A stretch of DNA of 11,511 nucleotides from a virus. The translations under genes were made by a program, and so were the position numbers. This document shows, one piece after another, positions 1-11,511 of this stretch; the first letter of the stretch is position 1; each line of letters begins with the position of its first letter. The stretch is from UHGV virus genome UHGV-0110285; one strand, written 5' to 3'. The notes beneath the pieces were generated by a model. The model was not told the origin of the DNA. It did not search any database and worked only from the letters and a program-made list of their open reading frames with translations.

Positions 1-46
1 AGGTTGCTCCGGGCTATGAAATAGAAAAATGAATCCGTTGAAGCCT
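1..46. other. Host chromosomal flank (B arm of attL, gal side of attB-lambda)
   Basis: Sequence left of the core (..GAAGCCTGCTTTTTTATACTAA) matches the recalled bacterial attB arm rather than the phage P arm; the right side of the core continues as the lambda P' arm (AGTTGGCATTATAAAAAAGC..). Confidence 0.7.
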
Positions 47-61
47 GCTTTTTTATACTAA
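47..61. other. attL: Lambda att 15-bp common core (O) GCTTTTTTATACTAA
   Basis: Exact 15-bp lambda att core read directly at 47-61. Confidence 0.95.
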
Positions 62-134
62 GTTGGCATTATAAAAAAGCATTGCTTATCAATTTGTTGC
101 AACGAACAGGTCACTATCAGTCAAAATAAAATCA
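62..134. promoter_or_regulatory. attL P' arm: IHF H' site (TATCAATTTGTTG, about 86-99) and Int arm-type sites P'1/P'2 (AGGTCACTAT CAGTCAAAAT, 108-127)
   Basis: Recognisable IHF consensus WATCAANNNNTTR and tandem arm-type Int sites immediately 3' of int, as in lambda attP/attL. Confidence 0.8.
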
Positions 135-1205
135 TTATTTGATTTCAATTTTGTCCCACTCCCTGCCTCTGTCATCACGATACTGTGATGCCATGGTGTC
201 CGACTTATGCCCGAGAAGATGTTGAGCAAACTTATCGCTTATCTGCTTCTCATAGAGTCTTGCAGACAAACTGCGCAACTCGTGAAAGGTAGGCGGATCC
301 CCTTCGAAGGAAAGACCTGATGCTTTTCGTGCGCGCATAAAATACCTTGATACTGTGCCGGATGAAAGCGGTTCGCGACGAGTAGATGCAATTATGGTTT
401 CTCCGCCAAGAATCTCTTTGCATTTATCAAGTGTTTCCTTCATTGATATTCCGAGAGCATCAACATGCAATGCTGTTGGGATGGCAATTTTTACGCCTGT
501 TTTGCTTTGCTCGACATAAAGATATCCATCTACGATATCAGACCACTTCATTTCGCATAAATCACCAACTCGTTGCCCGGTAACAACAGCCAGTTCCATT
601 GCAAGTCTGAGCCAACATGGTGATGATTCTGCTGCTTGATAAATTTTCAGGTATTCGTCAGCCGTAAGTCTTGATCTCCTTACCTCTGATTTTGCTGCGC
701 GAGTGGCAGCGACAGGGTTTGTTGTTATATGGCCTTCAGCTATTGCCTCTCGGAATGCATCGCTCAGTGTTGATCTGATTAACTTGGCTGACGCCGCCTT
801 GCCCTCGTCTATGTATCCATTGAGCATTGCCGCAATTTCTTTTGTGGTGATGTCTTCAAGTGGAGCATCAGGCAGACCCCTCCTTATTGCTTTAATTTTG
901 CTCATGTAATTTATGAGTGTCTTCTGCTTGATTCCTCTGCTGGCCAGGATTTTTTCGTAGCGATCAAGCCATGAATGTAACGTAACGGAATTATCACTGT
1001 TGATTCTCGCTGTCAGAGGCTTGTGTTTGTGTCCTGAAAATAACTCAATGTTGGCCTGTATGGCTTCAGTGATTGCGATTCGCCTGTCTCTGCCTAATCC
1101 AAACTCTTTACCCGTCCTTGGGTCCCTGTAGCAGTAATATCCATTGTTTCTTATATAAAGGTTAGGGGGTAAATCCCGGCGCTCATGACTTCGCCTTCTT
1201 CCCAT
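135..1205 (-). CDS. int: Lambda integrase Int (tyrosine recombinase), 356 aa
   Basis: ATG-initiated 356-aa ORF MGRRRSHERRDLPPNLYIRNNGYYCYRDPRTGKEFGLG.. recognised as lambda Int; 3' end abuts the P' arm. Confidence 0.97.
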   Translation of the reverse strand: MGRRRSHERRDLPPNLYIRNNGYYCYRDPRTGKEFGLGRDRRIAITEAIQANIELFSGHKHKPLTARINSDNSVTLHSWLDRYEKILASRGIKQKTLINYMSKIKAIRRGLPDAPLEDITTKEIAAMLNGYIDEGKAASAKLIRSTLSDAFREAIAEGHITTNPVAATRAAKSEVRRSRLTADEYLKIYQAAESSPCWLRLAMELAVVTGQRVGDLCEMKWSDIVDGYLYVEQSKTGVKIAIPTALHVDALGISMKETLDKCKEILGGETIIASTRREPLSSGTVSRYFMRARKASGLSFEGDPPTFHELRSLSARLYEKQISDKFAQHLLGHKSDTMASQYRDDRGREWDKIEIK

Positions 1206-1401
1206 TTCTGATCCTCTTCAAAAGGCTACCTGTTACTGGTCGATTTAAGTCAACCTTTACCGCTGATTCGTGGAACAGATACTCTCTTCCATCCTTAACC
1301 GGAGGAGGGAATATCCTGCACTCGCGTACCCATCGACGAACTGTTTCAAGGCTTCTTGGGCGTCGCTGGCGTGCGTTCCATTCCTGAAGTGTCAAGTACA
1401 T
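1183..1401 (-). CDS. xis: Lambda excisionase Xis, 72 aa
   Basis: 72-aa ORF MYLTLQEWNARQRRPRSLETVRRWVRECRIFPPPVKDGREYLF.. ; 23-nt overlap with int start as in lambda. Confidence 0.95.
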   Translation of the reverse strand: MYLTLQEWNARQRRPRSLETVRRWVRECRIFPPPVKDGREYLFHESAVKVDLNRPVTGSLLKRIRNGKKAKS

Positions 1402-1425
1402 CGCAAAGTCTCCGCAATTACACGC

Positions 1426-1450
1426 AAGAAAAAACCGCCATCAGGCGGCT
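1426..1450 (-). terminator. Putative intrinsic terminator on minus strand (hairpin CCGCC-TGAT-GGCGG followed by a T6 run) between orf55 and xis
   Basis: Plus strand reads AAAAAACCGCCATCAGGCGGCTT; the minus-strand RNA would form a GC hairpin followed by UUUUUU. Confidence 0.5.
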
Positions 1451-1608
1451 TGGTGTTCTTTCAGTTCTTCAATTCGAATATTGGTTACGTCTGCATGTGC
1501 TATCTGCGCCCATATCATCCAGTGGTCGTAGCAGTCGTTGATGTTCTCTGCTTCGATAACTCTGTTGAATGGCTCTCCATTCCATTCTCCTGTGACTCGG
1601 AAGTGCAT
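1441..1608 (-). CDS. Small hypothetical protein (lambda orf55-like), 55 aa; absent from the supplied ORF track because it is under 60 aa
   Basis: Manually translated minus-strand ORF MHFRVTGEWNGEPFNRVIEAENINDCYDHWMIWAQIAHADVTNIRIEELKEHQAA with GGAG 8 nt upstream of the ATG and in-frame stops immediately upstream. Confidence 0.55.
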   Translation of the reverse strand: MHFRVTGEWNGEPFNRVIEAENINDCYDHWMIWAQIAHADVTNIRIEELKEHQAA

Positions 1609-1696
1609 TTATCATCTCCATAAAACAAAACCCGCCGTAGCGAGTTCAGATAAAATAAATCCCCGCGAGTGCGAGGATTGTTATGTAATATTGGGT

Positions 1697-1978
1697 TTAA
1701 TCATCTATATGTTTTGTACAGAGAGGGCAAGTATCGTTTCCACCGTACTCGTGATAATAATTTTGCACGGTATCAGTCATTTCTCGCACATTGCAGAATG
1801 GGGATTTGTCTTCATTAGACTTATAAACCTTCATGGAATATTTGTATGCCGACTCTATATCTATACCTTCATCTACATAAACACCTTCGTGATGTCTGCA
1901 TGGAGACAAGACACCGGATCTGCACAACATTGATAACGCCCAATCTTTTTGCTCAGACTCTAACTCATTGATACTCAT
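1697..1978 (-). CDS. ea8.5: Lambda Ea8.5 (small zinc-binding protein, function unknown), 93 aa
   Basis: 93-aa ORF MSINELESEQKDW.. with Cys/His motifs (SPCRHHEG, CPLC); AAGGAG RBS upstream; position between xis and ea22 as in lambda. Confidence 0.85.
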   Translation of the reverse strand: MSINELESEQKDWALSMLCRSGVLSPCRHHEGVYVDEGIDIESAYKYSMKVYKSNEDKSPFCNVREMTDTVQNYYHEYGGNDTCPLCTKHIDD

Positions 1979-2169
1979 TTATAAACTCCTTGCAATGTAT
2001 GTCGTTTCAGCTAAACGGTATCAGCAATGTTTATGTAAAGAAACAGTAAGATAATACTCAACCCGATGTTTGAGTACGGTCATCATCTGACACTACAGAC
2101 TCTGGCATCGCTGTGAAGACGACGCGAAATTCAGCATTTTCACAAGCGTTATCTTTTACAAAACCGATC

Positions 2170-2718
2170 TCACTCTCCTTTGATGCGAATGCCAGCGTCA
2201 GACATCATATGCAGATACTCACCTGCATCCTGAACCCATTGACCTCCAACCCCGTAATAGCGATGCGTAATGATGTCGATAGTTACTAACGGGTCTTGTT
2301 CGATTAACTGCCGCAGAAACTCTTCCAGGTCACCAGTGCAGTGCTTGATAACAGGAGTCTTCCCAGGATGGCGAACAACAAGAAACTGGTTTCCGTCTTC
2401 ACGGACTTCGTTGCTTTCCAGTTTAGCAATACGCTTACTCCCATCCGAGATAACACCTTCGTAATACTCACGCTGCTCGTTGAGTTTTGATTTTGCTGTT
2501 TCAAGCTCAACACGCAGTTTCCCTACTGTTAGCGCAATATCCTCGTTCTCCTGGTCGCGGCGTTTGATGTATTGCTGGTTTCTTTCCCGTTCATCCAGCA
2601 GTTCCAGCACAATCGATGGTGTTACCAATTCATGGAAAAGGTCTGCGTCAAATCCCCAGTCGTCATGCATTGCCTGCTCTGCCGCTTCACGCAGTGCCTG
2701 AGAGTTAATTTCGCTCAC
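2170..2718 (-). CDS. ea22: Lambda Ea22, 182 aa (GTG start overlapping the orf73 stop as GTGA)
   Basis: 182-aa ORF MSEINSQALREAAEQAMHDDWGFDADLF.. ; size and position match lambda Ea22. Confidence 0.85.
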   Translation of the reverse strand: MSEINSQALREAAEQAMHDDWGFDADLFHELVTPSIVLELLDERERNQQYIKRRDQENEDIALTVGKLRVELETAKSKLNEQREYYEGVISDGSKRIAKLESNEVREDGNQFLVVRHPGKTPVIKHCTGDLEEFLRQLIEQDPLVTIDIITHRYYGVGGQWVQDAGEYLHMMSDAGIRIKGE

Positions 2719-2936
2719 TTCGAACCTCTCTGTTTACTGATAAGTTCCAGATCCTCCTGGCAACTTGCACAAGTCCGACAACCCTGAACGACCAGGCGTC
2801 TTCGTTCATCTATCGGATCGCCACACTCACAACAATGAGTGGCAGATATAGCCTGGTGGTTCAGGCGGCGCATTTTTATTGCTGTGTTGCGCTGTAATTC
2901 TTCAATTTCTGATGCTGAATCAATGATGTCTGCCAT
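2715..2936 (-). CDS. TraR/DksA-family C4 zinc-finger protein (lambda orf73-like), 73 aa
   Basis: 73-aa ORF with CCECGDPIDERRR...CRTCASCQ, the four-Cys zinc finger typical of TraR/DksA secondary-channel RNAP binders. Confidence 0.75.
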   Translation of the reverse strand: MADIIDSASEIEELQRNTAIKMRRLNHQAISATHCCECGDPIDERRRLVVQGCRTCASCQEDLELISKQRGSK

Positions 2937-2989
2937 CTTCCATTAATCCCTGAATTGTTGGTTAATACGCTTGAGGGTGAATGCGAATA

Positions 2990-3013
2990 ATAAAAAAGGA
3001 GCCTGTAGCTCCC
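2990..3013 (-). terminator. Putative intrinsic terminator on minus strand (GGGAGC-TACAG-GCTCC hairpin followed by a T6 run) between the orf61 region and orf73
   Basis: Plus strand AAAAAAGGAGCCTGTAGCTCCC; minus-strand RNA would be a hairpin plus UUUUUU. Confidence 0.45.
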
Positions 3014-3034
3014 TGATGATTTTGCTTTTCATGT

Positions 3035-3346
3035 TCATCGTTCCTTAAAGACGCCGTTTAACATGCCGATTGCCAGGCTTAAATGAGTCGGTGTGAATCC
3101 CATCAGCGTTACCGTTTCGCGGTGCTTCTTCAGTACGCTACGGCAAATGTCATCGACGTTTTTATCCGGAAACTGCTGTCTGGCTTTTTTGATTTCAGAA
3201 TTAGCCTGACGGGCAATGCTGCGAAGGGCGTTTTCCTGCTGAGGTGTCATTGAACAAGTCCCATGTCGGCAAGCATAAGCACACAGAATATGAAGCCCGC
3301 TGCCAGAAAAATGCATTCCGTGGTTGTCATACCTGGTCTCTCTCAT
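3035..3346 (-). CDS. Hypothetical protein in the lambda orf61 position; open for 103 codons here
   Basis: ATG start overlaps the orf63 stop by 20 nt (lambda-like arrangement); the frame stays open to 3035. Confidence 0.55.
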   Translation of the reverse strand: MRETRYDNHGMHFSGSGLHILCAYACRHGTCSMTPQQENALRSIARQANSEIKKARQQFPDKNVDDICRSVLKKHRETVTLMGFTPTHLSLAIGMLNGVFKER

Positions 3347-3518
3347 CTGCTTCTGCTTTCGCCACCATCATTTCCAGCTTTTGTGAAAGGGATGCGGCTA
3401 ACGTATGAAATTCTTCGTCTGTTTCTACTGGTATTGGCACAAACCTGACTCCAATTTGAGCGAGGCTATGTGCCATCTCGATACTCGTTCTTAACTCAAC
3501 GGGAGATGCTTTGTGCAT
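3327..3518 (-). CDS. Lambda orf63-like hypothetical protein, 63 aa
   Basis: 63-aa [29 protein letters not shown].. in the expected position and with the expected overlaps. Confidence 0.7.
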   Translation of the reverse strand: MHKASPVELRTSIEMAHSLAQIGVRFVPIPVETDEEFHTLAASLSQKLEMMVAKAEADERDQV

Positions 3519-3673
3519 ACAGCTCCCCGTTTATTATTTATCTCCTCAGCCAGCCGCTGTGCTTTCAGGGGATTTCGGATAACAGAAAGGCCGGGAAATA
3601 CCCAGCCTCGCTTCGTAACGGAGTAGACGAAAGTGATCGTGCCTACGCGGATATTATCGTGAGGATGTTTCAT
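3491..3673 (-). CDS. Lambda orf60a-like hypothetical protein, 60 aa (ATG at 3673 overlapping the exo stop as ATGA; the track ORF starts two codons earlier at 3679)
   Basis: [29 protein letters not shown].. ; translational-coupling overlap with exo. Confidence 0.65.
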
Positions 3674-4350
3674 CGCCATTGCTCCCCAAATACAAAACCA
3701 ATTTCAGCCAGTGCCTCGTCCATTTTTTCGATGAACTCCGGCACCATCTCGTCAAAACTCGCCATGTAATTTTCATCCCGCTCAACCACGACATAATGCA
3801 GGCCTTCACGCTTCATTCGTGGGTCATAGTTGGCAAAGTACCAGGCATCTTTTCGCGTCACCCACATGCTGTACTGCACCTGGGCCATGTAAGCTGACTT
3901 TATGGCCTCGAAACCACCGAGCCGGAATTTCATGAAATCCCGGGAGGTAAACGGGCATTTCAGTTCAAGGCCGTTGCCGTCACTGCATAAACCATCGGGA
4001 GAGCAGGCGGTGCGCATACTTTCGTCGCGATAGATGATCGGGGATTCAGTAACATTCACGCCGGAAGTAAACTCAAACAGGGCTCTGGCGTCGTTCTCGT
4101 ACTGTTTTCCCCAGGCCAGCGCCTTAGCATTAACTTCCGGAGCCACACCGGTGCAAACCTCAGCCAGCAGGGTGTGGAAGTAGGACATTTTCATGTCAGG
4201 CCACTTCTTTCCTGAGCGGGGCTTTGCTATCACGTTGTGAACTTCTGAAGCGGTGATGACGCCGAGCCGTAATTTGTGCCATGCATCATCCCCCTGTTCG
4301 ACAGCTCTCACGTCGATCCCGGTACGCTGCAGGATAATGTCCGGTGTCAT
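3670..4350 (-). CDS. exo: Lambda exonuclease (Red alpha), 226 aa
   Basis: 226-aa [46 protein letters not shown].. recognised as lambda Exo; ATGA overlap with the bet stop. Confidence 0.96.
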
Positions 4351-5132
4351 GCTGCCACCTTCTGCTCAGTGGCTTTCTGTTTCAGGAATCCAAGAGCTTT
4401 CACTGCTTCGGCCTGTGTCAGTTCTGACGATGCGCGAATGTCGCGGCGAAATATCTGGGAACAGAGCGGCAATAAGTCGTCATCCCATGTTTTATCCAGG
4501 GCGATCAGCAGAGTGTTAATCTCCTGCATGGTTTCATCGTTAACCGGAGTGATGTCGCGTTCTGGCTGACGTTCTGCAGTGTATGCAGTATTTTCGACAA
4601 TGCGCTCGGCTTCATCCTTGTCATAGATACCAGCAAATCCGAAGGCCAGACGGGCACACTGAATCATGGCTTTATGCCGTAGCATCCGTTTGGGATGCGA
4701 CTGCCACGGTCCGGTGATTTCTCTGCCTTCGCGGGTTTTGAATGGTTCGCGGCGGCATTCATCCATCCACTCGGTAACGCAGATCGGATGATTACGGTCC
4801 TTGCGGTAAATCCGGCATGTACATGATTCATTGTCCTGCTCAAAGTCCATGCCATCAAACTGCTGGTTTTCATTGATGATACGGGACCAGCCATCAACGC
4901 CCACCACCGGAACGATGCCGTTCTGCTTGTCAGGGAAGGCGTAAATTTCTTTCGTCCACGGATTAAGGCCGTACTGGTTGGCGACGATCAACAATGCGAT
5001 GAACTGCGCATCGCTGGCATCACCTTTAAATGCCGTCTGGCGAAGAGTGGTGATCAGTTCCTGTGGGTCGACAGAATCCATGCCGACGCGTTCAGCCAGC
5101 TTCCCAGCCAGCGTTGCGAGTGCTGTACTCAT
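4347..5132 (-). CDS. bet: Lambda Beta single-strand annealing protein (Red beta), 261 aa
   Basis: 261-aa [62 protein letters not shown].. recognised as lambda Bet. Confidence 0.96.
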
Positions 5133-5137
5133 CCGTT

Positions 5138-5434
5138 TTATACCTCTGAATCAATATCAACCTGGTGGTGAGCAATGGTTTCAACCATGTACCGGATGTG
5201 TTCTGCCATGCGCTCCTGAAACTCAACATCGTCATCAAACGCACGGGTAATGGCTTTTTTGCTGGCCCCGTGGCGTTGTAAATGATCGATGCAGAGTGAT
5301 TCAAACAGGTGCTGGGGCAGGCCTTTTTCCATGTCGTCTGCCAGTTCTGCCTCTTTCTCTTCACGGGCGATCTGCTGGTAGTGACGCGCCCAGCTCTGAG
5401 CCTCAAGACGATCCTGAATGTAATAAGCGTTCAT
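5138..5434 (-). CDS. gam: Lambda Gam (RecBCD inhibitor), short 98-aa form only
   Basis: 98-aa [63 protein letters not shown].. ; an in-frame stop lies 18 codons upstream of the ATG, so the longer 138-aa form is not encoded. Confidence 0.9.
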
Positions 5435-5488
5435 GGCTGAACTCCTGAAAATGGCTGTGAAAATATCGCCCGCGAAATGCCAGGCTGA

Positions 5489-5602
5489 TTAGGAAAACAG
5501 GAAAGGGGATTAGTGATTCAGGCCGTTACCGCGTCCGTCGAGAAAAACTTCCACGAGCAAATCACGGGTATCTGGCTGAAAGAGGGGGTTATTAAGGCGT
5601 GA
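5489..5602 (+). pseudogene. 3' remnant of the gene normally upstream of rusA (product unknown), truncated at the gam/nin junction
   Basis: Open frame ..[27 protein letters not shown] ends with a TGA that overlaps the rusA GTG start (GTGA coupling) but has no start codon; its upstream end runs into gam-derived sequence. Confidence 0.4.
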
Positions 5603-5961
5603 ATACCTACAGTATCACATTACCCTGGCCTCCGAGCAATAATCGCTATTACCGCCATAATCGCGGGCGCACGCACATCAGCGCAGAAGGGCAGGCATAC
5701 CGCGATAACGTCACCCGAATCATTAAAAACGCAATGCTGGATATCGGCCTGGCTATGCCAGTGAAAATCCGTATTGAGTGCCACATGCCGGATCGCCGTC
5801 GCCGTGACCTGGATAATCTGCAAAAAGCCGCTTTTGACGCACTCACCAAAGCAGGTTTCTGGCTGGATGATGCTCAGGTCGTTGATTACCGCGTTGTGAA
5901 GATGCCGGTTGTCAAAGGTGGAAAGCTGGAACTGACCATCACTGAACTGGGAGATGAATGA
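5599..5961 (+). CDS. rusA: RusA Holliday-junction resolvase, 120 aa (GTG start)
   Basis: 120-aa [40 protein letters not shown].. recognised as the RusA family found in nin regions of lambdoid prophages (DLP12, phage 82). Confidence 0.9.
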
Positions 5962-6098
5962 TGTTTGAGTTTTATATGGCAGAACTTCTTCGCCACCGCT
6001 GGATGCGCCTGCGCTTATATCGTTTCCCCAGTTCTGTTTTGACCGATTACCGAATACTGAGGAATTACGCCAAAACCCTGACAGGAGCAGGAGTATGA
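5958..6098 (+). CDS. ylcG: YlcG-like small protein, 46 aa; absent from the supplied ORF track because it is under 60 aa
   Basis: Manually translated [49 protein letters not shown] starting 4 nt before the rusA stop; 46 codons, matching the size and position of DLP12 ylcG between rusA and Q. Confidence 0.55.
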
Positions 6099-6183
6099 AG
6101 TCAGAGATAACAATCAACTAATACTGTTTTGTTGATTTTTGCTTGTAATTGGCGTTCTGGTCTGATTTTTGTGGAGTAAGTTG

Positions 6184-6567
6184 ATGCGTGATATTCAGAT
6201 GGTTCTTGAGCGTTGGGGAGCGTGGGCGGCTAATAATCATGAAGATGTGACCTGGTCGTCCATTGCCGCCGGTTTTAAGGGATTAATTACTTCAAAAGTA
6301 AAATCTCGCCCGCAATGTTGTGACGATGACGCGATGATTATTTGCGGGTGCATGGCCCGTCTGAAAAAGAACAACAGCGATTTGCACGATTTATTAGTAG
6401 ATTATTATGTAGTCGGTATGACATTCATGTCACTGGCAGGTAAGCATTGCTGCTCTGATGGTTATATCGGGAAAAGGTTACAGAAGGCTGAGGGTATAAT
6501 TGAAGGGATGTTAATGGCATTAGATATCCGGTTAGAGATGGATATCGTTGTTAATAACTCTAATTAA
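6184..6567 (+). CDS. quuD: Late-gene antiterminator Q (QuuD-like, non-lambda Q type), 127 aa from the ATG at 6184 (the track ORF begins at a TTG at 6169)
   Basis: [24 protein letters not shown].. with Cys-rich stretch [16 protein letters not shown]; GGAG 8 nt upstream of the ATG; sits between rusA/ylcG and the lysis genes. Confidence 0.8.
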
Positions 6568-6600
6568 TACGCCAATTATTTACTAAAAGTTATTAAAAAT

Positions 6601-6619
6601 GGGGCGTTGAAACGCCCCC
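6601..6619 (-). terminator. Intrinsic terminator for minus-strand (porin) transcripts: GGGGCGT-TGAA-ACGCCCC followed by AUUUUU on the minus strand
   Basis: Perfect 7-8 bp GC stem read directly; the T-run is on the minus-strand side. Confidence 0.6.
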
Positions 6620-6658
6620 AAAAATAAAGGGTAATATATAACAGAAGGTTTGTATAGT

Positions 6659-6706
6659 TAGAAGCAAGGTTGTGCTTCTAAAGGAAGTGGCTTGAGGGAG
6701 CCACTT
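6659..6706. other. Two back-to-back stem-loops with identical geometry (8-bp stem, 6-nt loop): TAGAAGCA-AGGTTG-TGCTTCTA at 6659-6680 and AAGTGGCT-TGAGGG-AGCCACTT at 6685-6706
   Basis: Perfect inverted repeats read directly; neither has a flanking T-run. Confidence 0.6.
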
Positions 6707-6710
6707 ATAT

Positions 6711-6745
6711 GTTGGGGAGGCAAAGCCTCCCACAACATATCTTTT
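6711..6745 (+). terminator. Intrinsic terminator for plus-strand transcripts leaving Q: GTTG(G)GGGAGGC-AAA-GCCTCCC(A)CAAC followed by UAUCUUUU
   Basis: 11-bp stem with one bulge plus a downstream U-run on the plus strand. Confidence 0.55.
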
Positions 6746-6755
6746 AGTAATCAAA

Positions 6756-7838
6756 TTAGAACTGGTAAACCATACCTACAGCAACGATATCATCGGTAGC
6801 AACGCCAGATGCTTTCGTGAAATCGCTCTTATCAATCAGGTTGATTTTGTAGTCAACAAAAGTGGACATATTTTTGTTGAAGTAATAGGTTGCACCTACA
6901 TCAACATATTCAACCAGGTCCTGATCACCCCAAACACCCAAGTCTTTTCCTTTAGAATGCAGGTAAGCAACGGATGGACGCAGGCCGAAGTCGAACTGAT
7001 ATTGTGCAACAGCTTCGAAGTTTTGTGCTTTGTTGGCAATATGGTTATTACCAAAAACAGTCATGTTCTGGGTTTCAGAATAGGTGGTGGCCAGATAGAT
7101 GTTGTTCGCATCATATTTCAGACCAGCTGCCCATACTTCAGCATTTTGACCAGAAGCATTCAGACCGTTGTTACCGTAGATAACCTGATTATTAGTGCGA
7201 TCAGATTTAGCATAGGTTGCACCCACGCCGAATCCTTCATACTCATAAGTAGTTGAGAAACCGAAACCATCGCCATTAGCTTCAGTTACTTCATTTCGGT
7301 CATTTTTGCCCTGATACTGAGCTGCAAAGTTCAGGCCATCAACCAGACCAAAGAAGTCGTTGTTACGATAAGTTGCAACACCTGTGGTGCGACCAGTCAT
7401 GAATACATCTGTTTGGGTCCAGGTATCGCCACCGAATTCTGGCAGAACGTCAGTCCACGCACCGATGTCGTATGCTACACCGTAGTTACGGCCGTAATCG
7501 ATGGAGCCGTAGTCACCGAATTTCAGGCCAGCGAAGGCAAGACGGGTTTTATCTTTGGAGGAACCTTGAGATTCAGCGCGGTTGCCTTTGAATTCATATT
7601 CCCACTGACCGAAACCAGTCAGTTGATCGTTGATTTGGGTTTCACCTTTGAAGCCAAGACGGGCATAAGTAGTATCACCATCATCTGCATCATTAGAGGA
7701 GAAGTAGTGTTTAGCATTAACTTTCCCGTACAGATCCAGCTTGTTACTGTCTTTATTATAAATTTCAGCTGCCTGAGCAGACATCGCCATCAGTACTGAT
7801 GCAGCTACAGCAGAAATTGCCACTGTTAATTTTTTCAT
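6756..7838 (-). CDS. nmpC: Phage-borne general porin of the OmpC/OmpF superfamily (Lc/NmpC/OmpD-like), 360 aa, apparently intact
   Basis: Signal peptide [23 protein letters not shown] then AEIYNK..; 16-strand porin-like sequence ending in a C-terminal Phe (..VGMVYQF); convergent with Q, the arrangement known from PA-2 lc and DLP12 nmpC. Confidence 0.9.
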
Positions 7839-8060
7839 CGTGAGCCCTTTTTTTTGAACTATTATTAAAAAATGATGTCACTGCGCGATAAATATTCATC
7901 TAATCAATATGATTATTTCAAGATGTAAGTTTTGGTTTCTCGTTTGATTTGTGAAGTAGATCTCTATTTTTATCTGAACTTTTTTCTATCGAATCCTATT
8001 CATGGCTCTTGGCTGAATAAAAATAAATCTATTAGCCAATTTATATTAACGGTTGTTATT
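7839..8060 (-). promoter_or_regulatory. AT-rich 5' control region of the porin gene (promoter not resolved)
   Basis: About 220 bp of AT-rich non-coding sequence immediately upstream of the porin ATG on the minus strand. Confidence 0.3.
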
Positions 8061-8266
8061 TATAAGTGCTCTATGATTTGAAGGTTCAATTTAAATCGGC
8101 TAAAAATAACACTAGAAATTATTTGTTGGTTATTTGTTGAGATTTGCTTATGTATTTGTAGTGGTGTTTTCAATACTCGGTAGCATTCTCGCAAATATCA
8201 TTTAGTGGTTTACGTACGTAAAAAATTGGTTATGCTGTTAAGAGTGGTTACTTCGTCACACAGCTT

Positions 8267-8300
8267 AAACCCGCCGTCGAGCGGGTTTTTCCATTTTTTG
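8267..8300 (+). terminator. Intrinsic terminator on the plus strand about 115 nt upstream of the holin (tR'-like): AAACCCGC-CGTCGA-GCGGGTTT followed by UUCCAUUUUUU
   Basis: Perfect 8-bp stem plus a U-rich tail on the plus strand. Confidence 0.6.
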
Positions 8301-8411
8301 AGTCTCGATATTAGCTGATAACCCAATACCTGAGTTATTCACTGACTCCGAGTCTGTTACGTTTCGTAGTATTCCCTCAATTTACACCCGCTTTGTCTGC
8401 GAGGTGGGGTT

Positions 8412-8627
8412 ATGAAATCCATGGATAAGTTAACAACGGGTGTCGCCTATGGCACCTCAGCAGGTAGTGCCGGGTACTGGTTTTTACAGCTGCTAGATAA
8501 AGTCACGCCCTCACAGTGGGCGGCAATTGGAGTGCTGGGTAGCCTGGTATTTGGCCTGCTGACGTACCTGACAAACCTTTATTTCAAGATTAAAGAAGAT
8601 AAGCGCAAGGCTGCGAGAGGTGAATAA
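8412..8627 (+). CDS. essD: Class II holin/pinholin of the phage 21 S type, 71 aa, with dual-start motif MKSM
   Basis: [71 protein letters not shown]: two transmembrane segments, charged C-terminus, Met1/Met4 starts; GAGGTGG RBS. Confidence 0.9.
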
Positions 8628-9124
8628 TGCCTCCATCATTACGAAAAGCCGTTGCTGCTGCTATTGGTGGCGGAGCAATTGCTATAGCATCAGTGTTAAT
8701 TACTGGCCCAAGTGGTAACGATGGTCTGGAAGGTGTCAGCTACATACCATACAAAGATATTGTTGGTGTATGGACTGTATGTCACGGGCATACAGGAAAA
8801 GACATCATGCTCGGTAAAACGTATACCAAAGCAGAATGCAAAGCCCTCCTGAATAAAGACCTTGCCACGGTCGCCAGACAAATTAACCCGTACATCAAAG
8901 TCGATATACCGGAAACAACGCGCGGTGCTCTTTACTCGTTCGTTTACAACGTGGGTGCTGGAAATTTCAGAACATCGACGCTTCTTCGCAAAATAAACCA
9001 GGGCGATATCAAAGGCGCATGTGATCAGCTACGTCGCTGGACATATGCTGGCGGTAAGCAATGGAAAGGTCTCATGACTCGTCGTGAGGTTGAGCGTGAA
9101 ATTTGTTTGTGGGGTCAGCAATGA
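8627..9124 (+). CDS. rrrD: SAR (signal-anchor-release) endolysin, lysozyme of the phage 21 R type, 165 aa
   Basis: N-terminal Gly/Ala-rich weakly hydrophobic segment [20 protein letters not shown] followed by a lysozyme-like domain; ATG overlaps the holin TAA (TAATG). Confidence 0.92.
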
Positions 9125-9579
9125 ACAGAGTAACCGCGATTATCTCCGCTCTGGTTATCTGCATCATCGTCTGCCTGTCATGGGCTGTTAATCATTACCG
9201 TGATAACGCAATCGCCTACAAAGAGCAGCGCGATAACAAGGCCAGTGAACTGGAGAAGGCGAACGCCACCATCGCTGACATGCGGAAGCGTCAACGTGAT
9301 GTAGCAGAACTCGACGCAAGATACACAAAGGAGCTTGCTGATGCTAACGCGACTATCGAAAGTCTCCGTGCTGATGTTTCTGCTGGGCGTAAGCGCCTGC
9401 AAGTCGCCGCCACCTGTGCAAAGTCAACGACCGGAGCCAGCGGCATGGGCGATGGAGAAAGCCCAAGACTTACAGCAGATGCTGAACTCAATTATTACCG
9501 TCTCCGAAGTGGAATCGACAAGATAACCGCGCAGGTTAACTACCTGCAGGAATACATCAGGACGCAATGCCTGAAATAA
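9121..9579 (+). CDS. rzpD: Rz spanin inner-membrane subunit (i-spanin), 152 aa from the ATG at 9121 overlapping the endolysin stop (the track ORF starts at 9103)
   Basis: [28 protein letters not shown].. : N-terminal transmembrane segment then a coiled-coil-like periplasmic domain; position after the endolysin. Confidence 0.85.
9341..9526 (+). CDS. rzoD: Rz1 outer-membrane lipoprotein spanin (o-spanin) embedded in the +1 frame of Rz, 61 aa from the ATG at 9341 (the track ORF starts at a TTG at 9335)
   Basis: [20 protein letters not shown]|[16 protein letters not shown].. : lipobox ending in Cys, proline-rich mature part; AAGGAG 9 nt upstream; fully nested in Rz. Confidence 0.8.
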
Positions 9580-9610
9580 TTTTTTTGCAAATCACAAAGT
9601 CCATTTAATG

Positions 9611-9636
9611 AGCCTCGCGATGCGGGGCTTTTTTTA
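9611..9636 (+). terminator. Intrinsic terminator downstream of Rz: AGCCUCGC-GAU-GCGGGGCU followed by UUUUUUU
   Basis: GC-rich 8-bp stem (one G-U pair) and a T7 run on the plus strand, 32 nt after the Rz stop. Confidence 0.7.
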
Positions 9637-9784
9637 CATCTGAATTTCACAGCGCATCTCACGCGCATATTACATCACCCGAGCCTTTCAGAAAGTTGAG
9701 CCTGAGAACTGCCGTATATGGTGGCGACCATCTCGGGGCGGCTTTTCTGTGAGACAGGCTCACTTTCTAAAAGGTAAAGACGCT

Positions 9785-10273
9785 ATGAACCAATTAGAAG
9801 AAAAGCTTCAAAGAATGATTTCCTTATACAAGGAAGATAACTGCCAAAAAGTTCCTGAAAACATCGCAGAGTTAATGGAATTGGCAAGTGAATTTTCTGG
9901 CATGCTTAAGTCGTCAGGTGTTCGGTCAGCGTTCTTTGTTGAAATGCTGATGCACGGCGGACTTATGGCAACAATGAGACGTGTAATGGAAGACCAGAGA
10001 AAAGAACCTCCTCAGGTATACGTTTTGTCATCGAAGAAAACTGGGCTAACCAAAATTGGGTATTCATCCAACATTCCACAACGCATCAAATCGCTTGGCA
10101 ACTCTGGACCAGACTGCTTGAAGCTTGAGTGCCTGATCCCTGGTGGAAGAGAAACTGAAAACATGCTTCATCGCAAATTTGCCGCAAAGAGAAAGCACGG
10201 TGAATGGTTCGCCCTGTCCAAGGATGACATTGAGGGATTGAAATCTGTAGCGATTACTTCTGATGGCTATTAA
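9785..10273 (+). CDS. Hypothetical protein with a C-terminal T5orf172/GIY-YIG-like domain, 162 aa from the ATG at 9785 (the track ORF starts at a GTG at 9749); sits where lambda carries bor
   Basis: C-terminal half QVYVLSSKKTGLTKIGYSSNIPQRIKSLGNSGPDCLKLECLIPGGRETENMLHRKFAAKRKHGEWFALSKDDI fits the T5orf172 pattern (VYVL..KIG...R..L...E..LH..F...R..GEWF); AGGTAAAGA RBS before the ATG; N-terminal 75 aa helical with no recognised similarity. Confidence 0.6.
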   Translation: MNQLEEKLQRMISLYKEDNCQKVPENIAELMELASEFSGMLKSSGVRSAFFVEMLMHGGLMATMRRVMEDQRKEPPQVYVLSSKKTGLTKIGYSSNIPQRIKSLGNSGPDCLKLECLIPGGRETENMLHRKFAAKRKHGEWFALSKDDIEGLKSVAITSDGY

Positions 10274-10310
10274 TGCTTGTTTAGAGCAATTTTCATAACA
10301 ACTCTTCATT

Positions 10311-10345
10311 ACAAAGCCCATCTACTGGTGGGCTTGATAATGAAA
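10311..10345. repeat. Copy 1 of an imperfect direct repeat (ACAAAGCCCATCTACTGGTGGGCTTGATAATG); also folds as a hairpin AAGCCCA/TGGGCTT
   Basis: Aligned by eye with 10667-10705; shares the ACAAAGCC, CTAC, GTGG and TTGATAATG blocks. Confidence 0.45.
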
Positions 10346-10587
10346 CCGTGATTTACATCCCCACAATCCGGGTATGTAAAAGATAGTTCAGGCGAGAACG
10401 GATTTAACTAAATCTGTGCGCCACCAGTTAACGGCAGTACCACGAAACAACCCAAGCCAGTAAGTGGGGAAATAACACCGGCAGCCACTGAAAGATGAAC
10501 CTCCTGCCTTATGGCAAAAAAGATTCTTTGTGGTGGCGGACTGATGGAAAGACATCCTAATTTCAGCCAAACATTGAAGGAGTTGTT

Positions 10588-10659
10588 ATGTCAGCAGAAG
10601 GTTTCAATAACCCATCAAAATTCCGGGATGAGTGGGATAGCAGCGTAAAGAGTAAGTGA
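10588..10659 (+). CDS. Possible 23-codon small ORF (MSAEGFNNPSKFRDEWDSSVKSK) with a strong Shine-Dalgarno; may be a micro-protein or the 5' remnant of a lost gene
   Basis: AAGGAG 5 nt upstream of the ATG; short; lies between the two direct-repeat copies. Confidence 0.25.
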   Translation: MSAEGFNNPSKFRDEWDSSVKSK

Positions 10660-10666
10660 TGCCATC

Positions 10667-10705
10667 ACAAAAGCCATTCCCTACAGAGTGGCTTTGATAA
10701 TGGCT
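10667..10705. repeat. Copy 2 of the imperfect direct repeat (ACAAAAGCCATTCCCTACAGAGTGGCTTTGATAATG); hairpin AAGCCA/TGGCTT
   Basis: Aligned by eye with 10311-10345. Confidence 0.45.
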
Positions 10706-10951
10706 TATACCCTACACGGGATAACTTAACTGATATCCCTTTTAAAGGATAAAGGTATTCAAGCCTGACACATCATGCGCTGTATCGTCGCCGTATTCCC
10801 GTATTAACAGAGACCGTAGCCCGACGGGGAACTCCTTCTGCGAGAGTGTGCGGGAATAATCAAAAACGATGCACACCGGGGTTACCGGGTACACATATTT
10901 CATCATGCCAGCGAGTCCGGTTCTGGCACGGAAGAAACCGGACGTTATGAT

Positions 10952-11362
10952 TTAGTGCGGAAATATTTGTGTAGTGTTCTGAATGTTCTCAGTAAAGAGT
11001 AATGAATTATCAAAGGTATAGTAATACCTTTTGTTTTCGTGGATATTTGTAATCCATCTGAAAACCCCTGCTGTAGCAAGATTTTTCCTGTATTCGTAAA
11101 ATGATAACTCTCCTGATTTGAATCCTTTTAAGGTGGCTTCTATAAGGCATTTATTTTTTGAAAATCTTACATTTACAACCTTACCCTGTCCTTTTATTAA
11201 AACCGTATTATCGTTTTCAAGAACAAGATGAATATTCTCTGTGGCTAAATAGTAAATGTAATGTGAGACATTGTGACGTTTTAGTTCAGAATAAAACCAG
11301 TGATAGTTTAAATTATTTCGCACTTTATCGAATATTTGTTTAAAAATGGCAACCTGAGCCAT
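10952..11362 (-). CDS. AT-rich hypothetical protein, 136 aa from the ATG at 11362 (the track ORF starts at 11377); tentatively YbcV-like
   Basis: [38 protein letters not shown].. ; GGAAGG RBS 7 nt upstream of the second ATG; 136 aa equals the recalled size of DLP12 YbcV, which lies in the same place and orientation relative to the lysis genes; strongly AT-biased codon usage. Confidence 0.45.
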
Positions 11363-11511
11363 TGTAGTACCTTCCATGTGATATGAGGGGCGTAGTCTGC
11401 ACGATTATCTAAATTGCTTCAATCTGGTCTGATCTGTTTTCTGAGCAATTCAGTAATTGATCCTACCCACGTAATATGGACACAGGCCTAAGCGAGGTTC
11501 TTGTTTTCAAA

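Follow-up and report, generated by a model that had tools for sequence, protein, structure and literature searches.

A 71-codon gene, truncated in lambda, and a candidate 27-codon membrane-peptide ORF probably underlie the 103-codon frame at the orf61 position of a lambdoid prophage

In the lambda reference (NC_001416), orf61 is annotated at 30839..31024 and comprises 61 codons. At the same position in the virus genome UHGV-0110285, the reading frame stays open for 103 codons. This raises the question of what caused the difference in length, which form is ancestral, and how much of the long frame is protein. The window, by which we mean the whole stretch of 11,511 nucleotides analyzed here, shares 98.6% identity with the int to gam segment of lambda over positions 47-5516, and its gene order is int, xis, ea8.5, ea22, orf73, the 103-codon ORF, orf63, orf60a, exo, bet and gam. 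A preliminary description of the locus reported a 103-codon ORF beginning with ATG and overlapping orf63 by 20 nt (3327-3346), and gave 61 codons for the lambda product. The ORF listing, the extent of orf63 and the lambda annotation agree with all three statements. The features of the locus, in the direction of transcription, are the following.

3327..3518, minus strand: orf63 (DUF1382; Pfam E=3e-31), the upstream gene of the same leftward operon.
3035..3346, minus strand: the 103-codon ORF with its ATG start, from the ORF listing and translation.
3247..3330, minus strand: a 27-codon hydrophobic small ORF (MTTTECIFLAAGFIFCVLMLADMGLVQ) in a frame other than that of the 103-codon ORF, a candidate from its translation, synonymous excess and ATGA junctions.
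3317..3319, minus strand: codon 10 of the 103-codon ORF, GGA here and TGA in most relatives, from the comparison of loci.
3035..3250, minus strand: the proposed 71-codon gene (MTPQQENALRSIARQ...GVFKER), intact counterpart of lambda orf61 and member of PHROG 303, from the PHROG match, homologues, synonymous excess, RefSeq extent and the AF2 model.
3185..3190, minus strand: a run of six A (A6; T6 on the plus strand), which is A7 in lambda, from the alignment.
2943..3038, minus strand: a 31-codon ORF (MNMKSKIIRELQAPFLLFAFTLKRINQQFRD) whose ATG shares an ATGA with the stop of the 71-codon gene, annotated in a few phage records.
2715..2936, minus strand: orf73, the downstream neighbor, a TraR/DksA-type zinc-finger protein (Pfam PF01258, E=1.6e-8).

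The window (1-11511) has the layout of a DLP12-like defective lambdoid prophage, with the immunity and replication regions missing. The lambda-like left arm, from int to gam, extends to approximately 5516 and is joined directly to rusA (5599-5961). It is followed by the antiterminator Q gene (6169-6567), a porin gene (6756-7838, minus strand), P21-type holin, lysozyme and Rz genes (8412-9579), a T5orf172-domain gene (9749-10273) and a DUF1398 gene (10952-11377, minus strand). Antisense to rusA, a TTG-started ORF of 165 codons (5620-6117, minus strand) has no family match and is probably not a gene. None of the complete E. coli genomes matches the window end to end, the best reaching 81% coverage at 97.5% identity, and Rfam and tRNA scans of the window returned no matches. 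Meanwhile, we notice that orf63, which has 63 codons here and in lambda, is annotated with 37 codons in phage ev243 (L002 1928-2041) and in PhiR47_2 (L138 728-841), which may be another truncation.

Aligning the window with lambda and phage ev243 revealed a single frame-changing difference between the window and lambda: the run of six A at 3185-3190 corresponds to seven A in lambda (NC_001416 30862-30868). Phage ev243 carries A6, the same as the window. The DNA is otherwise close, with 98.3% identity between lambda and the window over 2900-3560. With A7, the lambda frame shifts after Lys54 of the 103-codon reading, which is Lys22 of the 71-aa protein, and the lambda product continues from ...SEIKK into SQTAVSG and terminates, the stop lying seven codons beyond the shift. 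The indel suspected in the preliminary description is a 1-bp change in the A run. In the window, the A6 frame is intact through the C-terminal helices of the protein and open to 3035.

We counted both states by scanning IMG/VR contigs for an exact 25-nt pattern, and found A6 in at least 120 contigs and A7 in 13. Contigs carrying exactly the 71-aa form of the protein number at least 1000, against 997 for 93 aa, 170 for the 61 aa of lambda and 70 for 103 aa; the region itself occurs in 3142 of 5426 complete E. coli genomes, with approximately 4,250 copies in E. coli. The A7 state is present in four independent lambda-type records: NC_001416, PV340536 (a 2025 resequencing), OM418625 (lambda imm21) and NZ_CP043205 (a chromosomal lambda prophage in a K-12-like lysogen). 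Judged from match length, it is also present in the DE3 prophage of BL21(DE3) and in HK630. RefSeq annotates a lambda-prophage copy as a 'frameshifted' pseudogene. Because A6 is the common state, lambda carries the derived, frameshifted and truncated allele, and the preliminary guess of a longer ancestral form is upheld by these counts and by the homologues described below. The change is of the slipped-strand type: lambda and its laboratory relatives have gained one A, from A6 to A7, which shifts the frame and brings an early end of the protein. The unshifted A6 of the window leaves the frame open down to 3035.

Could the difference instead be a sequencing error, with A7 the true state of the window or A6 that of the lambda reference of 1982? 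It does sit in a homopolymer run, the commonest site of such errors, and A7 turns up on three haplotype backgrounds among contigs derived from metagenomes, part of which could be erroneous. However, an error in the window is hard to reconcile with the many contigs that carry A6 and the exact intact protein, and an error in the reference with four independently produced A7 records and the match lengths of DE3 and HK630. We regard a sequencing error as scarcely credible, and we are nearly certain that the A6 to A7 indel is real and that lambda has the truncated form. The A7 loci of IMG/VR (L123-L135) fall on at least three local haplotype backgrounds, for which recurrent slippage, recombination or homopolymer assembly errors are possible sources. 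The exact lambda 61-aa Orf61 is also recorded under Enterococcus faecium and Lactobacillales names, most likely through contamination with lambda control DNA.

The several backgrounds of A7 would also be expected if the run were a contingency (phase-variable) site, at which reversible A6/A7 slippage toggles the 71-aa protein, with lambda fixed in the 'off' state. A six-base run is short for efficient slippage, though, and A6 and A7 are the sole states seen. In addition, recombination among mosaic lambdoid phages, or assembly errors, could place A7 on several backgrounds. We consider phase variation very unlikely and retain a derived truncation in lambda and its relatives as the reading of the A run.

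The truncation of lambda orf61 is already in print and in the RefSeq annotation. Donaldson reported that lambda Orf61 'appears to be truncated' relative to its counterparts in Phi24B and 933W, that lambda Orf61 models as unstructured, and that the 93-aa Orf61 of Stx phages models as a three-helix fold over residues 24-93 (Antibiotics 2021; PMC8614690). The same work shows that 'uncharacterised', the word used for the protein in the preliminary description, does not fit, as the protein has been studied. Residues 24-93 of the 93-aa form are residues 2-71 of the 71-aa protein. We found no paper naming the A run as the cause, and the orf61 frameshifts found in the literature are engineered ones, none natural; the A run as the cause is a detail, not a discovery. 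The Orf61 of the mBio 2022 TraR paper is an unrelated protein from Vibrio phage VP882.

The published Orf61 proteins share the locus of the window ORF, between orf63 and orf73 in the exo-xis region, and differ from it in extent. Lambda orf61 (NP_040613, phrog_26061) stops at 61 codons through the +1 frameshift of A7. In contrast, the Orf61 proteins of Phi24B (vb_24B_7c) and 933W (phrog_303) are essentially identical to the window protein over residues 11-103; Stx phages mostly have a stop at codon 10, which leaves a 93-codon ORF, whereas GGA in the window gives 103 codons. RefSeq/PGAP entries around WP_000188870 (71 aa) have yet another extent, which coincides with the gene that we propose, starting at Met33 of the long frame and differing from the published 61-, 93- and 103-codon annotations.

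To locate the start, we used the last 71 residues as the query of a full HMMER scan against 1.84 billion representative proteins. The divergent homologues, from Yersinia, Citrobacter and others, have 31-65% identity, are all 68-78 aa long, and align from query residue 1. A profile search gave 394 relatives, mostly of 71-74 aa, in Yersinia, Citrobacter and Enterobacter. In both searches, an N-terminal extension is absent from every divergent homologue. Three hits that appeared distant in the first protein search (P0071, P0073 and P0074) were set aside, being frameshifted copies of the same DNA and not divergent relatives. The genomic context gives a similar picture. In a Citrobacter prophage, the homologue of the 71-aa gene immediately follows a Dam methylase gene, to which its start is joined by ATGA, and in a mosaic E. 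coli variant the 71-aa gene comes after an unrelated 250-aa gene.

Close relatives provide a further view of the 5' part. We compared 105 related IMG/VR loci, which were selected through an exact 25-nt match close to the A run and comprise 70 distinct haplotypes. In 67 of these loci the long frame has a stop at codon 10, in eight its first codon is ACG, and only a minority of the loci are able to read 103 codons. This speaks against the preliminary statement that a 103-residue protein begins at the 'expected ATG'. Variants were then counted by their effect on codons, as listed here. The sequences are closely related and their haplotypes are non-independent events, so that the P values, against an expected synonymous fraction of 0.21-0.24, are to be read accordingly.

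3327-3250 (codons 7-33 of the 103-codon ORF), read in the frame of the reported ORF: 5 synonymous, 15 non-synonymous, 2 stop; p=0.52 for synonymous excess.
3327-3250, read in the frame of the small ORF: 13 synonymous, 8 non-synonymous, 1 stop; p=3.7e-4 for synonymous excess.
3247-3038, read in the frame of the reported ORF: 20 synonymous, 16 non-synonymous, 0 stop; p=1.3e-5 for synonymous excess.

The lengths of the homologues, their genomic context, the close relatives and the substitution pattern are four independent lines that place the start at Met33 (window 3250) and not at the ATG at 3346, and we hold this start with high confidence. The 103-codon ORF is probably a composite, in which codons 1-32 are not coding in that frame and codons 33-103 are the real gene. 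We strongly infer that codons 1-32 are open only incidentally, and a protein of 103 codons is probably an illusion of annotation. The preliminary description does not hold on this point: its 103-residue protein includes 32 codons under no coding selection in that frame, while every divergent homologue begins at the equivalent of Met33.

The alternative is that the long ORF is translated, either from Met11 to give the 93 residues annotated in Stx phages or from Met1 to give 103, its N-terminal 22-32 residues being real and fast-evolving, and perhaps sharing their DNA with the small ORF by dual coding. All 105 loci keep the frame open from Met11 onwards, the PHROG 303 profile begins at Met11, and the 93-aa form is used for Phi24B in the literature (PMC8614690). 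Gene callers also give 93 aa about as often as 71 aa, and 103 aa on the 70 contigs counted above. On the other hand, codons 7-33 have no synonymous excess in this frame, and the stop at codon 10 counts against the 103-residue reading in particular. All divergent homologues lack the extension, and the mosaic variants begin at Met33 after unrelated genes. In the AF2 model of the 103-aa form, no secondary structure is predicted for residues 1-30, whose pLDDT stays below 50. As for initiation, the Shine-Dalgarno pairing of Met11 is the weakest among the candidate starts; that of the small ORF is -5.6 kcal/mol and that of Met33 is -3.9 kcal/mol, both weak. We judge translation of the long ORF improbable and continue with the start at Met33.

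The second frame of the 5' region is the 27-codon small ORF, for which the region 3327-3250 shows purifying selection at the protein level (expected synonymous fraction 0.24). Variants found in more than two haplotypes are all synonymous in this frame, including GGA/TGA/AGA at codon 10 of the long ORF. At codon 10 of the long ORF, the base that decides between an open and a closed frame is a synonymous third position in the small ORF, that of Thr4. Among the 105 IMG/VR loci, 93 have the identical 27-aa peptide and the others have it intact or almost intact; of 176 phage records, 138 match it at 99% identity or more. An ATGA joins the small ORF to each of its neighbors: at 3330-3327 its start codon shares bases with the stop of orf63, and at 3250-3247 its TGA stop shares bases with the start codon of the 71-codon gene. 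Based on the substitution pattern and these junctions, we propose that the 5' DNA is read in this other frame as a hydrophobic peptide (3247..3330), which would be translationally coupled to orf63 upstream and to the 71-codon gene downstream. Since the Shine-Dalgarno pairings of the small ORF and of Met33 are both weak, expression would depend on this coupling. We lean, with some reserve, towards the small ORF being translated.

Boundaries of homology touch the same start codon. The homology between the window and the DLP12-type prophage of BL21 has its limit exactly at the ATG of the small ORF, which in BL21 comes after a GGGAGG Shine-Dalgarno sequence and overlaps the stop of Dam; in a Citrobacter phage, the same Dam junction starts the homologue of the 71-aa gene. 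The small ORF is absent beside divergent homologues of the 71-aa gene, and we found no homologues of it outside E. coli lambdoid phages. It is not annotated in the lambda reference or in the phage records inspected, we found no mention of it in the exo-xis literature searched, and the peptide sequence had no matches in full-text literature. Databases already list the peptide: it has a UniRef entry, and gene calls on 981 contigs name it 'hypothetical protein'.

The 27-aa peptide has a GRAVY of 1.6 overall and 2.9 in its core. Over its 15 residues, the core, CIFLAAGFIFCVLML, averages 2.9 on the Kyte-Doolittle scale, and this length is short for a membrane span. The peptide is probably a single-pass membrane peptide. 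It resembles the small single-pass membrane peptides of prophage early regions in length, in having one hydrophobic stretch and in its tight coupling to neighbors. In sequence it is similar to no characterized peptide, and its membrane placement is a prediction. In a Yersinia prophage (L141 1792-1997), two unrelated hydrophobic ORFs of 35 and 32 codons, with one hydrophobic stretch each, lie directly upstream of the homologue of the 71-aa gene, an arrangement that echoes that of the window.

The 71-aa protein belongs to the Orf61 family by profile (phrog_303, E=3.6e-43, with residues 11-103 of the long reading on profile positions 1-93) and by position, its gene lying between orf63 and the TraR-like orf73 on the same strand, in the same order as in lambda and ev243. 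The family is found in Enterobacterales prophages and sits, in the loci examined, in the segment from the recombination genes to the integrase gene. The gene adjoins a TraR-type gene in lambda-like and Citrobacter loci and lies just before the excisionase and integrase genes in the Yersinia locus. AF2 with the family alignment predicts, with pLDDT 89, helices at residues 3-26, 32-49 and 54-64, and in this model the protein would be a three-helix bundle. The family reached no Pfam or NCBIfam model, and a sequence-profile search of the PDB gave no relatives with solved structures. Fold searches with the model returned only generic helical bundles, and the BFVD search only uncharacterized viral proteins of approximately 70 aa.

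Two identities have been attached to this protein. WP_000188870 and its relatives are named 'cell division protein ZapA' or 'hypothetical protein', and the ZapA name is unsupported: the match to the Pfam model (PF05164) scores 16.1 bits against a cut-off of 23.8 and covers 33 residues only, just three of 21 family members reach E <1, there is no NCBIfam match, and ZapA is not among the closest structural matches to the model. A homeodomain-like DNA-binding fold was proposed for Phi24B Orf61 by Donaldson (2021; PMC8614690). The 71-aa model does have three helices in an order similar to that of homeodomain-like three-helix DNA-binding domains. The Pitx2 homeodomain appears in the Foldseek list, but no structural match to homeodomains is significant.

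Downstream of the 71-codon gene, the 31-codon ORF at 2943..3038 gives no codon-position signal of selection in the sample of loci, and we do not claim it as a gene. It may correspond to a 31-aa peptide that ribosome profiling of lambda is reported to have shown. Inside this ORF, just downstream of the 71-codon gene, lies a terminator-like hairpin (AGGGAGC-TAC-AGGCTCCTT then TTTTATTATT; 2996-3014, minus strand).

When orf61 is deleted, both the lysis-lysogeny decision and prophage induction are impaired, and the effect is larger in Phi24B than in lambda (PMC6213356). The stronger effect in Phi24B fits a lambda copy that is already crippled; keeping only the first 22 residues of the 71-aa protein, the lambda copy is most likely inactive. 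As a tentative guess drawn from the literature only, the 71-aa protein may be produced early, from the leftward operon, and may steer lambdoid phages towards lytic growth as a small modulator that is not an enzyme, and it would act most likely by binding another protein or DNA. The most likely structure of the locus is orf63, the 27-codon membrane-peptide ORF and the 71-codon gene, chained by ATGA overlaps. Taken as a whole, the reading that joins the A6/A7 truncation, the 71-codon gene, the coupled 27-codon ORF and this functional guess is one in which we have good confidence.

The chances are even, in our estimate, that what the literature on lambda and Stx phages calls 'orf61' is two coupled genes, one for a conserved 27-residue membrane peptide in another frame and one for a 71-residue helical protein that begins at the internal Met and is already dead in lambda. 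On this reading, the published phenotypes of lambda orf61 deletions and engineered frameshifts would reflect loss of the small peptide or polar effects, and not loss of 'Orf61'. The indel and the length difference by themselves change nothing; the revised gene structure is a modest, testable refinement. Work on the exo-xis region in lambda and Shiga-toxin phages is poorly served by the lambda copy as a model of the gene, and the 61-, 93- and 103-codon annotations all probably contain residues outside the protein. The deletions used so far would destroy the conserved 27-codon ORF that lies under the supposed N-terminus. A two-gene structure could alter the reading of published mutant phenotypes and the design of constructs for structure and interaction studies.

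Follow-up and report, generated by a model that had tools for sequence, protein, structure and literature searches.

In the stretch of DNA studied here, a defective prophage at att-lambda appears to have undergone one recent deletion of 8,741 bp that orphaned an intact and likely quiet set of Red recombination genes. We put the probability of this reading at roughly 0.8, and nothing in the data indicates that the genes are being maintained.

Gene content of the window

Judged by its genes and its att core, the window (the whole stretch of 11,511 nt that was analysed) represents the left portion of a defective lambdoid prophage at att-lambda of E. coli, whose right arm is of DLP12 type. In the six-frame ORF list, the genes up to gam are on the minus strand and those beyond it mostly on the plus strand. 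The features on either side of the Red genes are as follows, where L and a number denote a relative.

47..61, plus strand: lambda att core GCTTTTTTATACTAA, attL of the prophage (exact match, 0 expected by chance)
135..1205, minus strand: lambda-type integrase, 356 aa (ORF; the L017 counterpart matches Pfam Arm-DNA-bind_1 and Phage_integrase)
1183..1401, minus strand: excisionase, 72 aa (ORF; Pfam Exc in L017)
1441..3679, minus strand: exo-xis accessory genes, namely orf55, ea8.5, Ead/Ea22-like, TraR/orf73-like, orf61-like, DUF1382 (orf63) and DUF1317 (orf60a) (ORFs)
5599..5961, plus strand: rusA, Holliday-junction resolvase, 120 aa, intact, severed from pR (ORF; Pfam RusA; annotated rusA in L001, L002 and L025)
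5958-6098, plus strand: ylcG, promoterless (ORF; Pfam Phage_YlcG in L017)
6184-6567, plus strand: quuD, Q-type antiterminator, promoterless (ORF; Pfam Phage_antitermQ in L017)
6756-7838, minus strand: porin gene, between quuD and essD (ORF; Pfam Porin_1)
8412-9579, plus strand: essD, rrrD and rzpD, lysis genes (ORF list)

The same att core adjoins ybhC, the chromosomal neighbour of att-lambda, in the relatives L001, L011, L017 and L025, and the integrase is labelled a tyrosine recombinase in the annotation of L001 and L025. The Pfam labels of the exo-xis genes were transferred from L017, which is 99.95% identical to the window; all of these genes are open, and they align gap-free with those of L011 and L025. 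According to the ORF list, no immunity, repressor, N, cro, O, P or other replication gene is present anywhere in the window. An att site with int and xis, but without immunity and replication genes, is what characterizes a defective (cryptic) lambdoid prophage. Searches of the window with Rfam at the gathering threshold and with a tRNA scan returned no matches.

The Red genes

The three Red genes follow one another on the minus strand.

3670..4350, minus strand: exo, lambda exonuclease, 226 aa, intact (full-length match to PDB 6m9k/1avq)
4347..5132, minus strand: bet, Red beta annealase, 261 aa, intact (matches to 7ujl and 8tfu)
5138..5434, minus strand: gam, RecBCD inhibitor of GamS length, 98 aa, intact (match to 5mbv)

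Both the ORF list and the alignments bear out the original prediction that exo, bet and gam are full-length genes at these coordinates and with these lengths. Exo is identical to the crystallised protein (PDB 6m9k/1avq) at 221 of 226 positions, with all 226 residues aligned, five substitutions and E = 3e-154. A protein identical to the window Exo carries the Pfam YqaJ domain, and 7,691 blocks of public assemblies list this exact Exo sequence. Residues R28, D119, E129 and K131 are kept at those positions; from the lambda Exo structures, we take D119, E129 and K131 to be catalytic and R28 to bind the 5'-phosphate.

Residues 1-177 of Bet are identical to the lambda Bet construct 7ujl, and residues 182-261 match 8tfu with one substitution in the C-terminal domain, A255T. 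Altogether, Bet is identical to the lambda protein at about 260 of 261 positions and comprises both the N-terminal annealing domain and the C-terminal domain that binds Exo and SSB, with a match to Pfam RecT. Gam aligns with GamS (5mbv) over 98 of 98 residues, of which 95 are identical and three substituted, and it matches Pfam Gam (PF06064). A ribosome site, AGGAG, is found 7 nt before the gam ATG, and the frame is closed upstream of this codon. These alignments suggest that the Red proteins are essentially those of wild-type lambda and would work if transcribed.

The genes had also been said to keep their ATGA translational couplings. This holds for bet and exo, where the stop of the former overlaps the start of the latter as ATGA, and the exo stop overlaps the orf60a start in the same way. 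It does not hold for gam and bet, which do not overlap and are separated by a 5-nt gap (TAA-AACGG-ATG) that recurs in all relatives compared.

When 5,426 complete E. coli genomes were searched, 3,137 proved to contain a lambda Red module at >=80% of its full length. The presence of Red genes in E. coli is unremarkable by itself.

The deletion junction and the undeleted prophage

Upstream of gam, a three-way alignment resolves two gene remnants and the point at which they meet.

5510..5571, minus strand: 3' remnant of a kilR-type cell-division-inhibitor gene, last 19 codons and stop (equal to the C-terminus of the 68-aa D217-5 gene)
5569..5571, no strand: deletion junction, TAT microhomology common to both parental flanks (three-way alignment)
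5572..5602, plus strand: 3' remnant of ybcO, last 9 codons and stop, reading WLKEGVIKA-stop (alignment; the stop overlaps the rusA GTG as GTGA)

The similarity that the window shows to the left arms of lambdoid phages breaks off at 5571, within kilR and 137 nt upstream of the gam ATG, and similarity to the ybcO-rusA region of DLP12-type prophages begins at about 5563. The 37-mer that spans the junction is CACGAGCAAATCACGGGTATCTGGCTGAAAGAGGGGG. The kilR remnant is without its start codon and 49 codons; in relatives, the parental gene is labelled PF27398 KilR.

Among complete E. coli genomes, we found an undeleted counterpart in E. coli D217-5 (NZ_CP076268.1, 843.3-866 kb), with 99.9% identity to the Red module. 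Joining position 6902 of this locus to position 15644 reproduces the window across the junction, and the missing interval measures 8,741 bp. The two prophages share their integration site. Over window positions 1-5571 they show one difference in 5,571 bases, which falls in bet codon 117, where the window holds the lambda residue. The right arm is 99.8% identical over the first 1.7 kb past the junction and about 97-98% identical beyond about 7.3 kb; at the place of the KilA-N gene of D217-5, the window carries a T5orf172 gene instead. Set against these likenesses is the control and replication region, which in D217-5 is present in full.

The left arm of the D217-5 prophage runs in the order ybhC, int, xis, the exo-xis genes, exo, bet, gam and kilR. 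The control and replication region contains homologues of RexB and RexA (Pfam), an S24/HTH repressor, a cro-like gene, ydaT, O and P, and the right arm consists of a PRTase-like and NADAR pair, ybcN, ninE, ybcO, rusA, ylcG, quuD, the porin gene, the lysis genes, nohD and terminase. Reading the deleted gene content from the D217-5 annotation and Pfam, we find that the window has lost the 5' part of kilR, the pL/operator region, rexB, rexA, the cI-like repressor, the cro-like gene, ydaT, O and P, and also two accessory genes, ybcN, ninE and the 5' end of ybcO, which leaves it without most of the nin genes.

The deleted interval holds a terminator after rexB and, upstream of kilR, a promoter-like stretch with repeated ACAAAACAAC motifs, followed by a leader; at the corresponding site, the relative L011 has a TTGATA-17-TATTAT match. 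In these relatives, the promoter-like stretch upstream of kilR is likely pL/OL. The claim that the native pL promoter has been lost is thus confirmed, since the lambdoid homology ends at 5571 and the promoter/operator stretch of D217-5 and L011 falls in the deleted interval. Neither pL with its operators nor N with nutL, the elements of a functional pL operon, is present in the window.

The companion claim, that the N gene was deleted as well, was borrowed from the lambda map and fares differently. In D217-5, no homologue of lambda N (PF11438) is found between the promoter and kilR, and a search of its control region with Rfam at E <= 1 gave no match and no known nut/put-type RNA. Because the undeleted relative likewise has no such match between pL and kilR, N was perhaps never part of this phage, and the loss of an antiterminator is unsupported. 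There are prophages with the same exo allele that do carry N (e.g. L005). Between their pL and kilR, the relatives have a 78-aa ORF that starts with TTG and includes an arginine-rich stretch; it might be an N analogue, but it has no Pfam hit and lies outside the window.

Promoters upstream of the Red genes

Our promoter scans covered sigma-70 only and comprised a PWM scan and a stricter consensus scan; as controls for the former, lambda pL scored 11.9 bits, pR 12.2 and lac 8.9. A promoter search on the minus strand upstream of 5435, which the original prediction had proposed, gave no strong match; it did give three weak candidates (7.8-8.7 bits), which are listed here together with a terminator-like hairpin.

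5611..5639, minus strand: weak candidate promoter TTGCTC-17-(TGt)GATACT, antisense in rusA (PWM 7.8 bits)
6433..6404, minus strand: weak candidate promoter GTGACA-18-CATAAT, antisense in quuD (PWM 8.7 bits; consensus scan)
6365..6337, minus strand: weak candidate promoter TTCAGA-17-AATAAT, antisense in quuD (PWM 8.3 bits; consensus scan)
6601..6618, minus strand: terminator-like hairpin GGGGCGTTTCAACGCCCC followed by ATTTTT, 3' of the porin gene (consensus scan)

For the candidate at 5639..5611, 177 nt separate the end of the -10 hexamer from the gam ATG downstream of it. This site ranks 25th of 114,800 window positions in the PWM scan and was not reported by the consensus scan, which found no sigma-70-like site on the minus strand in the approximately 900 nt upstream of gam. 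The two candidates antisense in quuD lie about 0.9-1 kb upstream of gam. Over the whole window, the consensus scan reported 9 sigma-70-like sites versus 19.9 expected in shuffles, and because the window has fewer sites than its shuffles, the candidates stand at chance level. On the plus strand, the best promoter-like site upstream of rusA scored 5.8 bits (PWM), and rusA-ylcG-quuD, too, is without a convincing promoter, though it may be transcribed at a leaky level.

The putative leader of the Red transcript (5610-5425, minus strand) shows no unusual structure, with a fold z of 0.31, and contains two terminator-like hairpins by the consensus scan, both weak. In lambda, weak terminators known as tL2 lie a short way upstream of gam. 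The porin gene is the sole minus-strand gene upstream of gam, and the good terminator-like hairpin at its 3' side would stop transcription that starts at the porin promoter from continuing towards gam. Silence of the Red module is likely, given that there is no strong promoter upstream of gam and only the three weak candidates. As far as these scans can tell, the module is without a convincing promoter, and its transcription is most likely quiet or merely leaky.

A different outcome, which we consider unlikely, is that the deletion put Red downstream of weak promoters antisense in rusA or quuD and so made it a leaky or fortuitously activated module. Gam, Bet and Exo would then be made constitutively at a low level, and a modest hyper-recombination or natural recombineering phenotype would follow. 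It speaks for such activity that the deletion itself brought the 7.8-bit candidate to its present distance from the gam ATG, that the sites at 6433..6337 come near the lac promoter in score, that the leader has no strong terminator and that a good Shine-Dalgarno sequence precedes gam. All three candidates, however, score far below lambda pL, and promoter-like sites are rarer in the window than in the shuffles. Transcripts from the quuD sites would moreover begin with about 1 kb of untranslated antisense RNA, and long RNA of this type is a typical target of Rho. Constitutive Gam inhibits RecBCD and lowers viability; selection would oppose constitutive expression.

We give little credence to the more specific proposal that, via the candidate at 5639..5611, the deletion made a lineage with low constitutive expression of wild-type lambda Red. 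If this were true, the carrier strain would be proficient in recombineering without a plasmid and more open to short or diverged DNA, with RecBCD partly inhibited.

Age of the deletion and fate of sister remnants

An independent contig of 4.56 Mb (L017, GCA_014106035.1) covers all 11,511 bases of the window with six SNPs and no gaps. None of the six falls in the Red genes, in which L017 and the window show 0 differences, and four cluster in rrrD. Besides L017, four more similar places were reported, and at least five or six assemblies carry the remnant.

To place the deletion in time, L017 and D217-5 can be compared in the ybhC flank, where 3 of 1331 bases differ, versus 1 of 5571 in the prophage left arm. 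Since the left arm differs less than the flank, the split between the hosts is older than the prophage. The elapsed time is so short that fewer than one mutation would be expected in 1.8 kb. With a deletion this recent, intact reading frames carry no information on selection; the Red genes owe their intact state to the very recent date of the deletion and to the chance position of its left endpoint, just upstream of gam. The original prediction had described the module as retained. Insofar as this word implies selection, it finds no support: the single difference from D217-5 and the lack of Red differences between carriers show recency only.

Other remnants of this prophage family at the same site have lost different parts. 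LR-71-1 keeps Red and gam-kil-cIII-ea10 and has IS5 in place of the control region, bet is lost in PI12, and the entire left arm is lost in L015 and L023. These differing independent deletions are the pattern of haphazard, unselected decay.

The same data bear on whether the module has been domesticated, with purifying selection keeping Red for a benefit to the host such as recombinational repair or phage exclusion or recombination. The open state of every left-arm reading frame and the number of assemblies that hold the remnant would fit such a role. We nevertheless judge it highly improbable, as the divergence from the undeleted prophage is 1 SNP in 5,571 bp, the two carriers compared have identical Red genes, bet or all of the left arm is missing from sister remnants at this site, and a benefit would be hard to realise when the promoter is absent.

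A search with the junction region identified no genome with the same junction among the 5,426 complete RefSeq E. coli genomes; PI12 is the only one of them with gam near rusA, by way of a different deletion that also removed bet. The exact junction likewise gave 0 matches in a search of one genome per GTDB species; the source lineage is not a species representative. That these two sets are without the junction could be read as a sign that it is an assembly or sequencing artefact and that the true locus is a complete prophage, but we attach practically no weight to this, given the identical junction in the independent contig, whose six SNPs lie elsewhere in the window, the four further similar places and the clean join at a microhomology.

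Proposed origin of the orphaned module

We propose that illegitimate recombination at the 3-bp TAT fused the leftward operon, at a point within kilR, with the rightward nin region at the final codons of ybcO. Two divergent stumps are left, neither with its native promoter, kilR'-gam-bet-exo-...-xis-int reading leftward and ybcO'-rusA-ylcG-quuD reading rightward.

In the pL operon, kil kills the host when derepressed (PMC3961180). The prophage would be disarmed, as the kil start has been lost and as replication and Q-dependent lysis depend on the lost pR. From the extent of the deletion, we infer that the loss of kil, of replication and of access to lysis would prevent killing of the host on induction, and disarmed lysogens may have been tolerated or favoured. 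The orphaned Red genes could regain activity through an IS insertion or a promoter-up mutation.

Comparison with known systems

The window shares with lambda the three Red genes, their order and spacing (including the 5-nt gam-bet gap and the bet/exo ATGA) and the exo-xis genes downstream, and its Red proteins are 97-99.6% identical to the crystallised forms. It differs from lambda in having neither pL/OL nor a repressor and in the reduction of kil to a 3' stump. Even in the parent, the layout of the operon departed somewhat from that of lambda, as the closest undeleted relative carries a kilR of the Rac type and nothing recognisable as N.

A functional recombination gene stranded without effective transcription is also found in DLP12 of E. 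coli K-12, whose quiescent rusA was activated by upstream insertion of IS2 or IS10 (PMC1636454). The window contains the DLP12-type series rusA-ylcG-quuD-porin-essD-rrrD-rzpD, in which rusA is likewise without pR. In contrast to DLP12, the prophage is at att-lambda and not at the DLP12 site, its stranded module is Red and not the resolvase, and it has no activating insertion.

The original prediction had likened the module to recET of the Rac prophage, which is described as repressed and as released by sbcA mutations or by incorporation into lambda (PMC3945230). The likeness stands in that each pairs an exonuclease with an annealase inside a defective lambdoid prophage; recET is normally unexpressed, as the Red module probably is, and either could be activated by a mutation. 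It does not extend to the cause of silence, as recET is repressed, whereas in the window the promoter region has been physically deleted. RecE and RecT are different proteins from Exo and Bet, although Bet is in the RecT Pfam family. In these respects, rusA of DLP12 is the closer precedent.

The prophages engineered for recombineering (cI857-pL-N-kil-gam-bet-exo) resemble the window in their position at att-lambda, in the presence of gam-bet-exo, int and xis and in the lack of replication genes (PMC3961180). They keep cI857, pL and N, which makes Red heat-inducible; the window has lost these and keeps Q and the lysis genes. Defective prophages of K-12 donate sequence to infecting lambdoid phages (PMC3945230), and by analogy, it is reasonable to suppose that this remnant could donate sequence to superinfecting lambdoid phages.

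Significance

An orphaned, intact recombination module in a defective prophage is already known, with rusA of DLP12 and recET of Rac as precedents. The locus is a case of ordinary prophage decay and matters little beyond annotation. It does provide a clean and datable case, in which one deletion at a microhomology removes the host-killing and regulatory functions of a prophage and strands Red and rusA back to back. With the states before and after the deletion both at hand, the former through D217-5, the locus offers a natural system for the silence, the rate of decay and the re-activation of orphaned phage genes.

Effect of the deletion on the right-hand operon

The deletion that created the window junction also removed pR from the genes at the start of the right arm, leaving a stump of the right-hand operon ahead of a porin gene and the lysis genes:

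5599-6567, + strand: rusA, ylcG and the Q-type antiterminator gene quuD, cut off from pR
6756-7838, - strand: intact porin gene, 360 aa, NmpC/OmpC-like (Pfam Porin_1)
8412-9579: intact lysis cassette essD, rrrD, rzpD

The pR-less rusA reproduces the situation of the quiescent rusA in DLP12, the defective prophage of K-12. Because quuD is likewise stranded without pR, Q-dependent expression of the essD-rrrD-rzpD cassette has no route, even though the cassette itself is intact. The porin gene, placed between quuD and the lysis genes, carries its own terminator and is followed by a stretch of 31% GC (low-GC region 7750-8250); it is probably the sole gene of the remnant to have an independent promoter.

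Mosaicism and probable sequence exchange in the right arm

Downstream of the lysis cassette, the window differs from its relatives in gene content:

9749-10273, + strand: T5orf172/MUG113 (GIY-YIG-like) gene

In the undeleted sister prophage of D217-5, as in several other relatives, this position is occupied by a KilA-N/ORF11CD3 gene instead, and this difference indicates that the right arm is mosaic. Identity to relatives is 97.7-98.7% in the right arm, compared with 99.98% in the left arm. The window and the independent assembly L017 are identical apart from six differences, four of which lie inside 44 bp of the lysozyme gene rrrD (window 8919-8962). This cluster looks like a short gene-conversion patch, with another prophage's lysozyme as donor, rather than independent point mutations.

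In the matching assembly L017, just past the position of the window's right end, the stretch from a DUF1398 gene to a YlcI/DUF3950 gene is broken up by an IS3-family transposase (L017 12890-14052), indicating at least one further disruptive event in the remnant.

Early-left region and cargo slot of undeleted relatives

The interval between the putative pL and kilR is missing from the window through the deletion. In undeleted relatives (L025, the D217-5 prophage, 7040-7530; L011, a related prophage, 6130-6640), it contains no recognisable N gene. It does hold a TTG-initiated 78-aa ORF, which lacks Pfam matches and includes the arginine-rich segment GVKRTRERR. Repeated ACAAAACAAC motifs occur in the putative operator region of these relatives.

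Lambda has rexAB in the slot that separates its repressor gene from pL. Among otherwise very similar prophages, the content of this slot differs:

L025, 7523-8826: RexA/RexB homologues
L011, 4555-6128: HipA_2 and DUF3037 pair
L006 (a further related prophage), 4750-6152: DUF6932 and an unknown gene

The repressor-pL slot looks like a hotspot for swappable defence genes.

Follow-up and report, generated by a model that had tools for sequence, protein, structure and literature searches.

The locus under study raises the question of how a lambda-type early-left arm came to stand directly beside rusA, exactly where the two parts meet, and what the join means for the element that carries it. The window, that is, the whole stretch of 11,511 nucleotides that was analysed, is laid out as a leftward block from int to gam, followed by a rightward rusA block, a leftward porin gene and rightward lysis genes, according to the open reading frame (ORF) list and tblastn. 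The initial annotation had described it as an early-left arm fused to the rusA/late region, lacking repressor, pL/N and replication functions and hence cryptic, and this description is supported by tblastn and by comparison with the att-lambda prophage of D217-5.

We examined the left end and the left arm. The lambda homology of the window begins precisely at the annotated att core (lambda 27724), and ybhC is the left neighbour of the window in three genomes, namely LR-71-1, D217-5 and GCA_014106035.1. Because the 15-bp core is located at 47-61, lambda homology starts from it and ybhC lies next to it, we assign the window to the attL side of a lambda-type prophage at E. coli att-lambda. Int and Xis are both full-length members of the lambda family. 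The lambda-type leftward genes were said earlier to run without interruption from int to gam, which the ORF list and tblastn confirm. The features of this part are:

47-61: att core of attL (B-O-P'), exact GCTTTTTTATACTAA, with ybhC-side bacterial DNA on its left and the lambda P' arm and int on its right
135-1205, minus strand: int, full length, 99.4% aa identity to lambda Int over the whole protein
1183-1401, minus strand: xis, full length, 98.6% aa identity to lambda Xis
1441-3679, minus strand: early-left accessory genes (55-aa ORF, ea8.5, ea22, TraR/DksA-like, orf61-like, DUF1382 and DUF1317), 95-100% aa identity to lambda, their names resting also on Pfam labels from a sister assembly
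3670-4350, minus strand: exo (Red), full length, 97.8% aa identity to lambda Exo
4347-5132, minus strand: bet (Red), full length, 99.6% aa identity to lambda Bet
5138-5434, minus strand: gam (Red), 98-aa form, the same 98-aa ORF being annotated in D217-5

The long 138-aa gam frame annotated in lambda is closed in the window and only the 98-aa form is encoded, a form that is annotated in many phages as well as in D217-5. Within 5435-5460, immediately before the gam ATG, the window seems to have a T that lambda lacks.

The right arm begins with rusA, 164 bp away from gam, and runs to the end of the window:

5599-5961, plus strand: rusA, Holliday-junction resolvase of 120 aa, full length, 100% aa identity to D217-5 RusA, Pfam PF05866
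5958-6098, plus strand: ylcG, 100% aa identity to D217-5, Pfam Phage_YlcG
6184-6567, plus strand: quuD, Q-type antiterminator, 100% aa identity to D217-5, Pfam Phage_antitermQ
6756-7838, minus strand: intact OmpC/NmpC-type porin gene of 360 aa, 100% aa identity to the D217-5 porin, Pfam Porin_1
8412-8627, plus strand: essD holin, 100% aa identity to D217-5, Pfam holin
8627-9124, plus strand: rrrD lysozyme, 94.5% aa identity to D217-5, Pfam lysozyme
9121-9579, plus strand: Rz with embedded Rz1 (about 9335-9526), Rz with 88% aa identity to D217-5, Pfam Phage_lysis
9749-10273, plus strand: T5orf172/MUG113-domain ORF of 174 aa, Pfam PF10544 and PF13455, located where D217-5 has KilA-N
10952-11377, minus strand: DUF1398 (ybcV-like) gene, 100% aa identity to D217-5, PF07166
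11458-11511: 54 bases from one end of an IS3-family insertion that continues beyond the window; homology to other genomes ends at 11457

The genes for int/xis, Red, the resolvase, Q and lysis, which the initial annotation had listed as kept, all align over their full length by tblastn. RusA belongs to its family over the full length: besides the PF05866 match, it is identical to the PGAP-annotated RusA of D217-5, and its gene shows 96.9% DNA identity to K-12 rusA. Residues D70, D72, K76, D90 and D91 are critical in RusA (PMC1636454), and all five occur in the window translation together with the arginine-rich R66-R69. Because these residues are kept, the RusA of the window would be active if transcribed. 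Rz and Rz1 share 60% and 45% aa identity with their lambda counterparts. No tRNA or Rfam RNA match was found in the window. The IS3-family element is inserted between the DUF1398 (ybcV-like) gene and a DUF3950 (ylcI-like) gene. Like DLP12, the element can be classed as a cryptic lambdoid prophage; its left arm is of the lambda type and its right arm of the DLP12 type.

The closest reference is the D217-5 att-lambda prophage (NZ_CP076268.1, about 843.3-887.2 kb), which lies between ybhC and ybhB, looks complete and is apparently intact. It occupies the same site as the window element, matches it at 99.98% from int to the kilR tail and has the same gene order, rusA-ylcG-quuD-porin-essD-rrrD-Rz, with rusA, ylcG, quuD, porin and essD 100% identical as proteins. 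Unlike the window, it keeps 8,741 bp between codon 49 of kilR and the ybcO tail as well as all head and tail genes; moreover, it has KilA-N in place of the T5orf172 ORF, and its rrrD and Rz alleles differ.

Four features define the region between gam and rusA:

5510-5571, minus strand: 3' remnant of a KilR-type cell-division-inhibitor gene, consisting of the stop, the last 19 codons and 2 extra bases, with the first 49 codons gone
5516-5517: end of homology to reference lambda, a natural mosaic boundary beyond which the sequence is as in D217-5, PhiR26_1 and Turner
5569-5571: deletion junction, TAT common to both parents, within an imperfect match (CACGGGTAT on the left and CACAGGTTAT on the right)
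5570-5602, plus strand: 3' remnant of ybcO (DUF1364), the last 10 codons and the stop, which overlaps the rusA GTG as GTGA

The breakpoint had been placed at 5490-5520, which is not borne out, since the base-level comparison puts it at 5569-5571, 50-80 bp further right. By BLAST, window 1-5571 equals 2332-7902 of the D217-5 prophage with 99.98% identity and 1 mismatch, and window 5566-9634 equals 16638-20685 of the same prophage, with a jump of 8,741 bp at the junction. In the three-way comparison, the left side of D217-5 reads CACGGGTAT followed by AAGTG, the right side reads CACAGGTTAT followed by CTGGC, and the window reads CACGGGTATCTGGC; the last base specific to the left parent is thus 5568 and the first specific to the right parent is 5572. 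The junction string is GCAAATCACGGGTATCTGGCTGAAAG. Independent loci agree on both sides. The rusA-side homology starts at 5566 in K-12 DLP12 and in 8 other loci that encode the identical RusA. In a megablast of 5135-5965, gam-side matches reach 5571 in isolated phages, among them PhiR26_1 (99.1%) and Turner, as well as in prophages of E. coli by the hundreds (up to 100% in D217-5), and rusA-side matches start at about 5563-5566. The span of 5435-5602 that had been given for the junction does contain the breakpoint, but only 5572-5602 derives from the other side. Likewise, on the question whether 5435-5600 is contiguous with gam in known intact phages, contiguity holds for 5435-5571 and does not hold for 5572-5602.

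How the breakpoint can be misplaced is seen from the comparison with lambda. Window 47-5516 aligns with lambda 27724-33193 at 98.6% identity, and the match stops inside lambda kil. Many viable phages have a KilR-type gene where lambda has kil, and because such phages carry this gene beside gam, 5516 is the natural boundary between kil and kilR and no scar. We ruled out 5516 as the breakpoint, as the alignments with D217-5 and with the phages show 5517-5571 to be native kilR sequence. When a breakpoint is placed by reference lambda alone, a kil versus kilR mosaic boundary is easily mistaken for a scar.

Two genes are truncated at the junction. The gene beside gam in D217-5 encodes a 68-aa 'phage encoded cell division inhibitor', which matches Pfam PF27398 KilR in related loci; residues 50-68 of the D217-5 KilR match window 5569-5513 at 100% (tblastn), and the surviving 19-codon piece is a non-functional remnant. 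On the other side, the 3' end of a plus-strand gene translationally coupled to rusA had been noticed. It is the ybcO tail and the GTGA overlap is real, but it amounts to just 10 codons (5570-5602). The 4-nt overlap of ybcO and rusA is native, being annotated in both D217-5 and K-12. The plus-strand frame remains open back to 5489, and the sequence upstream of 5570 is the antisense of the kilR tail. A chimeric plus-strand ORF of 29 codons, from a GTG at 5513 to the TGA at 5602, joins this antisense kilR tail in frame to the last 10 ybcO codons; immediately upstream of it is the purine-rich GGAAAGGGGA, and its stop overlaps the rusA GTG. We regard this ORF as accidental.

Compared with D217-5, the 8,741 bp lost comprise most of kilR, two genes for hypothetical proteins, an S24 repressor gene, a cro-like gene, ydaT, O, P, the genes for a PRTase and a NADAR protein, ybcN, ninE and most of ybcO. 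We searched the window by tblastn (E <= 1e-3) and found no homologue of any lambda protein from Kil to NinI. The same search with the D217-5 proteins from the gene after kilR through YbcO (2 hypotheticals, S24 repressor, cro-like, YdaT, O, P, PRTase, NADAR, 2 small ORFs, YbcN, NinE and YbcO) also gave no homologue in the window. Repressor and immunity genes are thus absent, with no match for cI, cro, cII, cIII, N, rexAB, the S24 repressor, the cro-like protein or YdaT, and so are replication genes, with no match for O and P of either lambda or D217-5. The initial annotation had listed kil, cIII, N, rexAB, cI, cro, cII, O, P and nin genes as missing; the list agrees with tblastn, except that a 19-codon kilR tail remains. 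This tail is also the sole exception to the absence of kil, cIII, N and cI homologues, whose presence would have spoken against the cryptic reading.

Very probably, the junction was left behind when a single intramolecular deletion took 8,741 bp out of a lambda-like att-lambda prophage, a recent event of ordinary prophage decay; D217-5 stands here as a proxy for the direct ancestor and its rrrD and Rz differ (94.5% and 88% aa), so that the deleted interval could differ in content or length. The ancestor would have been a lambda-like prophage at att-lambda essentially identical to the intact D217-5 prophage. One break would have fallen in codon 49 of the leftward kilR and the other 10 codons before the end of the rightward ybcO, and the ends were presumably joined by illegitimate recombination at the 3-bp microhomology TAT inside a 9-10-nt imperfect match, through replication slippage or end joining guided by this microhomology. 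A microhomology of 3 bp is expected by chance at about 5% of random junctions. No end of an insertion sequence (IS) and no repeat was found at 5300-5800, where both flanks run straight into the parental sequences. We also considered a deletion mediated by an IS, a repeat or a recombinase and rejected it, as the junction has no IS ends, repeats or recombinase site.

The same junction is present in the NCBI assembly GCA_014106035.1, on contig JABXVE010000001.1 (4.56 Mb), which we found by exact look-up of the RusA sequence and in which gam and rusA are spaced as in the window. This sister assembly aligns ungapped over all 11,511 bases of the window with 6 mismatches. It also carries two further deletions relative to D217-5: one of 18,698 bp from nohD' to lom', which removes all head and tail genes (L041 18097-18098), and one of 2,182 bp inside the tail-fibre gene (L041 18487-18488). 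There is a 2-bp microhomology at each of these joins, and the joint probability of sharing at least 3, 2 and 2 bp at the three junctions is ~0.001 under a random-sequence model. In addition, it has a 1,258-bp IS3 insertion (L041 15860-17117) that encodes a 387-aa IS3-family transposase; the D217-5 matches on its two sides overlap by 3 bp. As the same IS3 lies at the end of the window, the window element may well share this structure, including the virion-gene deletion. The lineage carrying the junction would thereby have gone from a prophage of roughly 44 kb to about 15.7 kb, by two more deletions and the IS3 insertion. Decay of this type is treated as common in a review of 'grounded' prophages (PMC6379469).

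With the early regions gone, expression of the retained genes is the next point. By analogy with lambda, the early promoters and operators of both directions would have been located in the deleted interval, and the deletion would also have taken any N-type antiterminator, the replication origin and the nin genes as far as ybcO. The gam-bet-exo...xis-int and rusA-ylcG-quuD operons would now stand back to back across the 164 bp, with no recognisable promoter between them. In a simple consensus scan, we found no sigma-70-like site in 5435-5598 nor on the plus strand of 5000-5598, and promoter-like sites in 5000-6800 are no more numerous than in shuffled sequence. A new promoter for rusA or gam is hence an unsupported candidate, there being none in 5435-5598 and the total count falling within that of the shuffles. 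Two terminator-like hairpins with T-rich tails lie on the minus strand at 5468-5485 and 5551-5567, between the junction and gam; as consensus matches only, they would hinder read-through from the right arm into gam-bet-exo. Without a pR-type promoter there would be no Q, and the lysis genes would stay unread; with no replication and with Int/Xis uninduced, the element would be silent, judging from the consensus scan and lambda biology. Transcriptional silence of the element is therefore what we expect, apart from the porin gene, which is a separate leftward transcription unit and may still be expressed.

This bears on the reading that the deletion was favoured, or the remnant kept, for the benefit of the host, which we consider improbable although it fares best among the alternatives. 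According to it, lethal functions (KilR, N-dependent early genes and in-situ replication by O/P) were removed, Exo/Bet/Gam/RusA, the porin and the lysis genes were kept, and the new upstream sequence might activate rusA. The positions of the breaks agree with this, as the left one inactivates kilR and the right one lies beyond O and P, so that every function classically regarded as lethal is lost, and the flanking genes are all intact, a pattern that would fit survival after induction. Deletions of immunity and replication modules also recur independently in other strains and in DLP12. Moreover, K-12 rusA is quiescent unless an IS is inserted upstream, and IS2 and IS10 insertions activate it (PMC1636454); in the window, the 29-codon chimeric ORF (5513-5602) with its purine-rich upstream stretch overlaps the rusA start. 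A more specific form of the idea, in which rusA behind this translationally coupled 29-codon leader forms a host-controlled recombination-repair module (RusA, possibly Red) that is expressed and kept, we find slightly less likely still. Against host benefit, the plus strand of 5000-5598, ahead of rusA, holds no promoter-like site, the further loss of DNA and the IS3 insertion in this lineage have the look of simple decay, and the junction is limited to one lineage. In addition, one of the 5,571 bases of the left arm and two positions in the initial 1.75 kb of the right arm deviate from the intact D217-5 prophage. With arms 99.9-100% identical to that prophage, the deletion is recent, and this explains the intact state of the retained genes without any need for selection. 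Judged from these sequences, intact retained genes should not be taken as evidence for retention by selection.

The evidence on the two arms is also relevant to an origin by illegitimate recombination between two molecules, the resident att-lambda prophage and either a superinfecting phage or a second, DLP12-like prophage. Overall, the right arm has 97.7% identity to D217-5 and the left arm 99.98%, and rusA-quuD-porin-lysis modules usually occur several times per E. coli genome (median 6 places), both of which would suit such an exchange. However, 5566-7315 differs from D217-5 at 2 sites only, both private to the window, and the differences of the right arm cluster at 7316-9565, which leaves about 1.7 kb of near identity next to the junction. 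The far right end of the element in GCA_014106035.1 is back to 100% identity with D217-5, and the element there is flanked by both att-lambda neighbours, ybhC and the GGDEF gene that also borders the D217-5 prophage; this indicates that no chromosomal rearrangement took place. Because of the identity near the junction and at the far right, both flanks are best placed in one D217-5-type prophage in situ, and a two-molecule origin is very unlikely. Inter-prophage recombination as the origin was rejected because of this 1.7-kb offset of the divergence; a separate homologous (mosaic) exchange accounts better for the divergent rrrD/Rz patch. Of the 6 mismatches between the window and GCA_014106035.1, 4 fall within 44 bp of rrrD (window 8919-8962), a cluster that may reflect gene conversion of a short stretch by the lysozyme gene of another prophage.

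An assembly artefact, in which two prophage fragments were wrongly joined, can be set aside as extremely unlikely. In its favour, E. coli genomes contain lambdoid prophages in repeated form, which often leads to misassembly, and the junction is missing from 5,426 complete E. coli genomes. However, the identical junction lies inside a 4.56-Mb contig of another assembly, in which 6 positions are unlike the window, the gam-rusA arrangement occurs in 5 of the 24 contigs read for this RusA (the junction string being confirmed in GCA_014106035.1), and the join shares 3 bp only, where assembler chimeras normally span long repeats. The deletion scar truncates two known genes, has both flanks matching one reference prophage and recurs in an independent assembly, and on this comparison of sequences we hold it to be real and beyond chance. 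By megablast, no single-piece match across the junction was obtained in the 5,426 complete E. coli genomes and 50,697 phage records, and the exact junction was not found in the GTDB representative genomes, metagenome contigs and viral contigs searched. Because it is absent from all those collections, the support for the junction comes from one lineage. This specific junction appears to be undescribed, confined to that lineage and mechanistically ordinary.

Comparison with other elements places the deletion in a wider group. Lambda (NC_001416) is like the window in its att core and in the int-xis-ea8.5-ea22-exo-bet-gam arm (98.6% over 5.47 kb). It differs in having kil instead of kilR by gam, the full cIII-N-rex-cI-cro-cII-O-P-nin region, another Q, S and R, ninG/rap instead of rusA, and no porin gene. 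Laboratory immunity-deleted ('cryptic') lambda lysogens and recombineering prophages lie at att-lambda, keep int-xis-exo-bet-gam and have no lytic growth because of internal deletions. The recombineering prophages retain cI857, pL and N for Red induction and are deleted from cro rightward into bioA, whereas in the window element the regulators are the lost part, which leaves Red without a known route of expression.

Three strains, LR-71-1, CFSAN061772 and PI12, carry independent deletions that join the early-left region to ybcO/rusA, with the immunity and replication modules gone. In them, gam (with or without kil, cIII and ea10) lies 0.1-2.6 kb from ybcO/rusA; their breakpoints differ, and none has the junction sequence of the window. 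LR-71-1 has an IS5 at the join. CFSAN061772 (L006) is a hybrid at the argU/DLP12 site in which bet and rusA are truncated, and PI12 (L007) has lost bet and keeps the full ybcO, followed by a tet(B) region. Of the 5,426 complete genomes, only CFSAN061772 and PI12 have a gam-side and a rusA-side piece joined in one match (no more than about 0.9 kb apart).

The window thus offers a base-precise example of a lambda-type prophage turning cryptic by one microhomology deletion, with integrase, Red, resolvase, Q-type antiterminator, porin and lysis genes left intact for a time. The element is expected to give no immunity, plaques or induced lysis, and to provide incoming lambdoid phages with homologous sequence for recombination; beyond correct annotation its significance is small.

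K-12 DLP12 resembles the right arm of the window from the ybcO tail onward, with identities of 96.9% for rusA-ylcG-quuD and 92% for the porin and lysis genes. Like the window, it is a lambdoid remnant without immunity and replication functions, and it has its own scar, in which exoD' is joined to peaD' (a P fragment). It differs in its argU site and its integrase intD, in the loss of bet, gam and most of exo, in keeping ybcN, ninE and the full ybcO, and in having nmpC split by IS5, where the porin gene of the window is intact.

Two minor observations concern single segments. Window 9635-10660 has no match to D217-5, which carries KilA-N and an 85-aa ORF there; many unrelated phages of the lambda-like and P22-like types encode the identical T5orf172 protein directly behind their lysis genes, and its gene seems to behave as a mobile accessory gene. 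The DLP12 scar of exoD' beside peaD' (L044 3099-3688) belongs to the same class of deletion as that of the window, with different breakpoints, and its exoD fragment is 96.4% identical to window 3644-3949.

Follow-up and report, generated by a model that had tools for sequence, protein, structure and literature searches.

The gap between convergent quuD and porin genes of a DLP12/PA-2-type prophage very probably corresponds to the porin 3′ UTR RNA IpeX

The 188-bp gap between convergent quuD and porin genes in an 11,511-nt stretch of viral DNA (UHGV virus genome UHGV-0110285; hereafter the window) is very probably minus-strand 3′ UTR belonging to the porin gene of the prophage, and corresponds to IpeX, an RNA that lowers host OmpC and OmpF. 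IpeX is a described phage sRNA, so the feature itself is already known and the chief value of the present analysis lies in its correct annotation. In the RefSeq records consulted ipeX is not annotated, and for this reason the hairpin cluster beside the Q gene is easily misread as a late-gene leader. The point that goes beyond the known IpeX is a predicted antisense seed in the linker of this RNA, together with the loop of one of its hairpins, which we offer as a testable inference from modeled pairing. For twenty years the way in which IpeX works has been described as unclear, and the comparative data point to a specific seed and loop. If true, this would be a compact case in which a phage exchanges the surface receptors of its host, by means of its own porin plus an antisense RNA directed against that of the host.

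Genetic context of the gap

The window represents a DLP12/PA-2-type lambdoid prophage. Several Escherichia coli chromosomes matched a query across the gap at 100% identity, and the window is 100% identical to a DLP12-like prophage in which the genes are arranged as rusA-ylcG-quuD / porin / essD-rrrD. According to the annotation, the genes follow one another as N, cI-like, cII, O, P, nin genes, rusA, ylcG, quuD, porin, essD, rrrD and Rz. The gap between the Q gene (quuD, plus strand) and the porin gene (minus strand) has the length and the convergent flanks ascribed to it in an earlier note on this sequence. QuuD distantly matches the phage 21 Q structures 6p18 and 6jnx (E = 7.6e-7), and the porin shares 90% amino acid (aa) identity with Lc of PA-2 and 82% with NmpC of P7. 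The porin gene is intact in the window, whereas in K-12 it is split by IS5. In the PA-2 record (J02580.1) two CRP-binding sites (1434-1454 and 1730-1750) are annotated between the porin and lysis genes; the homologous region of the window is 7839-8207. The features distinguished in and around the gap are as follows.

6184-6567, plus strand: quuD, Q-family antiterminator gene (from annotation), convergent with the porin gene and outside the RNA
6756-7838, minus strand: NmpC/Lc-type phage porin gene, 360 aa (open reading frame list and RefSeq annotation of an identical locus)
6593-6758, minus strand: probable IpeX-equivalent RNA, 166 nt; porin 3′ UTR, beginning with the UAA stop codon and ending with the terminator U-run
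6707-6740, minus strand: hairpin A (stem-loop iv), 15-bp stem in which one base is bulged, 3-nt loop
6685-6706, minus strand: hairpin B (stem-loop iii), 8-bp stem, loop CCCUCA at 6698-6693
6658-6681, minus strand: hairpin C (stem-loop ii), 8-9-bp stem, 6-nt loop
6619-6657, minus strand: single-stranded linker, 39 nt, AU-rich and mostly unpaired, overlooked by the earlier note
6595-6618, minus strand: intrinsic terminator of the porin/IpeX transcript (stem-loop i at 6618-6601, UUUUU at 6599-6595; terminator scan)

Correspondence to IpeX

IpeX is described in reviews as a 167-nt RNA of DLP12 and PA-2, which forms the tail of the porin transcript, originates from the porin promoter and lowers OmpC and OmpF. 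Published genetics assigned a trans effect on OmpC/OmpF to ipeX DNA, and the effect on ompC has been described as Hfq-independent. In a supplement of PMC8313858, ipeX of MG1655 is given as 574365-574531 on the reverse strand, with a length of 167 nt.

With the quuD-nmpC gap of K-12 it shares 95-96% identity (96% of alignment columns), and with phage PA-2 (downstream of lc, its porin gene), 434B and numerous other lambdoid phages 95%; in PA-2 and 434B the gap equals that of K-12 (0 mismatches for PA-2). Through the K-12 alignment, the MG1655 ipeX range maps onto 6593-6758 of the window, minus strand. The RNA predicted from the window directly follows the stop codon of an NmpC/Lc-type porin gene, shares the strand of that gene and has an intrinsic terminator at its end, as expected of IpeX. 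The abstract of the IpeX study by Castillo-Keller, Vuong and Misra (2006) reportedly states that there is no complementarity with ompC.

No IpeX, MicF or MicC family match was obtained in Rfam at gathering thresholds for the whole window, and a search over the gap at E values up to 10 returned chance-level sub-threshold matches only (traJ_5, AniS and others); Rfam contains no model for IpeX. RepRanger lists ipeX among REP-containing entries; within the window, the adjacent hairpins (ii) and (iii) are dissimilar to each other.

Structure of the predicted RNA

The four stem-loops noticed in the gap at the outset, (i) to (iv), can all be read in the sequence at or near the positions originally assigned to them. 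Stem-loop (i), at 6601-6618, consists of a 7-bp GC stem (GGGGCGT/ACGCCCC) with a 4-nt loop followed by a minus-strand UUUUU. It was called on the minus strand by the terminator scan and is the terminator of the porin transcript; a clear U-run follows it on the minus strand only. The geometry proposed for (ii) and (iii), an 8-bp stem with a 6-nt loop and no U-run on either strand, holds for both (6659-6680 and 6685-6706), and the stem of (ii) reaches 9 bp if positions 6658 and 6681 are counted. Stem-loop (iv) does have a bulged stem and a plus-strand T-run, but its stem comprises 15 bp rather than 11 (6707-6721 paired with 6725-6740, bulged A6732, loop AAA) and the run is just four T long (6742-6745). 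Considered as a plus-strand terminator, (iv) is a strong hairpin with only four U and it was not called by the terminator scan.

Read on the minus strand from 5′ to 3′, the order is UAA stop codon, hairpin A, hairpin B, hairpin C, 39-nt linker and terminator (i). The minus-strand fold has an energy of −59.1 kcal/mol, compared with −30.1 ± 3.8 kcal/mol in 200 dinucleotide shuffles (z = −7.68), and the plus-strand fold gives z = −7.65 in shuffles of the same kind. The loop of hairpin B has a predicted unpaired probability of 1.0. Three explanations had been entertained for (ii) and (iii), of which the structured 3′ UTR of the porin proved essentially right, with the extension that the whole gap is porin 3′ UTR and very probably IpeX.

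Conservation and covariation among 3′ UTR lineages

Related loci came from an unbiased search of viral contigs with the conserved C-terminal part of the porin, from loci found through QuuD and from annotated phages. They fall into five diverged 3′ UTR lineages, with identities to the window of ~100-90%, ~78% and ~72% and a partly alignable P7 type. The order of three hairpins, linker and terminator is kept in all five. In the diverged lambdoid lineages a convergent QuuD-type gene is also kept, ~180-190 nt away.

Covariation was assessed in an alignment (A2) of 21 sequences from the five lineages. RNAalifold recovered the four hairpins, and 12 of the 31 base pairs were changed on both sides. 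In this alignment 96% of cells are paired, versus 37-56% when the pairing partners are slid; the covariation score is 0.289, versus at most 0.089 for slid partners, and none of 500 shuffles reached 0.289. Conservation and covariation of the stem-loops, the lack of which the earlier note had named as one way to refute its reading, are thus both present (five lineages, 12/31 compensatory pairs).

The changes are distributed over all three hairpins. Hairpin A shows compensatory changes at alignment columns 28/55, 29/54, 35/49 and 36/48, its base (AUAUG...CAUAU) being conserved and its top variable. Both-side changes occur in 4/7 pairs of hairpin C, and the stem of hairpin B covaries in 4/7 pairs around a loop, CCCUCA, that is invariant in all lineages. 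Terminator (i) is kept throughout, with G.U variants on the sense strand. Conservation is highest, however, in the linker and not in any hairpin; the linker core, AAC.UUC.UGUUAU.UAUUACC, hardly varies over the five lineages.

The hairpins are nearly strand-symmetric, and the strand was therefore assigned from the G.U counts, the position of the U-run and published descriptions. On the porin-sense strand ~34 G.U cells were counted versus ~9 A.C cells. Whole-molecule folding energy did not discriminate between sense and antisense (mean difference 0.1 kcal/mol). An early set of within-E. coli variants gave a mixed strand signal, the source of which was six contigs with error-like changes; L107, L113 and four other IMG/VR contigs (t13, t14, t19, t20, t24, t29) were left out. 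In these six contigs clusters of T/A-to-G/C changes lie in G- or C-rich runs and mimic structure-breaking variation; they look like assembly or sequencing errors.

A small protein encoded in the gap, either by a plus-strand ORF starting at ATG 6709 or by the minus-strand ORF 6593-6754, is an extremely improbable explanation of these features. An ORF1 is annotated in PA-2 and a hypothetical protein in 434B, and a 53-aa minus-strand ORF was listed for the window. However, substitutions obey base-pairing rather than codon rules, and a 1-nt T indel among near-identical variants shifts the plus-strand ORF, which has 12 aa in the window and ~72 aa in K-12 and PA-2. It is very unlikely that ORF1 of PA-2 or 434B is a gene. 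The ORF1 equivalent of the window lies at 6709-6747 (plus strand, 12 codons versus ~72 in K-12), and the length change is due to the insertion or deletion of a single T at 6741/6742.

The late promoter lies beyond the porin gene

In many lambdoid phages the late promoter is located just after the Q gene. This placement, and the short plus-strand U-run after (iv), speak for a further explanation contained in the earlier note, namely that the gap encodes a plus-strand, Q-dependent, 6S-like late-leader RNA starting just after Q and ending at (iv). We consider such a leader very improbable. Eight porin-less prophages with QuuD-type genes (from E. coli, Shigella, Trabulsiella, Pantoea, Citrobacter and Xenorhabdus) carry an invariant block that starts ~30 nt past the Q stop codon, and this post-Q block aligns not to the gap but to a segment on the far side of the porin gene:

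8209-8297, plus strand: probable late promoter/leader/terminator (pR′/tR′ equivalent), with TTTACG-N16-TATGCT, a conserved initial transcribed sequence, a stem-loop at 8267-8288 and a T-run

The block consists of TTTACGTACGTAAAAA, a −10-like hexamer and GTTAAGAGTGGT.ACTTCG.CACA, followed by a terminator that was called by the terminator scan; the predicted leader is only ~55 nt long. Among QuuD relatives of at most 87% aa identity that have no adjacent porin gene, no similarity to the gap was found. A scan of the gap revealed no sigma-70-like site on the plus strand, and the G.U pairs favor the minus strand. In addition, the porin gene of phage P7 is followed by hairpins of the same architecture although no Q gene is close to it, and we therefore assign the hairpins to the porin gene and not to Q.

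Given the late-promoter block at 8209-8297, the porin promoter, the porin gene and IpeX (~6568-8207) constitute an inserted cassette: a ~1.6-kb segment placed between Q and its late promoter, and present also in the P1-like phage P7. The porin gene with its promoter region and IpeX acts like a single mobile cassette, the P7 copy of which (L119, 1501-2800) is situated between odaA and ssb. In E. coli N68 (NZ_CM165878.1; positions 2200-2700 of segment L116) a porin gene with an IpeX-like 3′ UTR is found beside ybcM, with no annotated quuD; this locus looks like a decayed DLP12 remnant that has kept the cassette. In relatives that lack the porin or are rearranged, the late-promoter block is succeeded by tRNA genes for Ile and Arg (L008, 3580-4180; L117, 4609-4770), as in Shiga-toxin phages.

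The same comparison bears on the possibility that the hairpins act only as insulators of transcription and decay between convergent genes, with (i) stopping or stabilizing the porin mRNA 3′ end, (iv) stopping plus-strand transcripts from Q and neither having a role in trans. Stem-loop (i) is a clear terminator, stacked 3′ hairpins often protect mRNAs, and the strong 15-bp hairpin (iv) is followed by 4-5 plus-strand U in the lambdoid lineages. In the P7 lineage, however, the architecture persists with no convergent Q and no plus-strand U-run past hairpin A. An invariant loop and linker are unnecessary for insulation, and the published genetics gives a trans effect on OmpC/OmpF. We judge a purely insulating role to be improbable.

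Predicted pairing of the linker and the hairpin B loop with host porin leaders

Two segments of the linker are predicted to be antisense to the ompC leader. The segment AACCUUCUGUUAUAU (6650-6636) is predicted to pair with AUAUAACAGAGGGUU at ompC −21..−7, including the Shine-Dalgarno sequence, and CCUUUAUUU (6630-6622) with AAAUAAAGG at ompC −31..−23, which gives contiguous matches of 15 bp and 9 bp. Pairing of the linker with the Shine-Dalgarno/AUG region of ompF is also predicted. Full-length RNAduplex searches gave meaningless end-to-end duplexes even for ompA, and when the search segment extended into hairpin C the duplexes were inflated and heavily penalized; these searches were replaced by searches with the unpaired linker only, to which opening energies were added.

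The linker duplex energies are −26.4 kcal/mol for ompC, −18.8 for ompF, −14.3 for the phage porin's own leader and −9.6 for ompA, and the ompC value was reached by none of 6658 K-12 background windows. With opening energies added, a rough stand-in for IntaRNA or RNAup, ompC (−16.0) and ompF (−11.9) rank first and second of 50 translation-initiation regions, in a ranking whose background is small (48 genes plus one 50-kb region). The opening-corrected background averages +2.5 ± 4.7 and goes no lower than −6.9, and the MicF-ompF control gave −16.3. With the linker of the window, ompA ranks 42nd of 50; across seven lineage representatives its rank is 27-47. In six of the seven representatives ompC and ompF both rank between 1 and 5, being the top two in four of the seven, although E. 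coli targets may not suit the hosts of these lineages; for the seventh, t35, ompC ranks 3rd and ompF 19th. The pairing registers vary between lineages. The predicted ranks are consistent with a decrease of OmpC and OmpF but not of OmpA.

The loop of hairpin B, CCCUCA, is complementary to UGAGGG in the ompC and ompF leaders. The hexamer TGAGGG is rare (7 occurrences per 100 kb) and is found at ompC −66 and at ompF −15, where it is the Shine-Dalgarno sequence of ompF; it is not found in the ompA or phage porin leaders. In ompC, the UGAGGG at −66 lies inside the loop of a 5′ leader hairpin, and the center of this loop has a predicted unpaired probability of ~1.

The plus strand of the linker at 6622-6650 matches the ompC leader at 24/24 paired positions bar one G/A difference, with a different spacer. 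The sequence AAATAAAGG-GTAAT-ATATAACAGAAGGTT of the window is a near copy of AAATAAAGG-C-ATATAACAGAGGGTT of the K-12 ompC leader. This suggests that the IpeX seed may derive from a piece of a porin leader that was captured, in inverted orientation, downstream of the phage porin gene.

A target prediction for IpeX region 128-142 is contained in the supplement of PMC8313858 (file 4), where the targets ranked 2, 4, 7, 9 and 11 are listed and rank 1 is missing. The top-ranked target missing from the table could be ompC.

A possible antisense mechanism

According to the modeled pairing, IpeX may be a classical antisense regulator. This is a tentative proposal, which we put somewhat short of probable, and it runs against the published view that no base pairing is involved; for that reason it may already have been tested and rejected. 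According to the literature, IpeX forms the end of the porin transcript and lowers the production of host OmpC and OmpF, so that the phage porin very probably replaces the host porins. In the proposed mechanism, the linker (6650-6622, minus strand) would serve as a MicF-like antisense seed on ompC −31..−7 and on the Shine-Dalgarno/AUG region of ompF. The CCCUCA loop of hairpin B could make the first, loop-loop contact with the UGAGGG of the ompC 5′ hairpin or with the ompF Shine-Dalgarno sequence, and if ompC recognition started with such a loop-loop contact, the reported independence from Hfq would be accounted for. The probable role of hairpins A and C is to protect the RNA once it is processed and to insulate the two convergent genes. 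The leader of the phage porin itself would escape because it has neither the linker nor the loop target sites.

Alternatively, IpeX could act with no base pairing at all, as a structured RNA that titrates or recruits a protein or ribonuclease, for example through the CCCUCA loop, the complementarity to porin leaders being incidental or a relic. One review states that IpeX does not base-pair, and others that its regulation is not by complementarity alone. Its effect on ompC has been described as Hfq-independent, and an invariant loop on a covarying stem is also typical of a protein-recognition hairpin. Against this, the contiguous 15-bp and 9-bp matches to ompC are equalled by none of the 6658 background windows, ompC and ompF are the top two of the 50 targets, the linker is conserved above the hairpins, and complementarity to porin leaders is kept in several lineages. 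We regard action through structure alone as rather unlikely. An antisense role of the linker, possibly started by the hairpin B loop, remains our preferred proposal for the way in which IpeX may act.

Comparison with known systems

The closest counterpart of the RNA predicted from the window is IpeX of DLP12 and PA-2. Both extend from the porin stop codon to the terminator, opposite quuD and on the same strand, with lengths of 166 and 167 nt and ~95% identity, and every hairpin as well as the linker is common to the two. The window differs from K-12 ipeX by approximately eight substitutions and one 1-nt deletion, none of which falls in the predicted pairing segments or the hairpin B loop.

The late leaders of lambda (6S), phage 82 and phage 21, i.e. 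their pR′-tR′ units, resemble the gap in being short structured transcript units beside a Q gene. However, the probable pR′-tR′ unit of the window lies past the porin cassette, at 8209-8297, and the gap at 6568-6755 is not homologous to it.

With the porin-directed antisense RNAs MicF and MicC, the predicted RNA shares an unpaired segment with extended, imperfect complementarity to a porin Shine-Dalgarno/AUG region, followed by an intrinsic terminator; according to the modeling, the accessible segment complementary to a porin translation-initiation region that is typical of this class is present. The predicted energy is near that of the MicF-ompF control, and the P7-type linker has UUAUUUAUUACC in common with the 5′ region of MicF. 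In MicF and MicC the seed is at the 5′ end of an RNA with its own gene, whereas the putative seed of IpeX is internal and 3′-proximal and the RNA is the 3′ UTR of an mRNA. Moreover, base pairing is not accepted for IpeX in the literature, unlike for MicF and MicC.

CpxQ, SroC and MicL are enterobacterial sRNAs derived from 3′ UTRs, which are released from, or co-terminal with, the 3′ end of an mRNA. Like these, IpeX shares the terminator of its parent mRNA and acts in trans on other mRNAs. It differs from them in being phage-borne and in targeting the functional rivals of its own parent gene.

Follow-up and report, generated by a model that had tools for sequence, protein, structure and literature searches.

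The stretch of DNA analysed here (the window, 11,511 nucleotides of UHGV virus genome UHGV-0110285) carries the late antiterminator gene Q on the plus strand (6184-6567), followed by a porin gene read in the opposite direction (7838-6756) and then by lysis genes that begin with S at 8412, again on the plus strand. Q on one strand and the porin gene on the other are convergent, as the preliminary description had it. The features of the locus are the following:

6184..6567, plus strand: late antiterminator gene Q, QuuD type, 127 aa (Pfam Phage_antitermQ, E 4e-53)
6544..6567, plus strand: last 8 codons of Q, lying within cassette-specific DNA (left boundary 6543/6544)
6601..6618, minus strand: intrinsic terminator, 7-bp G+C-rich stem followed by a T-run (terminator scan, RNA fold)
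6707-6740, 6685-6706 and 6658-6681, minus strand: three strong hairpins of the 3' UTR (RNA fold; kept in DLP12 and PA-2)
6756..7838, minus strand: porin coding sequence, 360 aa and stop (list of open reading frames, Pfam and NCBIfam matches, alignment with solved porins)
7770-7838, minus strand: signal peptide, codons 1-23 (identical to the signal peptide annotated in PA-2, J02580.1)
6759-7769, minus strand: mature porin, 337 aa (sequence after the signal peptide)
7839..8037, minus strand: porin promoter region, corresponding to K-12 PnmpC from -199 to -1 (near-identity to PA-2 and K-12)
8038..8207, minus strand: distal AT-rich upstream part, up to the right cassette boundary (GC content; homology to a porin-less relative resumes at 8208)
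8209..8288, plus strand: late promoter unit pR'/leader/tR' (alignment with VT1-Sakai and H-19B, terminator scan, identity to DLP12)
8412..9579, plus strand: lysis cassette of phage 21/DLP12 type (Pfam Phage_holin_2_1, Phage_lysozyme, Phage_lysis)
8412-8627, plus strand: S holin (Pfam Phage_holin_2_1)
8627-9124, plus strand: SAR endolysin (Pfam Phage_lysozyme)
9103-9579, plus strand: Rz (Pfam Phage_lysis; PHROG Rz-like spanin)

The porin reading frame starts with ATG, ends with TAA and is uninterrupted in the list of open reading frames. Its product matches the Pfam profile PF00267 (Porin_1) over the full profile (1-337/337), with an E value of 3.6e-152 and 507 bits against a gathering score of 23.7. 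It also exceeds the cutoff of the NCBIfam 'porin OmpC' model (515 bits versus 484), a model that describes a subfamily and is not an equivalog, and it stays below the NCBIfam equivalog cutoffs for PhoE and OmpF. Scores of this kind over a frame of 360 codons cannot be a matter of chance. Residues 24-360 align with the solved chains of OmpK37, OmpC, OmpK36, PhoE and OmpF, with E values from ~1e-135 to ~1e-107, and the gaps of these alignments fall solely where the families vary in length, with no frameshift and no truncation. Residues 1-23 make a typical Sec signal peptide ending in A-x-A, the same as the sig_peptide feature of J02580.1. The mature protein begins with AEIYNKD, which fits the pattern of the class, AE(I/V)YNKD; the PEFGGD motif of the constriction loop (L3) and the C-terminal YQF, an aromatic beta-signal with its final Phe, are both present and aligned with their counterparts in OmpC, OmpF and PhoE. 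On these features the protein is a member of the general diffusion porins of enterobacteria, the OmpC/OmpF/PhoE class. An identity of ~65% to solved trimeric porins suggests the usual fold, a 16-strand trimeric barrel; an AlphaFold2 model built on an 18-sequence alignment, in which all homologues were at least 73% identical, had a mean pLDDT of 33.5. Reading frame, Porin_1 match and YQF end thus agree with the 360-residue porin, provided with a signal peptide and a C-terminal Phe, that had been proposed previously. The gene had also been said to read as intact, and full-length alignments to solved porins, Lc, NmpC and OmpD uncover neither frameshift nor insertion.

Within the class, the closest relatives are of phage origin. 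The protein is 91.7% identical to authentic Lc of phage PA-2 (J02580.1) and, again, 91.7% identical to NmpC of K-12, the latter being the sequence rebuilt by removing IS5; between them, Lc and NmpC share 98.9% identity. Identity is 81.8% with Salmonella OmpD, 67.7% with OmpN, 64.5% with both OmpC and PhoE, and 62.9% with OmpF. The Lc/NmpC subtype put forward in the preliminary description is therefore the one returned when OmpC, OmpD, NmpC and Lc are compared. By these alignments the window porin belongs to the PA-2 Lc / DLP12 NmpC (OmpD-type) family, and membership is settled because the flanks of the gene are nearly identical to those in PA-2 and DLP12. Family and position hence stand as first described, that is, as the arrangement of PA-2 lc and DLP12 nmpC. 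The allele, however, differs: at 91.7% identity it is a mosaic. Nucleotides 1-360 of the gene show two differences from K-12 nmpC, whereas the remainder is ~19% divergent, from lc as well, between flanks that are nearly identical on both sides. Against Lc, the protein counts ~30 substitutions and a five-residue difference in length (360 aa versus 365 aa). Changes with respect to Lc and NmpC are concentrated at residues 149-151, 182-187, 216-231 and 263-267, and these segments overlap the stretches that are rich in insertions and deletions when OmpC, OmpF and PhoE are aligned. Going by established porin structures, we assign them to the last part of L3 and to loops L4-L6 on the outside. A 360-aa cluster of E. 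coli, with 2,741 member sequences, shares 96% identity with the divergent block. An OmpD-like donor of this block was considered and rejected, as the block is no closer to OmpD (83.5%) than to NmpC (86.4%). Divergence within conserved flanks points to replacement of the allele by recombination, and the gene, as far as its alignments tell, is a mosaic allele that would differ from Lc and NmpC mainly in its outer loops.

The place of the gene with respect to late transcription can be specified by comparison with phages that share its Q and have no porin. Q is named QuuD in the annotation of relatives and has a distant match to the solved Q21 protein (E 7.6e-07); it aligns with Q of H-19B up to residue ~120 and then diverges. 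In Lambda_ev087 and PhiR40_1, two porin-less phages with the same Q, homology to the window ends at 6543 (Q codon 120), and in PhiR40_1 it resumes at 8208. Just beyond lies the late promoter pR', with a -35 hexamer TTTACG (8209-8214), a 16-nt spacer and a -10 hexamer TATGCT (8231-8236), followed by a 30-nt leader and by the tR' stem (8267-8288) with its T-run. Positions 8208-8290 align with the region of VT1-Sakai annotated as 'putative late promoter / Q-utilization / terminator for pR' transcript' and with H-19B, and the pR'/tR' unit is identical to that of DLP12 at 83 of 83 positions. A further relative with a different lysis module (L009) has homology running from Q through the porin and ending exactly at 8290. 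These breakpoints delimit a porin cassette of ~6544-8207 situated between the Q gene and pR'. The preliminary description had the gene lying antisense between Q and the lysis cassette; this is correct and can be refined, the gene being upstream of pR' (8209-8236) and outside the late transcript. It follows that Q-modified late transcription need not cross the porin gene in antisense, and also that the site where Q has to act, in trans, is ~1.65 kb downstream of the Q gene. The layout agrees with what has been published for DLP12 and is not new: there, the S-R-Rz operon has its own regulatory region and is controlled by a Q-type antiterminator, RpoE and Hha (PMC7918800). The lysis cassette of the window, of phage 21/DLP12 type, seems complete. 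It includes a gene for an Rz1-type o-spanin lipoprotein (9335-9526, plus strand), out of frame inside Rz and with a lipobox-like LGVSAC.

Upstream of the porin gene, the 199 bp that precede the ATG are identical to PA-2 lc at 199 of 199 positions and to K-12 DLP12 nmpC at 197 of 199. GC content is 0.29 over 7839-8207 (28-30% according to the stretch taken), in agreement with the AT-rich control region noticed before. In K-12, deletion of -199..-1 abolishes the activity of PnmpC, and its transcription start was found to be a 'G' by 5' RACE (PMC11677980). PnmpC is an active sigma-70 promoter, described as activated by Crp and repressed by OmpR, IHF and MprA, and nmpC is under additional control by small RNAs (PMC11677980). 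The PA-2 record annotates two CRP sites, and the window keeps each of them at 21 of 21 positions, the proximal one at 7947-7967 and the distal one at 8243-8263. The distal 'CRP site' of that 1986 record falls within the pR' leader, where occupancy by CRP is putative. By eye, a candidate porin promoter may be proposed with a -35 hexamer TTGAAA (7916-7921), an 18-nt spacer and a -10 hexamer GAATAT (7892-7897). Transcription would then start at G 7886 or 7884, and the proximal CRP site would be centred near -71, as in class I promoters. A generic promoter scan of the window called neither the porin promoter nor pR', both of which were placed through their homology with sequences annotated or tested elsewhere; the porin promoter was missed because its proposed hexamers score below the 9-of-12 threshold of the scan. 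As for small RNAs, nmpC mRNA has been reported as a target of RybB (PMC3333887). In the window, the 7 nt CAGUGGC of porin codons 5-7 (7819-7825) match the seed at the 5' end of RybB without a mismatch. When pairing with the 5' end of the porin mRNA was compared with 300 shuffles, the real score was equalled or exceeded by 32 of them for RybB, 37 for MicC and 258 for MicF; the RybB seed match alone is thus no evidence, because its duplex is matched or beaten by 32/300 shuffles.

Downstream of the gene, the scan finds an intrinsic terminator on the minus strand (6618..6601), made of the stem GGGGCGTTTCAACGCCCC followed by ATTTTTAATA. It lies 138 nt past the porin stop codon and 34 nt from the stop codon of Q; DLP12 and PA-2 keep all aligned bases of its stem and show a single substitution in its loop. 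This is the porin's own terminator that the preliminary description had placed at 6601-6619. The segment 6585-6760, read on the minus strand, folds at -59.1 kcal/mol (z = -7.68), and none of 200 shuffles is as stable. Within it, the 3' region of the porin (6601-6740) forms four consecutive hairpins, with a T-run solely on the last, which is the terminator, and the region is nearly identical in the window, DLP12 and PA-2. Stabilisation of the mRNA or extra termination are guesses as to what the first three hairpins might do. A scan of the whole window against Rfam (E <= 1) gave no match, which leaves the hairpin array and the pR' leader outside its curated families.

On the left side of the window, the element that carries the cassette has an arm of lambda type, with Int (356 aa), Xis, Exo, Bet and Gam, the closest relative of which adjoins ybhC. 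The gam-kil arm can be followed by homology to ~5571, and from 5566 onwards the window is homologous to the final codons of ybcO and then to rusA. Over 5435-5600, Gam and a truncated kil-type gene are seen joined to a ybcO/DUF1364 gene of which the final ~11 codons are present, and rusA follows. Missing from the element within the window are N, cIII, the immunity region (cI/cro), O, P and most of nin, and a check for what makes a prophage complete found neither repressor nor replication genes there, the structural genes lying past the end of the window. The junction at ~5566-5571 was present in none of 5,426 complete E. coli genomes, and exact-match scans of one-genome-per-species (GTDB) contigs found none either; the junction may be a true deletion or may have been made by the assembly. 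Because the immunity, replication and nin regions have been lost, the window prophage looks like a defective remnant and not like an inducible lysogen. With N, immunity, O/P and nin gone at this junction, speaking of a lysogen, as was done at first, overstated the case. Towards the right end of the window, a gene at 9749-10273 (plus strand) codes for a 174-aa protein with a T5orf172/MUG113 (GIY-YIG-like) domain (phrog_4284) and fills the position after Rz that bor has in lambda and DLP12. At 10952-11377 (minus strand) there is a DUF1398 protein of YbcV type whose family bears the label 'head protein' in PHROGs, a label that looks doubtful because the position and orientation of the gene are outside the structural genes.

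Known systems put these observations in perspective. The same layout of Q, antisense porin and lysis genes is found in DLP12, PA-2, 434B and PhiR70_1. PA-2 Lc (protein 2 of J02580.1) occupies the slot of the window porin, faces the lysis genes in the same way and shares its signal peptide, proximal CRP site, 3' hairpin array and terminator, but PA-2 is a viable phage whereas the window prophage is deleted for control regions. In DLP12, the order rusA, Q (QuuD), antisense porin (NmpC, b0553), pR'/tR', essD, rrrD, rzpD is that of the window, and both elements are defective prophages. Yet DLP12 has an integrase of its own and is located at argU, whereas the window element has a lambda Int and matches a prophage next to ybhC, and the C-terminal two thirds of the window porin are a different allele from DLP12 NmpC. 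Furthermore, nmpC of MG1655 is interrupted by IS5, while the window copy is uninterrupted; disruption of the K-12 copy by an insertion sequence, stated in the preliminary description, is indeed what its annotation gives. The same insertion is present in phage 434B. The closest chromosomal relative is OmpD of Salmonella enterica, a major porin of 362 aa, and nmpC has been treated as the E. coli counterpart of ompD (PMC3333887). OmpD, however, is core chromosomal and not phage-borne, and its signal peptide and several of its loops differ from those of the window porin. A wider comparison is with the morons, bor and lom of lambda and stx of Stx phages: like the porin gene, they are self-contained, with their own promoter and terminator, they lie near the late-control region, and they can alter surface or virulence phenotypes of the host. 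By contrast with the porin gene, which is upstream of pR', antisense and independent of Q, stx is downstream of pR', in the sense direction and dependent on Q (VT1-Sakai layout).

Taken as a whole, the locus is best read, with a probability of about 0.9, as an intact and self-contained Lc/NmpC cassette, an antisense cargo between Q and pR' that has its own CRP-activated promoter and its own terminator, does not depend on Q and would endow the host with an extra porin. The sigma-70 promoter of the cassette, activated by CRP, would be used by the RNA polymerase of the host independently of the lytic programme; the protein would be exported via Sec, lose its 23-residue signal peptide and insert in the outer membrane as a trimeric 16-strand diffusion pore. 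On the analogy of nmpC free of IS5, the porin would be abundant under carbon limitation and at 37 C, trading off against OmpC, and it would alter permeability to nutrients and antibiotics as well as the set of surface receptors for phages and colicins. With the immunity and replication regions of the prophage gone, the gene would behave as a host gene of phage origin, in effect domesticated. What is said here of transcription, protein level and phenotypes in the source strain is extrapolated from related strains, and pore properties are presumed for an allele that is ~30 residues away from Lc and NmpC. The analogy draws on several studies. In the K-12 strain NCM3722, where nmpC is uninterrupted, NmpC makes ~2% of the proteome and is the major porin under carbon limitation, in reciprocal relation with OmpC, and MG1655 offsets the loss of NmpC with more than 10-fold more OmpC (PMC8144880). 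In K-12, nmpC mRNA increases 16.5-fold on a shift to 37 C (PMC8544407), and the copies of CFT073 are also up at 37 C, as RNA and as protein (PMC12890032). With promoter DNA that is near-identical, and given this proteomics of other strains, expression is likely here too.

It might be objected that the gene is intact but silent, a 'quiescent' porin whose AT-rich upstream region is bound by OmpR, IHF, MprA or nucleoid proteins that prevent its expression, with the result that it adds little to the envelope. The title of a 1998 article by Prilipov, cited in PMC3333887, indeed calls nmpC 'quiescent' in E. coli BE, which means that expression can depend on the strain or on the condition; the upstream region has 29% GC, and the three regulators are those described as repressing PnmpC in K-12 (PMC11677980). 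Such silence is nonetheless improbable, in view of the transcripts that near-identical promoter DNA yields at a detectable level in K-12 (PMC11677980), of the ~2% of the proteome that a near-identical promoter supports in NCM3722 (PMC8144880) and of the strong response to 37 C in K-12 and CFT073 (PMC8544407, PMC12890032). A pseudogene with a hidden defect, be it a compensated frameshift, a damaged signal peptide or a lost beta-signal, has next to no chance of being the right answer: it is suggested by nothing other than the IS5-disrupted copies of K-12 and phage 434B, and it is refuted at the level of sequence, since the protein aligns over its full length with solved porins, Lc, NmpC and OmpD with gaps confined to loop regions, is the same as NmpC over residues 1-148, keeps PEFGGD and YQF, and recurs unchanged in thousands of assemblies, some of them with complete-looking prophages. 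That the gene might be the host's own ompC, its phage neighbours being coincidental, has just as negligible a likelihood, for although RefSeq annotates it as 'ompC: porin OmpC' and the NCBIfam subfamily model of that name is passed, identity to K-12 OmpC is 64.5%, with 23 gap columns, against 91.7% to Lc and NmpC with identical flanks, the gene stands where 43 phage records have it, between Q and S, and none of the neighbours of ompC in K-12 (ftp, micF, rcsD) is found within the window. Orthology with ompC is thus ruled out by identity and gene context, and 'porin OmpC' should be taken as a subfamily-level name because identity to OmpC is far below identity to Lc and NmpC.

The Lc/NmpC cassette is anything but rare. 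When the stretch between the end of Q and the beginning of S, porin included, is compared with phage genomes, it has matches in 43 records, and in 36 of these at least 80% of its length is covered; among the 43 are the plaque-forming PhiR70_1 (98.7%), ev243 and phage 434B, the record of which has IS5 after porin codon 346. The porin with both of its spacers, covered to at least 80% in one place, is present in 2,464 of 5,426 complete E. coli genomes (~45%). In an assembly collection, 7,500 indexed blocks contain the very same 360-aa protein, which occurs in complete-looking prophages, with O, P, nin, Q, porin, lysis genes, terminase and portal, as well as in degraded ones. Gene family, position, regulation and abundance are already known from published work, and the allele is present in thousands of assemblies and in viable phages; no feature examined sets the gene apart from the family as described. 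Mild interest attaches to the mosaic nature of the loop allele, to the RefSeq name, which is misleading, and to the other antisense genes found in the slot between Q and pR'. Regarding the latter, Lambda_ev087 has at the same place, beside Q, an antisense gene for the lipocalin Blc (3035-3559 of L018), and PhiR40_1 an antisense gene for a hypothetical protein of 148 aa (2951-3397 of L019). As these different genes share their breakpoints with the porin cassette, at Q codon 120 on the left and, in PhiR40_1, at the -35 hexamer of pR' on the right, it is conceivable, although we would rather wager against it, that the gap between Q and pR' is a dedicated exchange slot for antisense cargo in this family of Q, and that the 360-aa allele is one of several L4-L6 loop variants kept by recombination under pressure from phages, colicins or antibodies. 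More speculative still, the four-hairpin array might insulate Q from a very strong convergent porin transcript, with leak-through making an anti-Q RNA.

PA-2 uses OmpC as its receptor. According to a proposal made by Highton in 1985, in the form in which it is summarised in PMC5381585, porins of phages lower receptor proteins such as OmpC and so limit superinfection. The reciprocity between NmpC and OmpC fits this proposal. For the reader of genome annotations, the label 'porin OmpC' that RefSeq gives to such genes is misleading, and the present finding helps correct it. It opens no new question, and it is of use when phenotypes of the source strain are to be interpreted. An uninterrupted gene of nmpC type can supply a major porin of the outer membrane, and strains that carry it may therefore differ from laboratory strains of the MG1655 type in the uptake of nutrients when carbon is limiting, in the entry of antibiotics and in sensitivity to phages and colicins.

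Follow-up and report, generated by a model that had tools for sequence, protein, structure and literature searches.

Which gene occupies the slot behind the lysis genes where lambda and the DLP12 prophage carry bor, and does it behave there as bor does, as an independently expressed gene of the lysogen? The window analysed here, an 11,511-nt stretch of the virus genome UHGV-0110285, aligns to K-12 DLP12 over positions 5728-9390 and 10776-11439, and between these flanks 9390-10775 stands in place of the 3' end of rzpD and of borD, which confirms the placement in the bor slot proposed in the initial annotation. The slot is pre-terminase, and its position relative to Rz and ybcV is that of bor/borD; the Rz-type spanin gene itself diverges from DLP12 rzpD from about 9390 to its 3' end. 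Bor, the classic moron after Rz, is a lipoprotein encoded on the opposite strand and expressed from the prophage, whereas the gene found here, alike in genomic position, is co-oriented with the late operon and has no promoter that we could find. The window also joins int-xis-exo-bet-gam directly to rusA-Q-porin-lysis, with immunity and replication genes absent. The features of the slot and its surroundings are as follows.

9103-9579, + strand: Rz-type spanin gene, the last lysis gene, bordering the slot on its upstream side
9335-9526: Rz1 lipoprotein ORF, embedded in the Rz-type spanin gene
9610-9636, + strand: intrinsic terminator (stem 9610-9630, 9 bp including 6 G-C pairs, then a T run)
9652-9666, + strand: leader hairpin P1 (GCGC-AUCUCAC-GCGC), with compensatory changes at 2 of its 4 pairs in other phages
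9684-9774, + strand: long leader hairpin, its lower stem pairing CCUUU (9684-9688) with AAAGG (9770-9774), the Shine-Dalgarno sequence
9785-10273, + strand: cargo ORF of 162 aa (ATG 9785, TAA 10271-10273)
10274-10305, + strand: cargo-specific 3' untranslated stretch, 100% identical to phage HK106; homology with other cargo alleles begins beyond it
10305-10344, + strand: conserved 3' hairpin of the slot (core 10314-10335), with a variable loop and without a T tract on this strand
10345-10775, no strand assigned: final part of the 9390-10775 segment that stands in for the rzpD 3' end and borD of DLP12; at least 10345-10440 is common to HK620 and HK106

The 162-aa ORF, co-oriented with the lysis genes as first described, is real. 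An ORF caller extends it to GTG 9749 (174 aa); we place the start at ATG 9785 because GTG 9749 sits in a bulge of the leader hairpin and because homology between different cargo genes stops exactly at ATGAA (9785-9789). The gene is annotated as a 'GIY-YIG nuclease family protein', and its ORF is intact and 100% identical among the complete genomes listed. Comparison of the window with HK106 gives 99.8% identity for the cargo, 85% for the leader and 93% for the 3' flank; identity falls sharply at the cargo ends, and the comparison shows no co-conversion tract 3' of the cargo.

The encoded protein has two domains, a helical bundle restricted to its own family and a T5orf172 domain of the GIY-YIG fold.

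9785-10000: N-terminal domain, residues 1-72, an acidic three-helix bundle (pI 5.3)
10001-10270: C-terminal domain, residues 73-162, a basic T5orf172/MUG113 domain of GIY-YIG fold (pI 9.4)

Profile scores lie well above the curated gathering cut-offs for PF13455 (MUG113; 56 bits, cut-off 22.3) and PF10544 (T5orf172; 41 bits, cut-off 20), and AF2 models (pLDDT 87.4 and 81.6) predict for the C-terminal domain a three-stranded sheet with flanking helices in the beta-beta-alpha-beta-alpha order of the GIY-YIG superfamily, so that both the family call and the nuclease-like fold of the initial annotation hold. Canonical PF01541 is not significant (0.19), its weak match placing residues 77-104 on profile positions 3-30. 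No match is found in NCBIfam or by a profile search of PDB sequences, and Foldseek with the full-length model against the PDB returns nothing at E <= 0.001; PD-T4-3 is among the structural neighbours.

Across 14 sequences reaching down to 20% identity, Y79, K90, I91, G92, R100, E125, L128, H129, E140, W141 and F142 are invariant, while the N-terminal domain is barely conserved in the same comparison, a pattern of purifying selection on the core residues of the nuclease domain. Y79 corresponds to the 'GIY' tyrosine of strand 1 and R100 to the catalytic arginine position of helix 1. The 'YIG' tyrosine of strand 2 is missing, and the family carries the invariant K90-I91-G92 instead; identity to the catalytic domains of I-TevI and Slx1, which share the fold, is only 10-19%, and the second motif reads KIG, not YIG. 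For the metal-binding catalytic glutamate (E75 in I-TevI, E180 in Odn) the candidate by motif reading is E125, since 'RETEN' after strand 3 resembles the I-TevI 'ERENF'; E140 is equally invariant, and hhalign of the nuclease family against I-TevI yields no usable alignment. The N-terminal 72 residues match no Pfam family and structurally resemble only generic helical bundles, in line with the earlier description of a helical half with no recognizable similarity. A profile search confines this domain to the present family of about 160 aa, always paired with T5orf172; its pairing with other effector domains was considered and rejected on the same search.

We find that the sequence around this gene is not its own. 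The upstream terminator is conserved about 40 nt ahead of the leader in most cargo alleles and is annotated as a terminator in HK106, phi80 and HK639. The leader that follows, about 135 nt from terminator to ATG, forms a small hairpin and then one of about 90 nt that pairs the Shine-Dalgarno sequence and also contains an AGAA/UUCU helix, a GCCG/CGGC helix, an apical hairpin and a conserved 6-nt 3' bulge, GUGAGA (9749-9754). Beyond the cargo, the 3' hairpin is stable (z -4.6) and is found downstream of five different cargo types. The gene had been described as framed by its own intrinsic terminators; the upstream one stands, with its stem and T run, and the downstream hairpin is real and stable but has no T tract on the + strand and is not called a terminator in our scan. 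Nor do these elements belong to the gene: terminator, leader and 3' hairpin are properties of the slot, common to its cargo alleles.

The leader hairpin is conserved, Shine-Dalgarno sequence included, and is supported by covariation. The window leader folds with a z score of -3.9, and the same minimum-energy architecture is obtained for 11 of 12 leader variants folded separately, HK022 being the one that differs. The structure was supplied by hand and the leader alignment (A8) was fitted to this model, the variants also being folded individually; 92% of leader pair cells are paired, a share that drops to 34-49% if the partners are slid, compensatory changes occur at 11, and then at 19, of the 33 pairs, arising from a handful of lineages, and the covariation score is reached by 0 of 500 shuffles. 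Each of the five Shine-Dalgarno pairs is formed in at least 37 of 41 distinct sequences, the helix that contains them lies at a fixed place before the ATG (126-133 nt from the leader start), and G.U exceeds A.C in the paired cells of the sense strand. From a MAFFT alignment RNAalifold retrieves the inner helices alone, since the lower stem of Klebsiella-type leaders is out of register there; four Klebsiella-type pairs remain out of register in the model-based alignment. No Rfam 15 family matches the leader at gathering thresholds, the only matches being at chance level (E 0.85 and 2.5) and outside the long hairpin 9684-9774, and a literature search with literal leader strings found no paper.

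Behind this same leader stand at least eight unrelated cargo genes, among them genes for Rha, KilA-N, P22-antirepressor-N and HNH(+AP2) proteins, an unknown 242-aa protein and the nuclease, and six different cargo N-termini are found behind one identical 131-nt leader. A census of 129 leader instances comprises 63 Rha, 40 KilA-N, 10 P22_AR_N, 10 T5orf172 and 6 HNH_3 genes. Of 5426 complete E. coli genomes, 906 contain the leader and 80 the full nuclease locus; the leader is also found in many Salmonella, Klebsiella, Enterobacter and Stx-converting phages; a covariance-model search does not find it beside distant homologues of the nuclease or in K-12 DLP12. When the GIY-YIG, rha and kilA-N loci are compared, homology extends from the terminator as far as ATGAA and sets in again with the 3' hairpin. 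Cassettes also stand in tandem (three in L047, two in a Stx2 phage and two in phi80) and at other genome positions, for example after the tail genes of a Klebsiella phage, and truncated copies exist, with the ORF cut to 24 aa in L044, alongside the fragments P0010, P0012 and P0015. These observations establish a conserved late-operon cassette of enterobacterial temperate phages, consisting of a terminator, a small hairpin, a Shine-Dalgarno-pairing hairpin, an ATG, cargo and a 3' hairpin, in which unrelated genes are swapped with the junction exactly at the start codon. The census and the 5426-genome survey thus substantiate the suggestion that different cargo alternates at this site across E. 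coli prophages.

A close counterpart is rha of phi80 and its lambdoid relatives (Rha family, PF09669), which shares the post-Rz slot, the terminator, the leader as far as the ATG and, in certain phages, also the 3' hairpin, whereas the Rha protein is unrelated, having a DNA-binding domain with or without ORF11CD3 in place of a nuclease fold. T5orf172 and HNH-AP2 genes are both found in the pre-terminase slot. A packaging role like that of the HK97 gp74 HNH protein was considered for the nuclease and rejected, because the gene is found alongside terminase modules of the HK97 as well as the lambda type and because HK106 keeps its own HNH gene adjacent.

How would such a gene be expressed? A simple consensus scan, blind to weak and non-sigma-70 promoters, finds no sigma-70 promoter on the + strand between 9300 and the ATG. 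Together with the buried Shine-Dalgarno sequence and the leader common to rha, this points to Q-dependent expression late in the lytic cycle; a gene with a terminator upstream and no promoter of its own would therefore be transcribed solely when Q antiterminates the late operon, hence in the lytic cycle but not in the lysogen. For the same three reasons the proposed lysogenic-conversion moron is not supported: the nuclease gene is not an autonomous promoter-gene-terminator unit. The late operon of the window prophage may even be untranscribed, since the immunity and early region is absent and the rusA-Q-lysis block matches that of DLP12.

Leaders that sequester a Shine-Dalgarno sequence or are processed by RNase III are known in phage mRNAs, such as the lambda N leader and the T7 R sites. 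There, likewise, the ribosome-binding site of the gene that follows on a polycistronic phage mRNA is hidden in an extended, imperfectly paired hairpin, whereas the cassette leader is of another sequence family and is reused before many unrelated genes. Translation of the cargo may be throttled or gated by the hairpin, the long near-perfect helix perhaps being opened or cleaved, for example by RNase III, and such gating would make toxic, DNA-targeting cargo tolerable.

We weighed what a throttled late nuclease could be for, and consider the best explanation, to which we give a probability of about one half, to be a late-operon, translation-throttled DNA endonuclease that serves conflict between phages or between phage and satellite, or homing. 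The gene resembles a phage weapon expressed late, or a selfish nuclease, more than it does a host-defence gene that stands alone. The protein is predicted to be an active DNA endonuclease whose N-terminal bundle may dimerise it or dock a partner, and which, while the phage grows lytically, would attack the DNA of rivals; its target could be a phage that co-infects or resides in the same cell and carries another allele, giving a homing-like advantage, or alternatively a satellite or prophage, as with ICP1 Odn. DNA cleavage is established for the T5orf172 protein Odn and is lost in its E180A mutant (PMC8263062), and homing endonucleases of the T5orf172 and HNH-AP2 kinds are found clustered around terminase genes and at the boundaries of genetic exchange (PMC10448857). 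The present locus is likewise sporadic at a mosaic boundary near terminase, with 80 genomes carrying it against 906 carrying the leader. The use of the slot by both T5orf172 and HNH-AP2 genes, and a cargo that is more alike in HK106 and the window than its two flanks are, would also fit homing-like behaviour, while the missing 3' co-conversion tract speaks against it.

The resemblance to ICP1 Odn (Gp88) and the ICP1 T5orf172 homing endonucleases (PMC8263062, PMC10448857) extends to a terminal T5orf172 domain in a small phage protein, conserved Arg and Glu residues, and variable loci beside terminase or structural genes at exchange boundaries; the odn locus of ICP1 also holds rha-like or Bro-N gene pairs. 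The ICP1 enzymes, however, join the domain to RepA_N or to CapR/DUF723/DUF4397 zinc fingers, whereas our protein is shorter (162 aa), bears an unmatched acidic three-helix bundle, has a nuclease role that is predicted, and lies, as one of the alternative cassette alleles, downstream of a conserved structured leader. The homing-like alternative of the initial annotation is compatible with the data. However, characterised T5orf172 homing endonucleases bear zinc-finger DNA-binding domains (PMC10448857), and no recognizable sequence-specific DNA-binding domain is present in the 162-aa protein (Pfam; acidic N-terminal domain, pI 5.3).

A link to other DNA-binding proteins emerges from distant homologues. 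In all five that were looked up, a Bro-N, KilA-N or Rha gene adjoins the nuclease gene, overlapping it by 4 nt in three, and in one the gene lies in an Arc/Bro-N/Rha island beside an Imm_superinfect gene; no such partner is adjacent in the window. T5orf172 fusions with Bro-N and KilA-N have been described (PMC8096241). In these fusions, known from phages and from large DNA viruses (PMC8096241, citing Iyer et al. 2002), the domain partnership is the same, whereas the distant homologues are only adjacent or overlapping and in the window the nuclease stands alone, replacing a Rha or KilA-N allele. The nuclease may thus represent, as a free-standing protein, the catalytic counterpart to the DNA-binding proteins Bro-N, KilA-N and Rha. 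A bolder extension, which we regard as speculative and rather unlikely in its entirety, is that an undescribed cis-regulatory RNA serves temperate phages as a universal, start-codon-precise docking point for swappable, sometimes tandem, toxic DNA-targeting late cassettes, the nuclease being a free-standing protein that supplies the catalytic half of a split Bro-N/KilA-N/Rha-plus-T5orf172 system directed, like Odn, against rival mobile elements (satellites, co-resident or co-infecting phages).

Among the alternatives to a throttled late endonuclease, a prophage-encoded single-gene exclusion or abortive-infection nuclease, expressed from the lysogen and protecting its host from other phages, is less likely, although several observations favour it. 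GIY-YIG nucleases do act in defence, with PD-T4-3 among the structural neighbours, as noted above; SNIPE needs its GIY-YIG domain for defence (PMC13190303); the Imm_superinfect neighbour of one distant homologue and the occupation of this slot by the moron bor would both fit. The protein also matches the candidate PDC-S57 as its sole hit in PADLOC-DB 2.0, but weakly (7e-6) and at domain level only (residues 73-146 on profile positions 3-83 of 212), so that membership of a defence system is not borne out. Compared with SNIPE and PD-T4-3 (PMC13190303; PDB 9u75), the window protein has neither a transmembrane segment nor a DUF4041 domain, nor any model match beyond the nuclease domain. Expression from the lysogen is further disfavoured by the lack of a promoter between the upstream terminator and the ATG, by the sequestered Shine-Dalgarno sequence, by the absence of the immunity and early region, which may leave the late operon untranscribed here, and by the leader shared with rha, to which the phi80 record attaches the note 'DNA synthesis inhibition in IHF- hosts'. 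Literature searches on rha and IHF and on genes of the lysis-terminase slot returned nothing useful.

It is also possible, though we think it unlikely, that the nuclease fold has been domesticated into a non-cleaving DNA-binding regulator, functionally equivalent to the Rha, KilA-N and P22_AR_N (antirepressor-like) proteins that use the same slot. T5orf172 was first predicted to bind DNA, because it co-occurs with Bro-N and KilA-N, and CapR is a case of homing-endonuclease parts domesticated into a repressor (PMC8096241); E140 is moreover replaced by glycine in P0002, the representative of the largest Salmonella cluster. Against this, R100, E125, H129 and Y79 are invariant to 20% identity, the pattern expected for catalysis, what CapR retained is the DNA-binding domain and not the T5orf172 domain (PMC8096241), and Odn has a T5orf172 domain with catalytic activity (PMC8263062).

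Still less probable is that the gene is carried along silently in a prophage undergoing decay, with no current function in this strain. The abutting int-xis-exo-bet-gam and rusA-Q-porin-lysis blocks with their missing immunity and replication genes, and the truncated copies seen elsewhere, are what decay would leave, but the ORF is intact and invariant in the complete genomes listed, is nearly identical to the gene of a viable phage, HK106, and belongs to a family under purifying selection. Finally, that the leader inverted repeat works as DNA, as an attC-like hairpin recombination site or a protein operator, with cassettes moving by site-specific recombination and no RNA gate, seems highly improbable: a structure more conserved than its sequence, the conserved extra-helical bulge, the tandem and relocated cassettes and the sharp junctions at cargo boundaries would suit it, but the helix always takes in the Shine-Dalgarno sequence at a fixed distance before the ATG, G.U exceeds A.C on the sense strand, the cassettes have no dedicated recombinase, and homologous recombination within the leader's invariant final ~60 nt accounts for the 5' junction.

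The interest of the nuclease gene thus lies in its setting. One leader precedes swappable Rha, KilA-N, antirepressor-like, HNH and T5orf172 genes in about one-sixth of complete E. coli genomes, and if it gates toxic late genes it would be a common, uncatalogued regulatory RNA of medically relevant prophages, those of Stx phages included. The relation of T5orf172 to Bro-N, KilA-N and Rha, through fusion, adjacency and allelic replacement, offers a testable way into what these very abundant, poorly understood phage protein families do, and the locus provides a natural system for asking whether nuclease genes drive exchange at the mosaic boundaries of lambdoid phages.

We find that the gene described in the initial annotation is a 162-aa ORF that does occupy the bor slot: window 5728-9390 (rusA to rzpD) and 10776-11439 (ybcV region) align with K-12 DLP12, and between these flanks 1385 nt of the window substitute for the DLP12 rzpD 3' end and borD. 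The surrounding prophage (135-5434 joined to 5599-9579) is defective, with lambda-type int, xis, exo, bet and gam on the minus strand directly abutting rusA, ylcG, Q, the porin and the lysis genes, and with no immunity, N, O/P or nin genes at that join. From 5728 on it is 92-97% identical to DLP12, and its 360-aa OmpC/NmpC-type porin gene (6756-7838, minus strand, between Q and the holin gene) is intact, whereas the homologous K-12 nmpC is interrupted by IS5.

Features of the slot and its flanks
8412-9579, same strand as the cargo ORF: lysis genes (essD/rrrD/Rz-like)
9610-9630: stem of the upstream terminator, followed by a T run
9785-10273, plus strand: cargo ORF, ATG 9785 to TAA 10271-10273
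10451-10486, plus strand: sub-threshold match to Rfam Proteo-phage-1 RNA, in the conserved downstream flank
10500-10521, minus strand: terminator-like hairpin and T run, in the non-coding stretch between cassette and DUF1398 gene
10952-11377, minus strand: DUF1398 (ybcV-like) gene

Both hairpins said to frame the ORF exist, but they are not its own. The stretch from the terminator through ATGAA recurs, 86-100% identical, in phages with another gene at that place (rha in phi80 and HK639, a KilA-N gene in HK620), and homology restarts at 10306, at the 3' hairpin, which has no T tract on the plus strand and is not called a terminator by terminator prediction. The hairpin at 10500-10521 lies downstream of the DUF1398 gene on the minus strand and could terminate its transcription; the Proteo-phage-1 match (19.8 bits, where the gathering score is 42; E 0.85) is probably due to chance.

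An automatic ORF listing starts the cargo gene at GTG 9749 instead of ATG 9785. We take ATG 9785 as the true start because homology between loci with different downstream genes ends exactly at ATGAA, GTG 9749 sits within a conserved bulge of the leader RNA hairpin, and the Shine-Dalgarno AAGG ends 10 nt upstream of the ATG. The same GTG (bulge GUGAGA, 9749-9754), upstream of the Shine-Dalgarno, is the annotated start of rha in phi80 (L002 3163) and HK639 and of 174-aa calls of the cargo protein (P0003, P0004); such N-terminal extensions are probably annotation errors. The second codon is AAx (MN... or MK...) in most cargo ORFs, and the conserved sequence thus enters the ORF by two bases, an overlap that could reflect a translation-initiation preference or a recombination-junction remnant.

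Scanning IMG/VR with a 21-nt leader motif and adding the loci already collected gave 129 leader instances. At 126-133 nt beyond each one an ATG begins an ORF, and these ORFs are of many unrelated kinds; cargo was assigned from Pfam matches or from N-terminal resemblance to a Pfam-tested member.

Cargo behind the 129 leader instances
63: Rha, with or without ORF11CD3
40: KilA-N, with or without ORF11CD3 or P63C
10: P22_AR_N with ORF11CD3
10: T5orf172 (the cargo gene of the window)
6: HNH_3, with or without AP2

A single 131-nt leader recurs without change before six different cargo N-termini, and five cargo types share the 3' hairpin behind them. The leader is present in 906 of 5426 complete E. 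coli genomes, at up to four copies per genome, and 60 evenly spaced records comprise about 46 Rha, 9 nuclease and 1 KilA-N. The proposal that different cargo alternates at this locus holds. Cassettes also lie elsewhere in the late region, e.g., behind the tail genes of a Klebsiella phage, and can be in tandem (three in contig L047, two each in a Stx2a phage and phi80); a covariance-model search added another cargo, the 242-aa phi80 gp49 of no clear family, which follows a second copy of the leader.

Tandem cassettes and leaders
L047, 3373-5448, minus strand: three KilA-N-type cassettes in a row
Stx2a phage (L005), 1157-1292 and 2523-2657: leaders of an antirepressor-N cassette and a Rha cassette
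phi80 (L002), 3071-3201 and 4665-4778: leaders of rha and gp49
Contig L056, 3387-3517 and 5379-5493: tandem leaders

Between HK106 and the window, the cargo and a 32-nt 3' tail are 99.8-100% identical, versus 85% for the leader and 93% for the 3' flank; since the cargo is far more alike than its flanks, it has moved recently between backgrounds, with breakpoints at the cargo edges.

The window leader folds with a z of -3.9. Twelve variants were folded singly (E. coli A1-A3, Klebsiella-type B1-B3, Providencia, the P0014 leader, the second copies of phi80, L047 and L056, and HK022), and 11 of the 12 adopt one architecture, the minimum-energy fold of HK022 deviating: a 4-bp hairpin, P1, then a long hairpin that is closed at its base by pairing of CCUUU with the Shine-Dalgarno AAAGG and carries, besides a conserved 3' bulge of 6 nt, two short helices and an apical hairpin. 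In the MAFFT alignment, 92.1% of cells are paired versus 35-49% with partners slid by 1-3 columns, 11 pairs carry compensatory changes, and the covariation score is reached by 0 of 500 shuffles. A second, model-based alignment (41 distinct sequences), itself fitted to the model, gives compensatory changes in 19 of 33 pairs and 91.9% paired cells. The compensatory changes trace back to only a few lineages. Among non-Watson-Crick cells, G.U (28) outnumbers A.C (18, of which 13 belong to one misaligned lineage). In the Stx-phage Rha leader, matched changes in both arms make the lower stem a perfect duplex of ~22 bp. The leader has no match in Rfam 15, a literature search for leader strings found no paper containing them, and the covariance model finds no leader in K-12 DLP12 or beside the distant homologues of the cargo protein. 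In HK022 (L135 2251-2390), the model scores a strongly diverged leader at 51 bits before a 242-aa KilA-N-like gene, in a region without annotation in the record used.

No sigma-70 promoter was found between the upstream terminator and the ATG, and for rha the phi80 record notes 'DNA synthesis inhibition in IHF- hosts'. Together with the terminator and the sequestered Shine-Dalgarno, this fits Q-modified late transcription. The cargo gene would thus be transcribed solely by Q-modified, terminator-resistant polymerase, with translation restrained or gated by the sequestering helix, which, given the duplex length, RNase III is a reasonable candidate to open. Such expression logic appears opposite to that of a lysogenic-conversion moron, and the autonomy and lysogenic conversion originally proposed are not borne out. 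As the prophage has lost its immunity and replication regions, its late operon may be silent in the window.

The cargo protein is a predicted T5orf172 nuclease that has an N-domain of its own. Pfam places residues 78-151 in MUG113 (6e-15) and T5orf172 (2.8e-10), each over its curated cut-off, upholding the nuclease-fold assignment; the canonical GIY-YIG model falls short of significance (0.19). The N-terminal half matches no family, as anticipated, is acidic (pI 5.3 versus 9.4 for the C-domain), and turned up solely in combination with T5orf172 when 5.8 billion proteins were searched by profile. The gene sequence itself is already known: it encodes gp64 of coliphage HK106, is named 'GIY-YIG nuclease family protein' by PGAP (WP_016245257.1), falls in phrog_4284 (function not assigned), and its whole 821-nt locus occurs in 80 of 5426 complete E. 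coli genomes. Close relatives are scarce (16 clusters, from E. coli, Salmonella and Klebsiella), and of 38,349 proteins matched by profile among 1.84 billion representatives, nearly all via the C-domain, roughly a dozen are ~160 aa long and share the two-domain layout. In 14 such proteins, whose identity goes as low as 20%, Y79, K90, I91, G92, R100, E125, L128, H129, E140, W141 and F142 are invariant and the N-domain is barely conserved, a pattern expected of an active enzyme whose accessory domain varies. For ICP1 Odn, nuclease activity of the T5orf172 domain has been proven, and E180A abolishes it (PMC8263062); judging from the motif after strand 3, E125 may correspond to E180, an equation we only infer because hhalign against I-TevI gave no usable alignment. 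Some copies are decaying, as P0002 (98% identical, representing a 114-member Salmonella cluster) has Gly for the otherwise invariant E140 (HGGWF), in L044 the copy breaks off after 24 aa, and several sequences in the databases consist of an N-terminal fragment.

A Bro-N, KilA-N or Rha gene adjoins all five distant ~160-aa homologues with readable contigs.

Neighbours of the distant homologues
Vibrio P2-like prophage: immediately after a KilA-N gene
Metagenomic phage: beside a Bro-N gene
Phage L140: overlapping a Rha gene by 4 nt, in a tail-region island
Two further prophages: overlapping a Bro-N gene by 4 nt in each

The L140 island (2538-5918, within the tail gene cluster) reads Arc (minus strand), Arc, Bro-N, a 72-aa ORF, Rha, the T5orf172 homologue and an Imm_superinfect/SHOCT gene, a layout like the P22 immI antirepressor region. 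The 49% identical homologue P0014 likewise lies post-lysis and pre-terminase, after a diverged leader. Bro-N and KilA-N fusions with T5orf172 are already described (PMC8096241), and the ICP1 odn locus holds rha-like or Bro-N gene pairs (PMC8263062). The nuclease thus appears tied to Bro-N/KilA-N/Rha DNA-binding proteins by fusion, operon coupling and, in the window, allelic replacement.

Because of these neighbours, the known fusions and a slot shared with homing-endonuclease gene kinds, we favour, at a probability of about 0.5, a late-expressed DNA endonuclease that acts in conflict between phages or between phage and satellite, or else in its own homing; the N-terminal bundle would serve for dimerisation or docking. 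Homing endonucleases of the T5orf172 and HNH-AP2 kinds reportedly cluster near terminase genes and exchange boundaries (PMC10448857), and both kinds of gene are present in the slot, yet a textbook homing endonuclease fits poorly with an acidic N-domain, no DNA-binding domain found in the cargo protein and no co-conversion tract 3' of the cargo between HK106 and the window. A defence gene is less likely than late-lytic conflict or homing, as defence models match only the nuclease domain and the expression logic (terminator, no sigma-70 promoter found, sequestered Shine-Dalgarno) argues against it; of the initial reading, nuclease fold and alternating cargo stand, and autonomy and lysogenic conversion fall.

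The most interesting result lies just beyond the coordinates of the original observation: the leader is a widespread, uncatalogued structured element, the common front end for swappable DNA-targeting genes.

Follow-up and report, generated by a model that had tools for sequence, protein, structure and literature searches.

In the modular-evolution idea of Botstein, phage modules are reportedly joined at linker homologies situated at the module junctions. Structured RNAs also occur within phage transcripts: T7 RNase III sites, in which an internal loop separates two stems, are intercistronic in the long phage mRNA, and HK022 put and the nut/box elements are cis-acting structured RNAs of lambdoid operons. 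'HR traces' were described at the mosaic borders of lambdoid phages (De Paepe et al., 2014; PMC3945230), and it has been experimentally established that mosaics form via phage Rad52-like recombinases over short diverged homologies (PMC3945230). Morons are classically flanked by intrinsic terminators (Juhala et al., 2000, as summarised in a paper citing it). AgvB and AsxR of EHEC are Hfq-bound anti-sRNAs of 51–60 nt, found 3' of pR' and upstream of the lysis genes (Tree et al., 2014; PMC4104026).

The locus analysed here lies in virus genome UHGV-0110285, of which the whole stretch of 11,511 nt is referred to as the window, and contains two junction hairpins (J1 and J2, collectively J), a 23-codon open reading frame (micro-ORF) and a conserved element that we call X. 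Similarly to lambdoid linker homologies and HR traces, J is a short conserved sequence that otherwise unrelated cassettes have in common, is situated exactly at mosaic breakpoints and permits swapping by recombination. Unlike a mere homology patch, however, it forms a two-tier hairpin with compensated, strand-specific stem changes, which imply that it has its own function as RNA. It resembles moron-bounding terminators, as these are portrayed in the citing paper, in being a GC-rich stem-loop directly after a cassette gene, but differs from them in lacking a U-tract, in having a conserved outer stem with an internal loop and in occurring beside a canonical terminator in some phages. With T7 RNase III-type sites J shares the two stems and internal loop, a total of ~15–17 bp and the location between cistrons of the late transcript. 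By analogy, J most likely works like such intercistronic processing or stabiliser hairpins, although we do not claim that it belongs to that class.

X is comparable to put, nut and box as a putative conserved RNA structure within a polycistronic phage transcript, and a similar mode of action is possible; in contrast to them it is found in the late operon, before cos/terS. The elements described here also recall AgvB and AsxR, as unannotated RNA features at conserved positions in the moron-tolerant late regions of lambdoid phages, but X is ~170–185 nt long, follows the lysis genes and has neither a consistent terminator tail nor an Rfam match. Identity with AgvB/AsxR was rejected, as these sit at a different locus, 3' of pR' (PMC4104026).

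The stretch between the T5orf172 and YbcV-like genes

Positions 10274–10951 probably separate the lysis genes from the packaging genes of a DLP12-like lambdoid prophage; within its late operon they would be read rightward (+) as part of the Q-antiterminated late transcript, and they appear to be built from short conserved modules (Table 1). As noted originally, there is no long ORF here, the longest encoding 60 aa (−), 54 aa (−) and 45 aa (+), and in near-identical genomes RefSeq/PGAP annotates nothing between the GIY-YIG/T5orf172 gene (its product named 'GIY-YIG nuclease family protein' by PGAP) and the DUF1398 (YbcV-like) gene. Most of the phage records examined leave the interval blank as well, with a few marking only hypothetical proteins or a terminator. 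The whole stretch is carried by 65 complete E. coli genomes, while some part of it, most widely the core of X, is matched in 3,494 out of 5,426 (roughly two thirds).

Table 1. Features within and next to the stretch 10274–10951 of the window.
Feature	Coordinates	Strand	Remarks
GIY-YIG/T5orf172 (MUG113) moron gene	9749–10273	+	Pfam MUG113 7e-15, T5orf172 3e-10
Junction hairpin J1, stem class A	10305–10344	+	inverted repeat I2; −18.5 to −22.2 kcal/mol
Segment D, 61 nt, present or absent	10356–10416		blastn breakpoints 10355/10417
Segment E, 140-nt conserved non-coding spacer	10417–10556		~97% identity in P22-like, HK97-like and lambda-like phages
Shine-Dalgarno AAGGAG	10577–10582	+	5-nt spacer to micro-ORF start
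Microgene, 23 codons and stop, encoding MSAEGFNNPSKFRDEWDSSVKSK	10588–10659	+	ATG 10588, TGA 10657–10659
Junction hairpin J2, stem class B	10661–10704	+	inverted repeat I1; fold predicted
Block L, conserved stretch after J2	10705–10765	+	homology end 10753 in 70 loci
54-aa ORF overlapping X	10742–10906	−	hypothetical protein in some phage records; judged non-coding
Element X, ~170 nt	10775–10944	+	conserved; proposed P1, P2, variable hairpin and 3' hairpin
DUF1398 (YbcV-like) gene	10952–11377	−	Pfam DUF1398 3e-43; PGAP annotation

Database searches recognised little of this. With Rfam 15 the window gave no match at gathering score, the region 10200–11000 gave only chance-level matches at E≤10, and X, J and E from four related loci gave no match. 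A Pfam and PHROGs scan of all small ORFs returned as its sole match a sub-threshold one to DUF2740. We found no description of the microprotein, J or X in Rfam, Pfam, PHROGs or the literature searched, including that on the peptide motif, DUF2740, borD/ybcV, HK620 morons and ribosome profiling of lambda bor; the Pas sRNA, reported in a preprint, is unconnected with this region. A consensus scan of 9550–11511, which is weak evidence, found a single promoter-like site (10923–10951) and, upstream of the micro-ORF, no sigma-70 promoter of its own such as a moron with independent promoter, gene and terminator would have. The terminator scan called the Rz-proximal terminator at 9610–9640. Relics of bor, ybcW or ylcI had been expected at this place, and the element of the bor–ybcV spacer, X, is indeed there, having gone unnoticed earlier, while the others are absent. 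A bor remnant was also rejected, as K-12 and lambda have only X in common with the window and the bor coding sequence is missing.

The T5orf172 cassette is limited by a conserved block (9700–9790) on the left and by hairpin J1 on the right, with breakpoints at ~9790 and 10305–10307 recurring in many loci. Segment D is present in HK620-type phages, whereas HK544, Chlobot and L008 have a short CCAGAATTTATTCTGG-type hairpin instead. In segment E the A-run at 10516–10521 varies in length and one variant carries a stop codon; given such variants, the ORFs over E (45 aa, +; 60 aa, −; 21 aa, +) are unlikely to be coding. Block L includes a small hairpin GGGAUA...UAUCCC (10718–10739), of which variants occur, followed by UUUU. 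In HK97, HK620 and P22-like phages the homology ends at 10753, ~12 nt before the next late gene, and the start of HK620 hkbM is 12 nt past the match end.

Hairpins J1 and J2 and the mosaic breakpoints

The related hairpin cores at 10307–10342 and 10663–10702, separated by 320 nt and each ending in TTGATAATG, align with 31 identities in 40 columns, and both fold (−22.2 and −22.4 kcal/mol for J1 and J2 with flanks). They form the best direct repeat of the region, with a local score of 28 against 19.5 ± 2.2 for 300 dinucleotide shuffles, two of which reached 28. The two related copies put forward in the original prediction are real and their identity exceeds chance in a formal alignment. Within the window alone the significance of the repeat is modest, and the comparative evidence is far stronger. 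In J1 the outer stem CAUUA/UAAUG is followed by a 2x2 internal loop and the inner stem AAGCCCAUC/GGUGGGCUU, the terminal sequence being the shared one given above. J2 has the outer stem GCCAUCA/UAAUGGC with one C·A mismatch, the inner stem AAAGCCAUUC/GAGUGGCUUU and the terminal sequence TTGATAATGGC. The sequence 3' of the J stem is GATAATG(A/G).

The relatives contain three J stem classes. The covariance and structure check that had been suggested for the repeats was performed on the same related sequences from which the structure was derived, and there 96% of the alignment cells are standard or G·U pairs, while 6 of the 15 pairs vary between standard pair types, both sides having changed in five of them. 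The pairing is also strand-specific, with 75 G·U against 13 A·C, and the + strand is the more stable one in 46 of 57 variants. The J hairpins thus do behave, as far as comparison can tell, as conserved +-strand RNA structures with compensatory stem changes. This partly supports an earlier suggestion of a small RNA or leader peptide; the ORF is leader-like only in P22-like phages.

Are these hairpins terminators? The inner stems of 9–10 bp (−13 to −22 kcal/mol) correspond to the GC-rich stem-loop of an intrinsic terminator, J comes directly after gene ends, an A-run precedes the inner stem with 2–3 T after it, and the record of phage Ayreon labels J2 as 'terminator'. Together with the classical flanking of morons by terminators, this would fit ordinary weak, perhaps bidirectional intrinsic terminators insulating morons, with their likeness due to common descent and the 320 bp between them being a decayed moron. 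We consider this unlikely. No T-run follows J1 or J2 by the rule of at least 5 T in 8, and the same scan that found the terminator at 9610–9640 called neither of them. In Ayreon-type phages a canonical terminator (GGGGCTTTTTATTG) lies immediately upstream of J, and J is therefore an extra element there. Neither the outer stem nor the internal loop, both conserved in J, is characteristic of terminators, and the 320-bp insert is not decayed, since it contains an ORF under purifying selection (below). Lacking a U-tract, J1 and J2 are not canonical terminators; their sequences mark them as alleles of a single two-tier hairpin. At the RNA level J would most likely serve the processing of the long late mRNA or the protection of 3' ends in it, rather than termination.

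A further property of J is its position relative to mosaic breakpoints, which cluster at 10305–10307, 10342, 10355/10417, 10556, 10660–10664, 10686, 10753, 10883 and 10943. Homology starts at 10305–10307 in 60 loci and at 10660–10664 in 72 loci and ends at 10342 in 18 loci; many of the compared sequences are 95–97% identical mosaics of recent common origin, so that independent events are fewer than these counts suggest. Upstream, J is abutted by at least 11 different contexts, among them gene stop codons, a canonical terminator and segment E. In Stx2 phage 1717 and at least 13 loci there is a single hybrid hairpin, with J1 sequence and the right flank of J2, and without the 320-bp insert. Crossover positions vary, being found within the hairpin loop (hybrid locus L246), within the micro-ORF (hybrid locus L294) or at the hairpin edges.

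The genome comparison shows J as a cassette-exchange joint at mosaic breakpoints. Since J and its right flank are common to very different phage types, J acts as a patch of homology at which cassettes are exchanged, inserted or deleted by recombination. It closes the 3' end of any upstream cassette, the T5orf172 moron being followed by allele A (J1) and the micro-ORF by allele B (J2). With two cassettes the window has two hairpins, and these are the direct repeat seen originally. A site-specific recombination site (att or attC-like) is not supported, as the crossovers differ in position instead of being fixed in a conserved core. The variable crossover points fit homology-driven exchange better than site-specific recombination. 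Scars of a site-specific insertion or deletion at a moron hotspot had been among the original options and came closest: the breakpoints at the hairpin edges and the insert-less hybrids agree with insertion and deletion at such a hotspot, while the site-specific part fits less well.

The 23-codon microgene

As predicted, the ~320 bp between the copies contain the 23-codon ORF with its AAGGAG ribosome-binding site, which is replaced by AAGAAG in a few relatives. Homologues of the same length exist in phages or prophages of E. coli, Salmonella, Enterobacter, Atlantibacter, Trabulsiella, Cronobacter, Proteus and Providencia, most of them unannotated in the phage records searched. Those with the core GF[DN]NPxKFR[DE]E[WL]D are 23–31 aa long and come from at least 8 genera, and a relative is encoded by 344 viral contigs. 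A profile search of 5.8 billion proteins, for which the alignment was headed by a 44-aa in-frame extension of the 23-aa microprotein, found 55 homologous clusters with E-values down to 2e-13. None of these is annotated as DUF2740; 54 lack any Pfam domain and one lists PF25688. Residues 5–18 of the microprotein do match positions 19–32 of the DUF2740 profile (PF10872), but with 13.2 and 13.4 bits against a gathering cut-off of 27 bits, and so DUF2740 membership was rejected by the standards of Pfam.

The pN/pS ratio is 0.41 in the frame of the ORF compared to 0.78 and 1.27 in the other frames. In the window-type allele all three nucleotide variants are synonymous, while the non-coding flanks vary, and in other genera the microprotein can still be recognised at 45–60% identity, the synonymous sites being saturated. 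The micro-ORF is thus under purifying selection, and is not the relic of a gene or an ORF that arose by chance. The account of it as a degraded gene with duplicated terminators is not supported, given the full-length homologues of the same size in distant phages, the selection on the ORF and the lack of a T-run at the hairpins.

A rival reading is that only the act of translation matters. The micro-ORF would then be a translational coupling or leader ORF whose peptide is irrelevant, and in the window a functionless passenger brought in by recombination, which seems improbable to us. In at least 29 P22-like contigs its stop codon is 5 nt before the terS ATG, and in one further contig it precedes terS by two genes in a tightly packed array, as coupling would predict. 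The passenger part agrees with the window, where the stop codon abuts J2 and the next feature is thus a hairpin and not a gene, and with the absence of the micro-ORF from most relatives: of 5,426 complete E. coli genomes only 129 contain it, which makes it dispensable. However, the sequence and length of the peptide are kept across genera despite differing downstream contexts: in phages of Proteus and Providencia the micro-ORF comes just after Rz, with terminator-like hairpins on both sides, and in Cronobacter phage ES2 it follows Q. The constraint is confined to the ORF frame and, in the window-type allele, spares the flanks.

The micro-ORF is most likely, on this comparative evidence, a genuine microprotein gene belonging to a conserved family of Enterobacterales phage late operons. 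With its strong Shine-Dalgarno sequence it would produce a charged microprotein, presumably late in infection, which we guess to be an accessory or regulatory peptide of the late phase, connected with packaging or lysis.

Element X and the arrangement as a whole

Element X has a length of 183 nt in most relatives, which possess an extra variable hairpin, and the GGAAGAA loop of the 3' hairpin is conserved. Its counterparts are found in lambda at 46867–47034, between bor and lambdap78 (~82% identity), and in the borD–ybcV spacer of K-12 DLP12, and its usual position is a few hundred nucleotides upstream of cos/terS. It occurs amid 19 types of left flank and 24 types of right flank, with sharp boundaries throughout. 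In the alignment from which its structure was itself derived, 93.7% of the cells pair, compared to at most 54% when the partners are slid, 8 of 36 pairs are changed on both sides, and none of 500 shuffles reaches the pairing score. The consensus fold is much more stable on the + strand (−23.8 kcal/mol) than on the − strand (−7.6 kcal/mol).

The opposite strand nevertheless deserves consideration, as X is directly upstream of bor/iss (−) in lambda, HK629 and DLP12, the authors of the HK629 record mark a sigma-70-like promoter within it, and the 54-aa (−) ORF is open in most variants and annotated in some records. X could accordingly be a − strand feature left after replacement of bor, either the bor/iss promoter with the 5' leader or the 54-aa ORF itself, but we regard this as decidedly unlikely. 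X is retained in many phages that lack bor/iss and have + genes on both sides (for example Ayreon, Stx2 1717 and POCJ13). The hexamers marked in HK629 are not kept in the window copy, where TGTCCA of lambda, HK629 and DLP12 is aligned with AGACCG, and the scan of the window copy gave no promoter-like site at the position marked in HK629. On the + strand, G·U is accepted in the pairs and A·C is not (401 vs 4). The 54-aa ORF lacks any Pfam or PHROGs match, and as a coding sequence it was rejected: codon positions 1, 2 and 3 hold 21, 19 and 22 variable sites, without codon periodicity, conservation does not extend to its N-terminus and start region, and in lambda and DLP12 the frame is interrupted by a stop. 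The variation in X thus fits an RNA structure on the + strand, which we propose on these alignments, and not the overlapping ORF. We infer that X would act in cis in the late transcript, for example in processing, stability or expression of the packaging genes.

One may still ask whether anything is selected here, or whether the interval is neutral filler that spread with neighbouring modules, the structures and the ORF being by-products. Most copies are 95–100% identical, single-sequence folding of X against shuffled controls is not significant (z = −1.28 for +, −1.23 for − and 0.03 for the Stx-type copy), and segment E is without strand signal, its consensus fold having −24.1 and −24.7 kcal/mol on the two strands. 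All this speaks for filler. Such an origin is very improbable, however, for a microprotein that stays recognisable across genera where synonymous sites are saturated, for hairpins in three stem classes with compensated pairs, and for an element whose boundaries remain sharp among so many flanks and that persists in diverged form in lambda.

The explanation that we find somewhat probable, overall, is that the lysis–packaging interval consists of modules, with J as an exchange joint and RNA hairpin, a real microgene and a +-strand structured X. More tentatively, and at present only as a possibility to be entertained, the interval may harbour an unrecognised module in which the 23-aa late microprotein and the structured X RNA (~170–185 nt) take part in late expression or packaging, and where J hairpins are dedicated processing or stability sites doubling as recombination joints of the moron hotspot.

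No temperate phages have been studied better than lambda and its relatives, yet PGAP leaves their lysis–packaging interval blank, and the microgene illustrates how annotation misses genes of ~23 codons. If the microprotein is made, a conserved late gene would be added to P22-like, HK97-like and lambda-like phages across the Enterobacterales. If X is a functional RNA, then an undescribed structured element lies shortly before the packaging genes in lambda, K-12 DLP12 and many Stx phages. J, for its part, would provide a concrete and testable example of a moron hotspot, in which cassettes are exchanged by relaxed homologous recombination at a conserved structured joint.

Mosaic build of the stretch under study

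The window spans the late region of an E. coli lambdoid prophage resembling DLP12, with the gene order porin, essD, rrrD, Rz, a moron gene of the GIY-YIG/T5orf172 type (+), the 678-bp stretch under study, a DUF1398/YbcV-like gene (-), ylcI and nohD/terminase. Among the complete E. coli genomes compared (5,426), 65 contain the entire stretch and 3,494 match some part of it. PGAP places no annotated feature inside the stretch, where the longest ORFs reach 60, 54 and 45 aa. The two hairpin copies, the micro-ORF and its ribosome-binding site all lie where the original prediction had placed them; the observation stands, and the interpretation attached to it (degraded gene, regulatory RNA or leader peptide, or insertion scar) is only partly supported.

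Features in and near the stretch under study
Feature	Coordinates	Strand	Remark
Canonical intrinsic terminator	9610-9640		3' of Rz
Block after Rz terminator	9700-9790
Stretch under study	10274-10951
J1	10305-10344		core 10307-10342
Segment D	10356-10416		61 nt
Segment E	10417-10556
AAGGAG	10577-10582
Micro-ORF	10588-10659	+	23 codons
J2	10661-10704		core 10663-10702
Block L	10705-10765		small hairpin and UUUU
54-aa ORF	10742-10906	-	overlaps X
Element X	10775-10944

Compared with GenBank phages, IMG/VR contigs and genomes of E. coli, the stretch breaks down into a series of short modules (in order J1, D, E, the micro-ORF segment, J2, L and X), each of them ~90-100% identical to very different phages: lambda-like, HK97-like (HK544, HK106, HK97), P22-like (HK620, Sf6, IME10, Emek) and Stx phages. 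Homology breakpoints at ~130 loci cluster at 10305-10307, 10342, 10355/10417, 10556, 10660-10664, 10686, 10753, 10883 and 10943. Segment E is ~97% conserved across phage types and carries neither a coding signal nor a strand-specific structure signal, D is present in some loci and absent in others, and L ends ~12 nt 5' of the next late gene in HK620-type phages. The comparison shows + strand modules of the late operon, with hairpin J marking cassette ends and mosaic joints. The window's two J copies follow from its two cassettes: one is the T5orf172 moron, the other E together with the microgene.

Conservation of the block after the Rz terminator extends, in many phages, to where the next moron (whichever it is) begins; the block is the left joint of the same hotspot. 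In NZ_AP045787.1 (2237-3023) the stretch is cut at window position 10429 and joined to a truncated integrase beside tRNA-Arg, everything between the integrase fragment and segment E having been lost from this prophage. Ayreon-type phages carry a 50-aa hydrophobic ORF (MPSMIAIILLIILHIWLC...; L003 1289-1441, L008 1923-2075) overlapping the end of Rz, annotated as hypothetical, which looks like a small membrane protein.

The junction hairpin J

The J1/J2 pair is the top direct repeat of the region: the cores share the ending TTGATAATG and 31 identities over 40 columns, with an alignment score of 28 vs 19.5 +/- 2.2 for 300 dinucleotide shuffles, two of which scored as well. The expected folding is borne out for both copies. 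Judged from their sequences, J1 and J2 are two alleles of a single junction hairpin. Stx2 phage 1717 has the J1 sequence (36/36 nt identical) within J2 flanks, followed directly by L, and such a single-hairpin arrangement without the 320-bp insert occurs at at least 13 loci. HK620, Chlobot and others have a third allele at the J2 position (UAUUG-CA-GAGRCCAUUC...GAGUGGUCUC-GA-CAAUG). A fourth stem class (UCAUUACAGAAGC...GCUUCGAUAAUG) lies directly 3' of a micro-ORF homologue (1122-1190) in a Trabulsiella guamensis prophage (L318), and therefore the pairing of microgene and J reaches beyond Escherichia.

All J alleles share an outer stem of 5-7 bp, a 2x2 internal loop and an inner stem of 9-10 bp. 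An alignment of 40 distinct sequences has Watson-Crick or G·U pairing in 96% of the cells of 15 pairs (G·U 75 vs A·C 13); six of the 15 occur as more than one type of standard pair, five of them with changes on both sides (e.g. A-U to G-C, U-A to C-G). Of 57 variants, 46 fold better as the + strand. J is adjoined on its left by no fewer than 11 unrelated contexts, among them the stop codons of various genes, a canonical terminator's T-tail, segment E and the stop of the micro-ORF. The pairing pattern, strand bias and position argue that J is a conserved + strand structure, located exactly at cassette boundaries. We reject its reading as a canonical terminator, since no T-run lies 3' of its stem, it escaped the scan that did detect the Rz terminator, and Ayreon-type phages have a separate canonical terminator immediately upstream of it.

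Two loci are, from their sequences, natural recombinants. In L246, downstream of its micro-ORF, the crossover lies inside the hairpin, joining a class-B (J2-type) left arm to a class-C right arm in a broken hairpin (-8.1 kcal/mol). In L294 (2501-2569) it lies inside the micro-ORF, the window-type N-terminal half being fused to a P22-type C-terminal half and terS. These differing crossover points speak against site-specific recombination, one of the origins originally considered, and point to homology-driven cassette exchange, a process demonstrated by experiment in lambdoid phages and defective prophages (PMC3945230).

The micro-ORF

The micro-ORF is most likely a real gene, encoding a predicted microprotein. 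Searches by tblastn gave full-length matches of the same size in several phage groups, among them P22-like coliphages (MATQGFDNPSKFRDEWDKQAEGK), Proteus phages (MAVEGSDNPVKFREELDKSIPKK and MAAQGFDNPTQFREELDKSIPKE) and a Providencia phage (MATQGFDKPEQFREELDKSIPKE), with a 27-aa form in Cronobacter phage ES2. The alternative that the original prediction named as refuting, a known gene of which only the 5' end is left here, does not apply. Relatives are encoded in 344 IMG/VR contigs, with further homologues in species-representative genomes of Enterobacter, Atlantibacter and Trabulsiella. When 5.8 billion proteins were searched with a profile, 55 clusters (23-70 aa) matched, with E-values to 2e-13; any name given is 'hypothetical' or 'uncharacterised', and 54 of the clusters lack a Pfam domain. 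The peptide itself matched DUF2740 in Pfam only below threshold (13 bits vs a cut-off of 27) and nothing in PHROGs, and its motif was not found in the literature searched.

The pN/pS ratio is 0.41 in the ORF frame vs 0.78 and 1.27 in the other two, and all three nucleotide variants of the window-type allele (129 of 5,426 E. coli genomes, annotated in none) are synonymous, while neighbouring non-coding bases vary. The position is always in the late operon: between a DUF2560 gene and terS in one group of P22-like phages, with the stop 5 nt 5' of the terS ATG; two genes upstream of terS in another contig; in Proteus and Providencia phages, shortly 3' of Rz as a stand-alone unit with terminator-like hairpins on both sides; and after Q in ES2. 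A Cellvibrionaceae MAG (L309) and a Candidatus Nanosynbacter MAG (L310) encode a peptide 100% identical to the window's within near-identical E. coli-type flanks, probably through mis-binning or contamination.

Element X and the meaning of the modules

Element X, absent from the original prediction, emerged in the follow-up. No part of the stretch is shared more widely than the core of X, and the boundaries of X stay sharp amid 19 left-flank and 24 right-flank contexts. It corresponds to the borD-ybcV spacer of K-12 DLP12 and to lambda 46867-47034, between bor and lambdap78; in many phages a Nu1-like terS gene follows it at a distance of 260-360 nt.

The 54-aa ORF on its - strand is annotated in some phage records. 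We do not think that it is coding, as variable sites are spread 21/19/22 over codon positions, the start region is unconserved and an in-frame stop interrupts it in lambda and DLP12. It stays open in most X variants, even across two compensated frameshifts (KEFPV / RSLPV / RSSPS), without codon periodicity in its variation; chance and constraint from a + strand structure are the explanations we can offer.

The variation in X fits a putative + strand fold comprising P1, P2, a G/C clamp that encloses a variable hairpin, and a 3' hairpin whose conserved loop is GGAAGAA. Pairing holds in 93.7% of cells vs at most 54% with partners slid, eight pairs have changed on both sides, 0 of 500 shuffles reached the observed covariation score, G·U and A·C number 401 and 4, and the consensus fold reaches -23.8 kcal/mol on the + vs -7.6 on the - strand, all for sequences that are related mosaics and a structure derived from the same data. 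Single-sequence folding z-scores were not significant, and Rfam gave no family match. X is not one of the known EHEC prophage anti-sRNAs, which map elsewhere. Copies in L040 and L185 have poly-G length variants in loops (runs of 10 G), either sequencing artefacts or hypervariable loops. MW057783.1 ('Campylobacter phage CJLB-4', 48361 bp), near lambda in length and with the same matched span and identity (81.9%) as lambda and HK629, may be a lambda sequence deposited under another name.

In late mRNA J may serve as a processing or stabilising hairpin, and in DNA it may supply homology for cassette exchange. The predicted microprotein would be made late, with a role in or around packaging or lysis, and X, which precedes the packaging genes, may be a structured RNA acting in cis. 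Rfam, Pfam, PHROGs and the literature searched contain no description of microgene, J or X. All three are new families, though their kinds are known: the first a small gene of phages, the second an intercistronic RNA hairpin/recombination joint and the third a conserved RNA-like element.
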